In this document: piece by piece, positions 1 to 64,000 of the stretch | How the letters are laid out: the number at the start of each line of letters is the position of its first letter | Numbering within the stretch: the first letter of the stretch is position 1 | Source: Ignavibacteriota bacterium | GTDB lineage: Bacteria; Bacteroidota; Ignavibacteria; UBA10030; CAVZMI01 | DNA: 64,000 nucleotides | Reading direction: 5' to 3' | Assembly: GCA_963776275.1 (NCBI GenBank) | Contig: CAVZMI010000005.1 | Span: 32,001 to 96,000 of the forward strand | Notes under the pieces: model-generated | Databases searched by the model: none | The model's input: the letters and a program-made list of their open reading frames with translations, nothing else | What the model was told of the DNA's origin: nothing | Made by a program: the position numbers and the translations under genes

Positions 1-2
1 AT

Positions 3-968
3 GGCTTTTATCTCGACGCATTAAACAAGGATGAACAGGCATTATATTCCGGATTTCGTACGACCGCCTACAAAATATCCTGGCTTGTAGGAAATGGCGT
101 ATTCATTTTTCTTGCCGGCCATATTGCCGATGGTTATGTCACCGGATTGAATGATGCAGGAGAAAAGATTTATCAATTCGTCAAGATCCCTCTTATAGAT
201 CGGATGTTCTCGTTCCATCCCGTTCAATTCGGATGGGCGGTGGCATTTGGACTATCGGCTTTTATTTTTCTCATCATTTACATTTTCCAGACCCGGTACC
301 TGCCATACCCCGCAAGCGAGATGAAGCAGAACACTTCCGCCGGCAACCGATATCAATTCTTTAATGCGTTTAAAACATATTTTGCACAGGAACACATCGG
401 CTGGATCGTGACATATGTGTTGATCTTTCGTCTCGGTGATGCTTTTATGCTTAAGATGGCTCCTCCATTCTTGATGGATTCCGCTCATAAAGGCGGATTG
501 GGGATATCCACCGCCGATATAGGAATTCTCTATGGTACAGTCGGGGTGATATTTCTCCTGGCCGGAGGAATTCTAGGCGGATATCTTGTATCACGGCATG
601 GCTTGAAACGCTGGATGTGGCCAACTGCACTGCTTCAGAATTGTGCAATTGTAATCTATTGGCTTCTTGCGATCACCCGTCCTTCGATGTCATGGGTCTA
701 TATCGCCAATTCATTCGAACAATTCTCGTTTGGAATGGGCGTCTCTGCGTATACCATTTTCCTGATGAGGACTGTCCTGCCGGAATATCGTGCCTCGCAT
801 TATGCCATTACAACGGCGTTCATGGCCGCAGGGATGCTTATCCCGGGCGTCGTGAGCGGGTATCTCCAATCATGGATGGGATATCAAGATTATTTTTTAA
901 TGAGTTTTCTGGTTGCAGTTCCCGGATTGGCGACCATATTCTTTTTACCGCTGGAAGAGAAAAACTGA
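3..968 (+). CDS. ampG: AmpG-family MFS muropeptide transporter, 5' truncated by window edge
   Basis: Frame is open from position 3 (GFYLDALNKDEQALYSGFRTTAYK). Multi-TM protein with FRLGDA, PPFLMD and SHYAITTAFMA motifs typical of AmpG. Confidence 0.8.
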   Translation, partial: GFYLDALNKDEQALYSGFRTTAYKISWLVGNGVFIFLAGHIADGYVTGLNDAGEKIYQFVKIPLIDRMFSFHPVQFGWAVAFGLSAFIFLIIYIFQTRYLPYPASEMKQNTSAGNRYQFFNAFKTYFAQEHIGWIVTYVLIFRLGDAFMLKMAPPFLMDSAHKGGLGISTADIGILYGTVGVIFLLAGGILGGYLVSRHGLKRWMWPTALLQNCAIVIYWLLAITRPSMSWVYIANSFEQFSFGMGVSAYTIFLMRTVLPEYRASHYAITTAFMAAGMLIPGVVSGYLQSWMGYQDYFLMSFLVAVPGLATIFFLPLEEKN

Positions 969-1000
969 ATCACCTTTAGATATGGAGTGGAAAATTTTCT

Positions 1001-2209
1001 ATGTGTTATCGATTCATTCTTGTCACCTTGCTGTCGATAGGAATTTGTTGGAGTTCGTCAGGTGGAGTCGTTAATTCTGAAAATCCACCTCACCCTAAAA
1101 AGCATATGCTACGCTGGGCAGATCCCAATAAGGCGGGCTTTAAGGGGAAAAAACTATCGATGGTCGATACCATAATTTGTAAGGCAGTCAGAGATTCAGC
1201 TTTTCCCGGCGCTGTACTTCTGGTTGCTAAAGATGGAATGATTATTCATCATAAAGCATATGGTCATCTTGAATACGGAGTGAATGCGGAAAAGGTCGAC
1301 ACAAACACCATATTTGATCTGGCTTCGCTCACAAAAGTGATTGCAACGACGAATGCCTGTATGCGTTTGATCGACGAACGGAAGCTGAGATTGAAAGATC
1401 GGGTCGTTAAGTATCTTCCTGATTTTGGAAAGAATGGGAAGAGTAAAATTACAATTCAAAATCTTCTTGTCCATAATAGTGGACTTCCCGCCTGGAAACC
1501 ATTCTATCGGAATTGTCATGATCCAAAATGCCTGCTTGATTCGATTTTCGCCTTACCGCTTGTCGCAGCAACTGGAGATTCAACTATCTATAGCGATTTC
1601 GGTTTCATCGTGCTCGGAAAAATTATCGAGAAGGTATGTGCAACGACTCTTGACAGGTATGTCGATTCGGTATTTTTCCGGCCGCTCGGTATGCGGACAA
1701 CGATGTATAATCCACCGGCAAATTTGATTCCGAGGATTGCTCCTACGGAGATCGATACACTACGGGAAAAAACAGGGAAGGCTTTACGCGGACGTGTTCA
1801 TGATGAGAATGCGGCTATTCTTGGAGGCGTCTCCGGTCATGCGGGTGTATTTTCGACGGCATCTGATCTGGCCGTTATTCTTGAAATGATTCGAAATGGT
1901 GGAGAATATGGGGGAGAACGTTTTATACGAAAGGCGACGGTCGAGCAATTCATCCATAGACAATCACAGAAAAGCACTCGTGCTCTCGGTTGGGACACAA
2001 AAAAGCCGCAGCGTTCATGGGCCGGAGAACTTCTCTCAAATAAAGCTTTCATCCACACGGGCTTTACAGGAGCATCCGTGGTCGTCGATCCACGATGCGG
2101 CGTTATAATAGTTCTTCTTACAAATAGAGTATTTCCTTCGCGGGAAAATGAGAAAATTGCCGAAGTTCGCCCAAGAGTTCATGATGGTATTCTAAGAGCT
2201 TTGAAATAA
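1001..2209 (+). CDS. Exported serine hydrolase, beta-lactamase class C/AmiE-like (possible muropeptide amidase)
   Basis: Signal-like N-terminus; FDLASLTK (SxxK), YSDFG, GHAG and HTGFTG motifs; next to ampG. Confidence 0.85.
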   Translation: MCYRFILVTLLSIGICWSSSGGVVNSENPPHPKKHMLRWADPNKAGFKGKKLSMVDTIICKAVRDSAFPGAVLLVAKDGMIIHHKAYGHLEYGVNAEKVDTNTIFDLASLTKVIATTNACMRLIDERKLRLKDRVVKYLPDFGKNGKSKITIQNLLVHNSGLPAWKPFYRNCHDPKCLLDSIFALPLVAATGDSTIYSDFGFIVLGKIIEKVCATTLDRYVDSVFFRPLGMRTTMYNPPANLIPRIAPTEIDTLREKTGKALRGRVHDENAAILGGVSGHAGVFSTASDLAVILEMIRNGGEYGGERFIRKATVEQFIHRQSQKSTRALGWDTKKPQRSWAGELLSNKAFIHTGFTGASVVVDPRCGVIIVLLTNRVFPSRENEKIAEVRPRVHDGILRALK

Positions 2210-2261
2210 TTGATTCTCTCGCCATTTTTGGGTAAATTTCCATGATTTGAACAAAAAGGGT

Positions 2262-3212
2262 ATGATGAATAATATAAAAAGTACAAACTTAGTTATAGGA
2301 ATTGACGGGGGCGGGACAAAAACAGTAGCGCTTCTGGCCGACGAATCGGGTGATGTGTTATCGGAAGAAGTTGGTGAACCATCGAACTTTCACATCATCG
2401 GTGTCGAAGTCGCCGCAAAAACTCTGGTGAAACTCATCAAAACCTGCTGTGTAAAAGCCGGTTGTGCGACGGATATGGTCTCGGTCATCGTAATGGGATT
2501 AGCCGGAGCCGGGCGGTTACCGGACCAGAATCGTATGGCGGAAGGAGTAAAAAAGGTTGCACGTTCCCGTCGTCTTAAGCTCAATAAAATCATTGTTGAA
2601 AGTGATGCACGGATCGCGCTCGAAGGAGCTTTCCGTGGGGCTACCGGAATAGTTATGATAGTGGGGACTGGATCTATCGCGGCCGGAAAAGACAATGATG
2701 GCACCATTCATCGAGTCGGCGGCTGGGGGCGTACCCTTGGCGATGAAGGGGGCGGTTATTTCCTGGGTCAGGAAGCTCTTATCGCCGTTTTACGGCAGTA
2801 TGACGGACGGGGAGAATCAACAATACTCACAGATTTGATTGCCGGTAAACACCAGCTCGAAAACGTCGAAGCAATCATCACCGCCGTGTACAATAAAACA
2901 ATCGATATAGCATCACTCGCTCCGGATGTAATCGAAGCAGCCCGGGAAGGGGATCGGGTGGCCGAGAAAATTCTTCAGCGCGGGGCTGTTGAAATCGAAG
3001 AACATGTCCGCGTCTTAAGCTCGAAACTCAATTCCACCCAAAAAATTCATACCGTCCTCCTCGGCGGATTGCTCTCGGGTGACAACCTGTACTCAAAAAT
3101 TGTTCGAGAAAAAATATCCGGATCTTTGCCGAACGTTCAGATACAACCCGCAATGGCATCGCCCGGGTATGGTGCAGTTCTTATGGCGTTATCAGCTGCT
3201 CGGACGAGCTGA
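2262..3212 (+). CDS. BadF/BadG/BcrA/BcrD-family sugar kinase (GlcNAc/MurNAc kinase, MurK-like)
   Basis: GIDGGGTKT, SDARIAL, GTGS and GGWGRTLGDEGGG motifs. Confidence 0.85.
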   Translation: MMNNIKSTNLVIGIDGGGTKTVALLADESGDVLSEEVGEPSNFHIIGVEVAAKTLVKLIKTCCVKAGCATDMVSVIVMGLAGAGRLPDQNRMAEGVKKVARSRRLKLNKIIVESDARIALEGAFRGATGIVMIVGTGSIAAGKDNDGTIHRVGGWGRTLGDEGGGYFLGQEALIAVLRQYDGRGESTILTDLIAGKHQLENVEAIITAVYNKTIDIASLAPDVIEAAREGDRVAEKILQRGAVEIEEHVRVLSSKLNSTQKIHTVLLGGLLSGDNLYSKIVREKISGSLPNVQIQPAMASPGYGAVLMALSAARTS

Positions 3213-3299
3213 CGTTCAAAATATATTCATTGGCTGGATCAAACCTCTGCCACGCGATTTTTAATTATTGCTTCTATTTGTTTTTCGATGGAGACCGGT

Positions 3300-4856
3300 A
3301 TGGCACGGCAGCAGTTTAAGAACAAGATATATACCGATTGGTCAAAAAAAGAAAATCGGTCCAGGATGGAGAAAGCGATCGCGAAGATCGAATCGGAATT
3401 TAACAGGGAATATCCAATAATCGTAGGGAATGAACAGATCATTCTCGATGCGAAACTAACATCATATAATCCGTCGAATCCCAGCCAGGTCGTGGGGGTT
3501 TTTCAAAAAGGGGGTCGAGAGGAGGCTCTAAAAGCGCTGAATGTCGCATTGAACGCTTTTGAAACATGGCGCTGGGTTGATTACCGCAAACGGGCTGCAT
3601 TCCTCTTCAAAGCCGCAAAGGTAATGCGGCGTCGAAGGTTTGAAATAAATGCGACAATGACTCTCGAAGTTGGCAAGACATGGCCCGAGGCCGAAGCCGA
3701 TACATCGGAAGCAATTGATTTTCTTGAGTTCTATGGCCGCGAGACGCTCCGCTATGGAGCCAAACAACCTGTCGTGCAGCTCAAAGGTGAGCGCGATGAG
3801 CTCCTATATGTTCCGCTCGGGGTGGGGTTGATCGTTCCACCATGGAATTTTCCACTGGCAATTCTGACGGGAATGACGATGGCTGCCGTTGTCACCGGGA
3901 ATACGGTGATTCTGAAACCTTCATCCGATTCGCCTCTGACCGGGTGGCGACTCATGGAAATTCTCGATGAAATCAAATTGCCGGGAGGAGTGGTGAATTT
4001 TATGACAGGCCCGGGGGCAACGGTCGGTGATACGCTCGTGTCACATCCGAAAATCCGCTTCATCTCTTTCACCGGATCAAAAGAAGTCGGCATCCGCATA
4101 AATGAACTTGCAGCAAGAGTACAGCCAGGGCAGATTTGGCTGAAACGAGTCGTGGCCGAAATGGGCGGGAAGGACTCGATGATTATCGACGATCAGGCGG
4201 ATCTTGATGAAGCCGTCGCGGCGACAATTGTTTCTGCATTTGGATTTCAGGGGCAGAAATGTTCGGCTTGTTCGCGTGCAATCGTTGTTGAGAAGATATA
4301 TGATGAATTTATTGAACAACTGAAAAAGCAGGTAGAGACGATTAAAGTAGGCGATGCAAAAGATTTTTCGAATTACATGGGTCCTGTTATCAACAAATCT
4401 GCGAAGGAAAATATACTGAAGTACATTCGCATCGGGGTTGCGGAGGGAGGACGCCTGATTACGGGCGGAGGAGAGGTACCCGGTGATGGATATTTCATTA
4501 AACCGACAGTGATTGCTGATGTCGATCCGAAAGCAACAATAGCGCAGGAGGAAATATTCGGCCCCGTCCTTGCGGTAATTAAAGCAAAAAATTTCGACGA
4601 AGCAATTGTGATTGCCAATAATACTGAATTTGGCCTCACCGGCGGGATTTTTACACGCAATAGAAAGAAGATAGAAAAAGCAAAAGATATCATTCATGTC
4701 GGAAATTTCTATATTAATCGTAAGATCACCGGAGCAATGGTGGGGGCGCACCCGTTCGGCGGATTTAATATGTCAGGAACAGATTCAAAAGCGGGCGGAC
4801 GCGATTATCTGCTTCTTTACCTTCAGGGTAAATCCATTGCGGAAAAAGTGAAATAA
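3300..4856 (+). CDS. pruA: 1-pyrroline-5-carboxylate (L-glutamate gamma-semialdehyde) dehydrogenase
   Basis: PWNFPLAI, FTGSKEVG, AEMGGKD, GFQGQKCSACSR, EEIFGP and SGTDSKAGG motifs. ATG at 3300 follows GGAGA. Confidence 0.93.
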   Translation: MARQQFKNKIYTDWSKKENRSRMEKAIAKIESEFNREYPIIVGNEQIILDAKLTSYNPSNPSQVVGVFQKGGREEALKALNVALNAFETWRWVDYRKRAAFLFKAAKVMRRRRFEINATMTLEVGKTWPEAEADTSEAIDFLEFYGRETLRYGAKQPVVQLKGERDELLYVPLGVGLIVPPWNFPLAILTGMTMAAVVTGNTVILKPSSDSPLTGWRLMEILDEIKLPGGVVNFMTGPGATVGDTLVSHPKIRFISFTGSKEVGIRINELAARVQPGQIWLKRVVAEMGGKDSMIIDDQADLDEAVAATIVSAFGFQGQKCSACSRAIVVEKIYDEFIEQLKKQVETIKVGDAKDFSNYMGPVINKSAKENILKYIRIGVAEGGRLITGGGEVPGDGYFIKPTVIADVDPKATIAQEEIFGPVLAVIKAKNFDEAIVIANNTEFGLTGGIFTRNRKKIEKAKDIIHVGNFYINRKITGAMVGAHPFGGFNMSGTDSKAGGRDYLLLYLQGKSIAEKVK

Positions 4857-4907
4857 GCGATGTGAGTCGGAGGCCGGTCGATACCGGGATATCGTGAGGG
4901 AGATGTT

Positions 4908-6071
4908 ATGAAGATTCATGAATACCAGGGAAAAGAAATTCTGAGGCGATATAATGTTGCGGTGCCAGAAGGCAGTGTGGCTTTTTCTCCCGAAGAAGCA
5001 GTCAGAGTAGCTGAATCCCTTGGAGGTTTTGTATGGGTCGTGAAAGCGCAAATTCATGCCGGTGGGAGGGGAAAGGGAGGCGGTGTCAAAATTGCAAAGA
5101 CCATCGAGGAAGTTCGGCAGCTTGCAACACAGATGATCGGAATGCGCCTCGTGACACATCAAACAGGACTTGAAGGAAAAATTGTCAAACGACTTCTCAT
5201 CGAGCAGGGAATCTCGATCGCACGCGAACTCTATGTCGGCATCACACTCGATCGTCAGCGCGCCCGGAATGTTGTGATGGCGTCCACCGAAGGAGGAATT
5301 GAGATTGAAAAAGTGGCGGCCGAGACTCCTGAAAAAATATTAAAAGAGTATGTCGATCCTGCCGTCGGGTTTCAACGATTTCAAGCACAGATACTTGCAT
5401 TCGGACTCGGTCTGACGGGCGAAGCGCTCGGATCAGGCGTAAAATTTCTAATGGCACTCTATAAAGCGTATGAAGGAACCGATGCTTCACTGGCAGAAAT
5501 CAATCCTCTCGTGGTCACTGATAACGGGAAAGTGCTGGCATTAGATGCAAAAATAAATTTCGATGACAGTGCGCTTGGTCGTCATCCGGATTTTGCCCGG
5601 CTTCGCGATTTGGATGAAGAGGATCCGCTCGAAGTCGAAGCTTCGAAGTCGAATTTGAACTATATCAAACTCGATGGTAATGTCGGCTGTATGGTAAATG
5701 GCGCAGGACTCGCCATGGCGACTATGGATATCATCAAACTTGCAGGAGGAGAACCAGCAAATTTCCTCGATGTCGGCGGCGGTGCAAATGTCGAGACAGT
5801 GGCGGAAGGATTCCGTATCATCCTCTCCGATGCCAATGTGAAAGCGATTTTGATTAACATTTTTGGTGGAATTGTCCGCTGCGATAGGGTAGCCAAGGGT
5901 GTTATCGAAGCGGCAAGACAGGTTCGGTTCGACATCCCGGTAGTGGTTCGGCTTGAAGGAACGAATGCCGTCGAGGCACGAAGCATACTAGCGGCATCAG
6001 GTCTGAATTTGATAGTTGCCACAACACTCGAGGATGCGGCTCGAAAAGTAACGGCAGCAATTACCTCTTGA
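4908..6071 (+). CDS. sucC: Succinyl-CoA ligase beta subunit
   Basis: [36 protein letters not shown] and [10 protein letters not shown] motifs. Confidence 0.97.
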
Positions 6072-6084
6072 GAGAGAAAAAAGG

Positions 6085-6113
6085 TTGCTAGTGTCGAGTA
6101 CCCAAAATAACTT
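6085..6113 (+). promoter_or_regulatory. Putative sigma70 promoter for gatB-tpiA
   Basis: TTGCTA-17 bp-TAACTT upstream of gatB. Confidence 0.4.
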
Positions 6114-6208
6114 TATTATATCAGAGGATACTTTATGCTCAAATATGCCGGAAAAAGCGAAATTAAATACTATTATCTCATAAAGTTATTTTTGAATCGA
6201 GACACTCG

Positions 6209-7669
6209 ATGAACACAAAATATGAACCGGTCATTGGTCTTGAGGTGCATGCCCAGCTCCTGACTAAGAGCAAAGCATTTTGTTCATGTACTACACAGTT
6301 CGGCAATGATCCGAATTCAAATACCTGTCCTGTCTGTCTCGGCCATCCGGGTGTGCTTCCGGTACTCAACCACAATCATGCCGAATATGTTATCCGTATG
6401 GGACTGGCAACGAATTGTCGAATAGCCCCCAGATCGATCTTTGCAAGAAAGAACTATTTCTATCCGGATCTCCCAAAGGGATATCAGATCTCGCAATTTG
6501 AAGAACCGATTTGCCAGAACGGCCGGATTGAGATCGAGGCTGAAAAAGGAGTGAAAAAAAATATCGGCATTACGCGCATCCATATGGAAGAAGATGCGGG
6601 AAAATCGATTCACGATCTGGATATAGACACGCTCGTTGACGTCAATCGATGCGGTGTGCCCCTGATCGAGATTGTAAGTGAACCGGATATCCGAACGCCG
6701 AAAGAAGCGTATCAGTATTTGACAATAATCAAACAGATTGTGACATATCTTGGTATCTGTGATGGGAATATGGAAGAGGGAAGTCTGCGATGCGATGCGA
6801 ATGTTTCGGTTCGACTGAAGGGTGCGGAAAAATTCGGTACGAAAGTAGAAGTAAAGAACATGAACTCCTTCAGGAATGTCGAACGTGCACTCGAATATGA
6901 AATCAATCGGCAGATCGAGGTTCTTGAGGAAGGAGGGACGATCATCCAGGAAACCCTGCTCTGGGATGCAGATCAGAATGTGGCAATACCGATGCGGAGC
7001 AAAGAGCAGGCCCATGATTACAGGTACTTTCCTGATCCCGATCTCGTTCCGATTCTTGTTGATGAACCGTGGATCGCTAGTGTCCGGAAAAGTCTGCCCG
7101 AAATGCCCTGGGTTCGGCGCGACCGTTATGTGCGTATGTACGGATTACCCGAGTACGATGCGGATGTACTTACCGTAGAAAAGGGAACCGCTGACTATTT
7201 TGAGGATGCTGTCGAAGTGCTGACAGTCAAGTCGAATGAAAATATAAAGCTCATATCGAACTGGGTGATGACGGAAGTGATGCGTGTGGTTAAAGACCGG
7301 CAGATCGCGATTCGTGATTTTCCCGTTTCTCCTGTATCAATGGGGAAAATGATAAATCTGATTGTGAATGAAACGATCAGCGGCAAGATAGCAAAAGAGG
7401 TATTCGAAGAGATGATTACGACAGGCGGGGATCCTTTGACAATTGTCCAGAAAAAGGGGCTCACCCAGATTTCAGATGCCGGATCCATCGAGCTCGTTAT
7501 TGACCGCATTCTATCGGATAATAAAGAGCAGGTTGAGAAATATCTGGGAGGGAAGCAACAGGTGTTCGGATTCTTTGTAGGCGAAACGATGAAGGCGACA
7601 AAAGGGAAAGCGAATCCTAAAATGGTCAATGAGATATTGCAGCGGAAACTAGCAGGGATGAAACAGTAA
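6209..7669 (+). CDS. gatB: Asp/Glu-tRNA amidotransferase subunit B
   Basis: [43 protein letters not shown] and [10 protein letters not shown] motifs. Confidence 0.97.
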
Positions 7670-7705
7670 TGTTCTAAAATTGACAAGAATCAATAAAGGA
7701 GAGAC

Positions 7706-8467
7706 ATGAGAAAGAAAGTTATTGCTGGAAATTGGAAAATGTATAAGAATATTCAGGAGACAACTGAACTCATTAATGGATTAAGGGCCCCGCTCGCGCC
7801 GTTAACAGAAAAAGTTAATGTAATCATCGCGCCGCCGTTTACATCGCTCACCGTCGCGAAGGGACTGATTGTAAATACAAGAATTCACTTGGGTGCACAG
7901 AATATGTATCCGGAAACGGAAGGAGCATATACAGGAGAAATCTCGCCAAAAATGCTAATATCAATCGGAGTAGAATACGTCATCCTTGGACACTCTGAGC
8001 AACGTCAATACTTTAAGGAAACAGATGGGTTTATCAATATAAAAGCTAAAAAGGCCCTGGCAGAGGGTTTGAAACCGATTATTTGTGTCGGAGAAACACT
8101 TGAACAGCGTGAAGGGGGCGTGACAACACAGGTTGTCACAGAACAAATGAAAGGAGTTCTTGCCGGATTGACTGCAGAGCATCTCGCGAATGTAATAATT
8201 GCATATGAACCTGTTTGGGCAATAGGAACAGGAAAAACCGCTACGCCTCAGCAGGCAAATGAAGTACATCAACTAATCCGGGTGTTAGTGTCTGAGTTAT
8301 ATACGTCCTTGGTCTCTGAAAAGCTTATAATCCAATATGGTGGAAGTGTGAAGCCGGAAAACGCGAAAGACCTTCTCTCACAATCAGATATTGATGGCGC
8401 GCTTGTCGGAGGTGCATGTCTGCGTGTCGATTCGTTTACAGCTATTGTATCTGCCGCACTATTGTAG
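7706..8467 (+). CDS. tpiA: Triosephosphate isomerase
   Basis: AGNWKM, GAYTGEIS, AYEPVWAIGTG, YGGSV and DGALVGGA motifs. Confidence 0.97.
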   Translation: MRKKVIAGNWKMYKNIQETTELINGLRAPLAPLTEKVNVIIAPPFTSLTVAKGLIVNTRIHLGAQNMYPETEGAYTGEISPKMLISIGVEYVILGHSEQRQYFKETDGFINIKAKKALAEGLKPIICVGETLEQREGGVTTQVVTEQMKGVLAGLTAEHLANVIIAYEPVWAIGTGKTATPQQANEVHQLIRVLVSELYTSLVSEKLIIQYGGSVKPENAKDLLSQSDIDGALVGGACLRVDSFTAIVSAALL

Positions 8468-8509
8468 ATAGGATGTAAACGCCATTTTTACAGACTTAGG
8501 ACAGAATGA

Positions 8510-8540
8510 CCGCCAGGATTGAGAAGAAGCATCCTGGCGG
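8510..8540 (+). terminator. Hairpin after tpiA (possible terminator or stabilising stem)
   Basis: CCGCCAGGAT-11 nt-ATCCTGGCGG, a perfect 10-bp stem with no clear U-tract. Confidence 0.4.
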
Positions 8541-8580
8541 CTACATATCACCGCAATTTTTCACAACTAGCAATTTTGCA

Positions 8581-8609
8581 TTGCTTTCCCTACCTTTTTT
8601 TGTTATATT
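8581..8609 (+). promoter_or_regulatory. Putative sigma70 promoter with extended -10
   Basis: TTGCTT-17 bp-TATATT with TG-n before the -10, upstream of the GH2-like gene. Confidence 0.55.
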
Positions 8610-8671
8610 CCTTTAAGTTAGGGGGTCATGTCCTGATTATTAGCACTTTTCTGAACAATTAAGCTTTCTCG

Positions 8672-11282
8672 ATGCATAAATTCCTGCAGTCATTTCATAT
8701 CTCAATCATCGTTTTTCTTGGCATCAGCGGTATTTCCCTCTCACAACAGCGTTTTCTTGAAAATGGGGAGCCTACATATCGAGGAACAGGAATCGGGACG
8801 TATATTGATACGCCGAAACGCATAAAACTCGATCTTTCAGGCGTGTGGAAATACACTCTTGATGACGAAAAGTGGGATGATGTTCGTGTGCCGAGTGCCT
8901 ATGATTTCCAGGGGAAGGTGACATTCGTCCGCTCTTTCGACGTTTCATCAGATTTGGTTGGAAATGCTGCATTCACACTTGTATGCTATGGTATAAACTA
9001 TAACGCAGAGGTTTATCTCAACGGATCGTTTGTCGGCCGGCATATCGGTGGATCGACGTCCTTCTCATTCCCGATTCCTGATAATTTGATACAGGTAGGG
9101 AGTGAAAACTCCATCCGTGTAGTAGTGAATAACACGTTGAACGCGAAGAATACCCTCCCATTGCGTCAGCAGATATGGGGATGGAGGACTTATGGAGGCA
9201 TTACACGTGATATCTTCATCCTTGTCACTCCCCGTGTATGGGCAGGGGATATCGAGATACGTTCGGCACTTGCTGAAAATCTTCTGAGTGCAACAATATC
9301 GTTTAAAGCTCGCATTGAGAATAATTATAATGAACCCCAGCGTGGTGGACAGACAGCTACGGATATTCTATCGCTGTCTCACTTTATGGTATATTCTGAA
9401 ATCGTCGATCAACAAACAGGAAATATTGTCGCCCACTCCGGTTTTATCCCGGTTCAGCCGGCATATCGAAAAACTACGACTTCCGAATTCTCTCTTATCC
9501 TTCAAAATCCAAGATTATGGTCTCCATCGGTACCCGATCTTTATGTAGCAAAATTATATATAACAAAAGATGGTGAGATTGTTGATGAATTTGATGAGAA
9601 TATCGGTGTTCGACGGGTGGTTAAAGAAGGGAACGAACTTTATTTAAACGGCTCCAGACTTACTCTGAAAGGTGTTGTATGGCGGGAAGATGATCCTCAT
9701 TATGGCAGTGCGATGACATATGATGCGATTGAAAGAGATATCGCTTTGATTAAGAGTCTCGGTGCAAATCTCATCCGTGTCGCCAACTCCAGTCCGCACC
9801 CATACGTTGTCAATCTCTGCGATCGGTACGGAATATTTTTAATGGAAGATCTCCCCGTCTGGGACATTCCCGCAGAAATTCTGGCAAAAGAATATGTGCA
9901 GGAGGAAGCCCGCACAATGCTTCGGGAAATGATCGAGCGGGACCGGAATCATCCATCGGTTATTGCATGGGGACTTGCCGACGCATTTGATTCTTCGGAT
10001 CCCCTGAACCCAGCAGTTTGTCTTTTCACTTTATACATTGGCCAAGACTCTCGATTCACAATTCACCTATGTTGCCACGAGCATGCTTGCCAACGATACG
10101 TGTTGTTCTTTCGTGGATCTTGCTGGTTTCAACTGGACCGGTTCGGAGGCAAAGGAATTTCGCAGTGCATTACAGCAATGGAAAAAAAAGCATCCTCGCC
10201 AGCCGATCATTGTCACTCGATATGGAAAAGAAATCGAACCTGAAAATCACAACGGATACAGCGATCCGATGTCGCTCGAATCGCAGGCCAGGTATTTTCA
10301 GCTTAATTACAAAATAATCCAGGATGCCGGAATCGCCGGCAGTACGGCCTGGGCCTTTGCAGACTGGCGTGGCGACCGTCCACTAATGACGGTCGATTCT
10401 CACGACCGGTATCTCTATACAATGGGGTTGGTGAACGCGTATCGGGAAAAGAGAATAGCCTTTGAAGTATTTAAAGCGCTGTTGAACGGAGAAAAAATTT
10501 CCGCTCTTCCAATAGGGAATTATAGTGAAATCTCACCAATGATCTTTCTGATTGTCGGGATGATTCTTCTCCTAACGGTTGCATATTTCTATAACAGCAA
10601 CAGGCGCTTCCATGAAAATATCAACCGATCATTGCTTCGGCCGTATAACTTTTTTGCCGATATCCGTGATCAACGATTTCTTTCGCCGCTCCAGACAATT
10701 ATTCTTGCCTTCTTTATTGCCGTAACGATTGCGATTGTGACATCTAGTGTGCTGTACCATTTCCGGAACAGTAAATTGCTTGATTATGTACTCACACATT
10801 TTATCGTATGGGATTCACTCAAGGCGTCCATTAGCTCTCTTGTGTGGAGTCCATGGCAATGCATCATTGTATTAACGGCCGGTATGCTGTGTAAGTATCT
10901 TTTTTTAATCATGATCGTTTTCGGATTGCAGCTCTTTACAAAGCAGAGAATATTTTTTTATCATGCATTTTCCATCACTGTGTGGTCGACGTTACCTATG
11001 TTACTTCTTGTACTGGTCGCGATGTTTCTCTATCGTGTTCTGGAGAACGATACCTTTGTGCTCCCGGTGCTCATATTTCTGGCGATTATTTCACTCTGGG
11101 TGATTGTACGACTGTTGAAATCGATCTCGATTATTTATGATATTTCAGCCGGAAAGGTTTATAGTATCGGCGTAGTCGTGATGATTCTCGTAGGCGGGAG
11201 TATGCTTGCGTATTACGACTTTACACAATCGACGATCGCATATTATAAATTTTTTGTCACCATGTTGCAACACGCTCATTAA
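8672..11282 (+). CDS. Glycoside hydrolase family 2-like protein with C-terminal multi-pass membrane domain; split by a frameshift at ~10007
   Basis: Signal peptide and GH2 motifs (YGGITRD, LWSP..PDLY, LCDRYG, RDRNHPSVIAW). ORFs 8672-10243 and 10038-11282 join if one base is removed at CTG-A-ACC. About 7-8 hydrophobic segments at the C-terminus. Confidence 0.8.
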
Positions 11283-11294
11283 GGAACGGATTCG

Positions 11295-14200
11295 ATGTAT
11301 CTCTCGAAGCTCGAAATCGTCGGATTCAAATCATTTGCCAACAAGACCGCGATGCGATTCGACGCAGGAATAACAGCTATTGTCGGTCCGAATGGTTGCG
11401 GCAAAACGAATGTTGTGGACGCAATACGCTGGGCATTGGGTGAACAAAAAGTTACGACGCTGCGAAGCGATAAAATGGAAGACGTAATTTTTAACGGAAC
11501 ACGCAATCGCAAGCCGCTTGGAATGTCCGAAGTCTCGCTCTCAATAGAAAACACCAGGGGTATATTACCGACCGAATATTCAGAAGTAACGATATCGCGA
11601 AGATTGTTCAGGTCCGGCGAGAGCGAATATCTTATCAATATGACTCCATGCCGACTCAAAGATATAATCGATCTATTTATGGACACAGGTATGGGAGCTG
11701 ATGCCTATTCGGTCATCGAACTGAAAATGATAGAGGTGATTCTGAGCGATAAAACCGAAGAACGGCGGAAACTATTCGAAGAAGCAGCCGGCGTTACAAA
11801 ATATAAACAGCGGCGGAAATCAGCCTACAGAAAACTGGAGAGTGTGCAACAGGATTTACTCCGTGTCAATGATATTGTCAAAGAAGTCCAGAAGGCGGTC
11901 AACTCCCTTGAACGCCAGGCGAAGAAAGCGGAACAATATAACGAGATTGCCGCACGGTTAAGAACCCTTGAAATCGATCTTTTCGAGCATGAGTATGCTC
12001 AGCTCATCGCATTCACAAAACCCCTGCAGGAAAAACTTACAATTGCTCTTGATGATAAAAACCATATTGACGAAGAACTTTCACGGCAGGAGGCTCTTCA
12101 CGAGGTTCTGCAGGGTGAACTTGTCGCTCTTGAATCGAAACTTATCGATGCCCAGCGCGGGCTTTCACTGCAACTTGAACGTATTCGAAATGTCGAGCAG
12201 CGGAATCTAGTCGCCGCCGAGCAGGCGAAATCTCTAACTGCAAATATCAGCCGGTACGAACAGGAAAAGATAGATCTGACAAATCAACGGGTTCGTCTCA
12301 TCGATGAAAAACGGGAAACTCACAGGAAACGAGAGGCGGTGCATCAAGAGCTCAATGGCAGAGAGGCTGACTATACAACACGAAAAGAAGAACTCGACCG
12401 TTTCGAAGAAAAACTTCTGAGAAAGAAAACCGAGGTAAAAGCCGTTCATGAACCGGGCCATTGAATATGTGCATCGGATTAGCGAAAAAAAGGGGGAACA
12501 GGAAAGGCTGAAATCCCGGATCGAGAATATTAGGGGCCGCGTCGAACATCTTCAGGAAGAAAGTACCTATTATAAAGAAGATATAAAAGAAAAAAATGAG
12601 CTTGTCGGACGATTGAGCAATGAAGATCGTGAACTCCGGAAACAATATGCGGGTGCGCAGGTCCGGTTGAGCAGTATTGAAAATCTCCGCCAGCAGCTCA
12701 AAAATGAAATTGATGAGCTTCGTAATTCCGAATTGGAATTGCGGGCACAGATCGACAGGAAAACGTCGCGTATCGAATTCCTTCAGGGTCTGATCGAACG
12801 GCATGAAGGAATGACCGACGGTGCGAAGTATCTGCTGACATCGGCGGAATCGGACTCCGCAAGTCAAATCACCCTTGGTGATACGATTACGACCGATGAG
12901 CGTTACCGCATCGCTGTGGAGGCCGCCCTCGGCAATAGTACACATTTTCTCGTAGTGAATTCGGTTGAGGATGCATATCGCGGAATCCATATGCTGAAGC
13001 AAGTCAGGCAGGGGAAGGCGACGTTCATCTGCCTCGACAGGATTCCGGCCGTAAGATTGCAGAAAGTGCTTCCCGATAATCAGGGAGTCTATGGTTGGCT
13101 TGCCGATGTGATCACATGCGATCTGCAATATTATAATCTCCTTCACTATCTCCTCGAAGGGATCGTTCTTGTCGAAAATATTGACGTGGCGAAAGCCTGT
13201 CTCGATCAATCCACCGGTAGCAGTATTGCTGCGTGTGCGACACTCGACGGCGAAGTAATCAGTCACGATGGTGTCGTCAAAGGAGGAAGTCTTCGCCAGG
13301 ACGAAGGCGGACTCATCGGAACGAAATCACAGGTCAAGGAGTTGCAGCGCGAACTTAGCGCACTTCAGAAGAAACTCGGCGAAACACAGACTTCGATCGA
13401 AGAGAAACAACGACAGCAAAACGAAATCGACACCTCATCGAATGTCGGCGAAGTGAAGAATATAGAGAAAGAAATGACCGCTGTCGAGATGCGAATTGCC
13501 CAGGTAGAGTTTGAAAAAAAACGTGCCGGCGATTCGATCCGGCGCAATGAAGAAGAGTGTGATAAGCTTCAGCAGGAGATCGCAACTATAGAAACTCCTC
13601 TTTCGGAATTTACTCCGTTGATCAATCAGCTGGAGAAAGAACGATCGGAGGCCGAACGAAATCTTGGTGTCGCCCAGAATGAGCTTGAAAAACTGGAAGC
13701 GGACTGGGACAGGCATTCAAAAATTGTTAACGATCTCAGCGTTCAGATTGCAACACTCAAAGGAGAAGAGCGTAACCTGACCCGCGAGAGCGAACATGCC
13801 GATGAAACAATGAACGATATTCAAATGATGCTTGAAAAGCGTGATACTGATATCGACCTCGCCAGAAAAGAGATTCACCAGCGGGAAACCGAGCAGGAGA
13901 AGAATCTGCGAATTCTTAAGGATCTGAAGGCCGAATTTGAGGCCGGTGAAGGCAAACGTGACAATGTTCAGCGTGAGTACATCGCAAAAAAGGATGAAAT
14001 TCATTCCCTACAGATGAGAATCCGGGATGAGCGGCAACTGCACGATTCATCGATGAATAGTACACACGAACTGGAAATGAAAATTTCAGAGCTGACAATG
14101 AAGGCCGAACATCTGGTTCAACGGGCCAAGCAGGAGCTGGACGTTCGATCTCATCTTGAAAGTCTATCCGGAAGAAAAACAGTTCGATTTTACCGGTGTG

Positions 14201-14860
14201 AATGACGACATACGCGCATTGAAAGACAGACTCCGCTCGCTCGGCTCTGTCAACTTTGCTGCATTTGAAGAATATACGACGGAAAAAGAACGTTACGAAT
14301 TTCTTGAAGCCCAGCGGAGCGATCTGTGGGAAGCTGAGAAAACACTGCTCAATACAATCGAAGAGATCAATGCCACAGCGCAACAAAAATTTAACGACAC
14401 ATTTGCACAGATTAGGGAAAATTTCATTGCCATTTTTAAAGGATTATTTGAAGAAGGCGATGAATGCGATCTGAAACTCGAAGATCACATCGATCCGCTC
14501 GAAGCAAGGATTGAAATCACTGCGAAACCGAGAGGGAAACGACCGACTTCGATTGACCTGCTTTCCGGCGGTGAAAAGACACTGACGGCTATCGCCTTGT
14601 TATTCGCGATTTATCTGGTGAAGCCGAGTCCTTTCTGTATTCTCGATGAAGTGGATGCACCGCTTGATGATTCGAATATCGATCGATTCGTGCGCATTAT
14701 CAGACGGTTCAGCGATAACACACAGTTCATTATCGTAACGCACAATAAAAGGACAATGGAATCGGCAAACGCCATGTACGGTGTAACGATGGAAGAAGAA
14801 GGCGTATCGAAACTTGTATCGGTTCGATTTAAAGAAGGAGCGACAGTATCAGCAGAATAA
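11295..14860 (+). CDS. smc: Chromosome segregation protein SMC; two frameshifts (~12450, ~14150), probably sequence errors
   Basis: GFKSF and GPNGCGKTN (Walker A) in ORF 1; hinge (AVEAALG, GKATFI, TLDGE) in ORF 2; LSGGEK and LDEVDAPLD in ORF 3. Confidence 0.93.
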
Positions 14861-14861
14861 A

Positions 14862-15593
14862 ATGGCATATTCGTTGAAGATTTTTTGTGATTTTGACGGT
14901 ACGGTTGCGGCCAATGACGTTGGCAGAAGATTTTTTGAGACATTCGGAAACGAGGAAATCCCGAAGATCTTTGAGGATCTCTATAAAGGGATTATTACTC
15001 CCAGGGAGTGCTACAATAGAGAGTTTGCAGCGCTGCACGGACTGACGCTGGCATCGTTTGAGGAGTTTGTCCGGAAACAAGCAATTGATCCGCATTTCAA
15101 GGAATTTGTCGAATTCTGTCGTGAACGAAAGATCGATTGCTGGGTCCTGAGCGACGGATTCGATTTTTATATCGAACGGATCCTCGCGCGATTCGAATTG
15201 AAGGATGTACCGTTTTTTTCAAATCACCTTGTGTACTCAATTAGACAGGATTCGGACGAGTTGCTGGTTGAGCCGCAATTCCCATTTACCGACAGTGAAT
15301 GTGATCGCTGTGCAAACTGCAAACGGAATCATATGCTGACACTGTCGGGCGATGACGATATTATCGTCTATGTTGGAGATGGAATCTCCGATCGCTGTCC
15401 TGTACGGTATTCGGATATCGTGTTCGCAAAAGAAGAGCTTGTGAAATATTGCCAGGAAGAAAATATTACTTATTTCGAGTATAGAACATTCCGTGAAGTG
15501 ATAAATCGTCTCACAGAATTGCTCGGGCGGAAACGTTTAAAAAAACGCAGGGAAGCTGAAGTATGCAGGCGCGATGTCTTTGTACAGGGATAA
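14862..15593 (+). CDS. MtnX-like HAD-IB family phosphatase
   Basis: FCDFDGT, SDGFDFYI, CANCK and YVGDGISDRC motifs. Confidence 0.85.
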   Translation: MAYSLKIFCDFDGTVAANDVGRRFFETFGNEEIPKIFEDLYKGIITPRECYNREFAALHGLTLASFEEFVRKQAIDPHFKEFVEFCRERKIDCWVLSDGFDFYIERILARFELKDVPFFSNHLVYSIRQDSDELLVEPQFPFTDSECDRCANCKRNHMLTLSGDDDIIVYVGDGISDRCPVRYSDIVFAKEELVKYCQEENITYFEYRTFREVINRLTELLGRKRLKKRREAEVCRRDVFVQG

Positions 15594-15597
15594 TATC

Positions 15598-16185
15598 ATG
15601 GATCTCCGAAAGGTATTATTTACTTACAGAAGCTACACGCCGATCCCTTTTCTGGTTGTGATGGTTCTCTGGGCGCATCCGACACTCGGAAGCCTTCTCG
15701 GAGGATTTTCTCTTGCACTCTTTGGAGAAACCTTACGGTTCTGGGGAGTCTCCATTGCAGGAAGCGAAACACGGACAACAGGAACAGTCGGCGCGAGTCG
15801 GCTGATTGTGGGCGCACCGTTTGCATATGTCCGTAATCCGCTTTATATCGGAAATATTATACTGTATTGTGGTATCGGCATCATGGCAAATGCGCTGTTG
15901 CCCTGGTTGCTTATCATCGCTTTCGTGTACTTCGTGTTTCAATATCTGATGATTGTTTCGAGCGAGGAGGAATACCTTGCACAGAATTTTGGCAAAGAAT
16001 ATACAGAGTATATGCGAAATGTTCCACGGTTTATTCCACGGTTTGTCCCCTGGGTGTCGGAACAACAAAAAGGGCAATCTGCGGATATACACCGCGGGTT
16101 ACAATCGGAGCGAAGAACTCTTCAGGCAGTTGCTCTCATCACGCTCCTGCTTATTTTGATCGGGCTCATACGAGGCGGGGCATGA
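15598..16185 (+). CDS. Isoprenylcysteine carboxyl methyltransferase (ICMT/PEMT)-family membrane methyltransferase
   Basis: TM segments with GETLRFW, PFAYVRNPLYIGN and EEEYL...FG..Y..Y...VPRFIP motifs. Confidence 0.85.
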   Translation: MDLRKVLFTYRSYTPIPFLVVMVLWAHPTLGSLLGGFSLALFGETLRFWGVSIAGSETRTTGTVGASRLIVGAPFAYVRNPLYIGNIILYCGIGIMANALLPWLLIIAFVYFVFQYLMIVSSEEEYLAQNFGKEYTEYMRNVPRFIPRFVPWVSEQQKGQSADIHRGLQSERRTLQAVALITLLLILIGLIRGGA

Positions 16186-17318
16186 TCAATCGTGTTCTTA
16201 TTGTTGCGGGTGATCCATCGGGCGATCTTCATGGTGCAGGGGTTGTCGATGAACTCCGCCGCCGTCTCCCGGATATCGATCTATACGGAATCGGCGGTAA
16301 CAGGATGAAAAATGCGGGAATGGAATTAATATACAATGCGAATGACCTCTCTTTCATGGGATTCGCTGAGGTTGTGAAACATTTACCGTTCATCCGTCAG
16401 GTCGAGAAAAGTCTTGAGGGATATCTTGTCTCGCGGCGCCCGGATATTGTCCTGTTAATCGACTATCCCGGATTCAACCTGCGATTTGCCCGGAGAGTGA
16501 AGAATCATGGAATTCCGGCGGTTTATTATATCAGTCCGCAGGTGTGGGCCTGGGGCAAAAGAAGATTGAAGAAAATGAAGCATGTAATCGATAAAATGCT
16601 CGTCGTTTTCCCTTTTGAGAAGGAGTTATACGAGAATGAACGTATCCCCGCGGAGTTTGTGGGTCATCCTCTGCTCGATGTCATGCGCGTGAGATTGACG
16701 CGTGCTGAATTTTTTTCAGAACAAAGATTCGATAACGGGGATAAATTACTGGGGCTGTTTCCTGGAAGCCGCGCACAAGAAATCGAACGAATGCTTCCGG
16801 TGATGCTGGATGCGGTGCAATTGATACGCGAGCATCACAATATACAGGTTGCAGTGAGCAAGGCCCCGAATCTGCCGGCTGAATGTTATCGGAATTTTCT
16901 GTGCCGCTCACCGGACGCACGATTGGTGGAAGATAGAACATACGAGTTGATGAAATATTCGGATGCGGCAATTGTGACATCGGGGACGGCGACCCTCGAG
17001 ACTGCGTGTTTCGAAACACCAATGGTGGTTGTGTACAAAGCTTCACGGATTTCGTATTTTATCGGCCGGTTATTGGTGTCGGTGAAAAGCATCGGACTTG
17101 TGAATATCGTCGCCGGCAAAAGGATTGTTCCGGAACTTATCCAGCATGAAGCAAATGCTGAAGCAATTGCGTTTAATATAAATCAGTTTTTTGATAAACC
17201 GCTCCTCGCCGCAGAGATAAGAAGTGAACTTGCGAAAGTCAAGGGAAAACTCGGTGTTCCAGGGGCGGCGGGAAGAGTTGCTGAAACACTTATTAATTTT
17301 CGGCTCAACCGGGGTTGA
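16182..17318 (+). CDS. lpxB: Lipid-A-disaccharide synthase
   Basis: VAGDPSGDLHG, IDYPGFN, YISPQVWAW, PGSRAQE and SGTATLE motifs. ATGA overlap with the upstream stop. Confidence 0.95.
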   Translation: MINRVLIVAGDPSGDLHGAGVVDELRRRLPDIDLYGIGGNRMKNAGMELIYNANDLSFMGFAEVVKHLPFIRQVEKSLEGYLVSRRPDIVLLIDYPGFNLRFARRVKNHGIPAVYYISPQVWAWGKRRLKKMKHVIDKMLVVFPFEKELYENERIPAEFVGHPLLDVMRVRLTRAEFFSEQRFDNGDKLLGLFPGSRAQEIERMLPVMLDAVQLIREHHNIQVAVSKAPNLPAECYRNFLCRSPDARLVEDRTYELMKYSDAAIVTSGTATLETACFETPMVVVYKASRISYFIGRLLVSVKSIGLVNIVAGKRIVPELIQHEANAEAIAFNINQFFDKPLLAAEIRSELAKVKGKLGVPGAAGRVAETLINFRLNRG

Positions 17319-17365
17319 AATAAAATCGGAGTGGTTAACAATCGATAAGCAATGGCAGTCGTGAC

Positions 17366-18481
17366 GTGAAAATCATTCTGACGCGGAAGCTTGTCTCTGC
17401 CCGTCCGCCTGTTTTTAAAGAGCGAACTGGCGAACGCCGTTGGCTGAGCGGGGCACTGATTCCGATTTCGTTGTTGTACGGTCTAATCATCATGTTGCGA
17501 AACTGGCTCTATGATCATGAGTTTCTACGATCAGTTGATGTCGGAGTACCGGTAATCTCGATTGGGAATATCACGGTTGGGGGTACTGGAAAAACTCCAC
17601 TGGTTGGATTGATTGCTTCACAATTGTGCAGAGAAGGGAAGCGCGTTGCGATTGTAAGCCGAGGCTACAGACGAAAATCAGCGGGTCCGGTAATTGTTAG
17701 TAACGGCAATGCCATCCTTGCTGATGCTGTGCAGGGAGGGGATGAGTCTGTAGAACTTGCTATAAAAGTTCCGGCGGCCATGGTTGCAGTAGATACAAGA
17801 AGGGTTCGGGTGAGCCGGATGATCGTCCAACAAGGAAAACCCGATGTGATTCTGATGGATGACGGGTTTCAGCATCGCGCGCTTTATCGCAATTGCGATT
17901 GTGTCGTCGTTGATGCTAATATGTTGCCGGACGAAACTCGGATTCTTCCTGCCGGGATGCGGCGGGAACCTCTACGGTCGCTGGAAAGAGTCGATGTATT
18001 TATTCTTTCAAAATGGCAGGAGGGAATCGACACGGAAAAAGTCCGGGCATGTCTGCATCGGTACTCTGACGCTCCGGTCGTGGTGTGCCGTTATGTTCCA
18101 ATAATGTTGCATGACATGATCAATAACATTGCCATGAATGTCGGTCAAGCCCGTGGACGACAGGGTATTGCGTTCTGCGGCATCGGATCTCCGGAGACAT
18201 TCTATCGGACACTAGGTGAACTGGGGGTTTCGATTGTATCGGTAGTTCAATTTGCCGATCATCACTATTACACTGCGAGTGATATAAAAAAAATTGTCGA
18301 ACTTGCATATGCTCAGGGAGCGGAGATGATTTTTACCACCGAGAAGGATGTAGTGCGGTTATCGGGGTCGTTAATGAAGGGATTCAAGACAGAAGTGCCG
18401 CTGGTAACCGTCGAAATGGCTGTGAGATTCGTCGAAGGGGAAGACCTTCTCTGGTCGAGGCTGCGGAAGGTGATGCAATGA
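17366..18481 (+). CDS. lpxK: Tetraacyldisaccharide 4'-kinase (start uncertain)
   Basis: GNITVGGTGKTP, SRGY, DDGFQH, LPAG.RREP, FADHH and TTEKD motifs. Confidence 0.95.
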   Translation: MKIILTRKLVSARPPVFKERTGERRWLSGALIPISLLYGLIIMLRNWLYDHEFLRSVDVGVPVISIGNITVGGTGKTPLVGLIASQLCREGKRVAIVSRGYRRKSAGPVIVSNGNAILADAVQGGDESVELAIKVPAAMVAVDTRRVRVSRMIVQQGKPDVILMDDGFQHRALYRNCDCVVVDANMLPDETRILPAGMRREPLRSLERVDVFILSKWQEGIDTEKVRACLHRYSDAPVVVCRYVPIMLHDMINNIAMNVGQARGRQGIAFCGIGSPETFYRTLGELGVSIVSVVQFADHHYYTASDIKKIVELAYAQGAEMIFTTEKDVVRLSGSLMKGFKTEVPLVTVEMAVRFVEGEDLLWSRLRKVMQ

Positions 18482-19238
18482 ACGTCAATCCGGAGCGTAT
18501 GGTGATCGGGGTGACGGACTGCGGTGTGAAGTTCGAGAACTATACACGCTGGCTTGAAACATCGGCCCGGCAAATGCAGATCATAAGGCTTTCCGTAGCA
18601 TTGCACAATTACGGTGAAGTGGATCGATGTGATGGGGTATTGCTGACCGGCGGTGGTGATATTCATCCAAAGTTTTTTGGTAAACCGGATGCTGTTGAAG
18701 AACTCGATCCGAAGGAGGTTGATGAATACCGGGACGAGTTTGAGCTCAAGATCACAGAACGGTTAGTCAGGCGGGATATTCCGCTGCTCGGTATTTGCCG
18801 GGGGTTGCAGGTTGTCAATATATATCATGGTGGAGATATTATTCTCGATCTGATGAAATTCGGGAAGAAGGAACACGGGACGATCAATGGTTCCGGCGAC
18901 CCGGCTCAACTGAGTAATAGGGAGCAGGTGGAAAGTCGGGATCGGATGCACCAGATCGTCGTTGAACCCGGTTCACGGTTACAGGCCTATGTCCGGGCAA
19001 CACAGGGAGTTGTCAATAGCTCGCATCATCAAGCAGTCGGCCGTGTGGGCAAAGAGCTTCGCAGCACGGCATGGTCCAACGACGGTGTGATCGAAGCGCT
19101 CGAATCAGCAGAGACCGCGGAAATTTTTTGCTGCTTGTTCAGTGGCATCCTGAGCGTTTGGCGGTGGAGAATACATTCTCGATGGGTGTGCGTGATGGGT
19201 TTCTGGATGCCGCCAGGCAGTATGCGCTGGCGCATTGA
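18478..19238 (+). CDS. Class I glutamine amidotransferase, peptidase C26/PuuD-like; frameshift at ~19120
   Basis: LTGGGDI, LGICRGLQ and VNSSHHQAV motifs. The catalytic VQWHPE lies in the -1 frame, which ends at TGA 19238. Confidence 0.85.
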
Positions 19239-19310
19239 CAGAACTAGTTTAGTAATTCATTGATGAATAAAAAAAGCACGTCTTACTGATTTAAGGAAGG
19301 ATACAAAAAC

Positions 19311-22091
19311 ATGGCACATAAGTATGTTTACTTTTTTGGAGGGAAGAAGGCGGAAGGAAAGGCGGTTATGAAGAATCTCCTCGGAGGAAAAGGTGCAAAC
19401 CTTGCCGAGATGGTGAATATCGGTCTCCCCGTCCCGCCGGGATTTACAATGACGACCGAAGTATGCATATACTACTACTCGAATAAGAGATCATATCCGA
19501 AATCTTTGCAGAAGGAAGTTGTTGCGGCTTTGAAGAAAGTCGAAAAGGAAATGGGTGCGAAATTTGGCGACCCGAAAAACCCGCTTCTCGTCTCCGTTCG
19601 TTCGGGCGCACGCGCTTCAATGCCCGGCATGATGGATACTATTCTAAATCTCGGTTTGAACGATCGAACGGTCGAAGGATTGATTGAGAAAACCGGAAAT
19701 CCGCGTTTTGCCTACGATTCATATCGCCGTTTCGTTTCGATGTACGGTGATGTTGTTCTGGGTTTGAAACCGCAGCATAAAGATGAAATCGATCCGTTCG
19801 AAGAAATTCTTGAAGCAAAGAAAAATGCCCGCGGTATCAAACTCGATACCGAGCTTACGGCTGATGATCTTAAAGAGCTCGTTGCAGAGTATAAAAAGGC
19901 CATCAAGGAACGTACCGGACATGATTTCCCTGAAAATCCGATGAAACAGTTGTGGGGAGCTGTCGGTGCGGTTTTCGGGTCGTGGATGAACGAACGTGCC
20001 GTCGCATATCGGAAAATGTACGATATCCCGGCGTCTTGGGGTACGGCCGTCAACGTGCAGTCGATGGTATTCGGTAACATGGGTGACGACTCCGGTACCG
20101 GCGTGGCATTCACACGCGATGCTTCAACTGGCGAGAATGTTTTCTATGGCGAATTTTTGATGAACGCACAGGGTGAAGACGTTGTGGCCGGGATACGAAC
20201 GCCCCTGCCGATTGCGAAACTGGCTGTTGAAAATCCAAAGATCTATGCTCAACTTGAAAAAATCCGTCAGGCTCTTGAAAAACATTATAAGGACATGATG
20301 GATATAGAATTTACAATTCAACAGGGAAAATTGTACATGCTTCAATGCCGTGTCGGCAAGCGAACGGCATTTGCAGCAATCAAGATTGCGGTCGACATGG
20401 TTGGCGATAAGCTCATCGACGATAAAGAGGCTCTTCGTCGAATCGAACCAGATCAATTGAACCAGCTCCTCCGTCCTGTCTTCGATCAGAAGCAGAAAGA
20501 AGAGGCAATAAACTCCGGTCGTCTGATCGCAGTAGGATTGAACGCCGGTCCGGGTGCCGCATACGGCCGCGTTGTGTTCAACGCGCCCGACGCCGAAGAA
20601 TGGAAATCGCGCGGCGAGAAAGTAATCCTCGTCCGTATCGAAACTTCACCTGAAGATATCAAAGGAATGAATGCAGCCGAAGGTGTTCTCACAGCACGCG
20701 GCGGTATGACGTTGCATGCTGCACTCGTTGCACGTCAAATGGGGAAAGTATGCGTTGCAGGTTGTTCGGTTCTCGAGATCGATTATTCGAAACATATCAT
20801 GAAAATAGCCGGCCGTAAAGAAGCCGTGAAAGAAGGCGATTATATTTCTTTGGACGGTTCGAAGGGCGAAGTAATCCTCGGTCAGGTACAAACGAGGAAC
20901 TCGGAGGTAATCCAGGTTCTCATTGAAAAATCGTTAATACCCGCTCAGGCTCCTATCTATCAGCAGTATGCAAAAATCATGTCATGGGCCGACAAATATC
21001 GTAAGCTCAAAATTCGTACGAATGCCGATCAGCCCGATCAATCGGCCAATGCCGTTGCGTTCGGTGCCGAGGGTATCGGTCTCTGCCGCACGGAGCATAT
21101 GTTCTTCGGTGAGGGTAAAATTGAACCGATGCGCGAGATGATTCTCGCGGATACGCCCGAGCAGCGCAAAACCGCACTTGCCAAATTATTGCCGCTGCAG
21201 CGTGTGGATTTCGAGGGAATTTTCGAGGTAATGGACGGGCGTCCTGTTACAATACGCACTATCGATCCGCCGTTGCATGAATTTGTTCCGCACGAAGAGA
21301 AAGCGCAGCGTGAACTCGCAATGCAGATGAATGTACCGTATGAGAAAGTACACCAGCGTGTCGAGGAATTGCACGAATTTAATCCCATGCTTGGTTTCCG
21401 CGGATGCCGTCTTGGTATCATTTATCCTGAGATCACGGAAATGCAGGCGCGTGCAATCTTCGAAGCCACGGCAAATGTCATTGCACACGGTAAGAAGGTG
21501 GAACCCGAGGTGATGATTCCGCTTGTCGGCAATGTGAAGGAATTAATTAATCAGGAACAGATTGTTCGGCGCGTTGCAGCAGAAGTGATGGCTGAAAAGA
21601 AAATCAAGTTCAAATACCTTGTCGGAACAATGATCGAAATTCCGCGTGGTGCACTGACTGCCGATGAAATTGCGGGTGTTGCGGAATTTTTCAGTTTCGG
21701 TACAAACGATTTGACGCAGACTACTCTCGGTGTGAGCCGTGATGATGCGGCACGATTTCTTATTCCATACGTGGGAATGGAAATCTATCCGAAGGATCCG
21801 TTCGATTCACTCGATATCGTCGGTGTCGGTCAGTTAATGGAGATCGCATTGAAGAAAGGACGTTCTGTTCGTCCGGATCTTAAGGTCGGTATATGCGGCG
21901 AACATGGAGGTGATCCGGCGAGTATTGAATTCTGTCATAAAATAAAACAGAATTATGTGAGCTGCTCACCGTTCCGTGTGCCGATTGCGCGCCTGGCAGC
22001 CGCTCGCGCTGCTTTGAAAGATATCGCGCCGATGAAAAAAGTGAAGAAGGCGGCGCTGCACAGACAAGCGAAAAAAGCGCGGAGAAAATAA
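19311..22091 (+). CDS. ppdK: Pyruvate, phosphate dikinase
   Basis: [49 protein letters not shown] and GICGEHGG motifs. Confidence 0.98.
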
Positions 22092-22129
22092 GATACGATG
22101 TGTAATGCACAACACAGGAGAGTATCTCC

Positions 22130-23167
22130 ATGAAGCTATCGGATTTTAAATATCCATTGCCACGGAACCTCATCGCTAAGTATCCGGCAAACCCGCGGGA
22201 TCACTCACGATTAATGGTTCTGAACAGGGCGGATGAGTCGATTACCGAGCTTCGATTTCATGAAATCACCAGATTTTTTAAAAAGGGGGATTGTCTGGTA
22301 GTCAATGAAACCCGGGTGTTCCCTGCCCGTCTTTTTGGCAGGAAAGAAAAAACGAATGCAAAGATTGAAGTGTTTCTTCTGCGTGAACTCAATATCGAAG
22401 AAAGCATCTGGGATGTAATCGTTGATCCTGCCCGAAAAGTGCGAATCGGGAATAAAATATTTTTTGACAACGGGAGACTCTGGTGCGAAGTGATCGACAA
22501 TACCACATCTCGGGGACGAACCGTACGGTTTAATTACAAAGGCGATTTTTTTAGATTGATCGATCGGATCGGACAAACGCCGTTGCCTTATTACATCAGG
22601 CGCGAGCCGACCGAGAAAGATAAAGAAACCTACCAGACCGTATTTGCCCGCGTCGTCGGTGCGGTTGCCGCCCCGACAGCCGGGCTCCATTTTACCAAAC
22701 GACTGTTGAATCAGTTGAAGAAAAAAGATGTTCGGATCGTACCGCTGATTCTTCATGTCGGACTAGGAACGTTCCGAAATGTCGAGGTGGAAGATCTCAC
22801 GAAACATAAAATGGATTCCGAGTACTATGAAATATCCCCAGAGACATCGACCATCATAAACAGGACAATCGATAACAAAGGGACAGTCTACGTGGTAGGA
22901 ACAAGTTGTGTCCGCGCCCTTGAATCGAGCGTTACCAGCGATGGACATGTAAAACCGACAAGAGGCTGGACCGACAAGTTCATCTATCCGCCGTATGATT
23001 TCAAGATTGTGGACCGCCTGATCACGAATTTTCATATGCCGGAATCGACCCTGCTTATGCTGGTGAGCGCATTTGCAAATCGTGATTTCATTGTAAAGGC
23101 GTACAAAATTGCCGTGAAAAAAGGATATAGATTTTACAGTTATGGCGATGCAATGATGGTTCTCTAA
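22130..23167 (+). CDS. queA: S-adenosylmethionine:tRNA ribosyltransferase-isomerase
   Basis: YQTVFA, GAVAAPTAGLHF, LHVGLGTF, TNFH.PEST and FYSYGDAM motifs. Confidence 0.97.
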   Translation: MKLSDFKYPLPRNLIAKYPANPRDHSRLMVLNRADESITELRFHEITRFFKKGDCLVVNETRVFPARLFGRKEKTNAKIEVFLLRELNIEESIWDVIVDPARKVRIGNKIFFDNGRLWCEVIDNTTSRGRTVRFNYKGDFFRLIDRIGQTPLPYYIRREPTEKDKETYQTVFARVVGAVAAPTAGLHFTKRLLNQLKKKDVRIVPLILHVGLGTFRNVEVEDLTKHKMDSEYYEISPETSTIINRTIDNKGTVYVVGTSCVRALESSVTSDGHVKPTRGWTDKFIYPPYDFKIVDRLITNFHMPESTLLMLVSAFANRDFIVKAYKIAVKKGYRFYSYGDAMMVL

Positions 23168-23171
23168 TATA

Positions 23172-23882
23172 ATGGAAAATATATCTGTCATTATCCCCGC
23201 CGCTGGGGTGGGGAAGCGAATGGGTGGGAACGTCGACAAACAATTTATGTTGCTTGCTGGCGTTCCCATTCTTGTCCATACGCTTCGTGTGTTTCAGGAA
23301 TGCGAAAGGGTGCGGCATATTGTTGTCGTGACTTCTCTGACCTCCATTGCTTGTGTGAAGGAATATGTCCAACAATGGAATATTTCAAAAGTCAAAGATG
23401 TTATCCCTGGAGGCGTACATCGGCAAGACTCGGTGTTTAACGGACTGCAGGCGCTCTCTCATTTGACAGACGATATCGTGATGATTCATGATGCTGTTCG
23501 TCCTTTTATACGCCAGAGAGAAATCCTTGCGGTTGCTGAGGGTGCTGAAAAATACGGTGCTGCCGTCATAGGTGTCCAACCGAACGATACAATCAAGATT
23601 TCGGGTGATGGGATATTTTATGATGCGACATTGGATCGTGCAGCCATCTGGGCGGTTCAGACTCCACAGGCGTTTCAATGGAAGGTACTTCTTGAGGCGG
23701 CTGTGAAGGCACGCAACGATTCATTCTATGGCACCGACGATGCGCAACTTGTAGAGCGGCTGGGAGCGAAGGTAAAGATTATCCCCGGATGTTCCGATAA
23801 TATTAAAATAACAACACCGGATGATCTTGAACTGGCAGAGCGCTTATTTTTACGTCGAAAACAAGAGAATTCACAGCGATAG
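23172..23882 (+). CDS. ispD: 2-C-methyl-D-erythritol 4-phosphate cytidylyltransferase
   Basis: PAAGVGKRM, RQDSV, IHDAVRP, QTPQAF, TDDA and NIKITTPDDL motifs. Confidence 0.95.
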   Translation: MENISVIIPAAGVGKRMGGNVDKQFMLLAGVPILVHTLRVFQECERVRHIVVVTSLTSIACVKEYVQQWNISKVKDVIPGGVHRQDSVFNGLQALSHLTDDIVMIHDAVRPFIRQREILAVAEGAEKYGAAVIGVQPNDTIKISGDGIFYDATLDRAAIWAVQTPQAFQWKVLLEAAVKARNDSFYGTDDAQLVERLGAKVKIIPGCSDNIKITTPDDLELAERLFLRRKQENSQR

Positions 23883-23898
23883 CGTCGGGAAAAAGACC

Positions 23899-23927
23899 TT
23901 GATTTTTTCTTTTGGTCTCTCTATCTT
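23899..23927 (+). promoter_or_regulatory. Putative sigma70 promoter for plsY-gpsA
   Basis: TTGATT-17 bp-TATCTT. Confidence 0.5.
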
Positions 23928-23969
23928 AATTAATAATATTATTCAGATGGTATATTTGAAGAGGATGTA

Positions 23970-24662
23970 ATGCTCGCACTTGGTATGATGATTGTGTTGA
24001 GTTATATGGTTGGATCGATTCCAACCAGCATAATTGTAAGTAAAATTAAGAGCGGCATTGACATTAGAAAGTTCGGGAGCGGTAATGCAGGGGGAACTAA
24101 TATTATTCGTGTCTTCGGTTGGAAAACCGGCATCCTCGTTATCCTATTCGATATCCTTAAAGGTTTTATTGCAACCAGTATTATCGCACGATTGTATTTT
24201 GATTCAGCACTCCCCTTCAATAATAGAACACCGTTCGAAGATTTTACCGTGCTGCAAATTATTGCGGGTTCGGCCGCCGTTTTAGGACATATCTGGACTG
24301 CCTTTGCAGGATTCAAGGGCGGTAAAGGGATTGCCACGGCGGGCGGTATGATGATCGGCATTGCACCCGTTGAAGTATTGGTCTCACTTATCATTTTCAC
24401 GATCGTATTCGTCGCATCACGCTATGTCTCTCTCGGCTCACTATCCGCTGCAGTCGCATTCCCGCTTACCATGGTGGTGCGGGTAAATATTTTCAATGTC
24501 GAAATTGCGGGATATCATACACTCATCGTTTTTATCATCGGTATTTCACTTCTCGTCATCTTTACGCACCGTGACAATATCAAGAGACTGATCGAAGGAA
24601 CCGAAAGCAGACTCACACATTTCCGTGATTCTTACAAAAAAGGAAACCGAATATCATCCTGA
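23970..24662 (+). CDS. plsY: Glycerol-3-phosphate acyltransferase
   Basis: GSIP, DIRKFGSGNAGGTN, GH..FKGGKGIAT and HRDNIKRL motifs. Confidence 0.95.
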   Translation: MLALGMMIVLSYMVGSIPTSIIVSKIKSGIDIRKFGSGNAGGTNIIRVFGWKTGILVILFDILKGFIATSIIARLYFDSALPFNNRTPFEDFTVLQIIAGSAAVLGHIWTAFAGFKGGKGIATAGGMMIGIAPVEVLVSLIIFTIVFVASRYVSLGSLSAAVAFPLTMVVRVNIFNVEIAGYHTLIVFIIGISLLVIFTHRDNIKRLIEGTESRLTHFRDSYKKGNRISS

Positions 24663-24707
24663 TCCATGTCGAACGGTGGAGAAGGTATTTCATAAAGTGA
24701 ATTTCGT

Positions 24708-25712
24708 ATGAATGTTGCGGTAATTGGAGCAGGAAGTTGGGGGACTGCCCTTTCGATTCTCCTCTGGAAAAACGGCCATACCGTGCGATTATGGACTTAC
24801 TCCACGGAATATGCAGATGAGATTACAAATCATCACGAAAATTTATCATTCCTTCCGGGAATAAAAATTCCAGAAGAGATTTTGGTGACAACGGATTTTA
24901 TCGAGGCGGCAGCCAATAAAGATATGGTCGTCTTTGCCGTTCCATCGCAGTTCCTTCGTTCGATTGCCGGTCAAGCCGCAGGTGTTAATTTTTCACAAAC
25001 GCTGATTGTCCATGTTGCTAAGGGGATCGAACATCACTCTTTAAAAACCATGTCCGAGGTTCTTATCGAAGTGATACCGACAGCCGCACCGGATCGGGTT
25101 GCAACGCTGTCAGGTCCCAGCCATGCTGAAGAAGTGAGCCGGGATATTCCCACTGCTGTCGTTGCGGCAGCCACCAATGGTCAGGTTGCGAAATCGATTC
25201 AACAATTTTTTATGAACCGGACATTTCGCGTTTATACCAATACAGATCTTCGGGGTGTGGAACTAGGCGGAGCACTGAAAAATGTCATTGCCATTGCCGC
25301 CGGTATTTCAGATGGAGCGGGTTATGGTGACAACACAAAAGCTGCTCTCATGACGCGCGGAATTGCAGAGATAACGCGGTTGGGCGTCGCAATGGGAGCA
25401 AATCCTCATACGTTTTCGGGATTGAGCGGTGTAGGCGATCTATTTGTAACATGCATGAGCAGACACAGCCGAAACCGCTTTGTAGGTGAGCAAATTGGCA
25501 AAGGACGGCGGCTGGATGACGTATTGAAAGAAATGGTAATGATTGCAGAAGGTGTCGAAACTGCTCGTTCAACCACAGAATTATCGCAGAAGTATAAAGT
25601 GGGAATGCCTATTTTTTTTGAAGTTCATAAGATGTTATTTGAAGGAAAAAATCCCCACATTGCAGTCGAAGAACTGATGACCCGGGATGCGAGGGAAGAA
25701 CTCGAACATTAG
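24708..25712 (+). CDS. gpsA: NAD(P)H-dependent glycerol-3-phosphate dehydrogenase
   Basis: GAGSWGTAL, SGPSHAEEV, GGALKNVIAIA and GDL..TC.S.HSRN motifs. Confidence 0.96.
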   Translation: MNVAVIGAGSWGTALSILLWKNGHTVRLWTYSTEYADEITNHHENLSFLPGIKIPEEILVTTDFIEAAANKDMVVFAVPSQFLRSIAGQAAGVNFSQTLIVHVAKGIEHHSLKTMSEVLIEVIPTAAPDRVATLSGPSHAEEVSRDIPTAVVAAATNGQVAKSIQQFFMNRTFRVYTNTDLRGVELGGALKNVIAIAAGISDGAGYGDNTKAALMTRGIAEITRLGVAMGANPHTFSGLSGVGDLFVTCMSRHSRNRFVGEQIGKGRRLDDVLKEMVMIAEGVETARSTTELSQKYKVGMPIFFEVHKMLFEGKNPHIAVEELMTRDAREELEH

Positions 25713-25756
25713 TATTCACAGTACAATATTCATAAACAAGGGATAGGAGGATACGT

Positions 25757-26785
25757 ATGAATAATTCATTCAAATGCTTTCGATGGTTTGTTGTACCGAT
25801 GCTGATAATTGCTCTTATGGTTGGCGGCTGTAAGAAATCATCATCGACGGGGCCAGATACAGATATTCCTACATACCCGGTGACCGCAAAGGTTCTCGAT
25901 CCGCAGGGATACCCTCTGGGCGGAGCGACACTGACGCTCTTAAATCCACCATTTGAAGATCCAAAATTCACATCGCTGACGGACTCCACGGGAAAAGCCA
26001 CGATTCAATCTCCAGCCGGGCAGCAAACATTGCTTGCAAAATTCGGTACTGTATTTGAGGGAACGCTGAATGTGACTGTTGCAGCCTCTTCGACTCCGAC
26101 AATCGTGACGACACCAATTCAAGTGCATCAGAATACTAGTTTAGGAAAAGTACTTGTCGTTCTGGCAAGCGCCGAACAACTCGAAGATGTGTTGCATGCT
26201 ATCGGTTATACGACATTTGATTCAATAAGCGTCGAAGCGTTGCGCGATTCGGCGGACACAGATTCGACCAAGTTGTTGCAATATCTGAAACAATACAAGC
26301 TTATCTTCTCTGATTGCAACGGCGGCGATGAGTATCAATATCCGCTTCTTGCTCGTACCTATGGTCGCTATGTTACCGACGGAGGAAAAATCTATGGTGG
26401 ACATTATAACTACTACATCTTGCAATATATCTGGCCGCCATACTTCAAACAAAGAGATTACCAGGGTGATGTCTCGACAGATACATTGAAAATCGTCGAT
26501 AATAACCTGCAGAAAGCCGTTGGCACGTACCTCGATTGGACAAAATCGGAGGATTCACGCCATCTTTCAGATTATCAAAAGTTTTCGGATCTACCACCAG
26601 CTCCGATTTCGCATACCTATGGAGTAATCAAAGGGACTAGTCCTGAGGTCGGTGTCATCGTGGAATGCTATCCGAATCCCAACCCTAACGGCGGTAAGTA
26701 TCTCTGGACGGATTACCATAACCAGGACATCCTGAACAATACCAAACTCCTGAAAATCGTAACATACTTCTTGAACGGAATGTAA
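25757..26785 (+). CDS. Lipoprotein of unknown function with N-terminal carboxypeptidase-regulatory-like beta domain
   Basis: AGGAGG RBS; hydrophobic signal with lipobox-like VGG-C then KKSSSTGP; 'V.DPQG.PL.GAT.TL' beta-sandwich pattern. Confidence 0.65.
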   Translation: MNNSFKCFRWFVVPMLIIALMVGGCKKSSSTGPDTDIPTYPVTAKVLDPQGYPLGGATLTLLNPPFEDPKFTSLTDSTGKATIQSPAGQQTLLAKFGTVFEGTLNVTVAASSTPTIVTTPIQVHQNTSLGKVLVVLASAEQLEDVLHAIGYTTFDSISVEALRDSADTDSTKLLQYLKQYKLIFSDCNGGDEYQYPLLARTYGRYVTDGGKIYGGHYNYYILQYIWPPYFKQRDYQGDVSTDTLKIVDNNLQKAVGTYLDWTKSEDSRHLSDYQKFSDLPPAPISHTYGVIKGTSPEVGVIVECYPNPNPNGGKYLWTDYHNQDILNNTKLLKIVTYFLNGM

Positions 26786-26807
26786 AATATTTTATAAATC
26801 CGCTTCT

Positions 26808-26842
26808 AAAAGCCGGCATGTATAATATGTGCCGGCTTTTTT
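26808..26842 (+). terminator. Rho-independent terminator
   Basis: AAAA-GCCGGCA-loop-TGCCGGC-TTTTTT. Confidence 0.85.
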
Positions 26843-26845
26843 ATA

Positions 26846-26874
26846 TTGCCTAGCGTTTCATTTTTTTGTATATT
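26846..26874 (+). promoter_or_regulatory. Putative sigma70 promoter of the tRNA locus
   Basis: TTGCCT-17 bp-TATATT, ending ~20 bp before the outer tRNA-like shell. Confidence 0.6.
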
Positions 26875-26893
26875 AATAAACCTATTATCGATT

Positions 26894-27095
26894 GCTGAAG
26901 TAGCTCAGCGGTAGAGCAGTCCCGACAATTTTCTTATATGCTGGCGTAGCTCAGCGGTAGAGCAGCGGTTTCGTAAACCGCAGGTCGTCGGTTCAAATCC
27001 GACCGCCAGCTCAATGTATGAAGAGAAAATTTTCGGGATAAACCGCAGGTCGTGCCTTCCCGCTAAAGGCGGGAAGGCAAATCCCACCTTCAGCT
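26894..27095 (+). pseudogene. Degenerate tRNA-like shell enclosing the intact tRNA-Thr
   Basis: Acceptor GCTGAAG (26894-26900) pairs with CTTCAGC-T (27088-27095). D-arm TAGCTCAGCGGTAGAGCA is intact. TAAACCGCAGGTCGTG...CAAATCCCAC retains the 3' anticodon strand, variable loop and T-arm remnants. Confidence 0.8.
26940..27011 (+). tRNA. tRNA-Thr (anticodon CGT), CCA not encoded
   Basis: Full cloverleaf: GCTGGCG/CGCCAGC acceptor, GCTC/GAGC D-stem, GCGGT-TTCGTAA-ACCGC anticodon arm, GTCGG-TTCAAAT-CCGAC T-arm, discriminator T. Confidence 0.97.
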
Positions 27096-27643
27096 CAGCG
27101 GTAGAGCAGTCCCGTCCCGACGCAGTCGGGACGGGATAAACCGCAGGTCGTCGGTCCTCCGCCGCGCTTAATGACCGGGTGAGGCGGATCCGCCGTAGGC
27201 GGAAAATCCGACCCTTCGACTCGTCCTCCTTTGTCGGACTCGCTCAGGGTAACACCGCCAGCTCAATGTATGAAGAGAAAATTTTCGGGATAAACCGCAG
27301 GTCGTGCCTTCCCGCTAAAGGCGGGAAGGCAAATCCCACCTTCAGCTCAGTGGTAGAGCAGTCCCGTCCCGACGTAGTCGGGACGGGATAAACCGCAGGT
27401 CGTCGGTTCTCCGCCGCGCTTAATGACCGGGTGAGGCGGATCCGCCGTAGGCGGAAAATCCGACCCTTCGACTCGTCCTCCTTTGTCGGACTCGCTCAGG
27501 GTAACACCGCCAGCTCAATGTATGAAGAGAAAATTTTCGGGATAAACCGCAGGTCGTGTCCGCCACTGGCGGACAAATCCCACCCTTCGACTCGTTCATC
27601 CCGCTATCGCGGGATTCACTCGCTCAGGGTGAAGCCGCCAGCT
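27002..27643 (+). repeat. 252-bp tandem repeat (two full copies plus a divergent partial third) built from tRNA-Thr fragments and palindromes
   Basis: ACCGCCAGCTCAATGTATGAAGAGAAAATTTTCGGGATAAACCGCAGGTCGTG starts at 27002, 27254 and 27506. The two full copies differ at 3 positions by my reading. Confidence 0.95.
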
Positions 27644-27837
27644 AAATAAGAGAGAAGATTGACGATTCACTCACCGTCTTATTCAGTGTCATCCCAATGA
27701 GTACCTGCCTATTCATAATATCTTCTATTATAATTCCAGTATAGATAGAGTAGAAAAATCCAGGCCAGCTTGAATCGCCAGTTAAAGCTTTACGAAAAAT
27801 CTCCAAATGAAAGCCCTTTTCCTGCCTCGAAGAGACC

Positions 27838-27866
27838 TTGAAGTATAAGCGTTTCTTATCTATATT
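27838..27866 (+). promoter_or_regulatory. Putative sigma70 promoter for gdhA
   Basis: TTGAAG-17 bp-TATATT. Confidence 0.55.
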
Positions 27867-27901
27867 TAGATTTACTAACGTCGTTTATGGGAGATTTTCT
27901 T

Positions 27902-29242
27902 ATGTCTGAATATGTCGAGAAGCTGATGAATGAGGTCAGAGCGAAAAACCCGGGAGAACAGGAATTTCATCAGGCAGTCCAGGAGGTCGCCGAGTCGCTT
28001 GATCTTGTTCTGGAACGCCATCCGGAATATCGTGCCGCAAAAATATTGGAGAGGATGGTCGAACCGGAACGCGTTGTCATTTTCCGCGTCCCATGGCTTG
28101 ATGACCAGGGTGAGGTCCACATCAATCGCGGCTTTAGAATTCAGATGAACAGCGCCATCGGACCGTACAAAGGAGGCCTGCGCTTCCACCCCTCTGTAAA
28201 CCTGAGTATCCTGAAGTTCCTTGCATTCGAACAGGTTTTTAAGAACAGTCTTACATCTCTTCCGATGGGTGGAGGGAAGGGGGGCTCCGATTTTGATCCG
28301 AAAGGAAAAAGCGAAAATGAAGTGATGCGGTTCTGTCAGAGTTTCATGACTGAGCTGTTCCGTCATATCGGTCCGGATATAGATGTTCCTGCAGGAGATA
28401 TCGGCGTCGGCGGACGTGAAATCGGATATCTTTTTGGACAATATAAACGGTTGACGCGTGAATTTTCAGGTGTGCTGACGGGGAAAGGATTAAACTGGGG
28501 TGGATCGCTTGTGCGACCGGAAGCGACCGGCTATGGAGCGGTCTATTTTGCAGAGGAGATGTTAAAAACCCGCGGCCATACAATAGAAGGACGGATCGTG
28601 GCAGTGTCGGGATTCGGTAATGTCGCCTGGGGTGCGGTTCAAAAAATTAACCAGCTTGGCGGCAAGGTCGTTACACTCTCCGGTCCGGATGGATTCATCT
28701 ATGATAAAGACGGGGTGAAGGGAGAAAAGATCGATTACATGCTCGAAATGCGTGCAAGTGCGAAGGATCAGGTTCAGGATTATGTAAAGAAGTTTAAAGT
28801 TGATTTTTTCCCCGGCAAGAATCCGTGGGGAATTAAAGTTGATGTCGCCATGCCGTGTGCGATACAGAATGAACTCGATGAGAACGATGCGCAAGAGCTG
28901 GTGAAGAATGGATGCATCTGCGTTTGCGAAGGTGCCAACATGCCGACCACACTGCGGGGAGTAAAGATATTCCAGCAGGCCGGCATCCTTTTTTCACCCG
29001 GAAAAGCATCGAATGCAGGCGGTGTGGCAACCTCTGGACTCGAAATGTCACAGAATAGCATGCGGCTGCCCTGGCCAAGAGAGGAAGTCGACAAACGTCT
29101 CCAAGAAATCATGAGAAATATTCATCAGACGTGCGTTGAAACTGCGGAACGATTCGGCACACCGGGGAATTATGTCAACGGTGCCAACATAGGCGGTTTT
29201 CTCAAAGTCGCAAACGCGATGATGGACCAGGGACTTGTGTAA
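27902..29242 (+). CDS. gdhA: NADP-specific glutamate dehydrogenase
   Basis: EFHQAV, GPYKGGLRFHPSV, MGGGKGGSDFDP, DVPAGDIGVG and RPEATGYG motifs. Confidence 0.96.
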   Translation: MSEYVEKLMNEVRAKNPGEQEFHQAVQEVAESLDLVLERHPEYRAAKILERMVEPERVVIFRVPWLDDQGEVHINRGFRIQMNSAIGPYKGGLRFHPSVNLSILKFLAFEQVFKNSLTSLPMGGGKGGSDFDPKGKSENEVMRFCQSFMTELFRHIGPDIDVPAGDIGVGGREIGYLFGQYKRLTREFSGVLTGKGLNWGGSLVRPEATGYGAVYFAEEMLKTRGHTIEGRIVAVSGFGNVAWGAVQKINQLGGKVVTLSGPDGFIYDKDGVKGEKIDYMLEMRASAKDQVQDYVKKFKVDFFPGKNPWGIKVDVAMPCAIQNELDENDAQELVKNGCICVCEGANMPTTLRGVKIFQQAGILFSPGKASNAGGVATSGLEMSQNSMRLPWPREEVDKRLQEIMRNIHQTCVETAERFGTPGNYVNGANIGGFLKVANAMMDQGLV

Positions 29243-29247
29243 CAATC

Positions 29248-32200
29248 ATGGCTGATCAGCTGACTAAATCTCATCCACTATTCGGCGGTAAGAATCTGGA
29301 TGTTACCGATAGCGCGAGCTATCAGGGATTCCAGAGTCTTATGCGCTACCGGATCAGGGATATCCTCCTGGTATCCAGTCTATACGACTCGTATATTTTT
29401 GAAGAAGACGGAAGACTCTATGAGCTCATTCGAAAAGAATATCAGGGGCTCGATCTGAGTCATACTCCGGAATTTACCCATGTCGGCACCGGACGCGAAG
29501 CGATAGAATTGGCAAGTCAGGAAAACCGCTTCGACCTGATCATTGCAACACTGCACATCGAAGATGTCCATCCTGTCCGGTTTGCAAAAATGGTCCGTGA
29601 ATCGGGGCTGAACATTCCAATCGTCCTGCTTGCGTACGATAATCGGGAAGAGGCCGAACTCATTGCCTCGCACGATATCTCGGTCTTCGAGCGTATTTTT
29701 ATCTGGCAGGGTGATTATCGAATCCTTATCGGGATTATTAAATATGTTGAAGACCGTTTGAACGTCGATGAAGATACCCGCCTCATCGGTGTTCAATCGA
29801 TTATCATCATCGAGGATAATGTAAAATTTTACTCTTCATATCTTCCGATCATTTATACTGAGATCGTGAAGCAGTCGCAGCGGTTGATTTCGGAGGGTGT
29901 AAATCTCTCGCATAAATATCTCCGCATGCGGGCGAGGCCTAAGATTCTTCTCTGTACGACCTACGAGGAAGCATGGTCATATTTCGAAAAATACGAGGAG
30001 AATATACTTGGTGTCATATCGGATATCGACTTTATGCGCAACGGTGTTCACGATCCGACCGCCGGGATAGAATTTGCGAAGAATGTGAAGGCGCGGCTCT
30101 CCGATATACCGATTTTGCTCCAGTCAAACGACCCGTCGAAGGAATCGATTGCGAAAACGATGGGTGCATCGTTCATTCTGAAAGATTCGCCGACGCTTCT
30201 TAATGAGCTCCGCAGGTTTATGATACAGAATTTCGGTTTTGGCGACTTCATTTTCCGAATGCCGGATGGAAAAGAAGTCGGCCGGGCGACGGATCTGCGA
30301 TCGCTCGAAGCGCAGTTGCGGATTGTCCCCGATGAATGCATCTACTACCACGCTGAACGGAATCATTTTTCCAACTGGCTGAAGGCACGGACGGAATTCT
30401 GGCTCGCGCACAGGCTGCGGCCGCAAAAAGCCTCGGAGTTTCCCTCGATTGCGGTCATGCGTGAGGACCTTGTATCATGGCTGCGCCGTTATCGCCATAT
30501 ACGTCAGCGCGGTCAGATCACCGATTTCACGAAAGAAACGTTCGACCCATACACGAGCTTCGCCCGCTTAGGCAGCGGATCGCTGGGCGGAAAGGCACGC
30601 GGGCTGGGCTTTTTCAACCGGCTTCTCCACAGCTTTGATATTCGCAACCGGTTCCCCGGCATTAAAATTATGATTCCGCCGGCGGTTGTCCTTGCTACGG
30701 ATATTTTCGATCAGTTCATCGAGGAAAATAATCTGCGGGAGTTTGCCCTCAGCGCCACGAACGATGAAGAAATCACAAGGCGATTTGTGGAAGCGCCCTG
30801 GTTTCCGCCCGATGTTCTCCATGCGCTCTCGGCGTTCCTCGATCTTATCCGCGTCCCGCTTGCAGTCCGTTCATCGAGCCTGCTCGAAGATTCGCAGTAC
30901 CATCCGTTTGCCGGCGTCTATGCGACATACATGATTCCGAATAATATGGAGAATTCTCATGGCCCGGTTGAACGATCTTGTTTCTACTATCAAGCGGGTC
31001 TATGCGTCGATTTTCTATCGGAGCGCAAAAGATTATATGAAGGTCACTTCATACCGCCTTGAAGAAGAAAAAATGGCGGTCATCGTTCAAAAGATGGTCG
31101 GGAATGCGCATGAGAACCGCTTTTACCCCGATTTTGCGGGTGTTGCACGGTCATATAATTTTTATCCGATCGCGCCGCAAACACCGACCGACGGCATCGT
31201 CTCCGTCGCATTGGGATTGGGAAAGACCATTGTTGAGGGAGGAATAACCGTCCGGTTCTGTCCGAAGTATCCCACTCACCTATTTCAGCTCTTTTCGGCG
31301 GAAGAGGCGCTTCACTATAACCAGAGCCAGTTCTATGCACTTGAGTTGAACGGTAAACCCCTCGATGTCAGTGAAACTCACGATATGCTTTTAAAACAAT
31401 ATAATCTCTCCGTTTCCGAACAGGATGGAACGCTGACGTATGTCGGCTCGACATACTCATCCGAGAACGACGCCGTCTACGATGGATTATCGCGTCCGGG
31501 CCGGCGGATTGTCACGTTCGCACCGATCCTGCGGCAGCGCATCTTTCCGCTGCCGAATATTATTGAACTTCTTCTGAATCTCGGGAGCTGGGGAATGGGT
31601 GCGCCGGTAGAGCTGGAATTTGCGGTCAACATGACGTCGGTTCCGCGTCTGGGGAGAGAATTCGGACTTCTGCAGGTACGGCCCCTTGTTATAAATCGCG
31701 AGCTCGAAGAACTCAACGTTGAAGACGTTGAGCAGGAAAAAATTATCTGCCAGAGCAGTCATGTGTTGGGCAACGGGGTCATCAACGATCTATATGATAT
31801 TATAGTCGTGGATTACCATAAATTCGACCGGGGCCGCAGCCGTGAGGTTGCCGTCGAGGTAAGTCGATTTAATGAAAAGCTCATCTGGGAGAACCGGCCT
31901 TATTTAATCATCGGCGTCGGACGGTGGGGAACGCTCGACCCATGGCTTGGTATTCCGATCAAGTACGATAATGTTTCGGGCGCCAAAGCGATAGTTGAAT
32001 CGGGATTCAAGGACATGGATGTAACGCCGTCGCAGGGTTCGCACTTTTTCCAGAACATCACGTCATTCATGGTCGGATATTTTACGGTTCATCCGCGGGT
32101 GGGGCAGGGGTTCATCGACTGGGATTGGCTGTTGAGTCAGCCGATCTGTGAAGAGAAAGAGTTCACCCGGCATCTGCGGTTCGATAAGCCGATCGTAGTC

Positions 32201-32251
32201 AAAATGAACGGGCATCGCAACAAAGGATTGATACTGAAGCCCGGTGTTTAA
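29248..32251 (+). CDS. Receiver-like plus PEP/pyruvate-binding (PPDK_N) domain protein; frameshift at ~30955
   Basis: GSLGGKARGL and PLAVRSSSLLEDS..PFAGVY.T in ORF 1; EEEKMAVIVQ, ALGLGKTIVEG and SQGSHFFQN in ORF 2; N-terminal receiver-like segments. Confidence 0.85.
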
Positions 32252-32600
32252 GATTATCGCTTCGAATCAGCTCGAAGAGTAATTCACATTATCCACCATT
32301 CTCGTTATAACTGAATTGCCGCCTTGTAAACAATGTATTTTTACTAAAAAATGGTCACATTTTTTGTTATTTCCTTGACAAATGGCGAAATATTTTGTAT
32401 ATAAGTTTAGAAAAAATTCAGAATCAATTTCTCGAATCGGTTTCTCCAATTATTATTCCTGATTCTTCTTTCGTCATCAATTTCATTATCACTTATATTA
32501 ATAAATCGATATTTTCCCGTTTTCAGGTTTATGGTTATTTCGAGTCGATAATTCAAAAGTGATTTTTTTCGACAATTTTTCTCAGTAAGGTAAGAATTCA

Positions 32601-33824
32601 ATGAAGCAGATAATTCCATTATTATTCCTTATAATGAGCTACAATGTTTTTGCTCAAGAAAGTTATCCTCTCTCACCCGAAGTCTGGAGTGAGCCTGTCC
32701 CGCTTGATACTTCATTTGCACGCCCTTTTTTTTGGGAAGAATCCCCCTCGCTGACTGCAAGTTTTGACACGATGTATTTTGATAGAGGGGATGGTACTAT
32801 CCATATATCAATCAAGGTAAATGGCCGTTGGCAACCATCGATAAAATTAAATAATAACATTAACGGCTTTTCATCAAAATATAGGCCTTCAATAAGCAAA
32901 GATGGGAAAAGATTATATTTCTCTGCTTGGGCCGGTTATAGTGACTGGGATATTTGGTATAGTGATTGGGATACTGTAACCAACGATTGGGGTGTAGCAA
33001 AAAACATGGGGCCGGAAATAAATCTTTCGGGTGGGCAGTACTATCTATATGAATTAGGTAAAGATACAATATTTTGTCTGTCCTATGGTTCCACAGATTT
33101 GTATGCTTGGAACTCTGAAAGTGATAGATGGATGAAGATCGATAGTTTTTGGTATCACAAATTGGGTGTTGGTGATCTTATGGGTCTTAGTGAGACAAAC
33201 GATCGAAAGAAGATATATTTTGGGCTTACTCTATATCATTTGTATCAAAAAATTCAGTTTGATGTTGACATACTGGTCACCTATTGGGATTCGACTAAAA
33301 ATTATTGGGGTGATGTTTACTCGCTAAATATCGATACAAGACCAAAGCTTGGGCCCGATTCTGTTACAGTGTATGGAGGGGGAGAATGGGATCCATGGAT
33401 TTCGCCGGACGGGAAAATATTATTATTCTCTTCAAATAGAGATGCGGCGTATGATTCAATTAATACCGACAACTCTTCGAATCTCTATATAAGCCATCTT
33501 CTTGTGGATGAACATGGAAACCCTGTGAGGATTATCAGTTCACCTTATACGAAAGATTTTCATTATTCCCTATCGAATTTTCCCAATCCGTTTAATTCAA
33601 CAACAACGCTGGAGTACGAAATACCTACTGAAGGTTTAGTAATAATAAAATTGTATGATACTTTGGGTAGGGAAGTTGATACGATTATACGAGAAAATAA
33701 AAAACCCGGGATTTATAGGATAGCGATAGAATTTGACAGTAGAAAATTAAGTAGCGGTGTATACTACTCTACATTATACATGCATGGGGCATTTATAACA
33801 CATAAGTTAATTTATTCAAAATAA
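32601..33824 (+). CDS. Secreted PD40/TolB-like repeat protein with T9SS-type C-terminal sorting domain
   Basis: Signal peptide ending VFA-Q; PSISKDGKRLYFS and PWISPDGKILLFSSNR repeats; C-terminal NFPNPFNSTT...SGVY. Confidence 0.8.
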   Translation: MKQIIPLLFLIMSYNVFAQESYPLSPEVWSEPVPLDTSFARPFFWEESPSLTASFDTMYFDRGDGTIHISIKVNGRWQPSIKLNNNINGFSSKYRPSISKDGKRLYFSAWAGYSDWDIWYSDWDTVTNDWGVAKNMGPEINLSGGQYYLYELGKDTIFCLSYGSTDLYAWNSESDRWMKIDSFWYHKLGVGDLMGLSETNDRKKIYFGLTLYHLYQKIQFDVDILVTYWDSTKNYWGDVYSLNIDTRPKLGPDSVTVYGGGEWDPWISPDGKILLFSSNRDAAYDSINTDNSSNLYISHLLVDEHGNPVRIISSPYTKDFHYSLSNFPNPFNSTTTLEYEIPTEGLVIIKLYDTLGREVDTIIRENKKPGIYRIAIEFDSRKLSSGVYYSTLYMHGAFITHKLIYSK

Positions 33825-33925
33825 ATGGAGGTCGATATGAAAAACCACAGTATCGTTTATATTCTGCTTCAGTTGGAAATGGATTTTTTGGCAATTAAAT
33901 TAAGATAGAAGCCAAAGGAGAACCT

Positions 33926-34234
33926 ATGAACCAACGGAAACAGATATCGGCCCAACAAAAAGTTATTATTCTCCGGGAACACTTGGAAAACAATGTTCCA
34001 CTGAGCGAGTTAGGTGAAAAATATGGAGTTCACATCAACCTTCTCTATCGGTGGAAAAAAGAGCTTTTCGAAGGAGCGATTGACACCTTCGCTCGAAAAC
34101 ATGAGAAACAATCCAAAGCAGAGACACGAGCCGCTGATCGCCTCACCGAAAAACTCAAAGCGAAGGATAAGCTCATTGCTGAGCTTGTCGAGGACAACAT
34201 CCGGTTAAAAAAAAGTCTCACTGGCGACAATTGA
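33926..34234 (+). CDS. IS3-family OrfA (HTH)
   Basis: 'QKVIILREHL...LSELGEKYGVH..LLYRWKK' HTH plus coiled coil. A8 run at 34207-34214 gives an A-AAA-AAA slippery site into the -1 frame of orfB. Confidence 0.9.
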   Translation: MNQRKQISAQQKVIILREHLENNVPLSELGEKYGVHINLLYRWKKELFEGAIDTFARKHEKQSKAETRAADRLTEKLKAKDKLIAELVEDNIRLKKSLTGDN

Positions 34235-35223
34235 ACGATTGTTGGGTCGACATGGACATACGTGATAGTGTCATCGAATACGTTCAGATCATACATCAAA
34301 GATCGAATATATCGATCCAGAGACTTCTAAGCTGGATCGGCATATCACCCAGCAAATATTATGACTGGGTCGATCGTTGTGGGAAAGCCAATAATCACAA
34401 TGGTAGCATAGTCAAAGAACACTGGCTTTTACCCTGGGAACGAGAGGCAATTATTCGATACTACAGCTCTCATTCCGAAGAAGGATATCGCCGCTTGGCC
34501 TATATGATGCTCGATGAAAATGTCGTTGCCGTCAGTCCGTCGAGTACCTATCGTGTGCTGAAAACAACAGATCTGTTTAATATGTGGAATACAACACCAA
34601 AGAACCCGAAAAAGAAAGGATTTGATCAACCGACAAGGCCCCATGAGCATTGGCATATCGATATCAAATATGTAAACTTTCTTGGAACATTTTTATTCTT
34701 CACGAGCATCATCGACGGATTTTCTCGTTATATTGTCCATCACGAGCTTCGTCTATCGATGCAAGAATTTGATGTACAATTAACTCTCCAACGTGCTTTG
34801 GAAAAATTCCCCGGGGTCTCTCCACGGATTATTTCGGACAATGGGACCCAGTTTATTGCAAAGGAGTTTGGTGAATTCTTACGGTTACGAGGTCTACAAC
34901 ATGCACGGACATCAATCGGCTATCCTCAGAGTAATGGCAAGATCGAGCGATTTCATCGATCGCTCAGTGAAGAATGTCTTCGAACATCAAGCTTCATTGA
35001 TCTGAACGATGCTCGACAACAGGTTGCCACCTATGTCGAATATTACAACACTCATCGTCTTCATAGCTCGTTGTATTACCTGACCCCAGAAGATTTCTTG
35101 GTCAACAGAATCAATAGTCGTCTCAAAGAACGTGATGAAAAATTATATCAAGCTAGAGCCAATAGAATCCAACAACACTCCACCAGCTGCGTTTCAAGTT
35201 ATGCGTTACACCTTAATTCATAA
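34231..35223 (+). CDS. IS3-family OrfB DDE transposase core
   Basis: GYRRL, WHIDIKY, IIDGFSR, ISDNGTQF, PQSNGKIERFH and YNTHRLHSSL motifs. Confidence 0.93.
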   Translation: MNDCWVDMDIRDSVIEYVQIIHQRSNISIQRLLSWIGISPSKYYDWVDRCGKANNHNGSIVKEHWLLPWEREAIIRYYSSHSEEGYRRLAYMMLDENVVAVSPSSTYRVLKTTDLFNMWNTTPKNPKKKGFDQPTRPHEHWHIDIKYVNFLGTFLFFTSIIDGFSRYIVHHELRLSMQEFDVQLTLQRALEKFPGVSPRIISDNGTQFIAKEFGEFLRLRGLQHARTSIGYPQSNGKIERFHRSLSEECLRTSSFIDLNDARQQVATYVEYYNTHRLHSSLYYLTPEDFLVNRINSRLKERDEKLYQARANRIQQHSTSCVSSYALHLNS

Positions 35224-38200
35224 AGCTGTAATTCCATTTTCCGCTGAACCAGTACATTTACTCTATTCTTTTCCTGTTATCAATTTTTGCATACTCAAAT
35301 GCTCAGAACCTCAGTGTTTCTGACTGGGTGGATCCCGGTTATGTTCCCCCGCCAGCACCAATAACGCTCCATGATGTTGTTATAATTTCTGTAGATTTTG
35401 GTGCAGACGCAGTAATTCCTTCATGGTTTAATGATTTGACTACTAATACTATTCCATCCTTCTTTTTACAAGCCTTTTTCAACAAATATAATTATATGAT
35501 CGATGTTTTAAAGAAGGATGCAACTCACGCTTTTACAATGCCGACATATGCTCTACCTAAATTCGATGGTACTTGTGAACATGTGCACCTGTTGTCGAAT
35601 ATTCAAGCTGTTCTCCAAGAGGCTGATAATATTTATGATTTTAGAAACTATGACTATGACAATGATGGTATAGTCTATGTCACTTTTTCGTCGATTGGTC
35701 CAAGTAGTGGTGGAGTTGTCGGTTATTGCATGTCATACACTTCTAATGATATCAGACTTGATGGAAGCCATGTACAATTAATTGTGAAACGTCAGATCAG
35801 AGGAACTATCCCAAGCACGTTTGAGTCGGTATTCTATCATGAAGGGGGACATGATTTCTTTAACTTCCCGGATATGGCTCACGCTGGTGTTAATGATTAC
35901 AACCATTATGCTCTTGGTGGCTTTGATGTCATGGCTGGCGGAGGTTTTCAGGATCAGCCATCGCCATATAGTCCTGTGTTGAGACATTTAATGAACTGGT
36001 TCACTCCAGTACCTATTACAACGAACTTACCGGGTGGAGAACTGAAAGATTTTCAAATGAATGCGACATGTTATTTATTCGCTCCCGCGTCTTTACCATC
36101 TAATGCGATGCCCAACGAGAGGTTCTATATCTCCTATCACAAATTAGATGTAGTGAATAATCCTTTATTCAGAAAATATCCTTTTTCGAATCCACAAAAA
36201 GGTGGAGTACTAATTTGGCATTCCAATGTAAACAGTATCCCTACGACAGGAAATTTCAATGATAGGAGAAAGCTCCCAATTGACATCGAATGTGCCCATG
36301 GGAAAACGATATGGAATGAAACAGCAGACAATGTTATAAATACAGGCGAACAGGATCCTTTGACAGGATTGGACAAATTGGAAATACGGAAAACTGCGCC
36401 TAATGCACGTGGGTATTATAAAGAAATTGCTGGACCTTATTTTCAGATAGATCAAGGAGATGGTTCTATTTTCTATACTCCTGATGATGGTAAGAATTTC
36501 ACCTTTTATACAAACCCAAATGCTAATTGGTATTATAATTCAAGTACAGCAAATTATGCACAAAATATAACTTCTGGTTTTTCGGTCAAGAATATTAGAA
36601 TCGAAAATGGAACTGTAAAAGCTGATTTCTATACGAACGATTATACAATAACTCAAAATGCAACTCTTATAAAAGGAACGTGGAACATCACTAATACGGT
36701 CACTGTTGCTGCTGGTGTCACATTAACAGTGAATCCTGGGGCGGTTTTAAATTTTTCAAACGGTGCCTCAATTGTAGTGAATGGGAATCTGAATGCAACC
36801 GGAAATGCTTCAAATAGAATTACGTTTGATTTCGTTTCTCCAAATTCATCTACACAAAATGGAATAAAATTTAACAGCAGTTCGGGCAGTTCTCTCTCTT
36901 ACTGCGACATCAAGAATGCTTACGCCGCGATTTACTGTAATGGCGCCAGCATTTTGCCGCCAATAAGTTATTGCGTCATATCGAATAACACCATGGGAAT
37001 ACGCTTGAATAATGTCGGAGTGTCATCTAGCCAAATTTCACATAATAAAATTATATCCAATTCTTACTATGGGATTCTGCTTTACAATTCATCGCCAACA
37101 AACATAAGTATTGATACCATCTTAAATAGCCCCTACTACGGAGTTTATTGTGTGTCGGGCTCGACATCATATTTGTATTACACTATCATAAAAAACAATA
37201 CCTGCGGTGTATTTTGTGACGCCAGCATCGCTCATCTAGCCAATTATCCGGGTGATTCGGTGGGGCATAATGTGATAAAATTGAATGGTACCGGATTATC
37301 CTGTGCCTATGGCAGCGACGCCAAACTTGGTTATGCAAATCATCGTGGTCTAAACAGTGTTTACAGTAACACTTCGTACGCCATCGTTGCAGCTTATACT
37401 ACAAATATAAAGGCAGAGTATAACTACTGGGGTACAAATCCTGTCTTTAATATTCAAAGCGGCAGCAGCATCGACACTTTGAATTCTTTCCCACCCAACT
37501 CCGATCCCAACAGCGGAATGGGGAAAGCTGTTGTGGCAGAGAATTGGGAATCGGAAGGAAACACAACTGAAGTACCTTTCCGACAGGTCGTAACTGTTTC
37601 CGACACTACACCGGTATTCGATTCCGAATTTGAAGCGGCGCTTGATAATATGAGTAAAGGCAAATTTGATGATGCAATAGCTCAATATGTTCATAAATTC
37701 AAGAAGGAGAAGAACATAGGAAAGAGAAGATATGCTTTGGCACAGTTGGCTGAATGTTATCGGTCGGCCGGAAAAAAGGACTTCATTGATTTTCTTGACA
37801 GAGAAATCCGCCCAGTTTTGTCAAAGAACGATGAGCTTTACGCTAAGACATTGGAATTGGAGAATCTATTCTTAATAGGCGATGGGAAATATGACCAGGC
37901 GATAAAGAATTATAATACAATAATGAACGATTTTTCCAGTAATAAGGAAATGTACAAGCATGCGTTATTCAATATTTGGTATGTTTACTATAATGAACTA
38001 AAGGATACTATAAACTCGAAAGGATATATTAGCGAGTTGAAAGCTAAATACCCTGACGATGATCTTACTATGTTTTGTATGGTGTTACTCGGAGAAATTA
38101 CCACACCTAAGAGAATTGCTGCACCTCCAGGTTTAGGGAAAGGAGAAATGGCGTCAAAAGAGGAAGTACCGAATGAATACGCCTTATTTGAAAATTATCC

Positions 38201-38452
38201 TAACCCATTTAATCCAACGACATCAATAAAATACCAAATACCTGAGGAGGGATTTGTTACAATAAAGATTTTCGACGTTATAGGGAGAGAAGTTGCTTCT
38301 CTTGTGAATCAGAATCAAAAAGCCGGTAAATACACTGCGGAGTTTAATGCGTTAAATTTCTCAAGTGGACTGTATATCTATCAGTTGAAGGTTAATGATT
38401 TCATATCAACAAAAAAAATGATGCTATTAAAATGATTTAATGTGATAAAGAG

Positions 38453-38490
38453 AAAGCCCCTCATCTCCCAATTGATGTGGGGCTTTTTTT
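38453..38490 (+). terminator. Rho-independent terminator (possibly bidirectional)
   Basis: AAAGCCCC-CATC...GATG-GGGGCTTTTTTT between convergent genes. Confidence 0.75.
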
Positions 38491-38573
38491 CTTTTAAAAG
38501 CTGCTGAAAAAGAGGGCAATGCAGAAATTCATGCATCGCCCCTTGAGTCACAATCCTCTCACGTATGAATCAT

Positions 38574-40379
38574 TTATTCACATTGTAAATTGGAAATAAG
38601 CATATCACGAATCGAACTTAGTTCTTCCGGCAGTTTATCGTAGAGGCTGTTGAAGAGTTCATCATGGAGCTGGATTTCTTTTCTCCACAAATCTTTATCT
38701 ACGTTCATTAAATCGTTAAATTGGTCTTTTGAAAATTCCAATCCCTTCCAATCAATGTCTTCGTATCGCGGTATCCAGCCGAGCGGACTTTCTGAACCGC
38801 TTGCACATCCGTTCACACAATCGACAATCCATTTCATGACGCGCATATTTTCTCTATAGCCCGGCCATATGAAATTGCCGTTTTCATCGACACGAAACCA
38901 GTTGACTCCAAAGATTTGCGGTGGATGAGCGATACGCCTTCCCATCGTCAACCAGTAGTTAATGTAATCAGCCATGTGATAACCACAGAACGGCAGCATT
39001 GCAAATGGATCGCGACGTACCTGTCCCACTTTGCCCGCTGCTGCTGTTGTAGTTTCGGAACCCATGGTTGCAGCAAGATATACGCCGTGTGCCCAATTAT
39101 TCGATTGAACGACCAACGGTATTGTATCGCTACGGCGCCCACCGAAGATAAATGCCTTAATTGGTACACCATTCGGGTTTTCCCAGTCGGGATCGAGAGA
39201 AGGACATTGGCTTGCCGGAGTTGTGAAGCGTGCATTTGGATGTGCCGCTTTACGTCCGCAATCCGGCGTCCATGGTTGTCCGGTCCAGTCGATTAACTCG
39301 GCCGGCGGCGTCTTTGTCATACCCTCCCACCATATATCGCCATCGGGAGTGAGTGCAACGTTAGTATAGATTGTATTCTTTTTAATGGTTGCCATAGCGT
39401 TCGGATTGGACTTTTCGGAAGTACCCGGCGCTACGCCAAAGTAGCCGTATTCAGGATTAATGGCGTAGAGCCAGCCATCGCTTCCCGGTTTAATCCATGC
39501 AATATCATCGCCGACAGTTGTGACTTTCCATCCCTTAAAGGTATCGGGTGGAATAAGCATAGCAAGGTTAGTCTTCCCACAGGCACTCGGAAATGCGGCT
39601 GCTACATATGTCTTCTGACCCTGCGGAGATTCGAGTCCGACAATGAGCATATGCTCAGCCATCCAGCCTTGATCGCGAGCCATAGTGGAGGCGATACGGA
39701 GAGCAAAACATTTTTTGCCAAGCAAGGCATTGCCGCCGTAACCGCTTCCAAACGACCAAATGGCATGTTCCTCCGGGTAATGAACAATATATTTTTCTTT
39801 ACTACACGGCCATGGGACATCTTTTTGGCCCGGTTCCAGTGGCATTCCTACCGAATGAATACATGGAACAAATTCACCATGATCGCCCAGTACATCCCAT
39901 ACGGCTTTTCCCATACGAGTCATAATGCGCATATTAACTACGACATAAGGAGAGTCCGTCAGCTCAATGCCTATATGAGCAATATGCGATCCAAGCGGTC
40001 CCATGCTGAATGGAATGACATAGAGCGTACGTCCCCGCATACAACCGTCGAAGAGCTTTTTAAGCGTCGCCTTCATCTCACGTGGATCAACCCAGTTATT
40101 TGTCGGGCCGGCGTCGCTTTTCTTCACGCTGCAAATAAATGTGCGATCTTCCACGCGCGCCACATCATTGATATCCGACCGGGCGAGGAAACTATTGGGC
40201 CTTTTCTGTTTATTCAATTTTAAAAACGTCCCCGCCTCCACGAGCCGTTGACACAAATCGTCATATTCGGCCTGCGAGCCGTCGCACCAGTATACTTCGT
40301 CCGGTTTTACAAGTGCGGCAATTTCTTTTATCCAGGTGATTGCTTTTTCATTTCTTATGTATGATGGAATTGTCATCAT
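38574..40379 (-). CDS. pckG: Phosphoenolpyruvate carboxykinase (GTP)
   Basis: [43 protein letters not shown] and [11 protein letters not shown] motifs. Confidence 0.97.
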
Positions 40380-40432
40380 TAAATAATGAAAAATTAATAT
40401 TGGTGTATCGTTTTTTCAGGATCTGAGAGAAT

Positions 40433-41647
40433 CTACCAATCGCGAACTACCGTGCGATTACCTATTTTGATCTCCCGTGGTGAATTCGGGTCTAATGCCC
40501 ACTTGATTCGGGACATTCCTTCGGCAACTTCATCGGCTGCTCCGGCATAACTAATTCTCAGGTGGCCTTCCGCTCCGAAATCTTTCCCGGGCACGGTAAC
40601 CACAAGGGCTTTTTTCAATAAAAATTCTCCCATTGCCATCGAATCCTTATTGTAGGCGTTGAAATTGGGCAAACAGTAGAAGGTTCCTTCCGGTTTCACC
40701 ATTTTAATTCCGGGAATCGATAGTAATCCCTTCATAACAATATCACGGTTTTTCTCGAGCGTAGATATGAGAGTATCAACGCAGCTTTGGTCGCCGTTTA
40801 GCGCCGCTTCGGCGGCAGCTTGACATATCGGAGAATTGCATGTTGTGATTTGTCCCTGTACATTCGCCATAACCTTCACAAGCTTGCGGTTGGAGACGAC
40901 CCAGCCCACACGGAATCCTGTCATTCCATATGTCTTGGAAATCCCGTTGACGACAATGACATTTGTCGATTCGACATCTTTTTTCGTAAAGTTATATACA
41001 GGTGCGATCTTCTTCCCGTCAAAAACAAGTTTATGATAAATGTCATCCATGATGAGATAGATATTTTTTCGTTCACAGTATTCAACAATCTGTCCGATAA
41101 ATTCATCAGGAAAGACAGCGCCAGATGGATTGTTAGGACTATTCACGATAATTAAACGAGTCGCTGGAGTAATAGCCTTCTCGATATCCGACAATTTTGG
41201 GTAGAAGCTTCCGTCTGCCGGCGTAACGATCACTGGAACACCGTTGACCATTTTTACCATTTCCGGATAGCTCACCCAGTAGGGGGCCAAAATAATGACC
41301 TCCTGTCCCGGATCGATAAGCGCATACAGCAAATTGAATACGGAGTGCTTGGCACCATCGGAGACAATTATATTTGACGGCTCGACTGTTCTTCCGTAGT
41401 TCCTTTCGGTGTACTGAATAATGGCCTTTTTTAAGGAAGGTAAGCCGTCCGAAGGGGCGTACTTTACCTCGCCAGTATTCAATTTCTCGATGGCGCTCGA
41501 TATTGCATGCATTGGGGCTTTATTTTTCGGTTCTCCGGCCCCAAGGTGAACGACAGCTTCACCTTTCTCTTTGAGTATCCGCGCCTCCTGGTTGAGCCGA
41601 AGAGTCGGCGACTCAACGATGGATTGGGCAAGTCTGCTTATGCTCAT
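40433..41647 (-). CDS. PLP-dependent class I/II aminotransferase (aspartate aminotransferase-like)
   Basis: GAGEP, PYWVSY, NSPNNPSG, DDIY and SKTYGMTGFRVGW motifs. Confidence 0.92.
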   Translation of the reverse strand: MSISRLAQSIVESPTLRLNQEARILKEKGEAVVHLGAGEPKNKAPMHAISSAIEKLNTGEVKYAPSDGLPSLKKAIIQYTERNYGRTVEPSNIIVSDGAKHSVFNLLYALIDPGQEVIILAPYWVSYPEMVKMVNGVPVIVTPADGSFYPKLSDIEKAITPATRLIIVNSPNNPSGAVFPDEFIGQIVEYCERKNIYLIMDDIYHKLVFDGKKIAPVYNFTKKDVESTNVIVVNGISKTYGMTGFRVGWVVSNRKLVKVMANVQGQITTCNSPICQAAAEAALNGDQSCVDTLISTLEKNRDIVMKGLLSIPGIKMVKPEGTFYCLPNFNAYNKDSMAMGEFLLKKALVVTVPGKDFGAEGHLRISYAGAADEVAEGMSRIKWALDPNSPREIKIGNRTVVRDW

Positions 41648-41823
41648 GAATAAAATGACCTCCGAGGTTTTTGTTGTGTTACTTTCAAGATAATACATTT
41701 TTATTAATTTACAACACAATAAAAAAATTTGTAACTTTTAATTTCCAAAATTCGTATCATTGACATAGTCTGCATTTAGAATAACCGTACTTTTTTTATG
41801 ACCACAACATCACAAGGAGGACT

Positions 41824-42411
41824 ATGAAATCTTTTCTTTTTATGCTTGCAATCGTTTTACTCACCATCCCGGTTCTGGCACAGGAAGAAACTCTGATAGG
41901 AGAGGAATTCCACAGCGGGGGTTTTGGCGGGCCGGAGGTCAAAATAGGTCCGATGCTGGGAACGACCGGGGTATTCGTCGGCGGACGCGGTGGATGGATC
42001 ATTAACCATACCTATGTCATAGGAGGCGGGGGGTATGGACTTGCGAATGATGTGCGTGTTAAAGATATCACAATCAATGGCCAGCCGGCATACCTCGGCT
42101 TTGGATATGGCGGTCTGTTCTTGGAAGTTATCGGTAATTCCGACAAGTTGATTCATTATACAATCGGACTTATGATTGCTGGTGGCGGAGTGGAGTACCG
42201 TGACAGTCTCTATGACTGGAACGATCATAATTGGGATGCCGTCTTTGTGCTCGAGCCTGCCGTAAGCGTCGAGATGAATATAACAAGTTTTTTCCGGCTC
42301 GGTCTTGGAGCAAGTTATCGTTTTGTAAGCGGCGTTAATACCTATGGATTAACAAATAAAGAGCTGAGCAATGCAACCGGTACGATTATATTGAAATTTG
42401 GGACATTTTGA
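41824..42411 (+). CDS. Probable outer-membrane beta-barrel protein of unknown function
   Basis: AAGGAGG RBS; signal peptide VLA-Q; Gly/aromatic-rich amphipathic strands; C-terminal Phe (KFGTF). Confidence 0.7.
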   Translation: MKSFLFMLAIVLLTIPVLAQEETLIGEEFHSGGFGGPEVKIGPMLGTTGVFVGGRGGWIINHTYVIGGGGYGLANDVRVKDITINGQPAYLGFGYGGLFLEVIGNSDKLIHYTIGLMIAGGGVEYRDSLYDWNDHNWDAVFVLEPAVSVEMNITSFFRLGLGASYRFVSGVNTYGLTNKELSNATGTIILKFGTF

Positions 42412-42412
42412 A

Positions 42413-42538
42413 CTCTGTGTCCTTGTCTTCTCCTCCGTGTCCTCTGTGGCCCTTTATTATATAAAAATAATTGTTGGGTCACCGCCACGGAGGATACAAA
42501 GGACTTCTCTAGTGCAATCTAGCGCAGAGGACGCAGAG
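42413..42538. repeat. Intergenic imperfect inverted repeat built from CTCYGYGTCCT-type units (MITE/REP-like)
   Basis: TCCTCCGTGTCCTCTGTGGC pairs with GCCACGGAGGATACAAAGGA; outer CTCTGTGTCCT pairs with AGGACGCAGAG. Confidence 0.65.
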
Positions 42539-42632
42539 TCATGTTGGCTGTTGATTATTTTTGTTGACTATCCTCCTTTTTTTCTTATTTTAAATAGATA
42601 GATCATCATTGATTCAACAATTCCATTTTACT

Positions 42633-43916
42633 ATGTCGAAAAGAATGAATATTTCCTGGCTTCAATGCGTTCAGTGTAATGCAATTTACGACATTGACGA
42701 AATCCGTTTCAGCTGTACCTGCGGCCATCTTCTTGATGCCGTGCACGATCTGGGAATGATGAAATCGATGGTTTCTCGCGATATGTTTGACGATCGATTG
42801 GGCTTGGTTGATGCCCCGTTATCGAGTGGAGTGTGGCGGTTTCGCGAGCTTGTTATGCCCGAAGTCGCCGATGAAGCAATAGTCACGAAATCCGAGGGAA
42901 ATACACGACTTTATAGAAATAAAAAGATCAGCAAATGGACCGGCCTCGAAAAATTATTTCTGAAACACGAGGGAGAAAATCCAACCGGCTCGTTCAAAGA
43001 CCGGGGAATGACAGTTGCTGTAACAAAGGCAAAAAGCCTCGAACGACCTGCCGTTGTATGTGCATCGACTGGAAATACTTCTGCATCGCTTGCTTCATAT
43101 GCTTCTGAAGGCGGTTTGGTAGGAATCGTGCTCATTCCACACGGGGATGTCGCCTTCGGTAAAGTCGCTCAGGCACTTGCCTATGGAGCAAAGACTCTAA
43201 TGGTGCGCGGCGATTTCGACGATTGTATGCGGTTGATTCAGGAAGCGGAAGCCTCGCTCAAAGCCTACCCCCTGAATTCAATCAATCCGTTTCGCCTCGA
43301 GGGACAGAAAACTATCATGTGGGAGACGCTTCAGCAGCTCCACTGGGAGGTTCCGGATTGGATCGTCCTTCCCGGCGGGAATCTTGGAAATACAAGTGCA
43401 TTCGGGAAAGCGTTTTATGAAGCAAAAGAACTTGGACTTATCGATCGTATGCCGCGCTTTGCCGTGATACAGGCTGAAGGTGCAAATCCATTCTATAGTG
43501 CGTTCAAACGCAATTTCGAATCGCTGCAAACTGTAAAAGCTTCTACTATTGCGACAGCAATTAAAATCGGGAATCCGGTGAATTACGAGAAAGCCGTTCG
43601 GACACTCCGCTGGACCGACGGAATTTCGGAGCAGGTGACCGATGAAGAAATCCTCGATGCCAAAGGAATCGTCGATTCCTCGGGTATTGGAGCCGAGCCG
43701 GCATCATGCGCAACTGTTGCCGGTGTGCAGAAACTGGTCTCAAACGGTGTTATCAAAAAGTCAGAGACTGTTGTCGGACTCCTGACCGGTCATGTCCTGA
43801 AAGATCCAGATGCGATTGCAAAATATCATGATCGTGAGCCGTATCATCGCTATTCGAATCCTCCGCGTGAAATTAATCCGTCACTCGACGAGCTTGCGGC
43901 AATCCTGAATGAGTAG
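42633..43916 (+). CDS. thrC: Threonine synthase
   Basis: N-terminal Cys pairs; KHEGENPTGSFKDRG, CASTGNTSAS, EGQKT, PGGNLGN and LTGHVLKD motifs. Confidence 0.93.
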   Translation: MSKRMNISWLQCVQCNAIYDIDEIRFSCTCGHLLDAVHDLGMMKSMVSRDMFDDRLGLVDAPLSSGVWRFRELVMPEVADEAIVTKSEGNTRLYRNKKISKWTGLEKLFLKHEGENPTGSFKDRGMTVAVTKAKSLERPAVVCASTGNTSASLASYASEGGLVGIVLIPHGDVAFGKVAQALAYGAKTLMVRGDFDDCMRLIQEAEASLKAYPLNSINPFRLEGQKTIMWETLQQLHWEVPDWIVLPGGNLGNTSAFGKAFYEAKELGLIDRMPRFAVIQAEGANPFYSAFKRNFESLQTVKASTIATAIKIGNPVNYEKAVRTLRWTDGISEQVTDEEILDAKGIVDSSGIGAEPASCATVAGVQKLVSNGVIKKSETVVGLLTGHVLKDPDAIAKYHDREPYHRYSNPPREINPSLDELAAILNE

Positions 43917-43948
43917 TCTTTTTCTTATTCTTTCTGAAAGAACTTCAG

Positions 43949-45568
43949 TTACTTATTCACTCCACCTTTATCATGAAGAGGCTCCAACTTTCGCAGCCTC
44001 TCCGTTGTTTTCATCATCATCCTGTTATTACTCTCAAAATCTATTCCAAGGTTTTCCTGTACGCCGTATTCTTTCGGATGGATATATTTCCCCCGCTCAT
44101 TTCCTGTTTTCTCGACTTCGACCTGGATTCGATGCGCTTCAGCGAATGGATCGTGGCGAATACCGGTCACCTGCCAGGAAACCTCCAGGCCTGATGTCCC
44201 ACCGGTAATCTTGAACCGATTATTCTGAACTTTTTCAGCGACATACACCTGTGCAAAGCCGCCAATGCAGGTGAGCTGATAACGGAAGTCCTGATTCAGA
44301 GTTTCAAAATATGCGGGCAGTTCCACCCAAGCTTCTCCTCTCGAGTCAAGCACTACATTGCCGTTGTATATGTTCATCATGTCAGGTGACTCTACGAATG
44401 AGTGGTATAGGTATTTGTTTGCAGGATCAAGAGGGTGATCGATCTTGAAGGAGCCGCTCGCTTTAGAGAGTGTGCCGGTGATATTGACATTGCCATCAAA
44501 ATATCCCGCATAGCTACTGCTGCTCTCACCATAAACGCCATAGCCGTTAATGCTCCAACCAACCACTCCATTAAAATCATGGCTTACACCAATCACACCA
44601 GGTCCTGAACTCTCACCATATACACCTATAGTTCCGACTATATGGTTGTTGATGTCTGCACCGCTCTTACCAAATAAACCAACATTGTGTCCCTCACCAA
44701 ATACACCATACGTTGTAGCCTCACCACGTACACCGATATAAGGGCTTTCACCACGTACACCAACACCATATTCGTTGTCGGTGTGACCATAAACACCACT
44801 CTTACCGGCGGAAGTGTAGTCATTACCCGTCCAACCTACGATGCCATTATCATTATCACTACGTCCTGTAACTCCTCTGCCGTTAGTGCTCGATCCATAT
44901 ACACCACTTTTACCACTGGCGCCGGTCCATCCTGTGACGCCATCGTTTGCGGTTCCCCTTCCGACGATTCCAACCCCATTTGTGCTTTGTCCTTCTATTC
45001 CAGCTCCATCGCCTAAATTTGATCCAAGTAACATGGGATTCGTACTTGTACCTATTGAAGTATCAGGCACATTTTTTTTTAAGTAATCACCTGTCGCACT
45101 GCCACCGGGTATAACGCTTGCCGGGAACTTACCGCTGTTATCAAGCGGCAATAATGTATTGGGTTGAGGTGTAGCATTTACAGAGATTCCCAATAGCTTA
45201 TCGGCCTCCTCGGCGCGGATGGCATAGGCAGCGCTTGTGAGCGTCATGCGCGGCTGCAACTCGGCATCGCTCCCTACCTGTATGCCTAAGGAGTAAGGTT
45301 TGTTAAAAGGAATGCTGAATGGAGTCACTGTCCCCAGCAGAACCTGAAACAGACCGCCGCTTATGGCTACCTGATTATGTACCTCAGTCCATATTACATT
45401 GCTAGATTCGTCATATAGCTTGAAAGTGATATTATAGTTTCCATCAGGTACCGGCTGTCCGTTCAAGCCCATAAGTTTACCTTGATAATTGATGATTCTC
45501 GGGATTTGTGACATGACAACCGTTGAGAAACAGGCAATGATTATCAGAAAAAAGATTGAACGTTTCAT
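43949..45568 (-). CDS. Secreted glycine-rich fibre-like protein
   Basis: Signal peptide then QIPRIINYQGKL; many GV.G.S repeats; C-terminal FKIDHPLDPANKYLYHSFVESP domain; no T9SS CTD. Confidence 0.75.
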   Translation of the reverse strand: MKRSIFFLIIIACFSTVVMSQIPRIINYQGKLMGLNGQPVPDGNYNITFKLYDESSNVIWTEVHNQVAISGGLFQVLLGTVTPFSIPFNKPYSLGIQVGSDAELQPRMTLTSAAYAIRAEEADKLLGISVNATPQPNTLLPLDNSGKFPASVIPGGSATGDYLKKNVPDTSIGTSTNPMLLGSNLGDGAGIEGQSTNGVGIVGRGTANDGVTGWTGASGKSGVYGSSTNGRGVTGRSDNDNGIVGWTGNDYTSAGKSGVYGHTDNEYGVGVRGESPYIGVRGEATTYGVFGEGHNVGLFGKSGADINNHIVGTIGVYGESSGPGVIGVSHDFNGVVGWSINGYGVYGESSSSYAGYFDGNVNITGTLSKASGSFKIDHPLDPANKYLYHSFVESPDMMNIYNGNVVLDSRGEAWVELPAYFETLNQDFRYQLTCIGGFAQVYVAEKVQNNRFKITGGTSGLEVSWQVTGIRHDPFAEAHRIQVEVEKTGNERGKYIHPKEYGVQENLGIDFESNNRMMMKTTERLRKLEPLHDKGGVNK

Positions 45569-45613
45569 AAAAACCTCCTATGAAAAATCATTAAGTTATT
45601 TTTTATTTTCATC

Positions 45614-46240
45614 TTATTTGATCAATAACATTTTTTTTGTTTGCTGAAATAGAATATTCTTCCCCTCTACCGATGAGATAATAAGTTGATAGAAGTAAAC
45701 ACCTGAGCTTACAATCTTATTGTTCTCGTCCCTACCGTCCCAGTGTACCTGCCCATAACCCGGGTTCTGAATTTTTGAATTCAGCGTACGAATCCGCTGC
45801 CCCATGATATTAAAAATATCAATCTTTACCAGACATCGGGCAGGCAGATCATATTCGACGGTCGTCTCCGGATTAAAGGGATTCGGATAATTCTGATGCA
45901 GTTTAAATTCCTTTGGAAGTATGTCTGAAGGCGATTGATCGATTGCCACCGGTGTTTCGTTTTCCAGGGACCGCCAAAATCCTATCAACAAAATATAGTT
46001 GGTTCCCTGTATTCTACCTGCACAAGATTCACCGACAGCGGCGTTATGCCGATAATTTGTACTTGTATCACCGATAATTCCTCCTGAACCGATTACATAG
46101 TCAGAGAGGATGTAGTCGACTTCTACTTTTTTAAGACTCGAATCTGCTGGAGTATCGGCAAATCCAATATTAGCAAACACGCATAGCAAACGAAGGTATG
46201 TCAGCAAACAAGGTTTAAGAATATTCTTCATCTTTTTCAT
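45614..46240 (-). CDS. Small secreted protein with T9SS/FlgD-like C-terminal domain
   Basis: Short Gly-rich domain (VIGSGG...STNY....VGE...GTNY.L..GFW) followed by LHQNYPNPFNP...WDGRD...SSGVYFY...KKMLLIK. Confidence 0.8.
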   Translation of the reverse strand: MKKMKNILKPCLLTYLRLLCVFANIGFADTPADSSLKKVEVDYILSDYVIGSGGIIGDTSTNYRHNAAVGESCAGRIQGTNYILLIGFWRSLENETPVAIDQSPSDILPKEFKLHQNYPNPFNPETTVEYDLPARCLVKIDIFNIMGQRIRTLNSKIQNPGYGQVHWDGRDENNKIVSSGVYFYQLIISSVEGKNILFQQTKKMLLIK

Positions 46241-46280
46241 CTCCTTTTTTTCAAATTGTGCAAGGCGACAGATATTTGAA

Positions 46281-47596
46281 CTATTTGATTAGCATGAGTT
46301 TTTTCGTTTCGATATACTTTGAGGATTGTCCGAAGGCTCCTACGGACAACCGATAAAAATACACGCCGCTCGACAGAGTGCCGGATGTCGAATTCCGGAT
46401 GTCAAACGTGATGCTGTGGGTTCCTGCTTCTTTCCAGTCGTTCACTAACGCTGCAACTTCTTCTCCAAGCATATTGAAAACCTTCAACGTAATGAAACCC
46501 GGCTGAGGAAGCGAAAATTTAATCGTGGTCGAAGGATTGAATGGATTAGGATAATTCTGAGAAAGTGAATAGTTAATTGGTAATTCATTCATTCCGTTCT
46601 TTTTATTTACATTTGTAAGATCTGATGCTGGATCATATTCTTCCACAGTTGAAAGAATCTGAAGCGTGGTTTTATGGATTGCGCTTCCGATAACATAGAT
46701 CTTTCCTTCCACCATACCGGATGAAATGCCGCCTCTCGCTCCGGGCATAGGAGTTTTTGTAATCCAGGTGTCCGTGATCGGATTATACTCCTCCACCGAG
46801 GTAAGTTCATGATACTGTCCGGGTCCTGTACTTGTCGATCCACCGATTGCATATATTTTTCCTCCCACTACTTCAGAGCAATGGGCCCACCTCGCTTCTA
46901 ACATTTGGGCTTTGTTGGTTGCATGTATCTGTAGTCGGATCATATGCTTCTACTGTGGAAAGTCCCGGCCAGGGATAGCCTACCGTTCCCCCAATGGCAT
47001 AAATCTTTCCATCGACAACGCTCGTGGATAAACCAGCCCTTGGTGTTGGCATATGAGCTTTAGTCATCCATGTATCTGTGGTCGGATCATAAACTTCCAG
47101 TGTATTGTACATTCCACTTATCCCGGAAGATGACCCACCGATTACATATATTTTGCCATTTACCACACTGGCGGATGAATACCCTCGAGCTGTTGGCATG
47201 GGGGACTTTGTTGTCCATAAACCAGTTTTTAAATTGTACACATATACACTCGTAAGCGCTGTTCCAAATATATCTGTGGCACTACCAATAACATATATCT
47301 CACTGTCGATATAACATATAGCGTTACCGTATATCGCCCGTGGCAATTTGGATTTCGTAGTCGCGCTATCAGTAGAAGGCGTATACTCTTCTACAGTCGA
47401 TGAAGTCGCAGGTGAAAGACCTCCAATAGCATAGATTTTTCCATCAATTGAACAGCTGGATAAAAACATTGTTGCAGTTGGCATGCTTGCTTTAGAAACC
47501 CATCCCCCCCCCGGCCAGACACAGAGAAAATGGAATAAAAAGAGCAAGCATCAGGATTGGGATCCTACTACACTTTGAAAGGTTGTTGGATGTCGT
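46281..47596 (-). pseudogene. Kelch-repeat protein with T9SS-type CTD, carrying three lesions
   Basis: Repeated 'GKIYAIGG...VE.YDP.TDTW..K..MP' units across ORFs 46873-47547 and 46281-46943. ACG where ATG is expected after AAGGAGG (47596), G9 tract at 47504-47512, extra base at ~46921. Confidence 0.75.
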
Positions 47597-47677
47597 TTGT
47601 TCCTCCTTTTTATTTTGTTGTCCGATACATACAGCATGACACGATGATTAATACGTACGATGATTTATTCATCTTTA

Positions 47678-47694
47678 TACAAAAGAAATGCCAA
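47678..47694 (-). promoter_or_regulatory. Candidate sigma54 (-24/-12) promoter
   Basis: Minus strand TTGGCA-TTTCTT-TTGTA (GG-N10-GT; consensus GG-N10-GC), between a sigma54 activator gene and the kelch gene. Confidence 0.55.
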
Positions 47695-47920
47695 TGCACC
47701 AGTGGGGGGTATAGGTATTCTAATCAGTTGATATTATTCAGATTATAAGGATTCTTTTATGGCGAGGAGTGTGAAGCGGCTAAGGATGAATCGACAAATA
47801 TGGCGACTCAGGAGGCTACAGGAGTTTTCCTTCGACAATTATGACGGGAAGCAGCGATAAAAAAAATACATAGCGGGAAAACAAACAGACAAACTATCGA
47901 ATGGAGGACCTTACCTCATC

Positions 47921-49435
47921 TTAGGACTGGTGATCAGGAGGTTTATCAAGCTTCAACTTTTCAATTTTATATCTCATGGCATGCTCGGAAATATTTAGTA
48001 TCCTTGCAGCTTTGGACTGGTTCCAGTCACAATCATTCAATACTTTTTGAATGACCTGCTTTTCGTAATCCGACAACATTTTTTTCAGAGGGCCTTTGGA
48101 GATGGTCTTCTCCTCCGAGGCCTTAATTTTTTCACTTTCCTTCCGGAATTCTTCCGGTAACAGATTACGATCCAATACTTTGGCATCCGGAGGTGCCAGT
48201 GTGACAAGACGTTCTATAAAATTTTCAAGCTCCCGTATATTACCGGGCCAATCCCGAAGTTTTAGGAATTCCAGTAACTCTCCATGAAATATTTCAGCGG
48301 CTTTGTGCTGCTTCTGAGAAAAATTCTTGAGAAAATAATTGGCCAGAACGGGGATGTCTTCCCTGCGATCAGCCAGCGACGGCACAGGAATAGGGTAGAC
48401 GTAGAGCCTGTAAAAAAGATCCTCTCTGAATTGTCCGGCCGATACCAGTTGGCGTAACGAGGAACTTGAAGCAGCGATAATCCGGACATCCACCTTGCGT
48501 GACTCATTACTCCCCAGCGGGCGAATCTCACCTTCCTGAAGCATACGCAACAGTTTTACCTGTAATTCCATAGGTAAATTTGTGATTTCATCCATGAATA
48601 GCGTTCCACCATCGGCCTCTTCCAAAAGTCCCTTTCGTGCTATTGCAGCACCGGTAAAAGCGCCTTTAATGTGTCCAAATAACTCGCTTTCGATCAGATT
48701 CGCCGGTATGGCGCCGCAATCGATGGCAACGAATTTTTTCTGCATTCTGGAACTGCATTGATGGATGGCTTTTGCAATCAACTCTTTGCCGGTACCGCTT
48801 CCACCTTCCAGTAAAACGCGGACATCACATTTTGCAGAAGCTTCGATAGTGTTCAATAATTGAATGAATGCCCGGCTCTTGCCAAGTAATCCATGAGATT
48901 CATATTTTTTTATAAGTGTTGCTTCAGGAATTATTACCGCAAAATATTCCTGTATTTTATGGATATTTCGTAAGAAGGGTGATACTACAGTAGCGAATTT
49001 TTTTAGGTACTCAAAATCGTTTTTTGAGAATTCCTTTCCATTCATTTTATTCAGCAACAACAAACTTCCTGTTATTATCCCTTCTGCCATCAGGGGAACA
49101 CACATCACGGATTTTACAGGCAGGTCTTTCAGGATATCTCTGTTGAATCGTGTATCGTTTTGGATGTCCACAGCCAGAAAAGCCTGCCGGTTATCAAAAA
49201 CCCACCCGCTCAGATATGTGTGCATAAATTGATATTGTTTGTTCTCTGACCCGCGCTCCTCGCGATAGATCGTTTTTACCGTTTCCCGTGTCGATGGATT
49301 GACCATCATTATCAAGGCTGTTTCCGATTCCATCAGACTGGCTGACTTCTGAGTAGTGAGGCGCAGGACCTCCTGGAAATCGTTTTGTTTTTCAAGGATG
49401 GATGCAAGTTCAATGAGCGATTCGAAGTCATTCAT
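47921..49435 (-). CDS. Sigma54-dependent transcriptional activator (GAF-AAA+-Fis HTH)
   Basis: GGSGTGKE, ESELFGHIKGAFTGA, GTLFMDEI, FREDLFYRL, WPGNIREL and NQSKAARILNIS motifs; N-terminal GAF domain. Confidence 0.95.
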   Translation of the reverse strand: MNDFESLIELASILEKQNDFQEVLRLTTQKSASLMESETALIMMVNPSTRETVKTIYREERGSENKQYQFMHTYLSGWVFDNRQAFLAVDIQNDTRFNRDILKDLPVKSVMCVPLMAEGIITGSLLLLNKMNGKEFSKNDFEYLKKFATVVSPFLRNIHKIQEYFAVIIPEATLIKKYESHGLLGKSRAFIQLLNTIEASAKCDVRVLLEGGSGTGKELIAKAIHQCSSRMQKKFVAIDCGAIPANLIESELFGHIKGAFTGAAIARKGLLEEADGGTLFMDEITNLPMELQVKLLRMLQEGEIRPLGSNESRKVDVRIIAASSSSLRQLVSAGQFREDLFYRLYVYPIPVPSLADRREDIPVLANYFLKNFSQKQHKAAEIFHGELLEFLKLRDWPGNIRELENFIERLVTLAPPDAKVLDRNLLPEEFRKESEKIKASEEKTISKGPLKKMLSDYEKQVIQKVLNDCDWNQSKAARILNISEHAMRYKIEKLKLDKPPDHQS

Positions 49436-49516
49436 ACAAATGTTCCTTTTCAATTTCGTGAAATCAGATCCATTTTAACGATGAAATACAATGAAGATCT
49501 GAGATCATGGGGATCG

Positions 49517-52474
49517 TCATGGTATAGGTCCTAAATATTTATCCAACCAACCGAGGGTTTCTTTAATCAGTTCATCTCTGGGGACGAAATGCCATGAATT
49601 AGAAACATAATGCTTTTTATGCTCCTTCGGTGTCCGCAGAAATTCATAAAACGGAATTTGCGCCATTTTATAGGGATAAATGTCATCATTTCGGCCGTCA
49701 AGCATCAGTACTGGTGTTGTGACTCTCGAGGGGAAATTCAATGGCTCTATTTCTGGTAAAAGGGGTTTATTGTATATCCAAAATCCGCCGATATATAATA
49801 TACCTGCTTTAAAACGTTTTTCGATAGCAAGCATGATCCCGCCTTGTTCTGCTCCCCAGCTTAAACCATAATAAGCCAGCTTCGAAGTATCTATATCCGG
49901 TCGCGTTACTATATAATCGATAGACCTGCGCAGATCTTTGGCAAACATTATTGTGAAATCTCTTTGAAGATATCCTCCATCCCACATTTTGTATGGCGGA
50001 GTATAACTTCGTTCAAAAGTCCCCTGATATACAGGATGCAATACCGCACGTCCACTTTTTAAAATGTAATCGAAGCAGCGCGTGTGATAAGGCTTCAAAA
50101 TGCCATCCGGATGCATACCCATTACACTGCTTCCAGGAAAGTGAACCACGGTCTGATAGGGGGGGTTCCCTTTCGTGGGTAAGAACAGATAAGCACTGAC
50201 TCGTTCATTGCCGTAGGCTGCATCGTATGTAATTTTTTCAACCGTCCAATCCTTTTCATGCGTATCTATTTTTTCCACAACTGCATGAAGCGGAGTTTTG
50301 GGATAGTCGTACATGCGGAGAATGACATTGAATTCCTTGTCGGATACAGGTTTTTCGTTGTACACATTGCGAAGATAGGATTTTACGGGTCTGTTCAGAG
50401 CGACTGTACTTGAATCCGTCGTAATATATTTCATACATCGAAAACCATTAACAACCGACCGGTCAAAAGGAGATAGAGCCACTTGATTTGAATTGAATTC
50501 ATATATCTGATCAGTGCAAGCGCCACCTCGAATAAAATGCTTTTCTCCTGGGATTTTTTGATTCCAGCACCACTCTCGAGCATTCCCCGCCATGTCATAG
50601 GTTCCATATGGGCCTAATCCTTGATACTTTCCTACTGCTGCCGGACCCGATTCATTAAAATTGCTGAGGGGAATAATCTCGGGCGCGGCATCGAGGCCTG
50701 CTGCACGTTCCCAGTTGTAAATTGACGGCAGACTCTTTCCCGCAAATTCTGCATAGGCAGCGGCTTCAAACCAGCTGACGCCAGTTACCGGATAATCTTC
50801 CTGCCCGGTTGGGTAATCTCCTGCCTCCCATGTCGCCGGCTCGACTCTGCCTGTTTTATCTTTAAATAATGCCGTAGCTCTTTCCCAGGGAATGATTCGG
50901 CCGTCTTTGAGAAAAGGATTTTTCCAGTATTCTTTTCTTTGATATCCCCCGCTGTCGGCAAATACCTTATATTCTCTATTAGTGACCTCATAGGTATCGA
51001 TGAAGAAATCATTGAAATGTTCTTCTTTGACTTCATTAGTCGTATTACTCAACATTTTCACTGGGAATACACGAACCATGTTGTTCGGGATGTCCTTCTC
51101 TCTATCAAGTGCGAGTCCGTCAATAATAAGATGGTAGCTTAATTGACGCAGATGGATGTTAGGGTGCATGGAAGGTGCGAGGTATCGTGTCTGAAATCCA
51201 TCCTTCACAATCATGAAGCGTTTTAATCCCATGGGCAATCGGACACTATCAAGCGGAGTTCGACCCATGTGAATCCAGGGCGCATCGACTGCGGCATATT
51301 CTTTCCAGAAAACCTCTGCTCCTTCTGGATGGGTGTGAATGGTAATATACATTGAGAAACGGTCCCACAATTTTGCCAATGCTGAATCAGTAGGGATTAC
51401 TTTTTCCGCCTGCACTGCAAGCGTATATGATTCGTGTAATTTATCTTCGTCTGCAAGACGCACGATTTCCGGAAGTGCGATATTCCTTGCCCAATGAATT
51501 TGTTGATATTGATAGATTAACCATGTCACGAGGAATAAAACTACCACAATTATGATTAACACCGGAATAAATATTTTTGGCTTTCGATAGAGGATCTTCA
51601 ACTGATTGATATATGCATGAGATCCCGATTCGGCATCTTGTTCATTTTGTATCGCCCTCAAATCTTCAAGCATCTTATGGATGGACTGATAACGTTTGTC
51701 AACTTTCTTATTCAAGGCTTTTAGGATGATATTTTCCAGGCCTTGTGGAATAGTACTTCGTATTTTCTTTGGAGGTACAGGATCTTTATCTAAAATACAA
51801 TAAATCACCGCTTGTTCATACTCAGCCTTGAAAGGGACGGCCCCGGTAATCATTTCATATAAGACAACGCCTAAAGACCAGATATCAGTCCGGTGATCGA
51901 CCTTCCCACCTCTGGCCTGTTCCGGTGACATATAGAGAGTTGTACCGAATGTGGTACTTGTTTTGGTCATTGTCGCCTGACCGGCCAGTTTGACAAGGCC
52001 GAAATCCAGTATTTTTACCACACCATCATTCGTCAGCATGATGTTGGCCGGCTTGATGTCACGGTGAATGATCCCTTTTTCGTGCGCCTTCGCCAGTCCC
52101 TGTGCTATCTGAATTCCGATATGAAAAACTTCGGAAACAGGCATCGGCAGTTCATTCTTCGCGTGAAGCCGCGATAATCTCTCCTTCAGCGTTTCCCCTT
52201 CATAATAATCCATGCAGAAAAACATTTCACCGTCATTGGTCTCGCCGATTTCATGAATGGTACAGATGTTATGATGTTGAAGGGAGGAAGCGGCCCGTGC
52301 TTCACGGAATAGGCGTTCTTTGGCTTCTGCGTCGAGTGTCAATTCGGGAGGGAGGAGTTTCAGGGCCACAGTCCGTCGAAGTATGGTATCCTCGGCTTTA
52401 TAGACCACACCCATTCCTCCATGGCCGAGCTTTTTGAGGATTTTATAGTGGGATATTGTTTGGCCTATCATCAA
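49517..52474 (-). CDS. Membrane Ser/Thr protein kinase fused to FGE-sulfatase-like and alpha/beta-hydrolase domains
   Basis: Kinase motifs LGHGGMGVVY, HRDIKPAN, DFG and YMSPEQ; one TM; FGE-like EVTN..Y, YDMAGNAREW and GFRC; hydrolase GLSWG, D and H triad candidates. Confidence 0.9.
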   Translation of the reverse strand: MMIGQTISHYKILKKLGHGGMGVVYKAEDTILRRTVALKLLPPELTLDAEAKERLFREARAASSLQHHNICTIHEIGETNDGEMFFCMDYYEGETLKERLSRLHAKNELPMPVSEVFHIGIQIAQGLAKAHEKGIIHRDIKPANIMLTNDGVVKILDFGLVKLAGQATMTKTSTTFGTTLYMSPEQARGGKVDHRTDIWSLGVVLYEMITGAVPFKAEYEQAVIYCILDKDPVPPKKIRSTIPQGLENIILKALNKKVDKRYQSIHKMLEDLRAIQNEQDAESGSHAYINQLKILYRKPKIFIPVLIIIVVVLFLVTWLIYQYQQIHWARNIALPEIVRLADEDKLHESYTLAVQAEKVIPTDSALAKLWDRFSMYITIHTHPEGAEVFWKEYAAVDAPWIHMGRTPLDSVRLPMGLKRFMIVKDGFQTRYLAPSMHPNIHLRQLSYHLIIDGLALDREKDIPNNMVRVFPVKMLSNTTNEVKEEHFNDFFIDTYEVTNREYKVFADSGGYQRKEYWKNPFLKDGRIIPWERATALFKDKTGRVEPATWEAGDYPTGQEDYPVTGVSWFEAAAYAEFAGKSLPSIYNWERAAGLDAAPEIIPLSNFNESGPAAVGKYQGLGPYGTYDMAGNAREWCWNQKIPGEKHFIRGGACTDQIYEFNSNQVALSPFDRSVVNGFRCMKYITTDSSTVALNRPVKSYLRNVYNEKPVSDKEFNVILRMYDYPKTPLHAVVEKIDTHEKDWTVEKITYDAAYGNERVSAYLFLPTKGNPPYQTVVHFPGSSVMGMHPDGILKPYHTRCFDYILKSGRAVLHPVYQGTFERSYTPPYKMWDGGYLQRDFTIMFAKDLRRSIDYIVTRPDIDTSKLAYYGLSWGAEQGGIMLAIEKRFKAGILYIGGFWIYNKPLLPEIEPLNFPSRVTTPVLMLDGRNDDIYPYKMAQIPFYEFLRTPKEHKKHYVSNSWHFVPRDELIKETLGWLDKYLGPIP

Positions 52475-52692
52475 CCGGCTCCATCCAACATAGACGTCAT
52501 AAAATTATTCTCTACAATCGGCCGGGAGATGAGTAGAAGCAAAGTAAGAGAAGAAACTAACTACTGTTTCGCCGATTGTATATTAATATGTTGAAGGATA
52601 TGATGAAAAGAATATGATAAAGATAATGGTAAGAAACAAGAATTTCTTAAAACAATTAATGACTGCTAAGAAAAATATTTTCGATCGATATA

Positions 52693-53886
52693 CTAACTCT
52701 TCAGGAAGAACTCCATCAGCTCATAGCCGTTGTTGAAGATAATTCCCGTTCGGGCGGCATTTGTCTCGCCGAAGGGGAGATGTTCATTACCGGTGATTCC
52801 TTCTCCCGCCATGGCAAATGGTACCGGTTCACCGGAGTGCCCCCGGGATAGTACCGAGGTCGGATGGTCCGGCATCACAAGTATTCGCCAGCCTTTATAA
52901 TTCTTGAGTTCCTCCATAACCGGTCCGACGATGTGCTTGTCGATTTCTTCCACAGCTTTTTTCTTTATAGCCGCATCGCCGGCGTGCCCCGCTTCATCCG
53001 GCGCTTCCACGTGTACGAGGACGATATCATATTTCCCGAGCGCCTCTATTGCCGCAAGCCCCTTGGCCCTGTAATTTGTGTCGAAATATCCTGTCGCACC
53101 TTCTACCTTTATCCATTCAAAGCCTATCAGCTTCGCCAGTCCTTTGACAAGGTCAACCGCTGTTATTGCCGCTCCCTTCAATCCATATTTCTTTTCGAAT
53201 GGTTCCATTCTGGATTTTTTGCCCTGGCCCCAGAGCCAGATCGAGCTTACTTCATTCTTTCCAAGATCCCTGCGTGTTCGGTTGATTTCGTGATTCTTGA
53301 AAAGTTCTCGACTTTTAATTATGAGAGTGATAGGAAATTCTGAATTCTTCCCCTGCGGCAGTATGCTAATAATTTTCTTACCGATCATATCATGCGGTGG
53401 CTGCGTGTGGAGTTTCGTATAATCATGACCTTTTTCTATCATCAGATGCCGATATCCGACTCCCGGGTAGAATTTTATCTGTTCACTGCCGAATGCTTTA
53501 TTGAGCTCCTCGATGAATATCTTGCCATCTTCGCTTGAGATATGTCCCGCACTGTGGTCGGCCATCTTCTCATCGGTAATCGTTACCAGATTGCAGCGGA
53601 ATATCCAGTCGTCTTCCGTGACGTTGATACCCTGTGCGACAGCCTCTATCGGCGCCCTGCCGCTGTAATATTTCACCGGATCGTAGCCGAGCACAGCCAT
53701 CATTGCCACATCGCTGCCAGCCTGAAGGGAAGGGGGGACTGTGTGGCACAAACCCTGTCTGCCATTAATGGCAATTGCATCCATGTTCGGTTTCTCTGCG
53801 GCTTCAAGCACCGTTTTTCCATCGAACACCGGCAGCGGTTTATCGGCGGCTCCATCAGGTACGACGATGACATATTTCCTGCTCAA
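52693..53886 (-). CDS. apgM: Cofactor-independent phosphoglycerate mutase family protein (ApgM-like; subfamily proposed as homoserine kinase substitute)
   Basis: AAGGAG RBS then TTG start; PDGAAD, GSDVA, GRAPIEA, HVEAPDEAGH and PDHPT motifs. Confidence 0.85.
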   Translation of the reverse strand: MSRKYVIVVPDGAADKPLPVFDGKTVLEAAEKPNMDAIAINGRQGLCHTVPPSLQAGSDVAMMAVLGYDPVKYYSGRAPIEAVAQGINVTEDDWIFRCNLVTITDEKMADHSAGHISSEDGKIFIEELNKAFGSEQIKFYPGVGYRHLMIEKGHDYTKLHTQPPHDMIGKKIISILPQGKNSEFPITLIIKSRELFKNHEINRTRRDLGKNEVSSIWLWGQGKKSRMEPFEKKYGLKGAAITAVDLVKGLAKLIGFEWIKVEGATGYFDTNYRAKGLAAIEALGKYDIVLVHVEAPDEAGHAGDAAIKKKAVEEIDKHIVGPVMEELKNYKGWRILVMPDHPTSVLSRGHSGEPVPFAMAGEGITGNEHLPFGETNAARTGIIFNNGYELMEFFLKS

Positions 53887-53900
53887 TGAATATACTCCTT

Positions 53901-56371
53901 TTACTGGGGTAAATAATGCAATAATTTCAGAAGATCGGAAAAGACTCCCATCGCTGTTACATCCGCACCGGCGCCGGGCCCTGGACAACCAGTGGTGTTT
54001 GCGAGTAGCGGTGGGTGGTGAACGCAATGATGTTATCGCTCCCTTTTGTCGTAGCAAAAAGATGATTGGCCGGAATTTCCCTGATGCCTGCAAATGCTGT
54101 CCGTCCTTGCAGCACACCGACGTACCGCAGCACCGAACCATGATTGTGTGCTGCCTCGAAAAGGCGTTTCATCGCATCATCGTGTCTGGCATATCGTTGG
54201 AAGAAATCTTTCGGCAAAGATCCGCCCCGCAACGATTGAGGAACCAGATTTTCGACCTTAACGTGCTTCATATCCATCTTCAATCCGATTTGACGGGCGA
54301 GAATCAACAGCTTCCGGGCAACATCGCCTCCGGATAAATCCTCGCGCGGGTCCGGCTCGGTGTAGCCAAGCTCAAGAGCTTCCCGGACGAATGCACTGAA
54401 CGGGCGTACGCCGTCGTAATGGTTGAAGAGGTGACTCAGCGTTCCGGAAAACATACCTTCAATTTTTACGATCTCATCGCCGCTCGCGATCAAATCCTTT
54501 AGTGTGGATATGATTGGCAAACCTGCCCCGACGTTTGTTTCATATAGAAAATATTTCTGACGGTTCTTCATCAATTCGGTCAGTTGTTTATATCGCTGCC
54601 ACGGAAGTACATTCGCCCGCTTGTTCGGCGTTATAATGTGCATGTTCAGCCGGACAAAATCTTCATACATATCGACAATCTCGGAACTTGCCGTACAATC
54701 AACTACAACGGCATTTGTCAGCTGGAGTGATGCAAGCTGCCGCAGTAATTCCGAACGCTCGGTCCGATAGGGCGAGTTGTTGAAGGCCTCCTTCCATTTC
54801 TTCAGATCGATTCCTGTCGAAGAGAGAACAAATCGGTCGATATCTACAATTCCGCATACATGGACATCAAATCCCTGCGAATGAAGATACGATTGCTGTT
54901 GCTGGATCTGCTTCAGAAGAGTGCCGCCGATATTTCCCGGACCGATCAGAATCACTCCAAGCTTTTTCGTCGGTTCGAAGAAAGCTTCGTGAATAACGTT
55001 CAATGCGCGGTATTTCTGCTGTTCATCGATTACAAAAGAAATGTTTCGTTCCGACGCTCCTTGTGCAATTGCGGAAATATTGATGTTGTTACGTCCCAGG
55101 GCCTGGAATACTTTTCCGGAAACGCCGGGAGTGCCCTTCATTCCGTCTCCCACAATAGCGACGATCGTCTGGCCGGGTTTATCATCGAGTGAAGTCAGTC
55201 TGGATTTCAGCTCATAGTGAAACTCTTTTGCAACGGCTTTCTTCGCTGTCGTGACGTCTTTACTGTTAATGGCGAAACATATTGTGTGTTCCGACGACGC
55301 CTGTGATATCAAAATGGTATTCACACCGTGTGATGCAAGTGCACGAAATAACCGTTCTGCAACTCCAGGAACACCGACCATGCTCATTCCGCGCAATGTG
55401 ACGAGAGTGCATTCGTCGATAGCTGTAATTCCCTTTGCAACTTTTTCCGATCGATCCACGCGGCGAGAAATGAGGGTTCCAGCAGCGGATGGATTTAACG
55501 AATTCTTTATAATGATTGGAATACGTTTTGCCACAGCGGGGGCAATCGATGATGAATGAAGCACTTTTGCCCCAAAGTAGGATAGTTCCATCGCTTCTTC
55601 GTACGATAGCGACGGCAGAACAGACGCGTTGGAAACTACACGTGGATCGGCACTAAGGATGCCATCGACATCGGTCCAGATTTCTATCAAAGACACGTCA
55701 AGCGCCGCCCCGATAATTACTGCCGAATAATCGGATCCGTTTCTGCCGATCGTGGTTGTGAGGCCGTCTTCGGTCGAACCGATGAATCCGGTAATGACGG
55801 GAATTAACCGTTTCCCGGAACCGGCGAATAGGTGTTGGAAATATGTTTTGATCGCCCGGTTGGTTTTATCGAATAGAATACCTGCTCGTGTGAATTGATC
55901 GTCGGTTTTCACAAACTCACGTGCATCGATATATCGCGCAGCTCGTGATCGCTGTATAAAGGAGGTGATTATTAGCGTCGACAGGCGTTCTCCGAAACTT
56001 GCCGTCAAATCAAGCGTACGCGGAGAACAATGATGAAGCATATAAATCCCCTGAAGCACATCGCGCAGTTCCGTGAGCATGACCTGGAGTTCTAATGCGA
56101 TACGTTTTGGCGGAAGAGCGTTATGAAGAACGCTCAATGTTTTTGAATGCCGTTCAGCCAGCTTTTGGTAGATCGAATGAAATTTCCTGTCGCCTGCTTC
56201 TGCCAGGCGGGCGCATTCCAGTAATTGATCTGTCACTCCCCCGAATGCAGACACAACTACAGCGACGCGTTCTTTCTTTACATTGCTGAGAATAATTGAT
56301 GCGACATCGCGTATTCGCTCGGGAGTAGCAACCGATGAACCGCCAAACTTCAATACCTTTTTAATAGACAT
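53901..56371 (-). CDS. thrA: Bifunctional aspartokinase/homoserine dehydrogenase; frameshift at ~53977 near the C-terminus
   Basis: KFGGSSV, GRNGSDYSA, WTDVDG, ACT domains, YETNVGAGLP and TEPDPREDLSG. The conserved GAGADVTAMGVFSDL end lies in another frame, stopping at 53901. Confidence 0.95.
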
Positions 56372-56455
56372 TTCTTTTTCCTATATTCTTCACGGCATGT
56401 TCAGAAAAAGCTTTTCCGGCATCAGATACGTCGGGAGCTTCAGGCAGGCAAAGGT

Positions 56456-56484
56456 ATGATACGAAAAGGCTTCTAAAAAAGCAA
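56456..56484 (-). promoter_or_regulatory. Putative sigma70 promoter for thrA-apgM
   Basis: Minus strand TTGCTT-17 bp-TATCAT. Confidence 0.55.
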
Positions 56485-56579
56485 GAAAGTGGAGGAACCG
56501 GGTCGCAGTAATTAGAATGGCTGATGATATTTCTGTAAAATATCGGGCACAAAATCCCGGGTTAAAAGCACATCGTATT

Positions 56580-59500
56580 TTATGCGTCTAATACATCGCG
56601 TATTTTATTCAGAAGATCATTCATATTGTACGGCTTTTGTACAATTTCTTTTGCCCCATCTCTGAATATTTCCGATCTTTCGCCCGGATCGGTGTAACCT
56701 GTAGCCATGATGAATTTGATTGCAGGGTTGTGTGCCCTCAACTTCTTAAGAATTTCTCGCCCGCTCAAAATAGGTAATCCAAGATCAGAGAGTACCAGTG
56801 CGATTTTCTGTTGGTTCTGCTTGTATACTTCGATTGCTTCTTCGCCGTTTGAAGCCGTCAGGACAGTATAGCCGTTTCCTTCAAGGCTGATATGAATCAA
56901 CTCTCTCAATAACTCCTCATCTTCGACTACCAGGATGGTTTCCGTACCGCCGGGAACACCCTTCTTTACTTCTTTTTCATGATCGATGCTCTTTGCCGAC
57001 AGTAATTTTTTTACAGGAAAGTACAGAGAGAATGTTGTGCCTTGTCCGATCTTGCTCTGGACATCGATGAATCCTTCATGACTTTCTACAATACCGAAGA
57101 CAACCGCCAGGCCCAACCCTGTGCCTTTTCCAACTTCCTTTGTTGTGAAGAAGGGATCGAAGATACGCTGAATAGTTGCCTCATCCATACCGACACCCGT
57201 GTCATCCACCTTGACGGAAACATATTGTTCGAATGTTGCGTCGATAAACCGGGAACGTAAAGATTCACCGGAAATAATTCCGGTTGAAATTGTGAGTGTT
57301 CCGGTCCCCGACATCGCATCGCGGGCGTTGACACAGAGATTGAGTAATACCTGATGAAGCTGTGTTGAATCGGCAGTAATGAGAGGGAGACCATCGGTCA
57401 AGCGGCACGATAACGTCATAGTCTTCGGGAATGTTTCGTGGTAGAGTTTTTCGATTTCCTTGACGGAATCATTTACTTGAATCGGAGTGAATTCCACGTC
57501 GCCCTTGCGAGCAAATGTGAGCATCTGCCGGACCAATGATGCACCGCGCTCCGACGCCTTGTCAATGGCAGCAATACTCGCTTTCAGCCTTTGTGGATCA
57601 CTATGAGAGATCGATATTATCGATGAATGTCCCATGATGATACCGAGGATATTGTTGAAGTCGTGTGCAATGCCGCTGGCAAGAGTCCCGAGGCTTTCCA
57701 ATTTTTGCGCCTGATGCATTTCTTTTTCGAGATTTCGCTGCTCCGTGACATCGCGCTGAATACACAGAAATCCGACGATTTTCCCCTGAGAATCTAAAAT
57801 TGGGTTAGCGGTAATCTCGATATTAAGGAGACGACCGTCTTTCGTCCGATTAATCCATTCTTCCTTTACGATCTGTCTGTTCAGAAGGGTATGCCAGAAA
57901 GCTGTGTACTTTTCACGTTGTTGTACACCTGATTTCAGGATGCGTGGAGTCGCCTTACCGATTACTTCATTCGGTTCGTGACCGTAGAGTTGAGCGAATG
58001 CCGCATTCGCAAATGTTATAATGCCGCTGCGGTCGGTCATGAAAATTACTTCGCTCGATGCTGCAACCGCCTGATTTAATCGCATCAAAGATTCTTCGGT
58101 ACGCTTTTGTTCCGTGATATCTTCGACGATTCCGTCATAGTACAGTGTCTTTCCTTGAGAATCTCGAATTACGTGTGAATTCTCTCGAATAAAAACCCTG
58201 GTCCCATCCCGTTTAACCCAACAGGACTCCAGGCCTTTCACCTCACCCCTGCTTTCTACGCTCTTGAGGAATCGAGAACGATCATATGAATGATCAAGAC
58301 CTTCTCTCTGGAGATCTTTGGCTGCAAATTCTTCTAACGACGAATAGCCGAGCATATTGATCAGAGCAGGATTTGCCAATAGAATTTTACCATCCGGTGT
58401 TGTTCTATAGATACCGACGGTACTGTTCTCGTACAGAGATCGGAAGCGTTCCTCACTCTCACGCAATGCCTCCTCTGCCTGCTTTCGTACCGTGATATCC
58501 TGATTTACGCCATAGGTCCTAATCGTGCGGCCCTTATCGTCTTTGATGACAAAGATACGGACGGATATATAGCCGATACTTCCATCTGCAAAAATAATTC
58601 GATGCTCTATATCCCGCGAGAAATTGGGATCTGTTGTTTCCAGTGCTTTCTGAATCTCGGTACCAACCACGGATAGATCATCAGGATGAACGAATCGCTG
58701 GGCATATTGAGCGGATGACATTGTATATCCACCGACTTGTTCTGCTGTTGTGCGGAAGATATTGTAAAAGTGGTCGTTAAATAAAAAAAGATCTTTATCG
58801 ACATCGTATTCCCAGTAACCCATACGGGCAATCTTTGAAGCGGTCGCCAACTGCGTTTCTCTTGTTCGCAATTCAGTTTCCACGCGTTTTTGTTCGGAGA
58901 TATTTTGCACAGCGCCATAGATCCCGGCCAATATATTCCTTTTTTCGTCCCAGACAGGATGAGCATACACCCGCACCCAGACTACCTTGCCGCTTTTCAT
59001 AATCGTGCGCAGCTCTGTCACAACCTGTTGATTCGAGCGCAGTTTTTCCATGTCATGATCATCGATTGCGTAGTCATCCGGATGAACAATTGCGCGCCAA
59101 CCGCCAATGGATGCATATTCTTCGAATGTGTACCCGGTCATCGCTTCAAAAGCTCCGGCGACCCATTCGGCGATAAGTCCGCCATCCGCTTTTACATTTG
59201 TCGAGAAAACATAATCGGAGACCACATTCGATATAAGGCGATATCGGGTTTCGCTTTCTTTCAGCTTTTCCTCTGCTTGTATGCGCTCGGTTATGTCTAG
59301 AGCGATTCCGACCATACCGAGGAGTGACCTTTCCTTGTCGCGCAGTGGTATTTTGGAAATAAGTTCCCACCGCTGTCGGCCATTTGAGTCAACCGAACAC
59401 TGTTGCCTTCCTAATATTGTTTCCCCATCTCTGATAATCCTTTGATCCTCGGCAAAATATTCTTCTGCAAGCTCCTTTGGATAAACCTCAAAATCAGTCT

Positions 59501-60948
59501 TTCCGAGAAGATCGGCCTCGGTCAGCGGCTCTTTACGTCCAAGCGTGACCCCAACACGTTTTAAATGGGCGGTATTGACAACCGTCTTCTTATACTCTTT
59601 ATCCTTCACAAAAACCGAGTTTGGGAGATGATCGATCAGCGTTTTAAGAAGTACGCGTTCCTGCTCTCGAGATGCCTCCGCCAGCTTGTGCTCGGTGATG
59701 TCTCTGGAGATGCCAAAAGTACCGATGATTTGTCCTTGCGCGTCACGAAGAGGGACCTTGGTTGTTGAGACCCATGTCGTTCGGCCATCGGGCCACGTTT
59801 CCTTCTCCTCCAGATTTATCAAAGGCTCGCCGGTTTTTATAATTTTCTGTTCGTCCTCGAATGCCGGCCGGGCGTGATCCTCGGTGAAAAAGTCAAAGTC
59901 TGTCTTACCCACGGATTGCGCACGTTCGCTGAGGTTAAATTTTTCAGCCAGCGCCTTACTAATTGTAATAAAGCGGCTATCGGTATCCTTGAAGTAGATG
60001 TTATCAGGAACGTTATCCATGAGTGCCCTCACTAGATTCCGTTCCTTACTCAATGCTTCCTCCGCCTGCTTACGCTCGGTGATATCGCGGCACAGCGAAA
60101 GGATCCTGACGGATTCTCCGCTGCCTACCACTGTCGCGTTGATCTCAATGGGAGTAATTTGTTCACTACGGTTTATGTAGTCGATTTCAAGATTTCTGAC
60201 ATAACCCTGCTCAGCACACTTCTTCACTTCGATGGCATTTCGCTCCAGGTCATGTGGGGCGGTCCGATTCAACCACGCTTCGGCCGAGGATCTCATCCAG
60301 CGTATCGTAGCCCGTGAGCCGGATATATTCTTTATTGGCGTCGATGACTCTGCCTTGGGCATCTAGAATGAGATACCCTGTGTCGGTCGTCTCGATCAAG
60401 GCCTTGTGTTTTTCTTCGCTATCCCGTAAAGCCTCCTCAGCCCGCTTGTGCTCGGTGAGGTCTCTTATGAAAGCTGTAACTCCAACAATTTCTTCATTTT
60501 GATGTATCGGATTCCAACTGAACTCATAATAAATATCCGGCTCTGGTTGATGTTGTATTTCCGAAAAGGCTTCTCCCTTTAACGCACGATCCATGCTTTG
60601 TTTTGCAAGTATACGTAATTCAGGTATCCGCATACATTCAAGCAGATTCATTCCAATTTTAATGTCAGCATTCCATACTCGTTTCATTTCATTACGATGC
60701 TTTTCATTAAATGTGGTATAGCAGTAATTTTTGTCCAATGAGAAAATAAAGATATCGCTTGCGCTATTAATCAAAGCATCTAGCAATGCATACTGAGCTT
60801 TCAAAGTTTCCTCCGCCTGCTTGCGCTCGGTGATATCCTGTTCACTGTGCTTACGTTTCTTCAGCAGCGTTTCCAGCTTCTTCACTTTCGTACGAACAGA
60901 TTCCAGTTCTTCAATCAGTTCATTCTTCGTTTTCTTATCATTCTTCAT
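56580..60948 (-). CDS. Multi-PAS hybrid sensor histidine kinase/response regulator; frameshift at ~60268
   Basis: Repeated PAC ends (DITERKQAEE), H-box GIAHDFNN, NLCVNARDAM, FDPFFTTK, GTGLGL and a C-terminal receiver. ORFs 60250-61086 and 56580-60362 join as SVVE-W-TAPHD if one base is removed. AGGAG RBS before ATG 60948. Confidence 0.9.
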
Positions 60949-61082
60949 TTGTCGTGTTCTCCTACTTGGAGTTTTGTTCGAGACGCTAGGACCATATCGC
61001 AAGAGACGTGGACAAAAATCAGGAGGAATATGTACCCGGTTCGATTTTCTTTGGTCAGATTTTTTCATGGCGGACATCTTTT

Positions 61083-62009
61083 TCAAACTACCCCCGGTTG
61101 ATATAATGCAATTGCCATTTTTGAGAGATCGTTCACGACTCGGTCTTGATTTCCCCAGTCGCTCCAGGTAACACCTTCAGCACGAATAACGCGGAGGTGT
61201 TTCGCATTCGGTTCAAGTATAGCTTTGGAGAATCCTTCCGACGGTAGTCGTGTGAATTGACCGTCAACTTGAGCAAGACCATTTGGAGAAGTGATTAACG
61301 ATTTTATTGTTTCCATGCGGCCGTTTAACTTCGGCATCGATTTCCGGTATAATCCAAGGAGGGTTTTTACCTGTGCTGCAAAGACCATCGAATTCCAGAG
61401 ACCTTTTTTCGCATGCAGAGTAACGGCAAGTTCTTCTGGCGGCTTTTCTATAAACCGTATAACAGAATAGAACCGATTTCCGCAATAGCGTAAGAACGAT
61501 GAAGACGATTCAATCCATCCGTAATTTGTATCGGCATCTTTTGAAGGAATGCCAATCAGTACGATCGTCTCCGGGCAATGATGGACAAAATCCACGGCAA
61601 TTTCAACAAAATTCATGAAGCGTTGTTCTTCCTTCACAAAGTGATCGGAAGGAAATACCGTTATGAATGCAGAAGGATCCTGTGCAGCTATTTGTACAAC
61701 GGGAAGAAGAATACCAACAGCAGTTTCGCGATTGCAGGGTAACACTGTAAGAGATTTTCTATCCCGTTCTGGAATCTCCGCATGAATATATTTCAAATGT
61801 TGATTGTTCACGACGATGCGCATGCGCTGGAGGGGAACAATGCGTTTCACACGCTCAACGGTATGCCGAAGCATAGAACGCGTTCCAATGATATTTGCAA
61901 ATTGCTTCGGACAGTCGATACCTCGCCGGGTTTTAAGATACTCGCGCATCCGGACGCCTTCACCTCCTGCCAGGATAATAGCCCAAAGATTTTCGAACCG
62001 CTTGCTCAT
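61083..62009 (-). CDS. Mannose-1-phosphate guanylyltransferase-like nucleotidyltransferase (no cupin domain)
   Basis: ILAGGEG.R, PKQF, FPSDHF, YGWIE, FIEKP and WSDWG motifs. Confidence 0.85.
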   Translation of the reverse strand: MSKRFENLWAIILAGGEGVRMREYLKTRRGIDCPKQFANIIGTRSMLRHTVERVKRIVPLQRMRIVVNNQHLKYIHAEIPERDRKSLTVLPCNRETAVGILLPVVQIAAQDPSAFITVFPSDHFVKEEQRFMNFVEIAVDFVHHCPETIVLIGIPSKDADTNYGWIESSSSFLRYCGNRFYSVIRFIEKPPEELAVTLHAKKGLWNSMVFAAQVKTLLGLYRKSMPKLNGRMETIKSLITSPNGLAQVDGQFTRLPSEGFSKAILEPNAKHLRVIRAEGVTWSDWGNQDRVVNDLSKMAIALYQPGVV

Positions 62010-62046
62010 ATTGACGACTCGGTACAAACAAGTACATTGCGACAGT

Positions 62047-62250
62047 TCAACATACCGGCAATGTAATAATAAACTTTGATCCTTCTCCTACTTTTAATTC
62101 GACGGCGATTGTCCCGTAATGTGCTTCAATGATTTCACGGCAGATCACTAAGCCCAATCCTGTACGGATGTTGGATTTTCTGAATTCTACATTTGTAATT
62201 CTGCTTTTTTCGAACAGAGTAGGAATCTCCTTATCAGAAATCCCGCAAAA
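62047..62250 (-). pseudogene. Remnant of a histidine kinase HATPase_c C-terminus
   Basis: GISDKEIPTLFE...TGLGLVICREIIEAHYGTIAV...GEGSKFIITLP with no H- or N-box upstream. Confidence 0.7.
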
Positions 62251-62832
62251 TAAAAAATCCGATTGGTCGCGGGTGACGGTGTTATGGCCGTTCTTCCATA
62301 ACCATCCAGAGCAGAAGGATTCACCGGTCATTATGTAGTATCAAGAACTCGATCCAGCGAGTATCTCGCTCTAATATATTATCGGCATTTTCTAGAGTTA
62401 GATTACGATATTTAGGGTCAAGGACTCGAAAAATGAGAAAAAAGCTCTTCATATTATTTAAGGAGTCAGGAGTATCGGGAGGCAGTGGTACTGTAAAAAT
62501 AAGCTCAATTAAAAAGCAAGAAAATAGCAAAATTATAATGGAAAGGCTTGAAAAACTGAAAAACAATATTAACGTCCTATATCGAGTCGGTAAACCTTGG
62601 GGATTTTCCGATTGACACCTACGATCTGTAGGGAAGCGTCACTGGAGCAGCATGTCTCTGAGTCCTTTTTTTGATGGCAAATCCCCGAGAAAATCGTTGA
62701 AGTTTCCACGACCGAAACAACTTGCAGGCTCTATAAAGCGCCGAAATACAACACTCCCCTTTCCTATTTGCTATAAACTTGCGAACCTCCCAACCTTCAA
62801 CTTTAAACTATGCTCTGGACTATTTCAGTATA

Positions 62833-63987
62833 TTATCGAAGGAGTATAAGTTTTTTCGTCTCCATAAGATTGCCCGATTCGAGTCGATAGAAATACACGC
62901 CGGTCGAAAATCCCGATGCATCCCATACTGTTTGATACGTCCCGGCATCGAATTGTGCTGACACCAGCGTTGTGATGAGTGTTCCACACGGATCGAATAT
63001 CTTCAGCGTAACAAATCCTGGTTGTGGAATCGAAAATCTGAAGGTGGTATTCGGATTAAACGGATTCGGATAATTCGCACTTAAAACAAATTCATATTTC
63101 TGCATCGAGGATGACGCTGTATCTGTGTAGCCGGAATTTCCATCCCAGCCTGCAAGCCGCGCCCATAACCACCACGCTGCATATGCTTTACTATTGGCAT
63201 TGAGCGGCTGGCTGTGAGCAGAAGAGCAGTTATACCAGTCAACGTTTACAGTATGGGAATTCTGCCATATTGTAGCCCAGTTGGCGTCAAGGTTGTGGTC
63301 GCCGTTACTGTCATAATCACAATTATCATTGGCCGAAAGCTGCATGTAATTAATCTGGCCGTCAGGATCATAGCTCTCAATATCGGCAAAATCAAATAAT
63401 ATTTTATTATTGCCGGTACAGTAATTTCTAATCTGTTGATTGCGAAGATTGACATTCCCCGAAGTCCCCGTCCCGTTTAAATGACCTGTCATGTAAACAA
63501 ACTTTATATTAGGATAATCATGTTCCAACCCAGACATAAGGTTCAAATAGAGGTTTATATCTGATTCCGTTCCATCCACCTGGCCACACCATGACCAGAT
63601 AATTACATTGATCTCCGGGTGTGCATTTAAATAAGTCCTTGTTGAGGCTTCCCATGCTGTGCGATTAGGGTTTCCGAGATCGCTTGCTCCGCTGAAAGGT
63701 CCGTCTTTGAGATCCAACGCGCCATTTGTTCCCCCGTTGTTGAAGGCATAGAGATTTTGAGGATATCCTAAGCCGTTCATGAAAGCTACTAGGCTACTCA
63801 TTCCATCAATGAGTTGACTGCCATGAGAAGTGTGTCCGTATGCAATGTGAAGAGTGGATTTAGCCTGGGAAATATATTGTAGCGGTATCTCGCTTATCTT
63901 TGTACATGTATGGTCGGCTATGATAGGGCCGGCTATTAGAGTGAATGGTAAAAATAACGCTATCGTTAACAGAGTCATTAGACTCAT
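62833..63987 (-). CDS. Secreted protein of unknown function with T9SS-type CTD
   Basis: Signal peptide; HIAYGHTSHGSQL, WSWCGQ, YMTGH and FDFADIES motifs; C-terminal NYPNPFNP...GVYFYRL...KKLILLR. Confidence 0.8.
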   Translation of the reverse strand: MSLMTLLTIALFLPFTLIAGPIIADHTCTKISEIPLQYISQAKSTLHIAYGHTSHGSQLIDGMSSLVAFMNGLGYPQNLYAFNNGGTNGALDLKDGPFSGASDLGNPNRTAWEASTRTYLNAHPEINVIIWSWCGQVDGTESDINLYLNLMSGLEHDYPNIKFVYMTGHLNGTGTSGNVNLRNQQIRNYCTGNNKILFDFADIESYDPDGQINYMQLSANDNCDYDSNGDHNLDANWATIWQNSHTVNVDWYNCSSAHSQPLNANSKAYAAWWLWARLAGWDGNSGYTDTASSSMQKYEFVLSANYPNPFNPNTTFRFSIPQPGFVTLKIFDPCGTLITTLVSAQFDAGTYQTVWDASGFSTGVYFYRLESGNLMETKKLILLR

Positions 63988-64000
63988 ATCCGTTTTTAGG

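What the first reader, a model, noticed from the sequence alone, without database searches (positions are those of the whole stretch)
26894..27095. A tRNA inside a tRNA: intact tRNA-Thr nested in the anticodon position of a second tRNA-like shell
Seen: a promoter (26846-26874) is followed by the 5' half of a tRNA (GCTGAAG-TA-GCTCAGCGGTAGAGC-AG). The sequence then runs TCCCGACAATTTTCT (26920-26934), the complete tRNA-Thr(CGT), and AGAAAATTTTCGGGA (27024-27038; 14/15 complementary to the left arm). The 3' half follows as TAAACCGCAGGTCGTG...CAAATCCCAC-CTTCAGC-T, whose acceptor strand pairs 7/7 with GCTGAAG. The shell has its own acceptor and T-stem (GCTGAAG/CTTCAGC, GTG../CCCAC), distinct from the inner tRNA (GCTGGCG/CGCCAGC, GTCGG/CCGAC), so it is not a simple copy. 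Inference: a palindromic element carrying an intact tRNA replaced the anticodon arm of the resident tRNA gene and rescued its function, or the transcript is a nested precursor with two RNase P substrates. I know of no described system with this layout.
Basis: partly seen in the sequence, partly recalled or inferred. Interest (0 to 1): 0.85.

Follow-up and report, generated by a model that had tools for sequence, protein, structure and literature searches.

The report
Live tRNA inside a dead tRNA
The only tRNA-Thr(CGU) gene of this Ignavibacteriales genome sits in a short cassette bounded by inverted repeats that splits a second, now dead, tRNA-Thr gene, a layout that recurs in relatives and has not been described for bacteria.

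Summary
Window 26894-27095 holds the two halves of a tRNA-Thr-like "shell". A 119-bp insert (26920-27038) separates them. It has 15-nt inverted-repeat ends (14/15 complementary) and carries the genome's only tRNA-Thr(CGT) (26940-27011).

- The array runs on to ~27643 as a 252-nt tandem repeat of more broken Thr copies.
- I found 15 distinct nests in Ignavibacteriales genomes and metagenome contigs.
- The same genome nests tRNA-Thr(TGT) and tRNA-Leu(TAA) in the same way, and 17 of its 46 tRNA genes have broken copies beside them, many carrying hairpins in their loops.

The shell is a pseudogene, not a working RNA. It lacks tRNA positions 28-35. In one genus the same chromosomal site is plain, nested or half-deleted. 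There, shell halves changed at 15/154 sites, flanks at 39/504, and the inner tRNA at 0/216.

Best reading: a DNA-level, REPIN/MITE-like cassette carrying a replacement tRNA split the resident gene, followed by recombination among the repeats. The enzyme and the direction of change are not shown. No RNA data were available. I score it a new variant of a known kind, of moderate to high interest.

The parts
26846..26874 (+). Promoter-like site (TTGCCT, 17 nt, TATATT) of the resident tRNA gene. Presumably it now drives the whole array.
   Evidence: Consensus scan. The same sequence lies upstream of the intact tRNA in G001. Not shown to be active.
26894..26919 (+). Shell 5' half: A-type acceptor strand GCTGAAG, TA, D arm, A26 and G27 of a dead tRNA-Thr(CGU) gene.
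   Evidence: 26/26 identical to the 5' part of the intact A-type tRNA of G001.
26920..26934 (+). Left inverted repeat of the cassette (TCCCGACAATTTTCT). A 5-nt spacer follows at 26935-26939.
   Evidence: Homologous arms starting TCCCGAY occur in 15 nests of relatives.
26940..27011 (+). Intact B-type tRNA-Thr(CGT), acceptor GCTGGCG/CGCCAGC. It is the only tRNA-Thr(CGT) gene in the genome.
   Evidence: ARAGORN; Rfam 74 bits; whole-genome ARAGORN.
27024..27038 (+). Right inverted repeat (AGAAAATTTTCGGGA), preceded by spacer 27012-27023.
   Evidence: The junction CGGGA|TAAACCGC is conserved in relatives.
27039..27095 (+). Shell 3' half: tRNA positions 36-73 of the A-type gene. A 23-nt hairpin (27055-27077) replaces GGTT of the T arm. 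The acceptor strand is CTTCAGC.
   Evidence: Apart from the hairpin it is identical to the G001 A-type tRNA.
27093..27253 (+). Next dead copy, fused to the shell end at AGCTCA. It has a D arm and hairpin 27110-27136 in place of positions 28-35. Its B-type 3' half carries a 46-nt two-hairpin module in the T loop (27158-27203) and a CCCTTCGAC...GCTCAGGG module (27212-27249).
27002..27558 (+). Tandem repeat of 252 nt: two copies at 99% identity plus 53 nt of a third. It is made of the spacer, the right repeat, the A-type 3' half and the hairpin copy.
   Evidence: the repeat finder families D1 and D2.
27559..27643 (+). Terminal degenerate piece of the array, ending in CGCCAGCT. It aligns with the end of the G001 array.

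Best explanation
This is a DNA-level scar, not a composite working RNA.

The structure:
- A resident A-type tRNA-Thr(CGU) gene (GCTGAAG...CTTCAGC) is split. Its 8 bp at tRNA positions 28-35 are replaced by a 119-bp cassette (26920-27038).
- These 8 bp are the 5' strand of the anticodon stem and the first half of the loop.
- The cassette ends are 15-nt inverted repeats (TCCCGA... / ...TCGGGA). Its cargo is a complete B-type tRNA-Thr(CGU) gene.
- The cassette has no promoter of its own; only 5 nt lie between the left repeat and the tRNA.

Inferred expression: the inner tRNA is read from the resident promoter at 26846-26874 and released by ordinary tRNA 5' and 3' processing. The shell halves are dead leader and trailer.

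The cassette behaves like a REPIN/MITE-like hairpin element. In this genome hairpin-forming DNA repeatedly sits in the loops of other hairpin-forming DNA, like Russian dolls. A tRNA gene closed by its acceptor stem is one such unit.

After the split, homologous and microhomology recombination among the repeated D-arm, TAAACCGCAGGTC and AGCTCA segments produces the other states seen in relatives:
- tandem 3' halves,
- short-hairpin copies,
- half-deleted shells,
- a healed plain gene.

Shown: the anatomy, the recurrence, the filled and empty sites, and the neutral decay of the shell.
Inferred: that the cassette inserts as a unit, that it is mobile, and which enzyme moves it. The candidates are the 9 Y1/HUH transposase genes and the small GIY-YIG nucleases beside tRNA genes. 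Neither is linked to this locus.
For: 1. Anatomy.

2. Empty versus filled site.
- G001 (same genus, upstream flank 130/140 identical) has an intact A-type tRNA at the same gpsA-gdhA site.
- In genus g32, G563 has a plain A-type gene where G205 has the nest. Flanks are 97-98% identical, and the shell parts are identical in sequence to the plain gene.

3. The shell is not under selection. Comparing G469, G549 and G282 with G205:
- inner tRNA 0 changes in 216 nt,
- shell halves 15 in 154 (9.7%), plus 34- and 41-nt insertions,
- flanks 39 in 504 (7.7%).
- In G549 two adjacent pairs of the repeat stem are broken without compensation, and acceptor pairing is lost.
- G282 has lost the 3' shell. L003, L040 and L080 have truncated 5' halves.

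4. Recurrence.
- The exact junction CGGGATAAACCGCAGGTC occurs in 13 of 201 evenly sampled genomes of the order, in 9 of 96 genera and 5 of 9 families. The reversed control pattern gave 0 hits.
- 7 of those 13 are nests.
- In all there are 15 distinct nests, with repeat stems spanning 10-19 positions. All have the inner tRNA in the shell's orientation.

5. Shells with 7/7 acceptor pairing occur in several families (G000, G526, G205, L064). Because shells decay neutrally, this argues for recent, repeated formation.

6. The process is general in this genome.
- Nests with TCCCGAC repeats also enclose tRNA-Thr(TGT) and tRNA-Leu(TAA).
- 44 partial tRNA copies lie beside 17 of 46 tRNA genes. Hairpins sit in their D, anticodon and T loops.
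- TCCCGAY-N2-8-RTCGGGA hairpins number 38 and TCCGCC-N3-5-GGCGGA hairpins 28, against 0-1 for four control palindromes.
- CCCTTCGAC...GCTCAGGG repeats have a centre that is AA in 13 copies and holds nested hairpins in others.

7. Candidate enzymes exist: 9 Y1_Tnp matches. Small GIY-YIG ORFs lie beside tRNA genes at 6 of 10 loci here and 13 of 27 in relatives.
Against: - No transposase, integrase or GIY-YIG gene lies in or near any of the Thr loci fetched.
- The site shows an 8-bp loss and no target duplication, which no known transposition chemistry predicts.
- The palindromes flanking the Y1 transposase genes are not of the TCCCGAC type.
- The direction of change is open. In the close g32 group 5 of 6 genomes are nested or nest-derived, so the plain gene of G563 may be a healed derivative rather than an empty target. 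G001 keeps B-type 3' pieces downstream, so B-type sequence was at the locus before the G000/G001 split.
- The start of the cassette spacer in G205 (CAGAAAGACA) resembles the resident trailer (CAGAAGACAG). This hints at a local origin by duplication.
- The repeat arms keep their complementarity across lineages with different sequences, which selection on an RNA stem would also give.
- No RNA data exist for any of this.
Confidence: 0.55

Rival explanations
1. Local origin without any mobile cassette. Tandem copies of the tRNA gene arose at the locus. A short TCCCG...CGGGA palindrome came to sit in the anticodon position of spare copies. Deletions starting at the fragile palindrome centres then left one intact copy between the 5' part of one spare copy and the 3' part of another. 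The shell is still a pseudogene.
For: - Tandem arrays of broken copies are common: the 252-nt repeat here, the 5 x 86-nt units at tRNA-Gly(GCC), and L057 and L063.
- Short-hairpin copies with the same junctions exist.
- The cassette spacer in G205 begins like the resident trailer.
- All other states can be derived from one another by recombination between direct repeats.
Against: - It needs two deletions with exact end points, repeated independently for Thr(CGT), Thr(TGT) and Leu(TAA).
- The inner tRNA is B-type while the shell is A-type in nests of four families. This is not expected from copies of one gene.
- Undecayed shells in several families imply repeated recent events.
Confidence: 0.22
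2. The shell is a working RNA. After the inner tRNA is cut out, the two shell pieces stay paired through the repeat stem and the acceptor stem. They would form a two-piece tRNA-like molecule (decoy, processing clamp or regulator), or the repeat stem would serve as a processing stem for the inner tRNA.
For: - Two-piece cofolds of the clean shells L023, L033, L047 and L064 give a class-II-like cloverleaf: acceptor 7 bp, D arm, long stem starting G-UCCCG, a 3-bp variable hairpin and a T arm.
- The repeat arms differ between lineages yet stay complementary over 10-19 positions.
- Hairpins sit in loops rather than stems of the broken copies.
- The 80-nt stretch 27078-27157 is 79/80 identical to G001, against 130/140 for the upstream flank.
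Against: - The shell changes at the rate of flanking DNA while the inner tRNA does not change.
- The stem and acceptor pairing are broken in G549. The shell is half-lost in G282 and absent in G563 and G001.
- 11 of the 15 shells lack a canonical tRNA body. All but L023, L033, L047 and L064 have a T-arm insertion, a D-arm deletion, a missing acceptor strand or substitutions.
- In G000 itself the fold is not a cloverleaf and the T arm is broken.
- Rfam and ARAGORN do not call the shell.
Confidence: 0.1
3. These are scars of classical integrase-driven islands. Islands integrated into the anticodon arm of tRNA-Thr and were later deleted, leaving tRNA fragments and island ends.
For: - tRNA-Thr(CGT) is a real island target in this group. 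In G549 a ~5.7-kb insert splits the inner tRNA after TAAACC and starts with a Phage_integrase gene (E = 1.4e-35).
- tRNA fragments beside integrated elements are a known source of partial tRNA genes (PMC9897764, abstract).
Against: - Site-specific recombination keeps the overlap sequence at both junctions. Here 8 bp are lost and the junctions share no direct repeat.
- None of the 15 nests holds any cargo gene.
- No integrase is on the window's contig.
- The junction pattern is absent from viral contigs (0 hits).
- The G549 island junction lies at position 41, not at the 27/36 junctions of the nests.
Confidence: 0.06
4. The layout is an assembly artefact of a repeat-rich tRNA locus in a metagenome-assembled genome.
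For: - The genome is a 38-contig assembly with 5.3% contamination.
- The locus holds 99%-identical 252-nt repeats.
- One contig of another run breaks exactly at 26919.
Against: - The same nested order is seen in 15 distinct sequences from unrelated assemblies, including a 1-contig genome, G469.
- Contigs of two other runs bridge the 5' half, the left repeat and the inner tRNA.
Confidence: 0.02

Closest known systems
Partial tRNA genes left beside integrated genetic elements (van der Gulik et al. 2023, PMC9897764; abstract and outline read)
   Same: Broken tRNA copies lie next to an intact tRNA gene. tRNA genes act as hot spots for foreign DNA. A real integrase island sits in this same tRNA in relative G549.
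   Different: There is no island and no integrase. Both a 5' and a 3' fragment enclose the live gene. 8 bp are lost at the junction. The insert is only 113-230 bp and is bounded by inverted repeats.
REP/REPIN and other very small palindromic mobile DNA (Bertels and Rainey 2011, PMC3116915, abstract and passages read; cyanobacterial small dispersed repeats, Elhai et al. 2008, recalled, paper not held)
   Same: An inverted-repeat pair forms a long hairpin around a short spacer. Short hairpins with the same ends are dispersed in the genome (38 copies). Hairpins nest inside hairpins. Y1 transposase genes are present. The REPIN paper itself speculates that REPINs could incorporate DNA useful to the host.
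   Different: The spacer holds a whole tRNA gene. The element sits inside the cognate tRNA gene. Copy number is low. No Y1 transposase gene is flanked by this palindrome type. Mobility is inferred only from filled and empty sites.
Split, intron-containing and permuted tRNA genes of archaea and red algae (review PMC4033280, passages read)
   Same: A 5' half and a 3' half each carry a complementary extension, and together they can pair into a tRNA-like body.
   Different: The halves here cannot give a decoding tRNA because positions 28-35 are missing. No splicing endonuclease gene is found. The halves decay neutrally. The review states that bacterial tRNA genes are uniform, with group I/II introns as the only known disruption.
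Free-standing GIY-YIG homing endonucleases in tRNA gene regions (phage T4 SegB, PMC2330249, title and start of abstract seen in the listing)
   Same: In this genome and its relatives small GIY-YIG genes lie between an intact tRNA and a displaced tRNA fragment. In one case (tRNA-Pro(GGG)) such a gene lies inside a shell together with the live tRNA.
   Different: No GIY-YIG gene lies at any tRNA-Thr locus fetched. Nuclease activity and target are untested.
Group I introns in bacterial tRNA anticodon loops (review PMC4033280)
   Same: An insertion in the anticodon region of a bacterial tRNA gene.
   Different: There is no group I intron match in Rfam at E up to 10. The junctions are at 27/36, not 37/38. 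Removing the insert would not restore a tRNA.

Membership tests
Canonical bacterial tRNA (inner gene, 26940-27011) | Cloverleaf with acceptor, D, anticodon and T arms, and a 7-nt anticodon loop | tested here: met
   ARAGORN calls tRNA-Thr(cgt). Rfam RF00005 scores 74 bits against a gathering score of 29.
Canonical bacterial tRNA (shell, 26894-26919 plus 27039-27095) | Anticodon stem-loop and intact T arm | tested here: not met
   Positions 28-35 are absent, and a 23-nt hairpin replaces GGTT of the T arm. ARAGORN and Rfam do not call it, even at E up to 10.
Split or BHB-intron tRNA genes (archaeal type) | The joined halves give a complete tRNA, and a splicing endonuclease is present | tested here: not met
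   The joined halves lack 8 nt including part of the anticodon. PF01974 gave no match in the genome (96% complete), while it was found in 4 archaeal control genomes.
Group I intron in a tRNA | Group I ribozyme core inserted at 37/38 | tested here: not met
   No intron family among the 17 Rfam matches at E up to 10 in 26700-27900. The insert is 119 nt, of which 72 are a tRNA.
Integrase-made tRNA fragments (attL/attR) | An island with an integrase between an intact tRNA and a direct repeat of part of it, with the crossover sequence kept at both junctions | tested here: not met
   No integrase on contig C5. The junctions share no repeat and 8 bp are lost. The feature is met at a different event in G549.
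REPIN/MITE-like inverted-repeat element | Terminal inverted repeats | tested here: met
   14/15 complementary here. Stems span 10-19 positions in the other nests.
REPIN/MITE-like inverted-repeat element | Presence/absence polymorphism at orthologous sites | tested here: met
   G000 versus G001. G205 versus G563 with 97-98% identical flanks. The direction of change is not resolved.
REPIN/MITE-like inverted-repeat element | Many dispersed copies and a linked transposase (RAYT flanked by the same repeat) | tested here: inconclusive
   There are 3 tRNA-carrying nests and 38 short hairpins with the same ends. There are 9 Y1_Tnp genes, but their flanking palindromes differ.
Invertible DNA segment (inverton) | Both orientations of the segment between the repeats are found | tested here: not met
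   In all 15 nests the inner tRNA has the orientation of the shell. Read-level data were not available.
Homing-endonuclease cassette | An endonuclease gene inside or beside the insert | tested here: not met
   tblastn with two GIY-YIG proteins found nothing in the 98 loci held at that point, which include all Thr loci then fetched. It is met at other tRNAs of the genome.

The most novel reading that the evidence does not exclude
The insert is an active member of an undescribed class of miniature mobile elements: an inverted-repeat hairpin whose loop carries a complete tRNA gene as cargo. It enters the anticodon arm of the cognate resident tRNA gene, kills it and replaces its function, so the host cannot lose the element without losing the tRNA. 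It would be moved in trans by a hairpin-specific enzyme (Y1/HUH transposase or the tRNA-linked small GIY-YIG nucleases). The same machinery would build the Russian-doll hairpins seen in the dead tRNA copies, apparently a 5S rRNA copy, and the repeat families of Ignavibacteriales.
Probability: 0.3. Interest if true: 0.85.

Novelty: new variant of a known kind. Interest (0 to 1): 0.62.

Why it matters
- A 2014 review describes bacterial tRNA genes as uniform, with introns as the only known disruption. Here a whole order of bacteria shows tRNA genes split by small cassettes that bring their own replacement tRNA, with all intermediate states preserved in close relatives.
- If the cassette is mobile, it is a minimal addictive element whose only cargo is the gene it destroys. 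It would also be a natural case of gene replacement at an essential RNA gene.
- The locus gives a dated series for how dead RNA genes decay, recombine and are sometimes resurrected.
- Annotation pipelines will report these loci as one tRNA plus unexplained intergenic DNA, or as spurious pseudo-tRNAs.
- The genome-wide link of small GIY-YIG genes and nested hairpins with tRNA genes is a lead to an unknown DNA-handling activity.

Tried and rejected
- **Rfam at E up to 10 on 26700-27900.** Only the inner tRNA is credible; the other 16 matches score far below their gathering scores.
- **Viral contigs.** The junction pattern has 0 hits, so there is no sign of a phage attachment site.
- **RNA evidence.** No RNA holder was listed. 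The four runs laid were DNA contigs with small shares, useful only for bridging the 5' junction.
- **Are all tRNAs flanked by inverted repeats?** No. Only Leu(TAA), the two Thr nests and two AT-rich cases stand out among 46. The stem is therefore not a general processing feature.
- **Is this a massive REP genome?** No. Hairpins with a stem of 7 or more bp number 1476 against 766 in shuffles.
- **Do Y1 transposase genes carry the TCCCGAC palindrome in their flanks?** No.
- **Are GIY-YIG genes at Thr loci?** None.
- **Other readings considered and rejected.** Inverton, integrase scar, split tRNA and group I intron; see the membership tests.
- **Literature.** Searches for Ignavibacteri + tRNA-Thr gave 0 papers. 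Searches on tRNA gene fragments and palindromes, tRNA pseudogenes with hairpin insertions, GIY-YIG beside tRNA genes and split or permuted tRNA in bacteria found no description of this layout. The library lacks most subscription journals. Supplements were closed, so lists of bacterial tRNA fragments in the supplements of PMC9897764 could not be checked.
- **Elhai et al. 2008.** Not held; cited from recall only.
- **5S rRNA.** Calling C27:~77858 a 5S rRNA 3' end rests on my recall of the 5S sequence, not on a call.
Full report
**What is there**

- A promoter-like site lies at 26846-26874.
- A 26-nt tRNA 5' half follows at 26894-26919: GCTGAAG, TA, D arm, AG.
- The 15-nt arm TCCCGACAATTTTCT is at 26920-26934, followed by 5 nt of spacer.
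- A canonical tRNA-Thr(CGT) is at 26940-27011 (ARAGORN; Rfam 74 bits).
- After 12 nt of spacer comes the arm AGAAAATTTTCGGGA at 27024-27038, 14/15 complementary to the left arm.
- A 57-nt 3' half at 27039-27095 has a CTTCAGC that pairs 7/7 with GCTGAAG.

As RNA the 202 nt fold at -92.6 kcal/mol, z = -8.1, with 0 of 200 shuffles as good. The fold has the outer acceptor stem, the repeat stem and the inner cloverleaf.

Measured against a tRNA, the shell ends at G27 and resumes at U36. So 8 nt are replaced by 119 nt. These 8 nt are the 5' strand of the anticodon stem and the first four loop bases, including two anticodon bases. The shell's T arm is also broken: a 23-nt hairpin (27055-27077) replaces GGTT.

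The array does not stop at 27095.
- The last bases of the shell are fused at AGCTCA to the D arm of another copy. In that copy a 27-nt hairpin, TCCCGTCCCGAC-GCA-GTCGGGACGGGA (27110-27136), replaces the same 8 positions.
- Its B-type 3' half carries a 46-nt two-hairpin module in the T loop and a 40-nt module before the acceptor strand.
- The unit formed by the spacer, right repeat, A-type 3' half and hairpin copy is a 252-nt tandem repeat: 27002-27253, 27254-27505 at 99% identity, and 27506-27558 as a partial copy.
- The array ends near 27643. No terminator-like site on the + strand follows before the gdhA promoter.
- The flanking genes are gpsA, a CarboxypepD_reg-like ORF and gdhA.
- The pieces of the array are unique to this locus in the genome.

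**Organism and recurrence**

Record titles of matching contigs place the group in Ignavibacteriota/Ignavibacteriales.

The junction CGGGATAAACCGCAGGTC (right repeat end plus tRNA positions 36-48) was searched in several collections.
- Genome contigs: 31 stretches, of which about 13 are tRNA-Thr loci of such MAGs. The rest are chance hits in unrelated taxa.
- metagenome contigs: 30 stretches, 14 of them real.
- viral contigs: 0.
- An even sample of 201 genomes of the order: 13 genomes, 9 of 96 genera and 5 of 9 families have the exact 18-mer. The reversed control pattern has 0 hits.

Seven of those 13 genomes are nests: G000, G012, G017, G034, G526, G486 and G205. With metagenome contigs and two more genomes of genus g32, I count 15 distinct nests.

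All 15 have the inner tRNA in the shell's orientation. The 5' junction is ...CAG|TCCCG (G012...GAG|TCCCG; base changes in G549) and the 3' junction CGGGA|TAAACC (CAGGA in G549). Repeat stems span 10-19 positions. Only TCCCG/CGGGA is constant; the rest of the arms differs between lineages yet stays complementary.

Other states also occur at this tRNA:
- an intact tRNA followed by one or more 3' halves, each preceded by the right repeat;
- copies with a short TCCCG...CGGGA hairpin in place of positions 28-35;
- fused chains of these.

In one contig (L033) the inner gene is a tRNA-Thr(TGT) inside a CGT-type shell.

**Is the shell a working RNA?**

Clean shells (L023, L033, L047, L064), cofolded as two pieces, give a neat class-II-like cloverleaf. 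That result follows from how they are built. The shell of G000 does not fold this way.

The decisive data come from genus g32, where the same chromosomal site can be compared in 16 genomes.
- G563, G115 and G566 have a plain A-type tRNA.
- G205 has a pristine nest. Its flanks are 97-98% identical to G563, and its shell parts are identical to the plain gene.
- G469 and G549 have nests with decayed shells.
- G282 keeps only the 5' half and left repeat before the inner tRNA.
- G564 has the 5' half and left repeat before an A-type tRNA.
- G567, G505 and G568 have B-type genes, with or without fragments.

Against G205, the inner tRNA shows 0 changes in 216 nt. The shell halves show 15 in 154 (9.7%), plus insertions of 34 and 41 nt in the T loop. 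The flanks show 39 in 504 (7.7%).

In G549 two adjacent pairs of the repeat stem are broken by uncompensated changes, and the acceptor strands no longer pair. The shell therefore evolves like non-functional DNA.

No splicing endonuclease gene is present, and no group I intron signal is found.

**How the states relate**

G001 (same genus) has an intact A-type tRNA at the gpsA-gdhA site. Behind it lies a hairpin copy with a B-type 3' half, the same spacer and the right repeat. A global alignment shows G001 as collinear with a subset of G000.

The states can be converted into one another by recombination between three kinds of direct repeat (inference):
- the D-arm segments (19-20 nt),
- the TAAACCGCAGGTCGT segments (15 nt),
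- the AGCTCA microhomology between a tRNA's 3' end and a D arm.

The direction is open.
- B-type pieces in G001, and the fact that 5 of 6 close g32 genomes are nested or nest-derived, suggest that plain genes can be healed derivatives.
- Shells decay neutrally, yet undecayed shells with 7/7 acceptor pairing occur in several families (G000, G526, G205, L064). This argues that nests form, or are transferred, repeatedly and recently.

**A genome-wide process**

The same genome nests other tRNAs as well.
- tRNA-Thr(TGT) is nested: arms TCCCGACAACC / GGTTGTTGGGA, same 3' junction before U36.
- tRNA-Leu(TAA) is nested with a 13-bp arm, GTCCCGACAGACG.

Of 46 tRNA genes, 17 have partial copies beside them, from 44 partial matches plus the Ser(GCT) case.

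These dead copies carry hairpins in the D, anticodon and T loops. Examples are Gly(GCC) with 5 x 86-nt units, Gly(TCC), Lys(CTT), Ser(GGA), Arg(TCT), Pro and Met. A homologous ~46-nt two-hairpin module sits after C56 of the T loop in dead copies of Thr, Pro(GGG) and Ser(GGA).

Small palindromes are over-represented. TCCCGAY-N2-8-RTCGGGA occurs 38 times and TCCGCC-N3-5-GGCGGA 28 times, against 0-1 for four control palindromes.

A dispersed repeat, CCCTTCGAC...GCTCAGGG, has 80 left ends, 35 of them with the right end within 75 nt. Its centre is AA in 13 copies and holds nested hairpins, often of the TCCCGA type, in others.

Hairpin-forming DNA sitting in the loop of other hairpin-forming DNA is thus a rule in this genome. 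A tRNA gene inside a repeat hairpin inside a tRNA gene is one instance of it.

**Candidate enzymes**

Neither candidate is linked to this locus.
- The genome has 9 Y1_Tnp (IS200/RAYT-type) matches. Their flanking palindromes are of other types.
- Small GIY-YIG ORFs (Pfam E = 1e-12 to 1e-15) lie within 1 kb of a tRNA gene at 6 of 10 loci in G000.
- In relatives, GIY-YIG ORFs lie within 1.5 kb of a tRNA at 13 of 27 small loci; three UvrC-size matches were dropped from this count.
- Typically the order is intact tRNA, ORF, displaced 3' fragment. At tRNA-Pro(GGG) the ORF (with one in-frame TAG) lies inside a shell together with the live tRNA.
- None lies at any Thr locus fetched.
- Classical integration also happens at this tRNA. 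In G549 a ~5.7-kb insert starting with a Phage_integrase gene splits the inner tRNA. Its junction is at position 41, unlike the nest junctions.

**Verdict**

The best-supported reading is a resident tRNA-Thr(CGU) gene killed by a small cassette bounded by inverted repeats. The cassette carries the working tRNA-Thr(CGU), which is read from the resident promoter. The shell and the downstream array are decaying, recombining debris.

Whether the cassette moves as a unit, and by what enzyme, is inferred and not shown.

A 2014 review states that bacterial tRNA genes are uniform apart from introns. My searches found no description of this layout, within the limits of the held library and with supplements closed. 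I rate it a new variant of a known kind (mobile-DNA damage and partial copies at tRNA genes), with a real chance of being a new class of miniature element.

Noticed in passing
The copy number in a short-read assembly is uncertain.
   Followed up: partly
G000:C23:438250-438400 (- strand): tRNA-Thr(TGT) is nested in the same way: shell 5' piece GCTGGCTTAGCTCAG, arms TCCCGACAACC / GGTTGTTGGGA, and a 3' piece starting at U36 with a hairpin in the T arm. G001 shows the same extended match.
   Followed up: partly
G000:C18:99155-99489: tRNA-Leu(TAA) lies between arms GTCCCGACAGACG / CGTCTGTCGGGAC inside a broken Leu copy. That copy has a different variable-arm hairpin and a T-loop insert.
   Followed up: partly
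G000:C18:93425-93854: Five 86-nt tandem units lie upstream of tRNA-Gly(GCC). Each has the acceptor strand, the D arm and the hairpin TCCCGATGAAATCGGGA in place of positions 27-34.
   Followed up: no
G000:C10:40586-42065: tRNA-Met is followed by four 349-nt units. Each holds a small GIY-YIG ORF whose end runs into a tRNA-Met copy that has a TCCGCCGAAGGCGGA hairpin in the D loop.
   Followed up: partly
G000 and 20 relatives (loci L099-L128): Small free-standing GIY-YIG genes are multi-copy and sit next to tRNA genes far more often than chance would give. This holds for 6 of 10 loci in G000 and 13 of 27 small loci in relatives, at Pro, Ser, Asp, Leu and Arg genes.
   Followed up: partly
G000:C21:75250-75800 (- strand): A degenerate 5' part of tRNA-Pro is followed by a GIY-YIG ORF (with one in-frame TAG), an intact tRNA-Pro(GGG) and a 3' fragment with a T-loop module. 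This is a nest with a nuclease gene as extra cargo.
   Followed up: partly
G000, dispersed (e.g. C4:18621-18900; window 27212-27249 and 27583-27630): Repeat family CCCTTCGAC...GCTCAGGG: 80 left ends, 35 of them with the right end within 75 nt. The centre is AA in 13 copies and holds nested hairpins of 20-64 nt in others.
   Followed up: partly
G000:C27:~77700-78050 (- strand): This looks like a second copy of a 5S rRNA 3' end interrupted by a CCCTTCGAC...GCTCAGGG module with a nested hairpin. The 5S identification is from recall and was not tested with Rfam.
   Followed up: no
window 27158-27203; G000:C21:~75334; G000:C37:~20740: A homologous ~46-nt two-hairpin module (..TTATG..CGGTGAGGCKGA TCCGCC-N-GGCGGA) sits after C56 of the T loop in dead copies of three different tRNAs: Thr, Pro(GGG) and Ser(GGA).
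   Followed up: no
L146:1760-2977 and L131 (genome G549): A ~5.7-kb insert starting with a tyrosine integrase gene splits the inner tRNA-Thr of a decayed nest after TAAACC. This is a classical island on top of the nest.
   Followed up: partly
L033:~4300-4600: In one uncultured bacterium the inner gene is tRNA-Thr(TGT), inside a shell derived from a CGT-type gene with acceptor GCCGGTG/CGCCGGC.
   Followed up: no

Follow-up and report, generated by a model that had tools for sequence, protein, structure and literature searches.

A tandem array of hairpin-bearing, disabled tRNA-Thr copies behind a nested tRNA-Thr(CGT) gene resembles selfish-DNA turnover at tRNA genes

Introduction

Why should a working tRNA gene lie inside the two halves of another tRNA gene and be followed by a row of partial tRNA copies with hairpins set into their arms? 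The question is raised by a window of 64,000 nucleotides (nt), the whole stretch of DNA analysed here, from the metagenome-assembled genome (G000) of an Ignavibacteria-type bacterium. The first-pass annotation left two alternatives for the row of copies, namely co-transcribed, anticodon-less tRNA mimics or decoys, or a hotspot hit repeatedly by a hairpin-writing mechanism. The locus was compared with the independently assembled congeneric genome G001 and with stretches around tRNA-Thr in relatives (loci L001-L050, of which L002 is the G001 locus). In our assessment the array is probably a side effect of turnover of DNA where the tRNA-Thr(CGT) gene lies, and no device in its own right.

Results

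A working tRNA-Thr(CGT) gene is nested in a split older copy

ARAGORN and Rfam called the same single tRNA at the locus, which is also the one ARAGORN gene in the window. The RF00005 match covers 26940-27011 and scores 74 bits, above the 29 bits of the gathering threshold. The genome census of 46 tRNAs contains no other CGT isoacceptor. The motif TTTTTGTATATT upstream of the gene also precedes tRNA-Thr(CGT) in L002, L005 and L007. The neighbouring genes plsY, gpsA and gdhA are housekeeping genes, and no integrase or island was found nearby.

As the first-pass annotation had laid out, this intact gene lies within an older, split tRNA-Thr copy, here called the outer shell. The 5' half of the shell is identical to the first 26 nt of the working tRNA of G001, and the shell pieces together (26, 14 and 17 nt) match this intact 73-nt tRNA except for two replaced 8-mers. 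In the predicted fold the 3' acceptor strand of the shell pairs with 26894-26900. Acceptor and T stems differ between the inner and the outer gene. The inner gene is bounded by two inverted arms. A search for further copies of the arm sequence in G000 returned only chance-level matches of 14-15 nt; the cassette therefore behaves as locus-specific, unlike a free transposon. The coordinates of all features are collected in Table 1.

Table 1. Features of the tRNA-Thr(CGT) locus, in positions of the window
Feature	Position	Strand	Remarks
Terminator-like hairpin of upstream gene	26808-26840		just ahead of the promoter-like site
Promoter-like site	26846-26874	+	TTGCCT, 17 nt, TATATT; TG ahead of second hexamer, by eye
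Outer shell, 5' half	26894-26919	+	'AAG-type' tRNA-Thr(CGT); acceptor GCTGAAG and D-arm
Left inverted arm	26920-26934	+	TCCCGACAATTTTCT; 93% complementary to 27024-27038
Functional inner tRNA-Thr(CGT)	26940-27012	+	'GGCG-type' acceptor; ARAGORN; Rfam RF00005, 74 bits
Tandem array	27002-27558	+	units 27002-27253 and 27254-27505, partial third unit
Right inverted arm	27024-27038	+	AGAAAATTTTCGGGA; again at 27276-27290 and 27528-27542
Outer shell, 3' half	27039-27096	+	TAAACCGCAGGTCG, hairpin 27053-27079 replacing TGGGTTCA, AATCCCACCTTCAGCTC
Dead copy 1 of inner tRNA, D-loop onward	27097-27263	+	joined to shell via AGCTC
43-nt insert of dead copy 1	about 27212-27254	+	REP-like core 27212-27250
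Dead copy 2 of inner tRNA, D-loop onward	27349-27515	+	three inserts as in dead copy 1
Inserts of dead copy 2	27362-27388, 27410-27455, 27464-27502
Terminal hybrid, 3' half	27543-27643	+	TAAACCGCAGGTCG, hairpin TGTCCGCCACTGGCGGACA (27557-27575), AATCCCAC, second REP-like element (27583-27630)
Acceptor strand ending terminal hybrid	27635-27643	+	CCGCCAGCT

The array is built from fused halves and carries hairpins at fixed places

The proposed 252-bp tandem repeat was recovered by Tandem Repeats Finder with a period of 252, 2.2 copies and 99% matches. In the repeat search the two full units were 99% identical and the third copy held the first 53 nt. The three differences reported between the full copies are located exactly at 27099, 27123 and 27156, and all are C/T. 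The third copy was likewise said to differ; its sequence departs at 27559 and shows another hairpin at the same site. Within each unit AGCTC(A) links the shell to an inner-tRNA copy that runs from the D-loop on, in agreement with the suggested fusion at a shared microhomology. From the coordinates, one unit is the sum of a 144-nt primal segment (as in 26953-27096) and inserts of 19, 46 and 43 nt, which gives 252. Three reading frames of 60-72 codons within the array had no Pfam match.

The hairpins described in the first-pass annotation are all present. The 12-bp hairpin said to replace 8 nt is a 27-nt element that stands in place of CGGTTTCG (27110-27136 and 27362-27388). A second 27-nt hairpin replaces TGGGTTCA in the shell half and again at 27305-27331, and the third copy has a different hairpin of 19 nt where the earlier copies have this one. 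The T-loop holds a 46-nt double hairpin (27158-27203 in dead copy 1), and the further element between T-stem and acceptor strand measures 43 nt.

Nests and junction recur in relatives, the array is not conserved within the genus

Comparison with relatives, which had been suggested as a check, revealed nests and the junction in other genomes. The junction 16-mer CGGGATAAACCGCAGG occurs in 15 of 277 genomes of the order, spread over five of nine families, versus 0/277 for the reversed control. Complete tRNA-Thr nests were found in at least 10 genomes from several families (genomes and loci G000, G010, G012, G017, G031, G034, L022, L032, L039 and L046). The acceptor stems of outer and inner gene are unlike in most of these nests, which have their arm sequences in common; the inverted arms TCCCGAYAAYTT.. 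/ ..AARTTRTCGGGA are shared by nests across genomes.

In G001 the counterpart of the outer shell is still an intact working tRNA. Its orthologous pseudo-copy contains the anticodon hairpin and cleanly lacks two inserts, the T-loop element of 46 nt and the 43-nt element. These two inserts are thus recent DNA insertions in G000. A pseudo-fMet copy bears four hairpins in G001 versus two in G000. Array and inserts hence differ between two genomes of one genus, and the array is unconserved even at this level.

The same pattern is found at other tRNA genes of the genome

The tRNA-Thr(CGT) locus is not special within its genome. Same-strand partial copies lie within 1.5 kb of 18/46 tRNA genes, versus 0/138 random windows. 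Many of these copies bear the same hairpin families and some bear tiny GIY-YIG nuclease genes. The first-pass annotation had pointed to other tRNA loci as a place to look, and across the genome the same hairpin families do occupy equivalent positions in disabled copies of tRNAs for Thr, Gly, Ser, Pro, Val and Met. TCCCG..CGGGA hairpins replace the same 8 anticodon-arm nt in copies of Thr, Gly(GCC) and Ser(GCT), and disabled copies of tRNAs for Thr, Pro, Ser and Met all hold the T-loop element at one and the same place in the T-loop. At the fMet locus a 349-bp array consists of four units, each with a tRNA copy and a nuclease gene, and extra copies there have a D-loop hairpin.

The hairpin families are also dispersed outside tRNA contexts throughout the genome. 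Perfect TCC..GGA hairpins number 132 in the genome, whereas mononucleotide shuffling of three contigs led to an expectation of about 19. Copies of the TCCGCC..GGCGGA family amount to 95, many of them with GTAG. The first stem of the T-loop element shows compensatory changes across copies (TCCGCC/GGCGGA, TCAGCC/GGCTGA, TCTGCC/GGCAGA).

Discussion

A probable sequence of cassette entry, duplication and hairpin colonisation

Three processes acting together probably account for the locus: a hairpin-bounded tRNA cassette that replaces the gene, a tandem duplication at AGCTC, and REP-like colonisation of the dead copies. As the comparison with G001 shows, a former AAG-type resident gene was split in its anticodon arm when another, complete tRNA-Thr(CGT) gene entered with an inverted arm on either side (TCCCGAC.. 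/ ..GTCGGGA). Such an insertion would be harmless, since the cassette is driven by the resident promoter and supplies the function in place of the old gene. The repeat sequence then shows that the 144-nt segment from the inner D-loop to the end of the shell was tandemly duplicated via the 5-nt AGCTC. The duplicated copies lack a 5' acceptor strand and are therefore dead.

In a third step, small GC-rich palindromes dispersed in the genome would have colonised the dead copies, replacing or entering the anticodon arm, the T-arm and T-loop, and the T/acceptor junction. Their presence and absence was seen directly between the two genomes. As to mechanism, the hairpins may be REP-like repeats moved by enzymes that act on folded single-stranded DNA; several RAYT-type Y1 transposases and a dozen GIY-YIG nucleases of a single domain, all encoded in the genome, are the candidates. 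In a single-stranded tRNA gene the cloverleaf loops would be the exposed places, and insertions would be tolerated only in copies freed from having to work. Last, the 252-bp unit would have been duplicated again after hairpin colonisation. Of the two alternatives left by the first-pass annotation, the hotspot of a hairpin-writing mechanism fits, with the same hairpin families in dead copies of several tRNAs and two inserts absent in G001; the co-transcribed mimics or decoys found no support. The locus looks like selfish-DNA turnover at tRNA genes, unlike purpose-built tRNA mimics.

Several observations do not sit easily with this account. Known Y1 transposases insert cleanly, and the replacement of exactly 8 nt is not their mode. 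The replacement, which takes the 5' stem strand and half of the loop, counts against our best reading. So does the finding that no enzyme gene lies in or beside the tRNA-Thr locus, and so do the arm sequence, with no other copy in G000, and the negative search for a RAYT gene flanked by the TCCCGAC..GTCGGGA hairpin. Selection on an RNA structure would also explain why the arms are complementary and why the T-loop element shows compensatory changes. Assembly collapse might in part account for the copy-number differences between the G000 and G001 assemblies.

One of the closest known systems is that of REP/REPIN repeats with RAYT transposases (Y1, IS200-like). Similar to it, the hairpins are short GC-rich palindromes with tens to hundreds of copies, some of which adjoin Y1-transposase genes. 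REPs set into the centre of other palindromes have also been described (PMC3733652). A further precedent for the proposed mechanism is given by single-domain GIY-YIG nucleases whose cleavage sites in single-stranded DNA are hairpin repeats of their own (PMC11893778). In contrast to REPs, the elements described here lie within dead tRNA copies at cloverleaf loops, and at two positions they replace 8 nt rather than being plainly inserted. Moreover, no RAYT is tied to the TCCCGAC family here, and mobility is a candidate property judged from presence and absence between G000 and G001.

A possible replacement cassette and a putative process that reads the cloverleaf

A more far-reaching version of events can be drawn up, which we regard as doubtful. 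Ignavibacteria might harbour an undescribed, enzyme-less 'replacement cassette', consisting of a complete tRNA-Thr gene with conserved inverted arms of about 14 nt, that repeatedly enters the resident tRNA-Thr(CGT) gene at its anticodon arm. In addition, a hairpin-inserting process might read the cloverleaf of single-stranded tRNA genes and rewrite the arms of disabled copies. The Thr array would then be a fossil stack of several rounds. Such a cassette would take over the promoter and become indispensable, and would thus act as an addictive selfish tRNA gene.

Candidate enzymes, and small nucleases as a possible driving force

Y1 transposases of RAYT type and small GIY-YIG nucleases are the candidate enzymes of the preferred reading. 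Of nine Y1_Tnp matches, three are adjoined by TCCGCC..GGCGGA repeats (C23:193133, C28:53606 and C12:68627). The permuted palindrome GTCGGGAT..ATCCCGAC adjoins one weak Y1-like gene (C23:132289-133203). A RAYT gene flanked by the TCCCGAC..GTCGGGA hairpin was not found in the genome. GIY-YIG matches number 15; the PF01541 reading frames encode single-domain proteins of 72-127 residues, and hairpin repeats flank GIY-YIG genes in the genome. The nearest solved chains to these small proteins are UPF0213 (weak, E 0.003), and NCBIfam gave only weak sub-threshold matches.

The array might alternatively descend from GIY-YIG nuclease cassettes of the kind nested at tRNAs elsewhere in the genome and be without their gene, which we judge unlikely. 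A small SegB- or Ssn-type nuclease would cut at or near tRNA genes and drive segmental amplification, and the hairpins would be its recognition repeats and would also protect spent copies. Eight of 13 small GIY-YIG frames lie beside a tRNA or in its pseudo-tRNA array (Pro-GGG, Pro-TGG, Ser-GGA, Ser-CGA and four at fMet), which speaks for this reading, as does the 349-bp fMet array. Tandem GIY-YIG genes recur in relatives at a spacing of 300-390 bp.

Two published systems lend it further weight. SegB is described as a free-standing GIY-YIG homing endonuclease of a phage T4/T6 tRNA cluster that amplifies tRNA segments (PMC13096335). Other G000 tRNA loci likewise combine a GIY-YIG gene beside tRNAs with tandem amplification of tRNA segments. 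However, SegB is a phage protein, whereas the G000 setting is chromosomal, with proteins that are bare catalytic domains. Hairpins disable the tRNA copies that were amplified in G000, and a nuclease gene is missing from the Thr array. Ssn nucleases are single-domain GIY-YIG enzymes which cut single-stranded DNA at their own gene-flanking hairpin repeats (NTS/SRM; Chenal et al. 2025, PMC11893778). The dozen or so G000 proteins with hairpin-flanked genes resemble them, Ssn proteins being single domains of about 90-100 residues. Among the differences, the main text of that article does not contain the word tRNA, and the Thr locus has no such gene. The published SRM pattern is unenriched here: it matched the genome 6 times and the reversed genome 15 times, and it is absent from the array.

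The Thr loci themselves argue against a nuclease origin. GIY-YIG searches gave no match near the Thr(CGT) locus on the contig of the window, and none in the 50 Thr loci of relatives (tblastn, E <=1e-3, nine G000 queries). Nor did the number of GIY-YIG genes track the Thr junction among 41 genomes: 3-15 matches were counted in the six with the junction (G000, G001, G012, G017, G018 and G034) and 1-18 in the other 35.

Functional RNAs as an improbable alternative

The array could also encode functional structured RNAs. These would be tRNA-like scaffolds without an anticodon, made in one transcript with the tRNA and displaying hairpins, and they would either bind tRNA-directed factors in the manner of decoys or sponges or form stabilising structures on the 3' side. 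We consider this improbable. Co-transcription is plausible, because a promoter-like site lies upstream and no terminator-like site was found on the + strand after the array. Predicted folds are strong, with z -7.0 for the nest and -4.3 for one unit. Two further observations point in the same direction: across copies the first stem of the T-loop element varies in a compensatory way, and the hairpins take equivalent cloverleaf positions in different tRNAs.

Against such a function, the 5' side of the acceptor, anticodon and T stems is missing from the units, which excludes a tRNA-like shape, the D-arm aside. In the predicted fold one unit forms a string of separate hairpins and no cloverleaf. 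An Rfam search over 25500-29000 (E <=1) found no tRNA-like match in the repeat units (27013-27643) and nothing beyond tRNA; two weak matches far below threshold were dismissed. The variation of array and inserts within the genus and the spread of the hairpin families outside tRNA contexts weigh on the same side. When G-T and A-C mismatches were compared in hairpins near tRNAs, oriented by the tRNA, only 14 hairpins qualified; they showed 2 G-T versus 2 A-C mismatches, numbers too small to weigh on either side. Under the turnover reading that we prefer, RNA of the array would probably be transcribed with the tRNA and degraded once RNase P and 3' processing free the inner tRNA.

Integration scars and assembly artefacts as improbable readings, and rejected candidates

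Partial tRNA copies might be attR-type scars from serial integration and decay of integrase-borne islands. Integration-derived tRNA fragments are common in prokaryotes (PMC9897764), and like attL/attR fragments the copies here are partial, on the same strand and beside an intact gene. L024 and L026 show only a tRNA, a spacer and a 3' half from the anticodon loop, repeated. Yet the junctions are inverted (TCCCGA.. / ..TCGGGA) instead of a direct core repeat, a 5' half lies upstream of the intact gene, which is nested within both old halves, and the spacers measure 20-110 nt. The housekeeping neighbourhood, with no integrase or island nearby, also opposes such scars, and we hold them to be very improbable.

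That the repeat number or the whole array is an assembly artefact is hardly credible: the metagenome-assembled genome has 38 contigs, an estimated contamination of 5.3% and units that are 99% identical, but three inter-copy differences and a different third unit oppose simple mis-joining, equivalent arrays exist at other tRNAs, and the key junction with the anticodon hairpin is present in the independent G001 assembly (99% over 80 nt) and in a 6,061-nt contig from an unrelated run. A search for sequencing runs gave two of DNA (shares 0.08 and 0.05) and none of RNA; the two DNA runs contained only contigs of relatives, about 90-95% alike.

Two further candidates were rejected. A group I or other tRNA intron gave no ribozyme match, and its 'exons' would miss 8 nt. 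A CRISPR-like or TIGR-like array would have neither spacer logic nor associated genes here.

Implications

In the literature searched, no account was found of bacterial tRNA genes that are nested, or of bacterial pseudo-tRNA arrays into which hairpins have been substituted, and PMC3184786 contained nothing relevant on tRNA. If the turnover reading is true, tRNA genes in this lineage are arenas of very small-scale intragenomic conflict, beyond their role as landing pads for large islands. Nested self-copies would replace essential genes, and hairpin repeats would tag the spent copies at positions that the tRNA fold dictates. The locus would help to show how a gene that is essential and present once can take up an invader and still function. 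It would also offer a natural system for target choice by enzymes of single-stranded DNA, such as RAYT transposases and Ssn-type nucleases. On the practical side, pseudo-copies at about 40% of tRNA loci can mislead tRNA annotation, assemblers and island finders.

Nested tRNA-Thr gene and its 252-bp array

The region 26880-27660 was read directly, and its layout was derived from repeat families, inverted repeats and exact positions (see the table). ARAGORN detected a tRNA-Thr(CGT) as the sole tRNA of the 64-kb window, and Rfam confirmed it with 74 bits. No second tRNA-like match was obtained with Rfam in 25500-29000, even at E values up to 1. This intact gene is bounded by inverted arms and is nested within an older, split tRNA-Thr(CGT), the shell. 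The 3' part of the shell has a 27-nt hairpin in place of the T-arm TGGGTTCA and is fused directly, via AGCTC, to a dead copy of the inner tRNA running from the D-loop onward. In this copy, a 27-nt hairpin replaces CGGTTTCG, a 46-nt double hairpin lies in the T-loop between GGTCC and AAATCC, and a 43-nt element sets the T-stem and the acceptor strand apart. Tandem Repeats Finder reported a period of 252, 2.2 copies and 99% matches. The two full units have three differences, all at C/T positions; the third unit diverges from 27559 and has another hairpin at the equivalent site. The first-pass annotation had thus described the array accurately. The segment 26953-27096 measures 144 nt, and 144 + 19 + 46 + 43 equals 252. 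Therefore, the 252-bp unit is a tandem duplicate of this segment via AGCTC microhomology, with three inserts gained later.

Positions of the features, in the window or on contigs (C) of the genome under study (G000); L numbers are fetched loci
Feature	Position	Remarks
Promoter-like site	26846-26874	downstream of the upstream gene's terminator-like hairpin
Outer tRNA-Thr, first 26 nt	26894-26919	acceptor GCTGAAG
Left arm	26920-26934	TCCCGACAATTTTCT
Inner (real) tRNA-Thr(CGT)	26940-27012	acceptor GCTGGCG
Right arm	27024-27038	AGAAAATTTTCGGGA
Outer tRNA remainder	27039-27096	starts at last anticodon base
Tandem repeat	27002-27558	
Hairpin replacing CGGTTTCG	27110-27136	
T-loop element, window	27158-27203, 27410-27455	first site is the 46-nt double hairpin
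T-loop element, further sites	C21:75315-75360, C37:20739-20801, C37:21313-21375, C15:149710-149772, C6:30531, C15:79185, C31:16074	
tRNA-Gly(GCC) units	L058:226-655 (C18:93425-93854)	
fMet locus	L057:287-1780 (C10:40586-42080)	
Ser-GGA GIY-YIG locus	L060 (C37:20000-21600)	
Pro-GGG GIY-YIG locus	C21:75200-75900	
Pro-TGG GIY-YIG locus	C20:153600-154200	
Three further small GIY-YIG genes	C8:55238-56116, C22:3342-4217, C26:29005-29880	
Paralogous RAYT-like genes	L056 (C38:31598-31846), C23:132289-133203	
Dispersed CCCTTCGACTCG/CTCGCTCAGGG repeat	C21:6960-7216	and about 50 sites
Glutamate dehydrogenase gene	27887-29242	
604-residue protein gene	29248-31062	

The locus in a congeneric genome and in relatives

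In the congeneric genome G001, the same place, downstream of the same promoter-like motif, is occupied by an intact GCTGAAG-type tRNA-Thr(CGT) whose sequence matches the G000 shell except for the two replaced 8-mers. Thus, the shell is the gene that was formerly in use. Further downstream, the AGCTC junction is shared by G001, as is a dead copy bearing the anticodon hairpin (99% over 80 nt against G000). In this copy the T-loop is plain and the 43-nt element is absent, so that the T-loop and 43-nt inserts are clean presence/absence differences within one genus. A shorter, G001-like form was found on a 6,061-nt contig of an unrelated public run. G001 has two Gly(GCC) units versus five in G000 and one fMet/nuclease unit versus four, copy numbers that may be affected by assembly. 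Pseudo-fMet hairpins number four in G001 versus two in G000, and hairpin differences between the genomes cannot be attributed to assembly.

The search for similar structures in relatives was positive: complete tRNA-Thr nests, in which both halves of an old tRNA and both arms enclose an intact one, were found beyond the genus in at least 10 genomes of several families. Most of them combine two different acceptor stems in the outer and the inner tRNA, one holds a Thr(TGT) gene within a CGT-type shell, and the arms have the common form TCCCGAYAAYTT.. / ..AARTTRTCGGGA. No further copy of the Thr cassette's arm sequence was found in the G000 genome, yet the sequence reappears at this gene in different families. 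Within the order, 15 of 277 genomes, scattered among 5 of 9 families, contain the junction CGGGATAAACCGCAGG (reversed control, 0 of 277). Among all species genomes it was detected at 31 loci, of which roughly one half represent Ignavibacteria-type nests; the others are chance matches in coding regions of unrelated bacteria.

Hairpin-bearing copies at other tRNA genes

The G000 assembly comprises 3.70 Mb in 38 contigs, with 45% G+C and 46 tRNAs. A short-word search with the array revealed matches adjoining other tRNA genes. At least one same-strand partial copy lies within 1.5 kb of 18 of the 46 tRNA genes; as a control, random windows of the same size gave 0 of 138. Directly upstream of the real tRNA-Gly(GCC) there are five 86-bp units in two alternating variants, which cover the 5' two-thirds of the tRNA. 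In these units TCCCGATGAAATCGGGA is swapped in for the anticodon-arm CAACCTTG, and 8 nt of the T-arm are likewise replaced by a hairpin. Three 148-bp units downstream of tRNA-Gly(TCC) carry a hairpin in place of the T-arm CGGGTTCG. A pseudo-Ser(GCT) has hairpins at anticodon arm and T-loop, and 5' pieces of Val, Ser and Pro tRNAs have them in the D-loop. The hairpin pattern sought at other tRNA loci was recovered as the same kind of object, and these equivalent hairpins, together with the inserts absent in G001, support the proposed hotspot for hairpin insertion.

At anticodon arm and T-arm, a hairpin takes the place of about 8 nt: the stem's 5' strand together with the leading half of the loop. 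Replacement, as opposed to plain insertion, is common to the Thr, Gly and Ser copies. The T-loop element (about 46-63 nt) occupies one T-loop position in dead Thr, Pro, Ser and Met tRNA copies; three copies of an unrelated repeat contain it as well. The element has a TC[C/A/T]GCC..GGC[G/T/A]GA stem, with compensatory changes in this first stem, followed by the interior motif ..TTATRAnnCGGTGA and a second TCCGCC..GGCGGA hairpin. No match to it was found in Rfam.

The hairpins are members of dispersed families. Genome-wide, G000 contains 132 perfect TCC..GGA hairpins (about 19 expected) and 95 TCCGCC..GGCGGA palindromes. The family CCCTTCGACTCG-[hairpin]-CTCGCTCAGGG gave 108 regex matches, roughly half of them evident members as judged by eye. 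TCCCGAC hairpins are nested in the centre of this family and also inside one another. The outer four base pairs of the dispersed repeat, whose hairpin is variable, covary (CCCT/AGGG, TGGT/ACCA, TCCT/AGGA), and the repeat also forms a tandem array in which eight 32-bp units follow one another.

Candidate enzymes

Fifteen GIY-YIG matches were found in G000. Thirteen are small reading frames, eight of which adjoin a tRNA or lie within its pseudo-tRNA array. Small GIY-YIG genes are located between the intact Ser-GGA, Pro-GGG and Pro-TGG tRNAs and their displaced 5' or 3' pieces, which carry hairpins in the D-loop or T-loop. At tRNA-Pro(GGG) the order is old 5' piece, gene, intact tRNA, old 3' piece; this is a Thr-type nest that carries a gene. 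At the fMet locus, an intact initiator-type tRNA-Met precedes a 349-bp array of four units, each made of one tRNA copy and one nuclease gene; the four 87-codon GIY-YIG genes each run into an fMet copy. The D-loop is normal in the first tRNA copy alone; TCCGCCGAAGGCGGA replaces it in the others, and the last copy has an additional T-arm hairpin. Such genes, often in tandem, are common in the order, where 41 genomes had 1-18 GIY-YIG matches each. An approximately 55-nt repeat flanks another three small GIY-YIG genes and by eye resembles a miniature class-II tRNA, GGTTGCCGAGCGG....GAGTCGAGGCAACC.

The Ssn family, made up of single-domain GIY-YIG proteins, is described as cleaving single-stranded DNA at hairpin repeats flanking its own genes (PMC11893778), and the phage homing endonuclease SegB, a GIY-YIG enzyme of tRNA clusters, as driving tandem amplification of tRNA segments (PMC13096335). 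The published Ssn hairpin repeat pattern (SRM) had 6 matches in G000 versus 15 in the reversed genome, and 0 in the Thr array. No GIY-YIG gene was found at the Thr locus of G000 or in the loci of 50 relatives.

Nine Y1_Tnp matches were obtained in G000, including at least four intact genes of about 150 residues resembling REP-associated Y1 transposases (RAYT), each with its own flanking palindromes. TCCGCC..GGCGGA repeats, many with GTAG, adjoin three of the nine matches. A search in G000 linked no RAYT to the TCCCGAC family. REP superfamilies with GTAG and CGTC tags are reported, the latter in Chlorobi and Bacteroidetes, and REPs occur centrally within other palindromes (PMC3733652). Two paralogous RAYT-like reading frames contain a short perfect palindrome (GGTCGAAAT gaa ATTTCGACC; TGTAGGTCGGAAT gtc ATTCCGACCTACA), whose in-frame translation is ..VGRN(E/D)I...

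Probable turnover of tRNA genes

The Thr locus is probably a gene-less case of a turnover that affects tRNA genes throughout the genome and the lineage. Nesting, microhomology duplication and hairpin repeats seem to be its ingredients, with tiny GIY-YIG genes at other loci. The parts are already known singly: tRNA fragments next to tRNA genes are on record (PMC9897764), as are REP-like repeats and Ssn- or SegB-type nucleases. The literature searched contained no description of the nested, hairpin-replaced arrangement.

The hairpins would have been written by enzymes acting on folded single-stranded DNA, with Y1 or GIY-YIG enzymes as candidates. Since neither an SRM enrichment, nor a GIY-YIG gene at the Thr locus, nor a TCCCGAC-linked RAYT was found, we infer this mechanism class from pattern and precedent. 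To our knowledge, textbook REP or IS200-type transposition does not account for the 8-nt replacement, the arm recurrence at one gene and the compensatory changes in the T-loop element. These features keep in play a bolder, rather doubtful reading, namely a locus-specific, self-replacing tRNA cassette combined with a fold-guided hairpin-writing process.

Readthrough transcription across the Thr array is likely, because no terminator-like site follows it on the + strand. The whole nest is predicted (-92.6 kcal/mol, z -7.0) to fold as a cloverleaf enclosed by a long stem that is in turn enclosed by another acceptor stem, and a single unit as independent hairpins in a row (z -4.3). No unit has a 5' acceptor strand; the anticodon stem and the T-stem have each had their 5' strand replaced, and the D-arm alone is left. 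With these strands missing, a hairpin-row fold and no Rfam family match, the label of tRNA mimic is unsuitable, and the suggested array of decoys is not supported.

Elsewhere in the window, the glutamate dehydrogenase gene is directly followed by that of the 604-residue protein, which contains a PPDK_N ATP-grasp domain and weakly matches a receiver; the pair spans 27887-31062.
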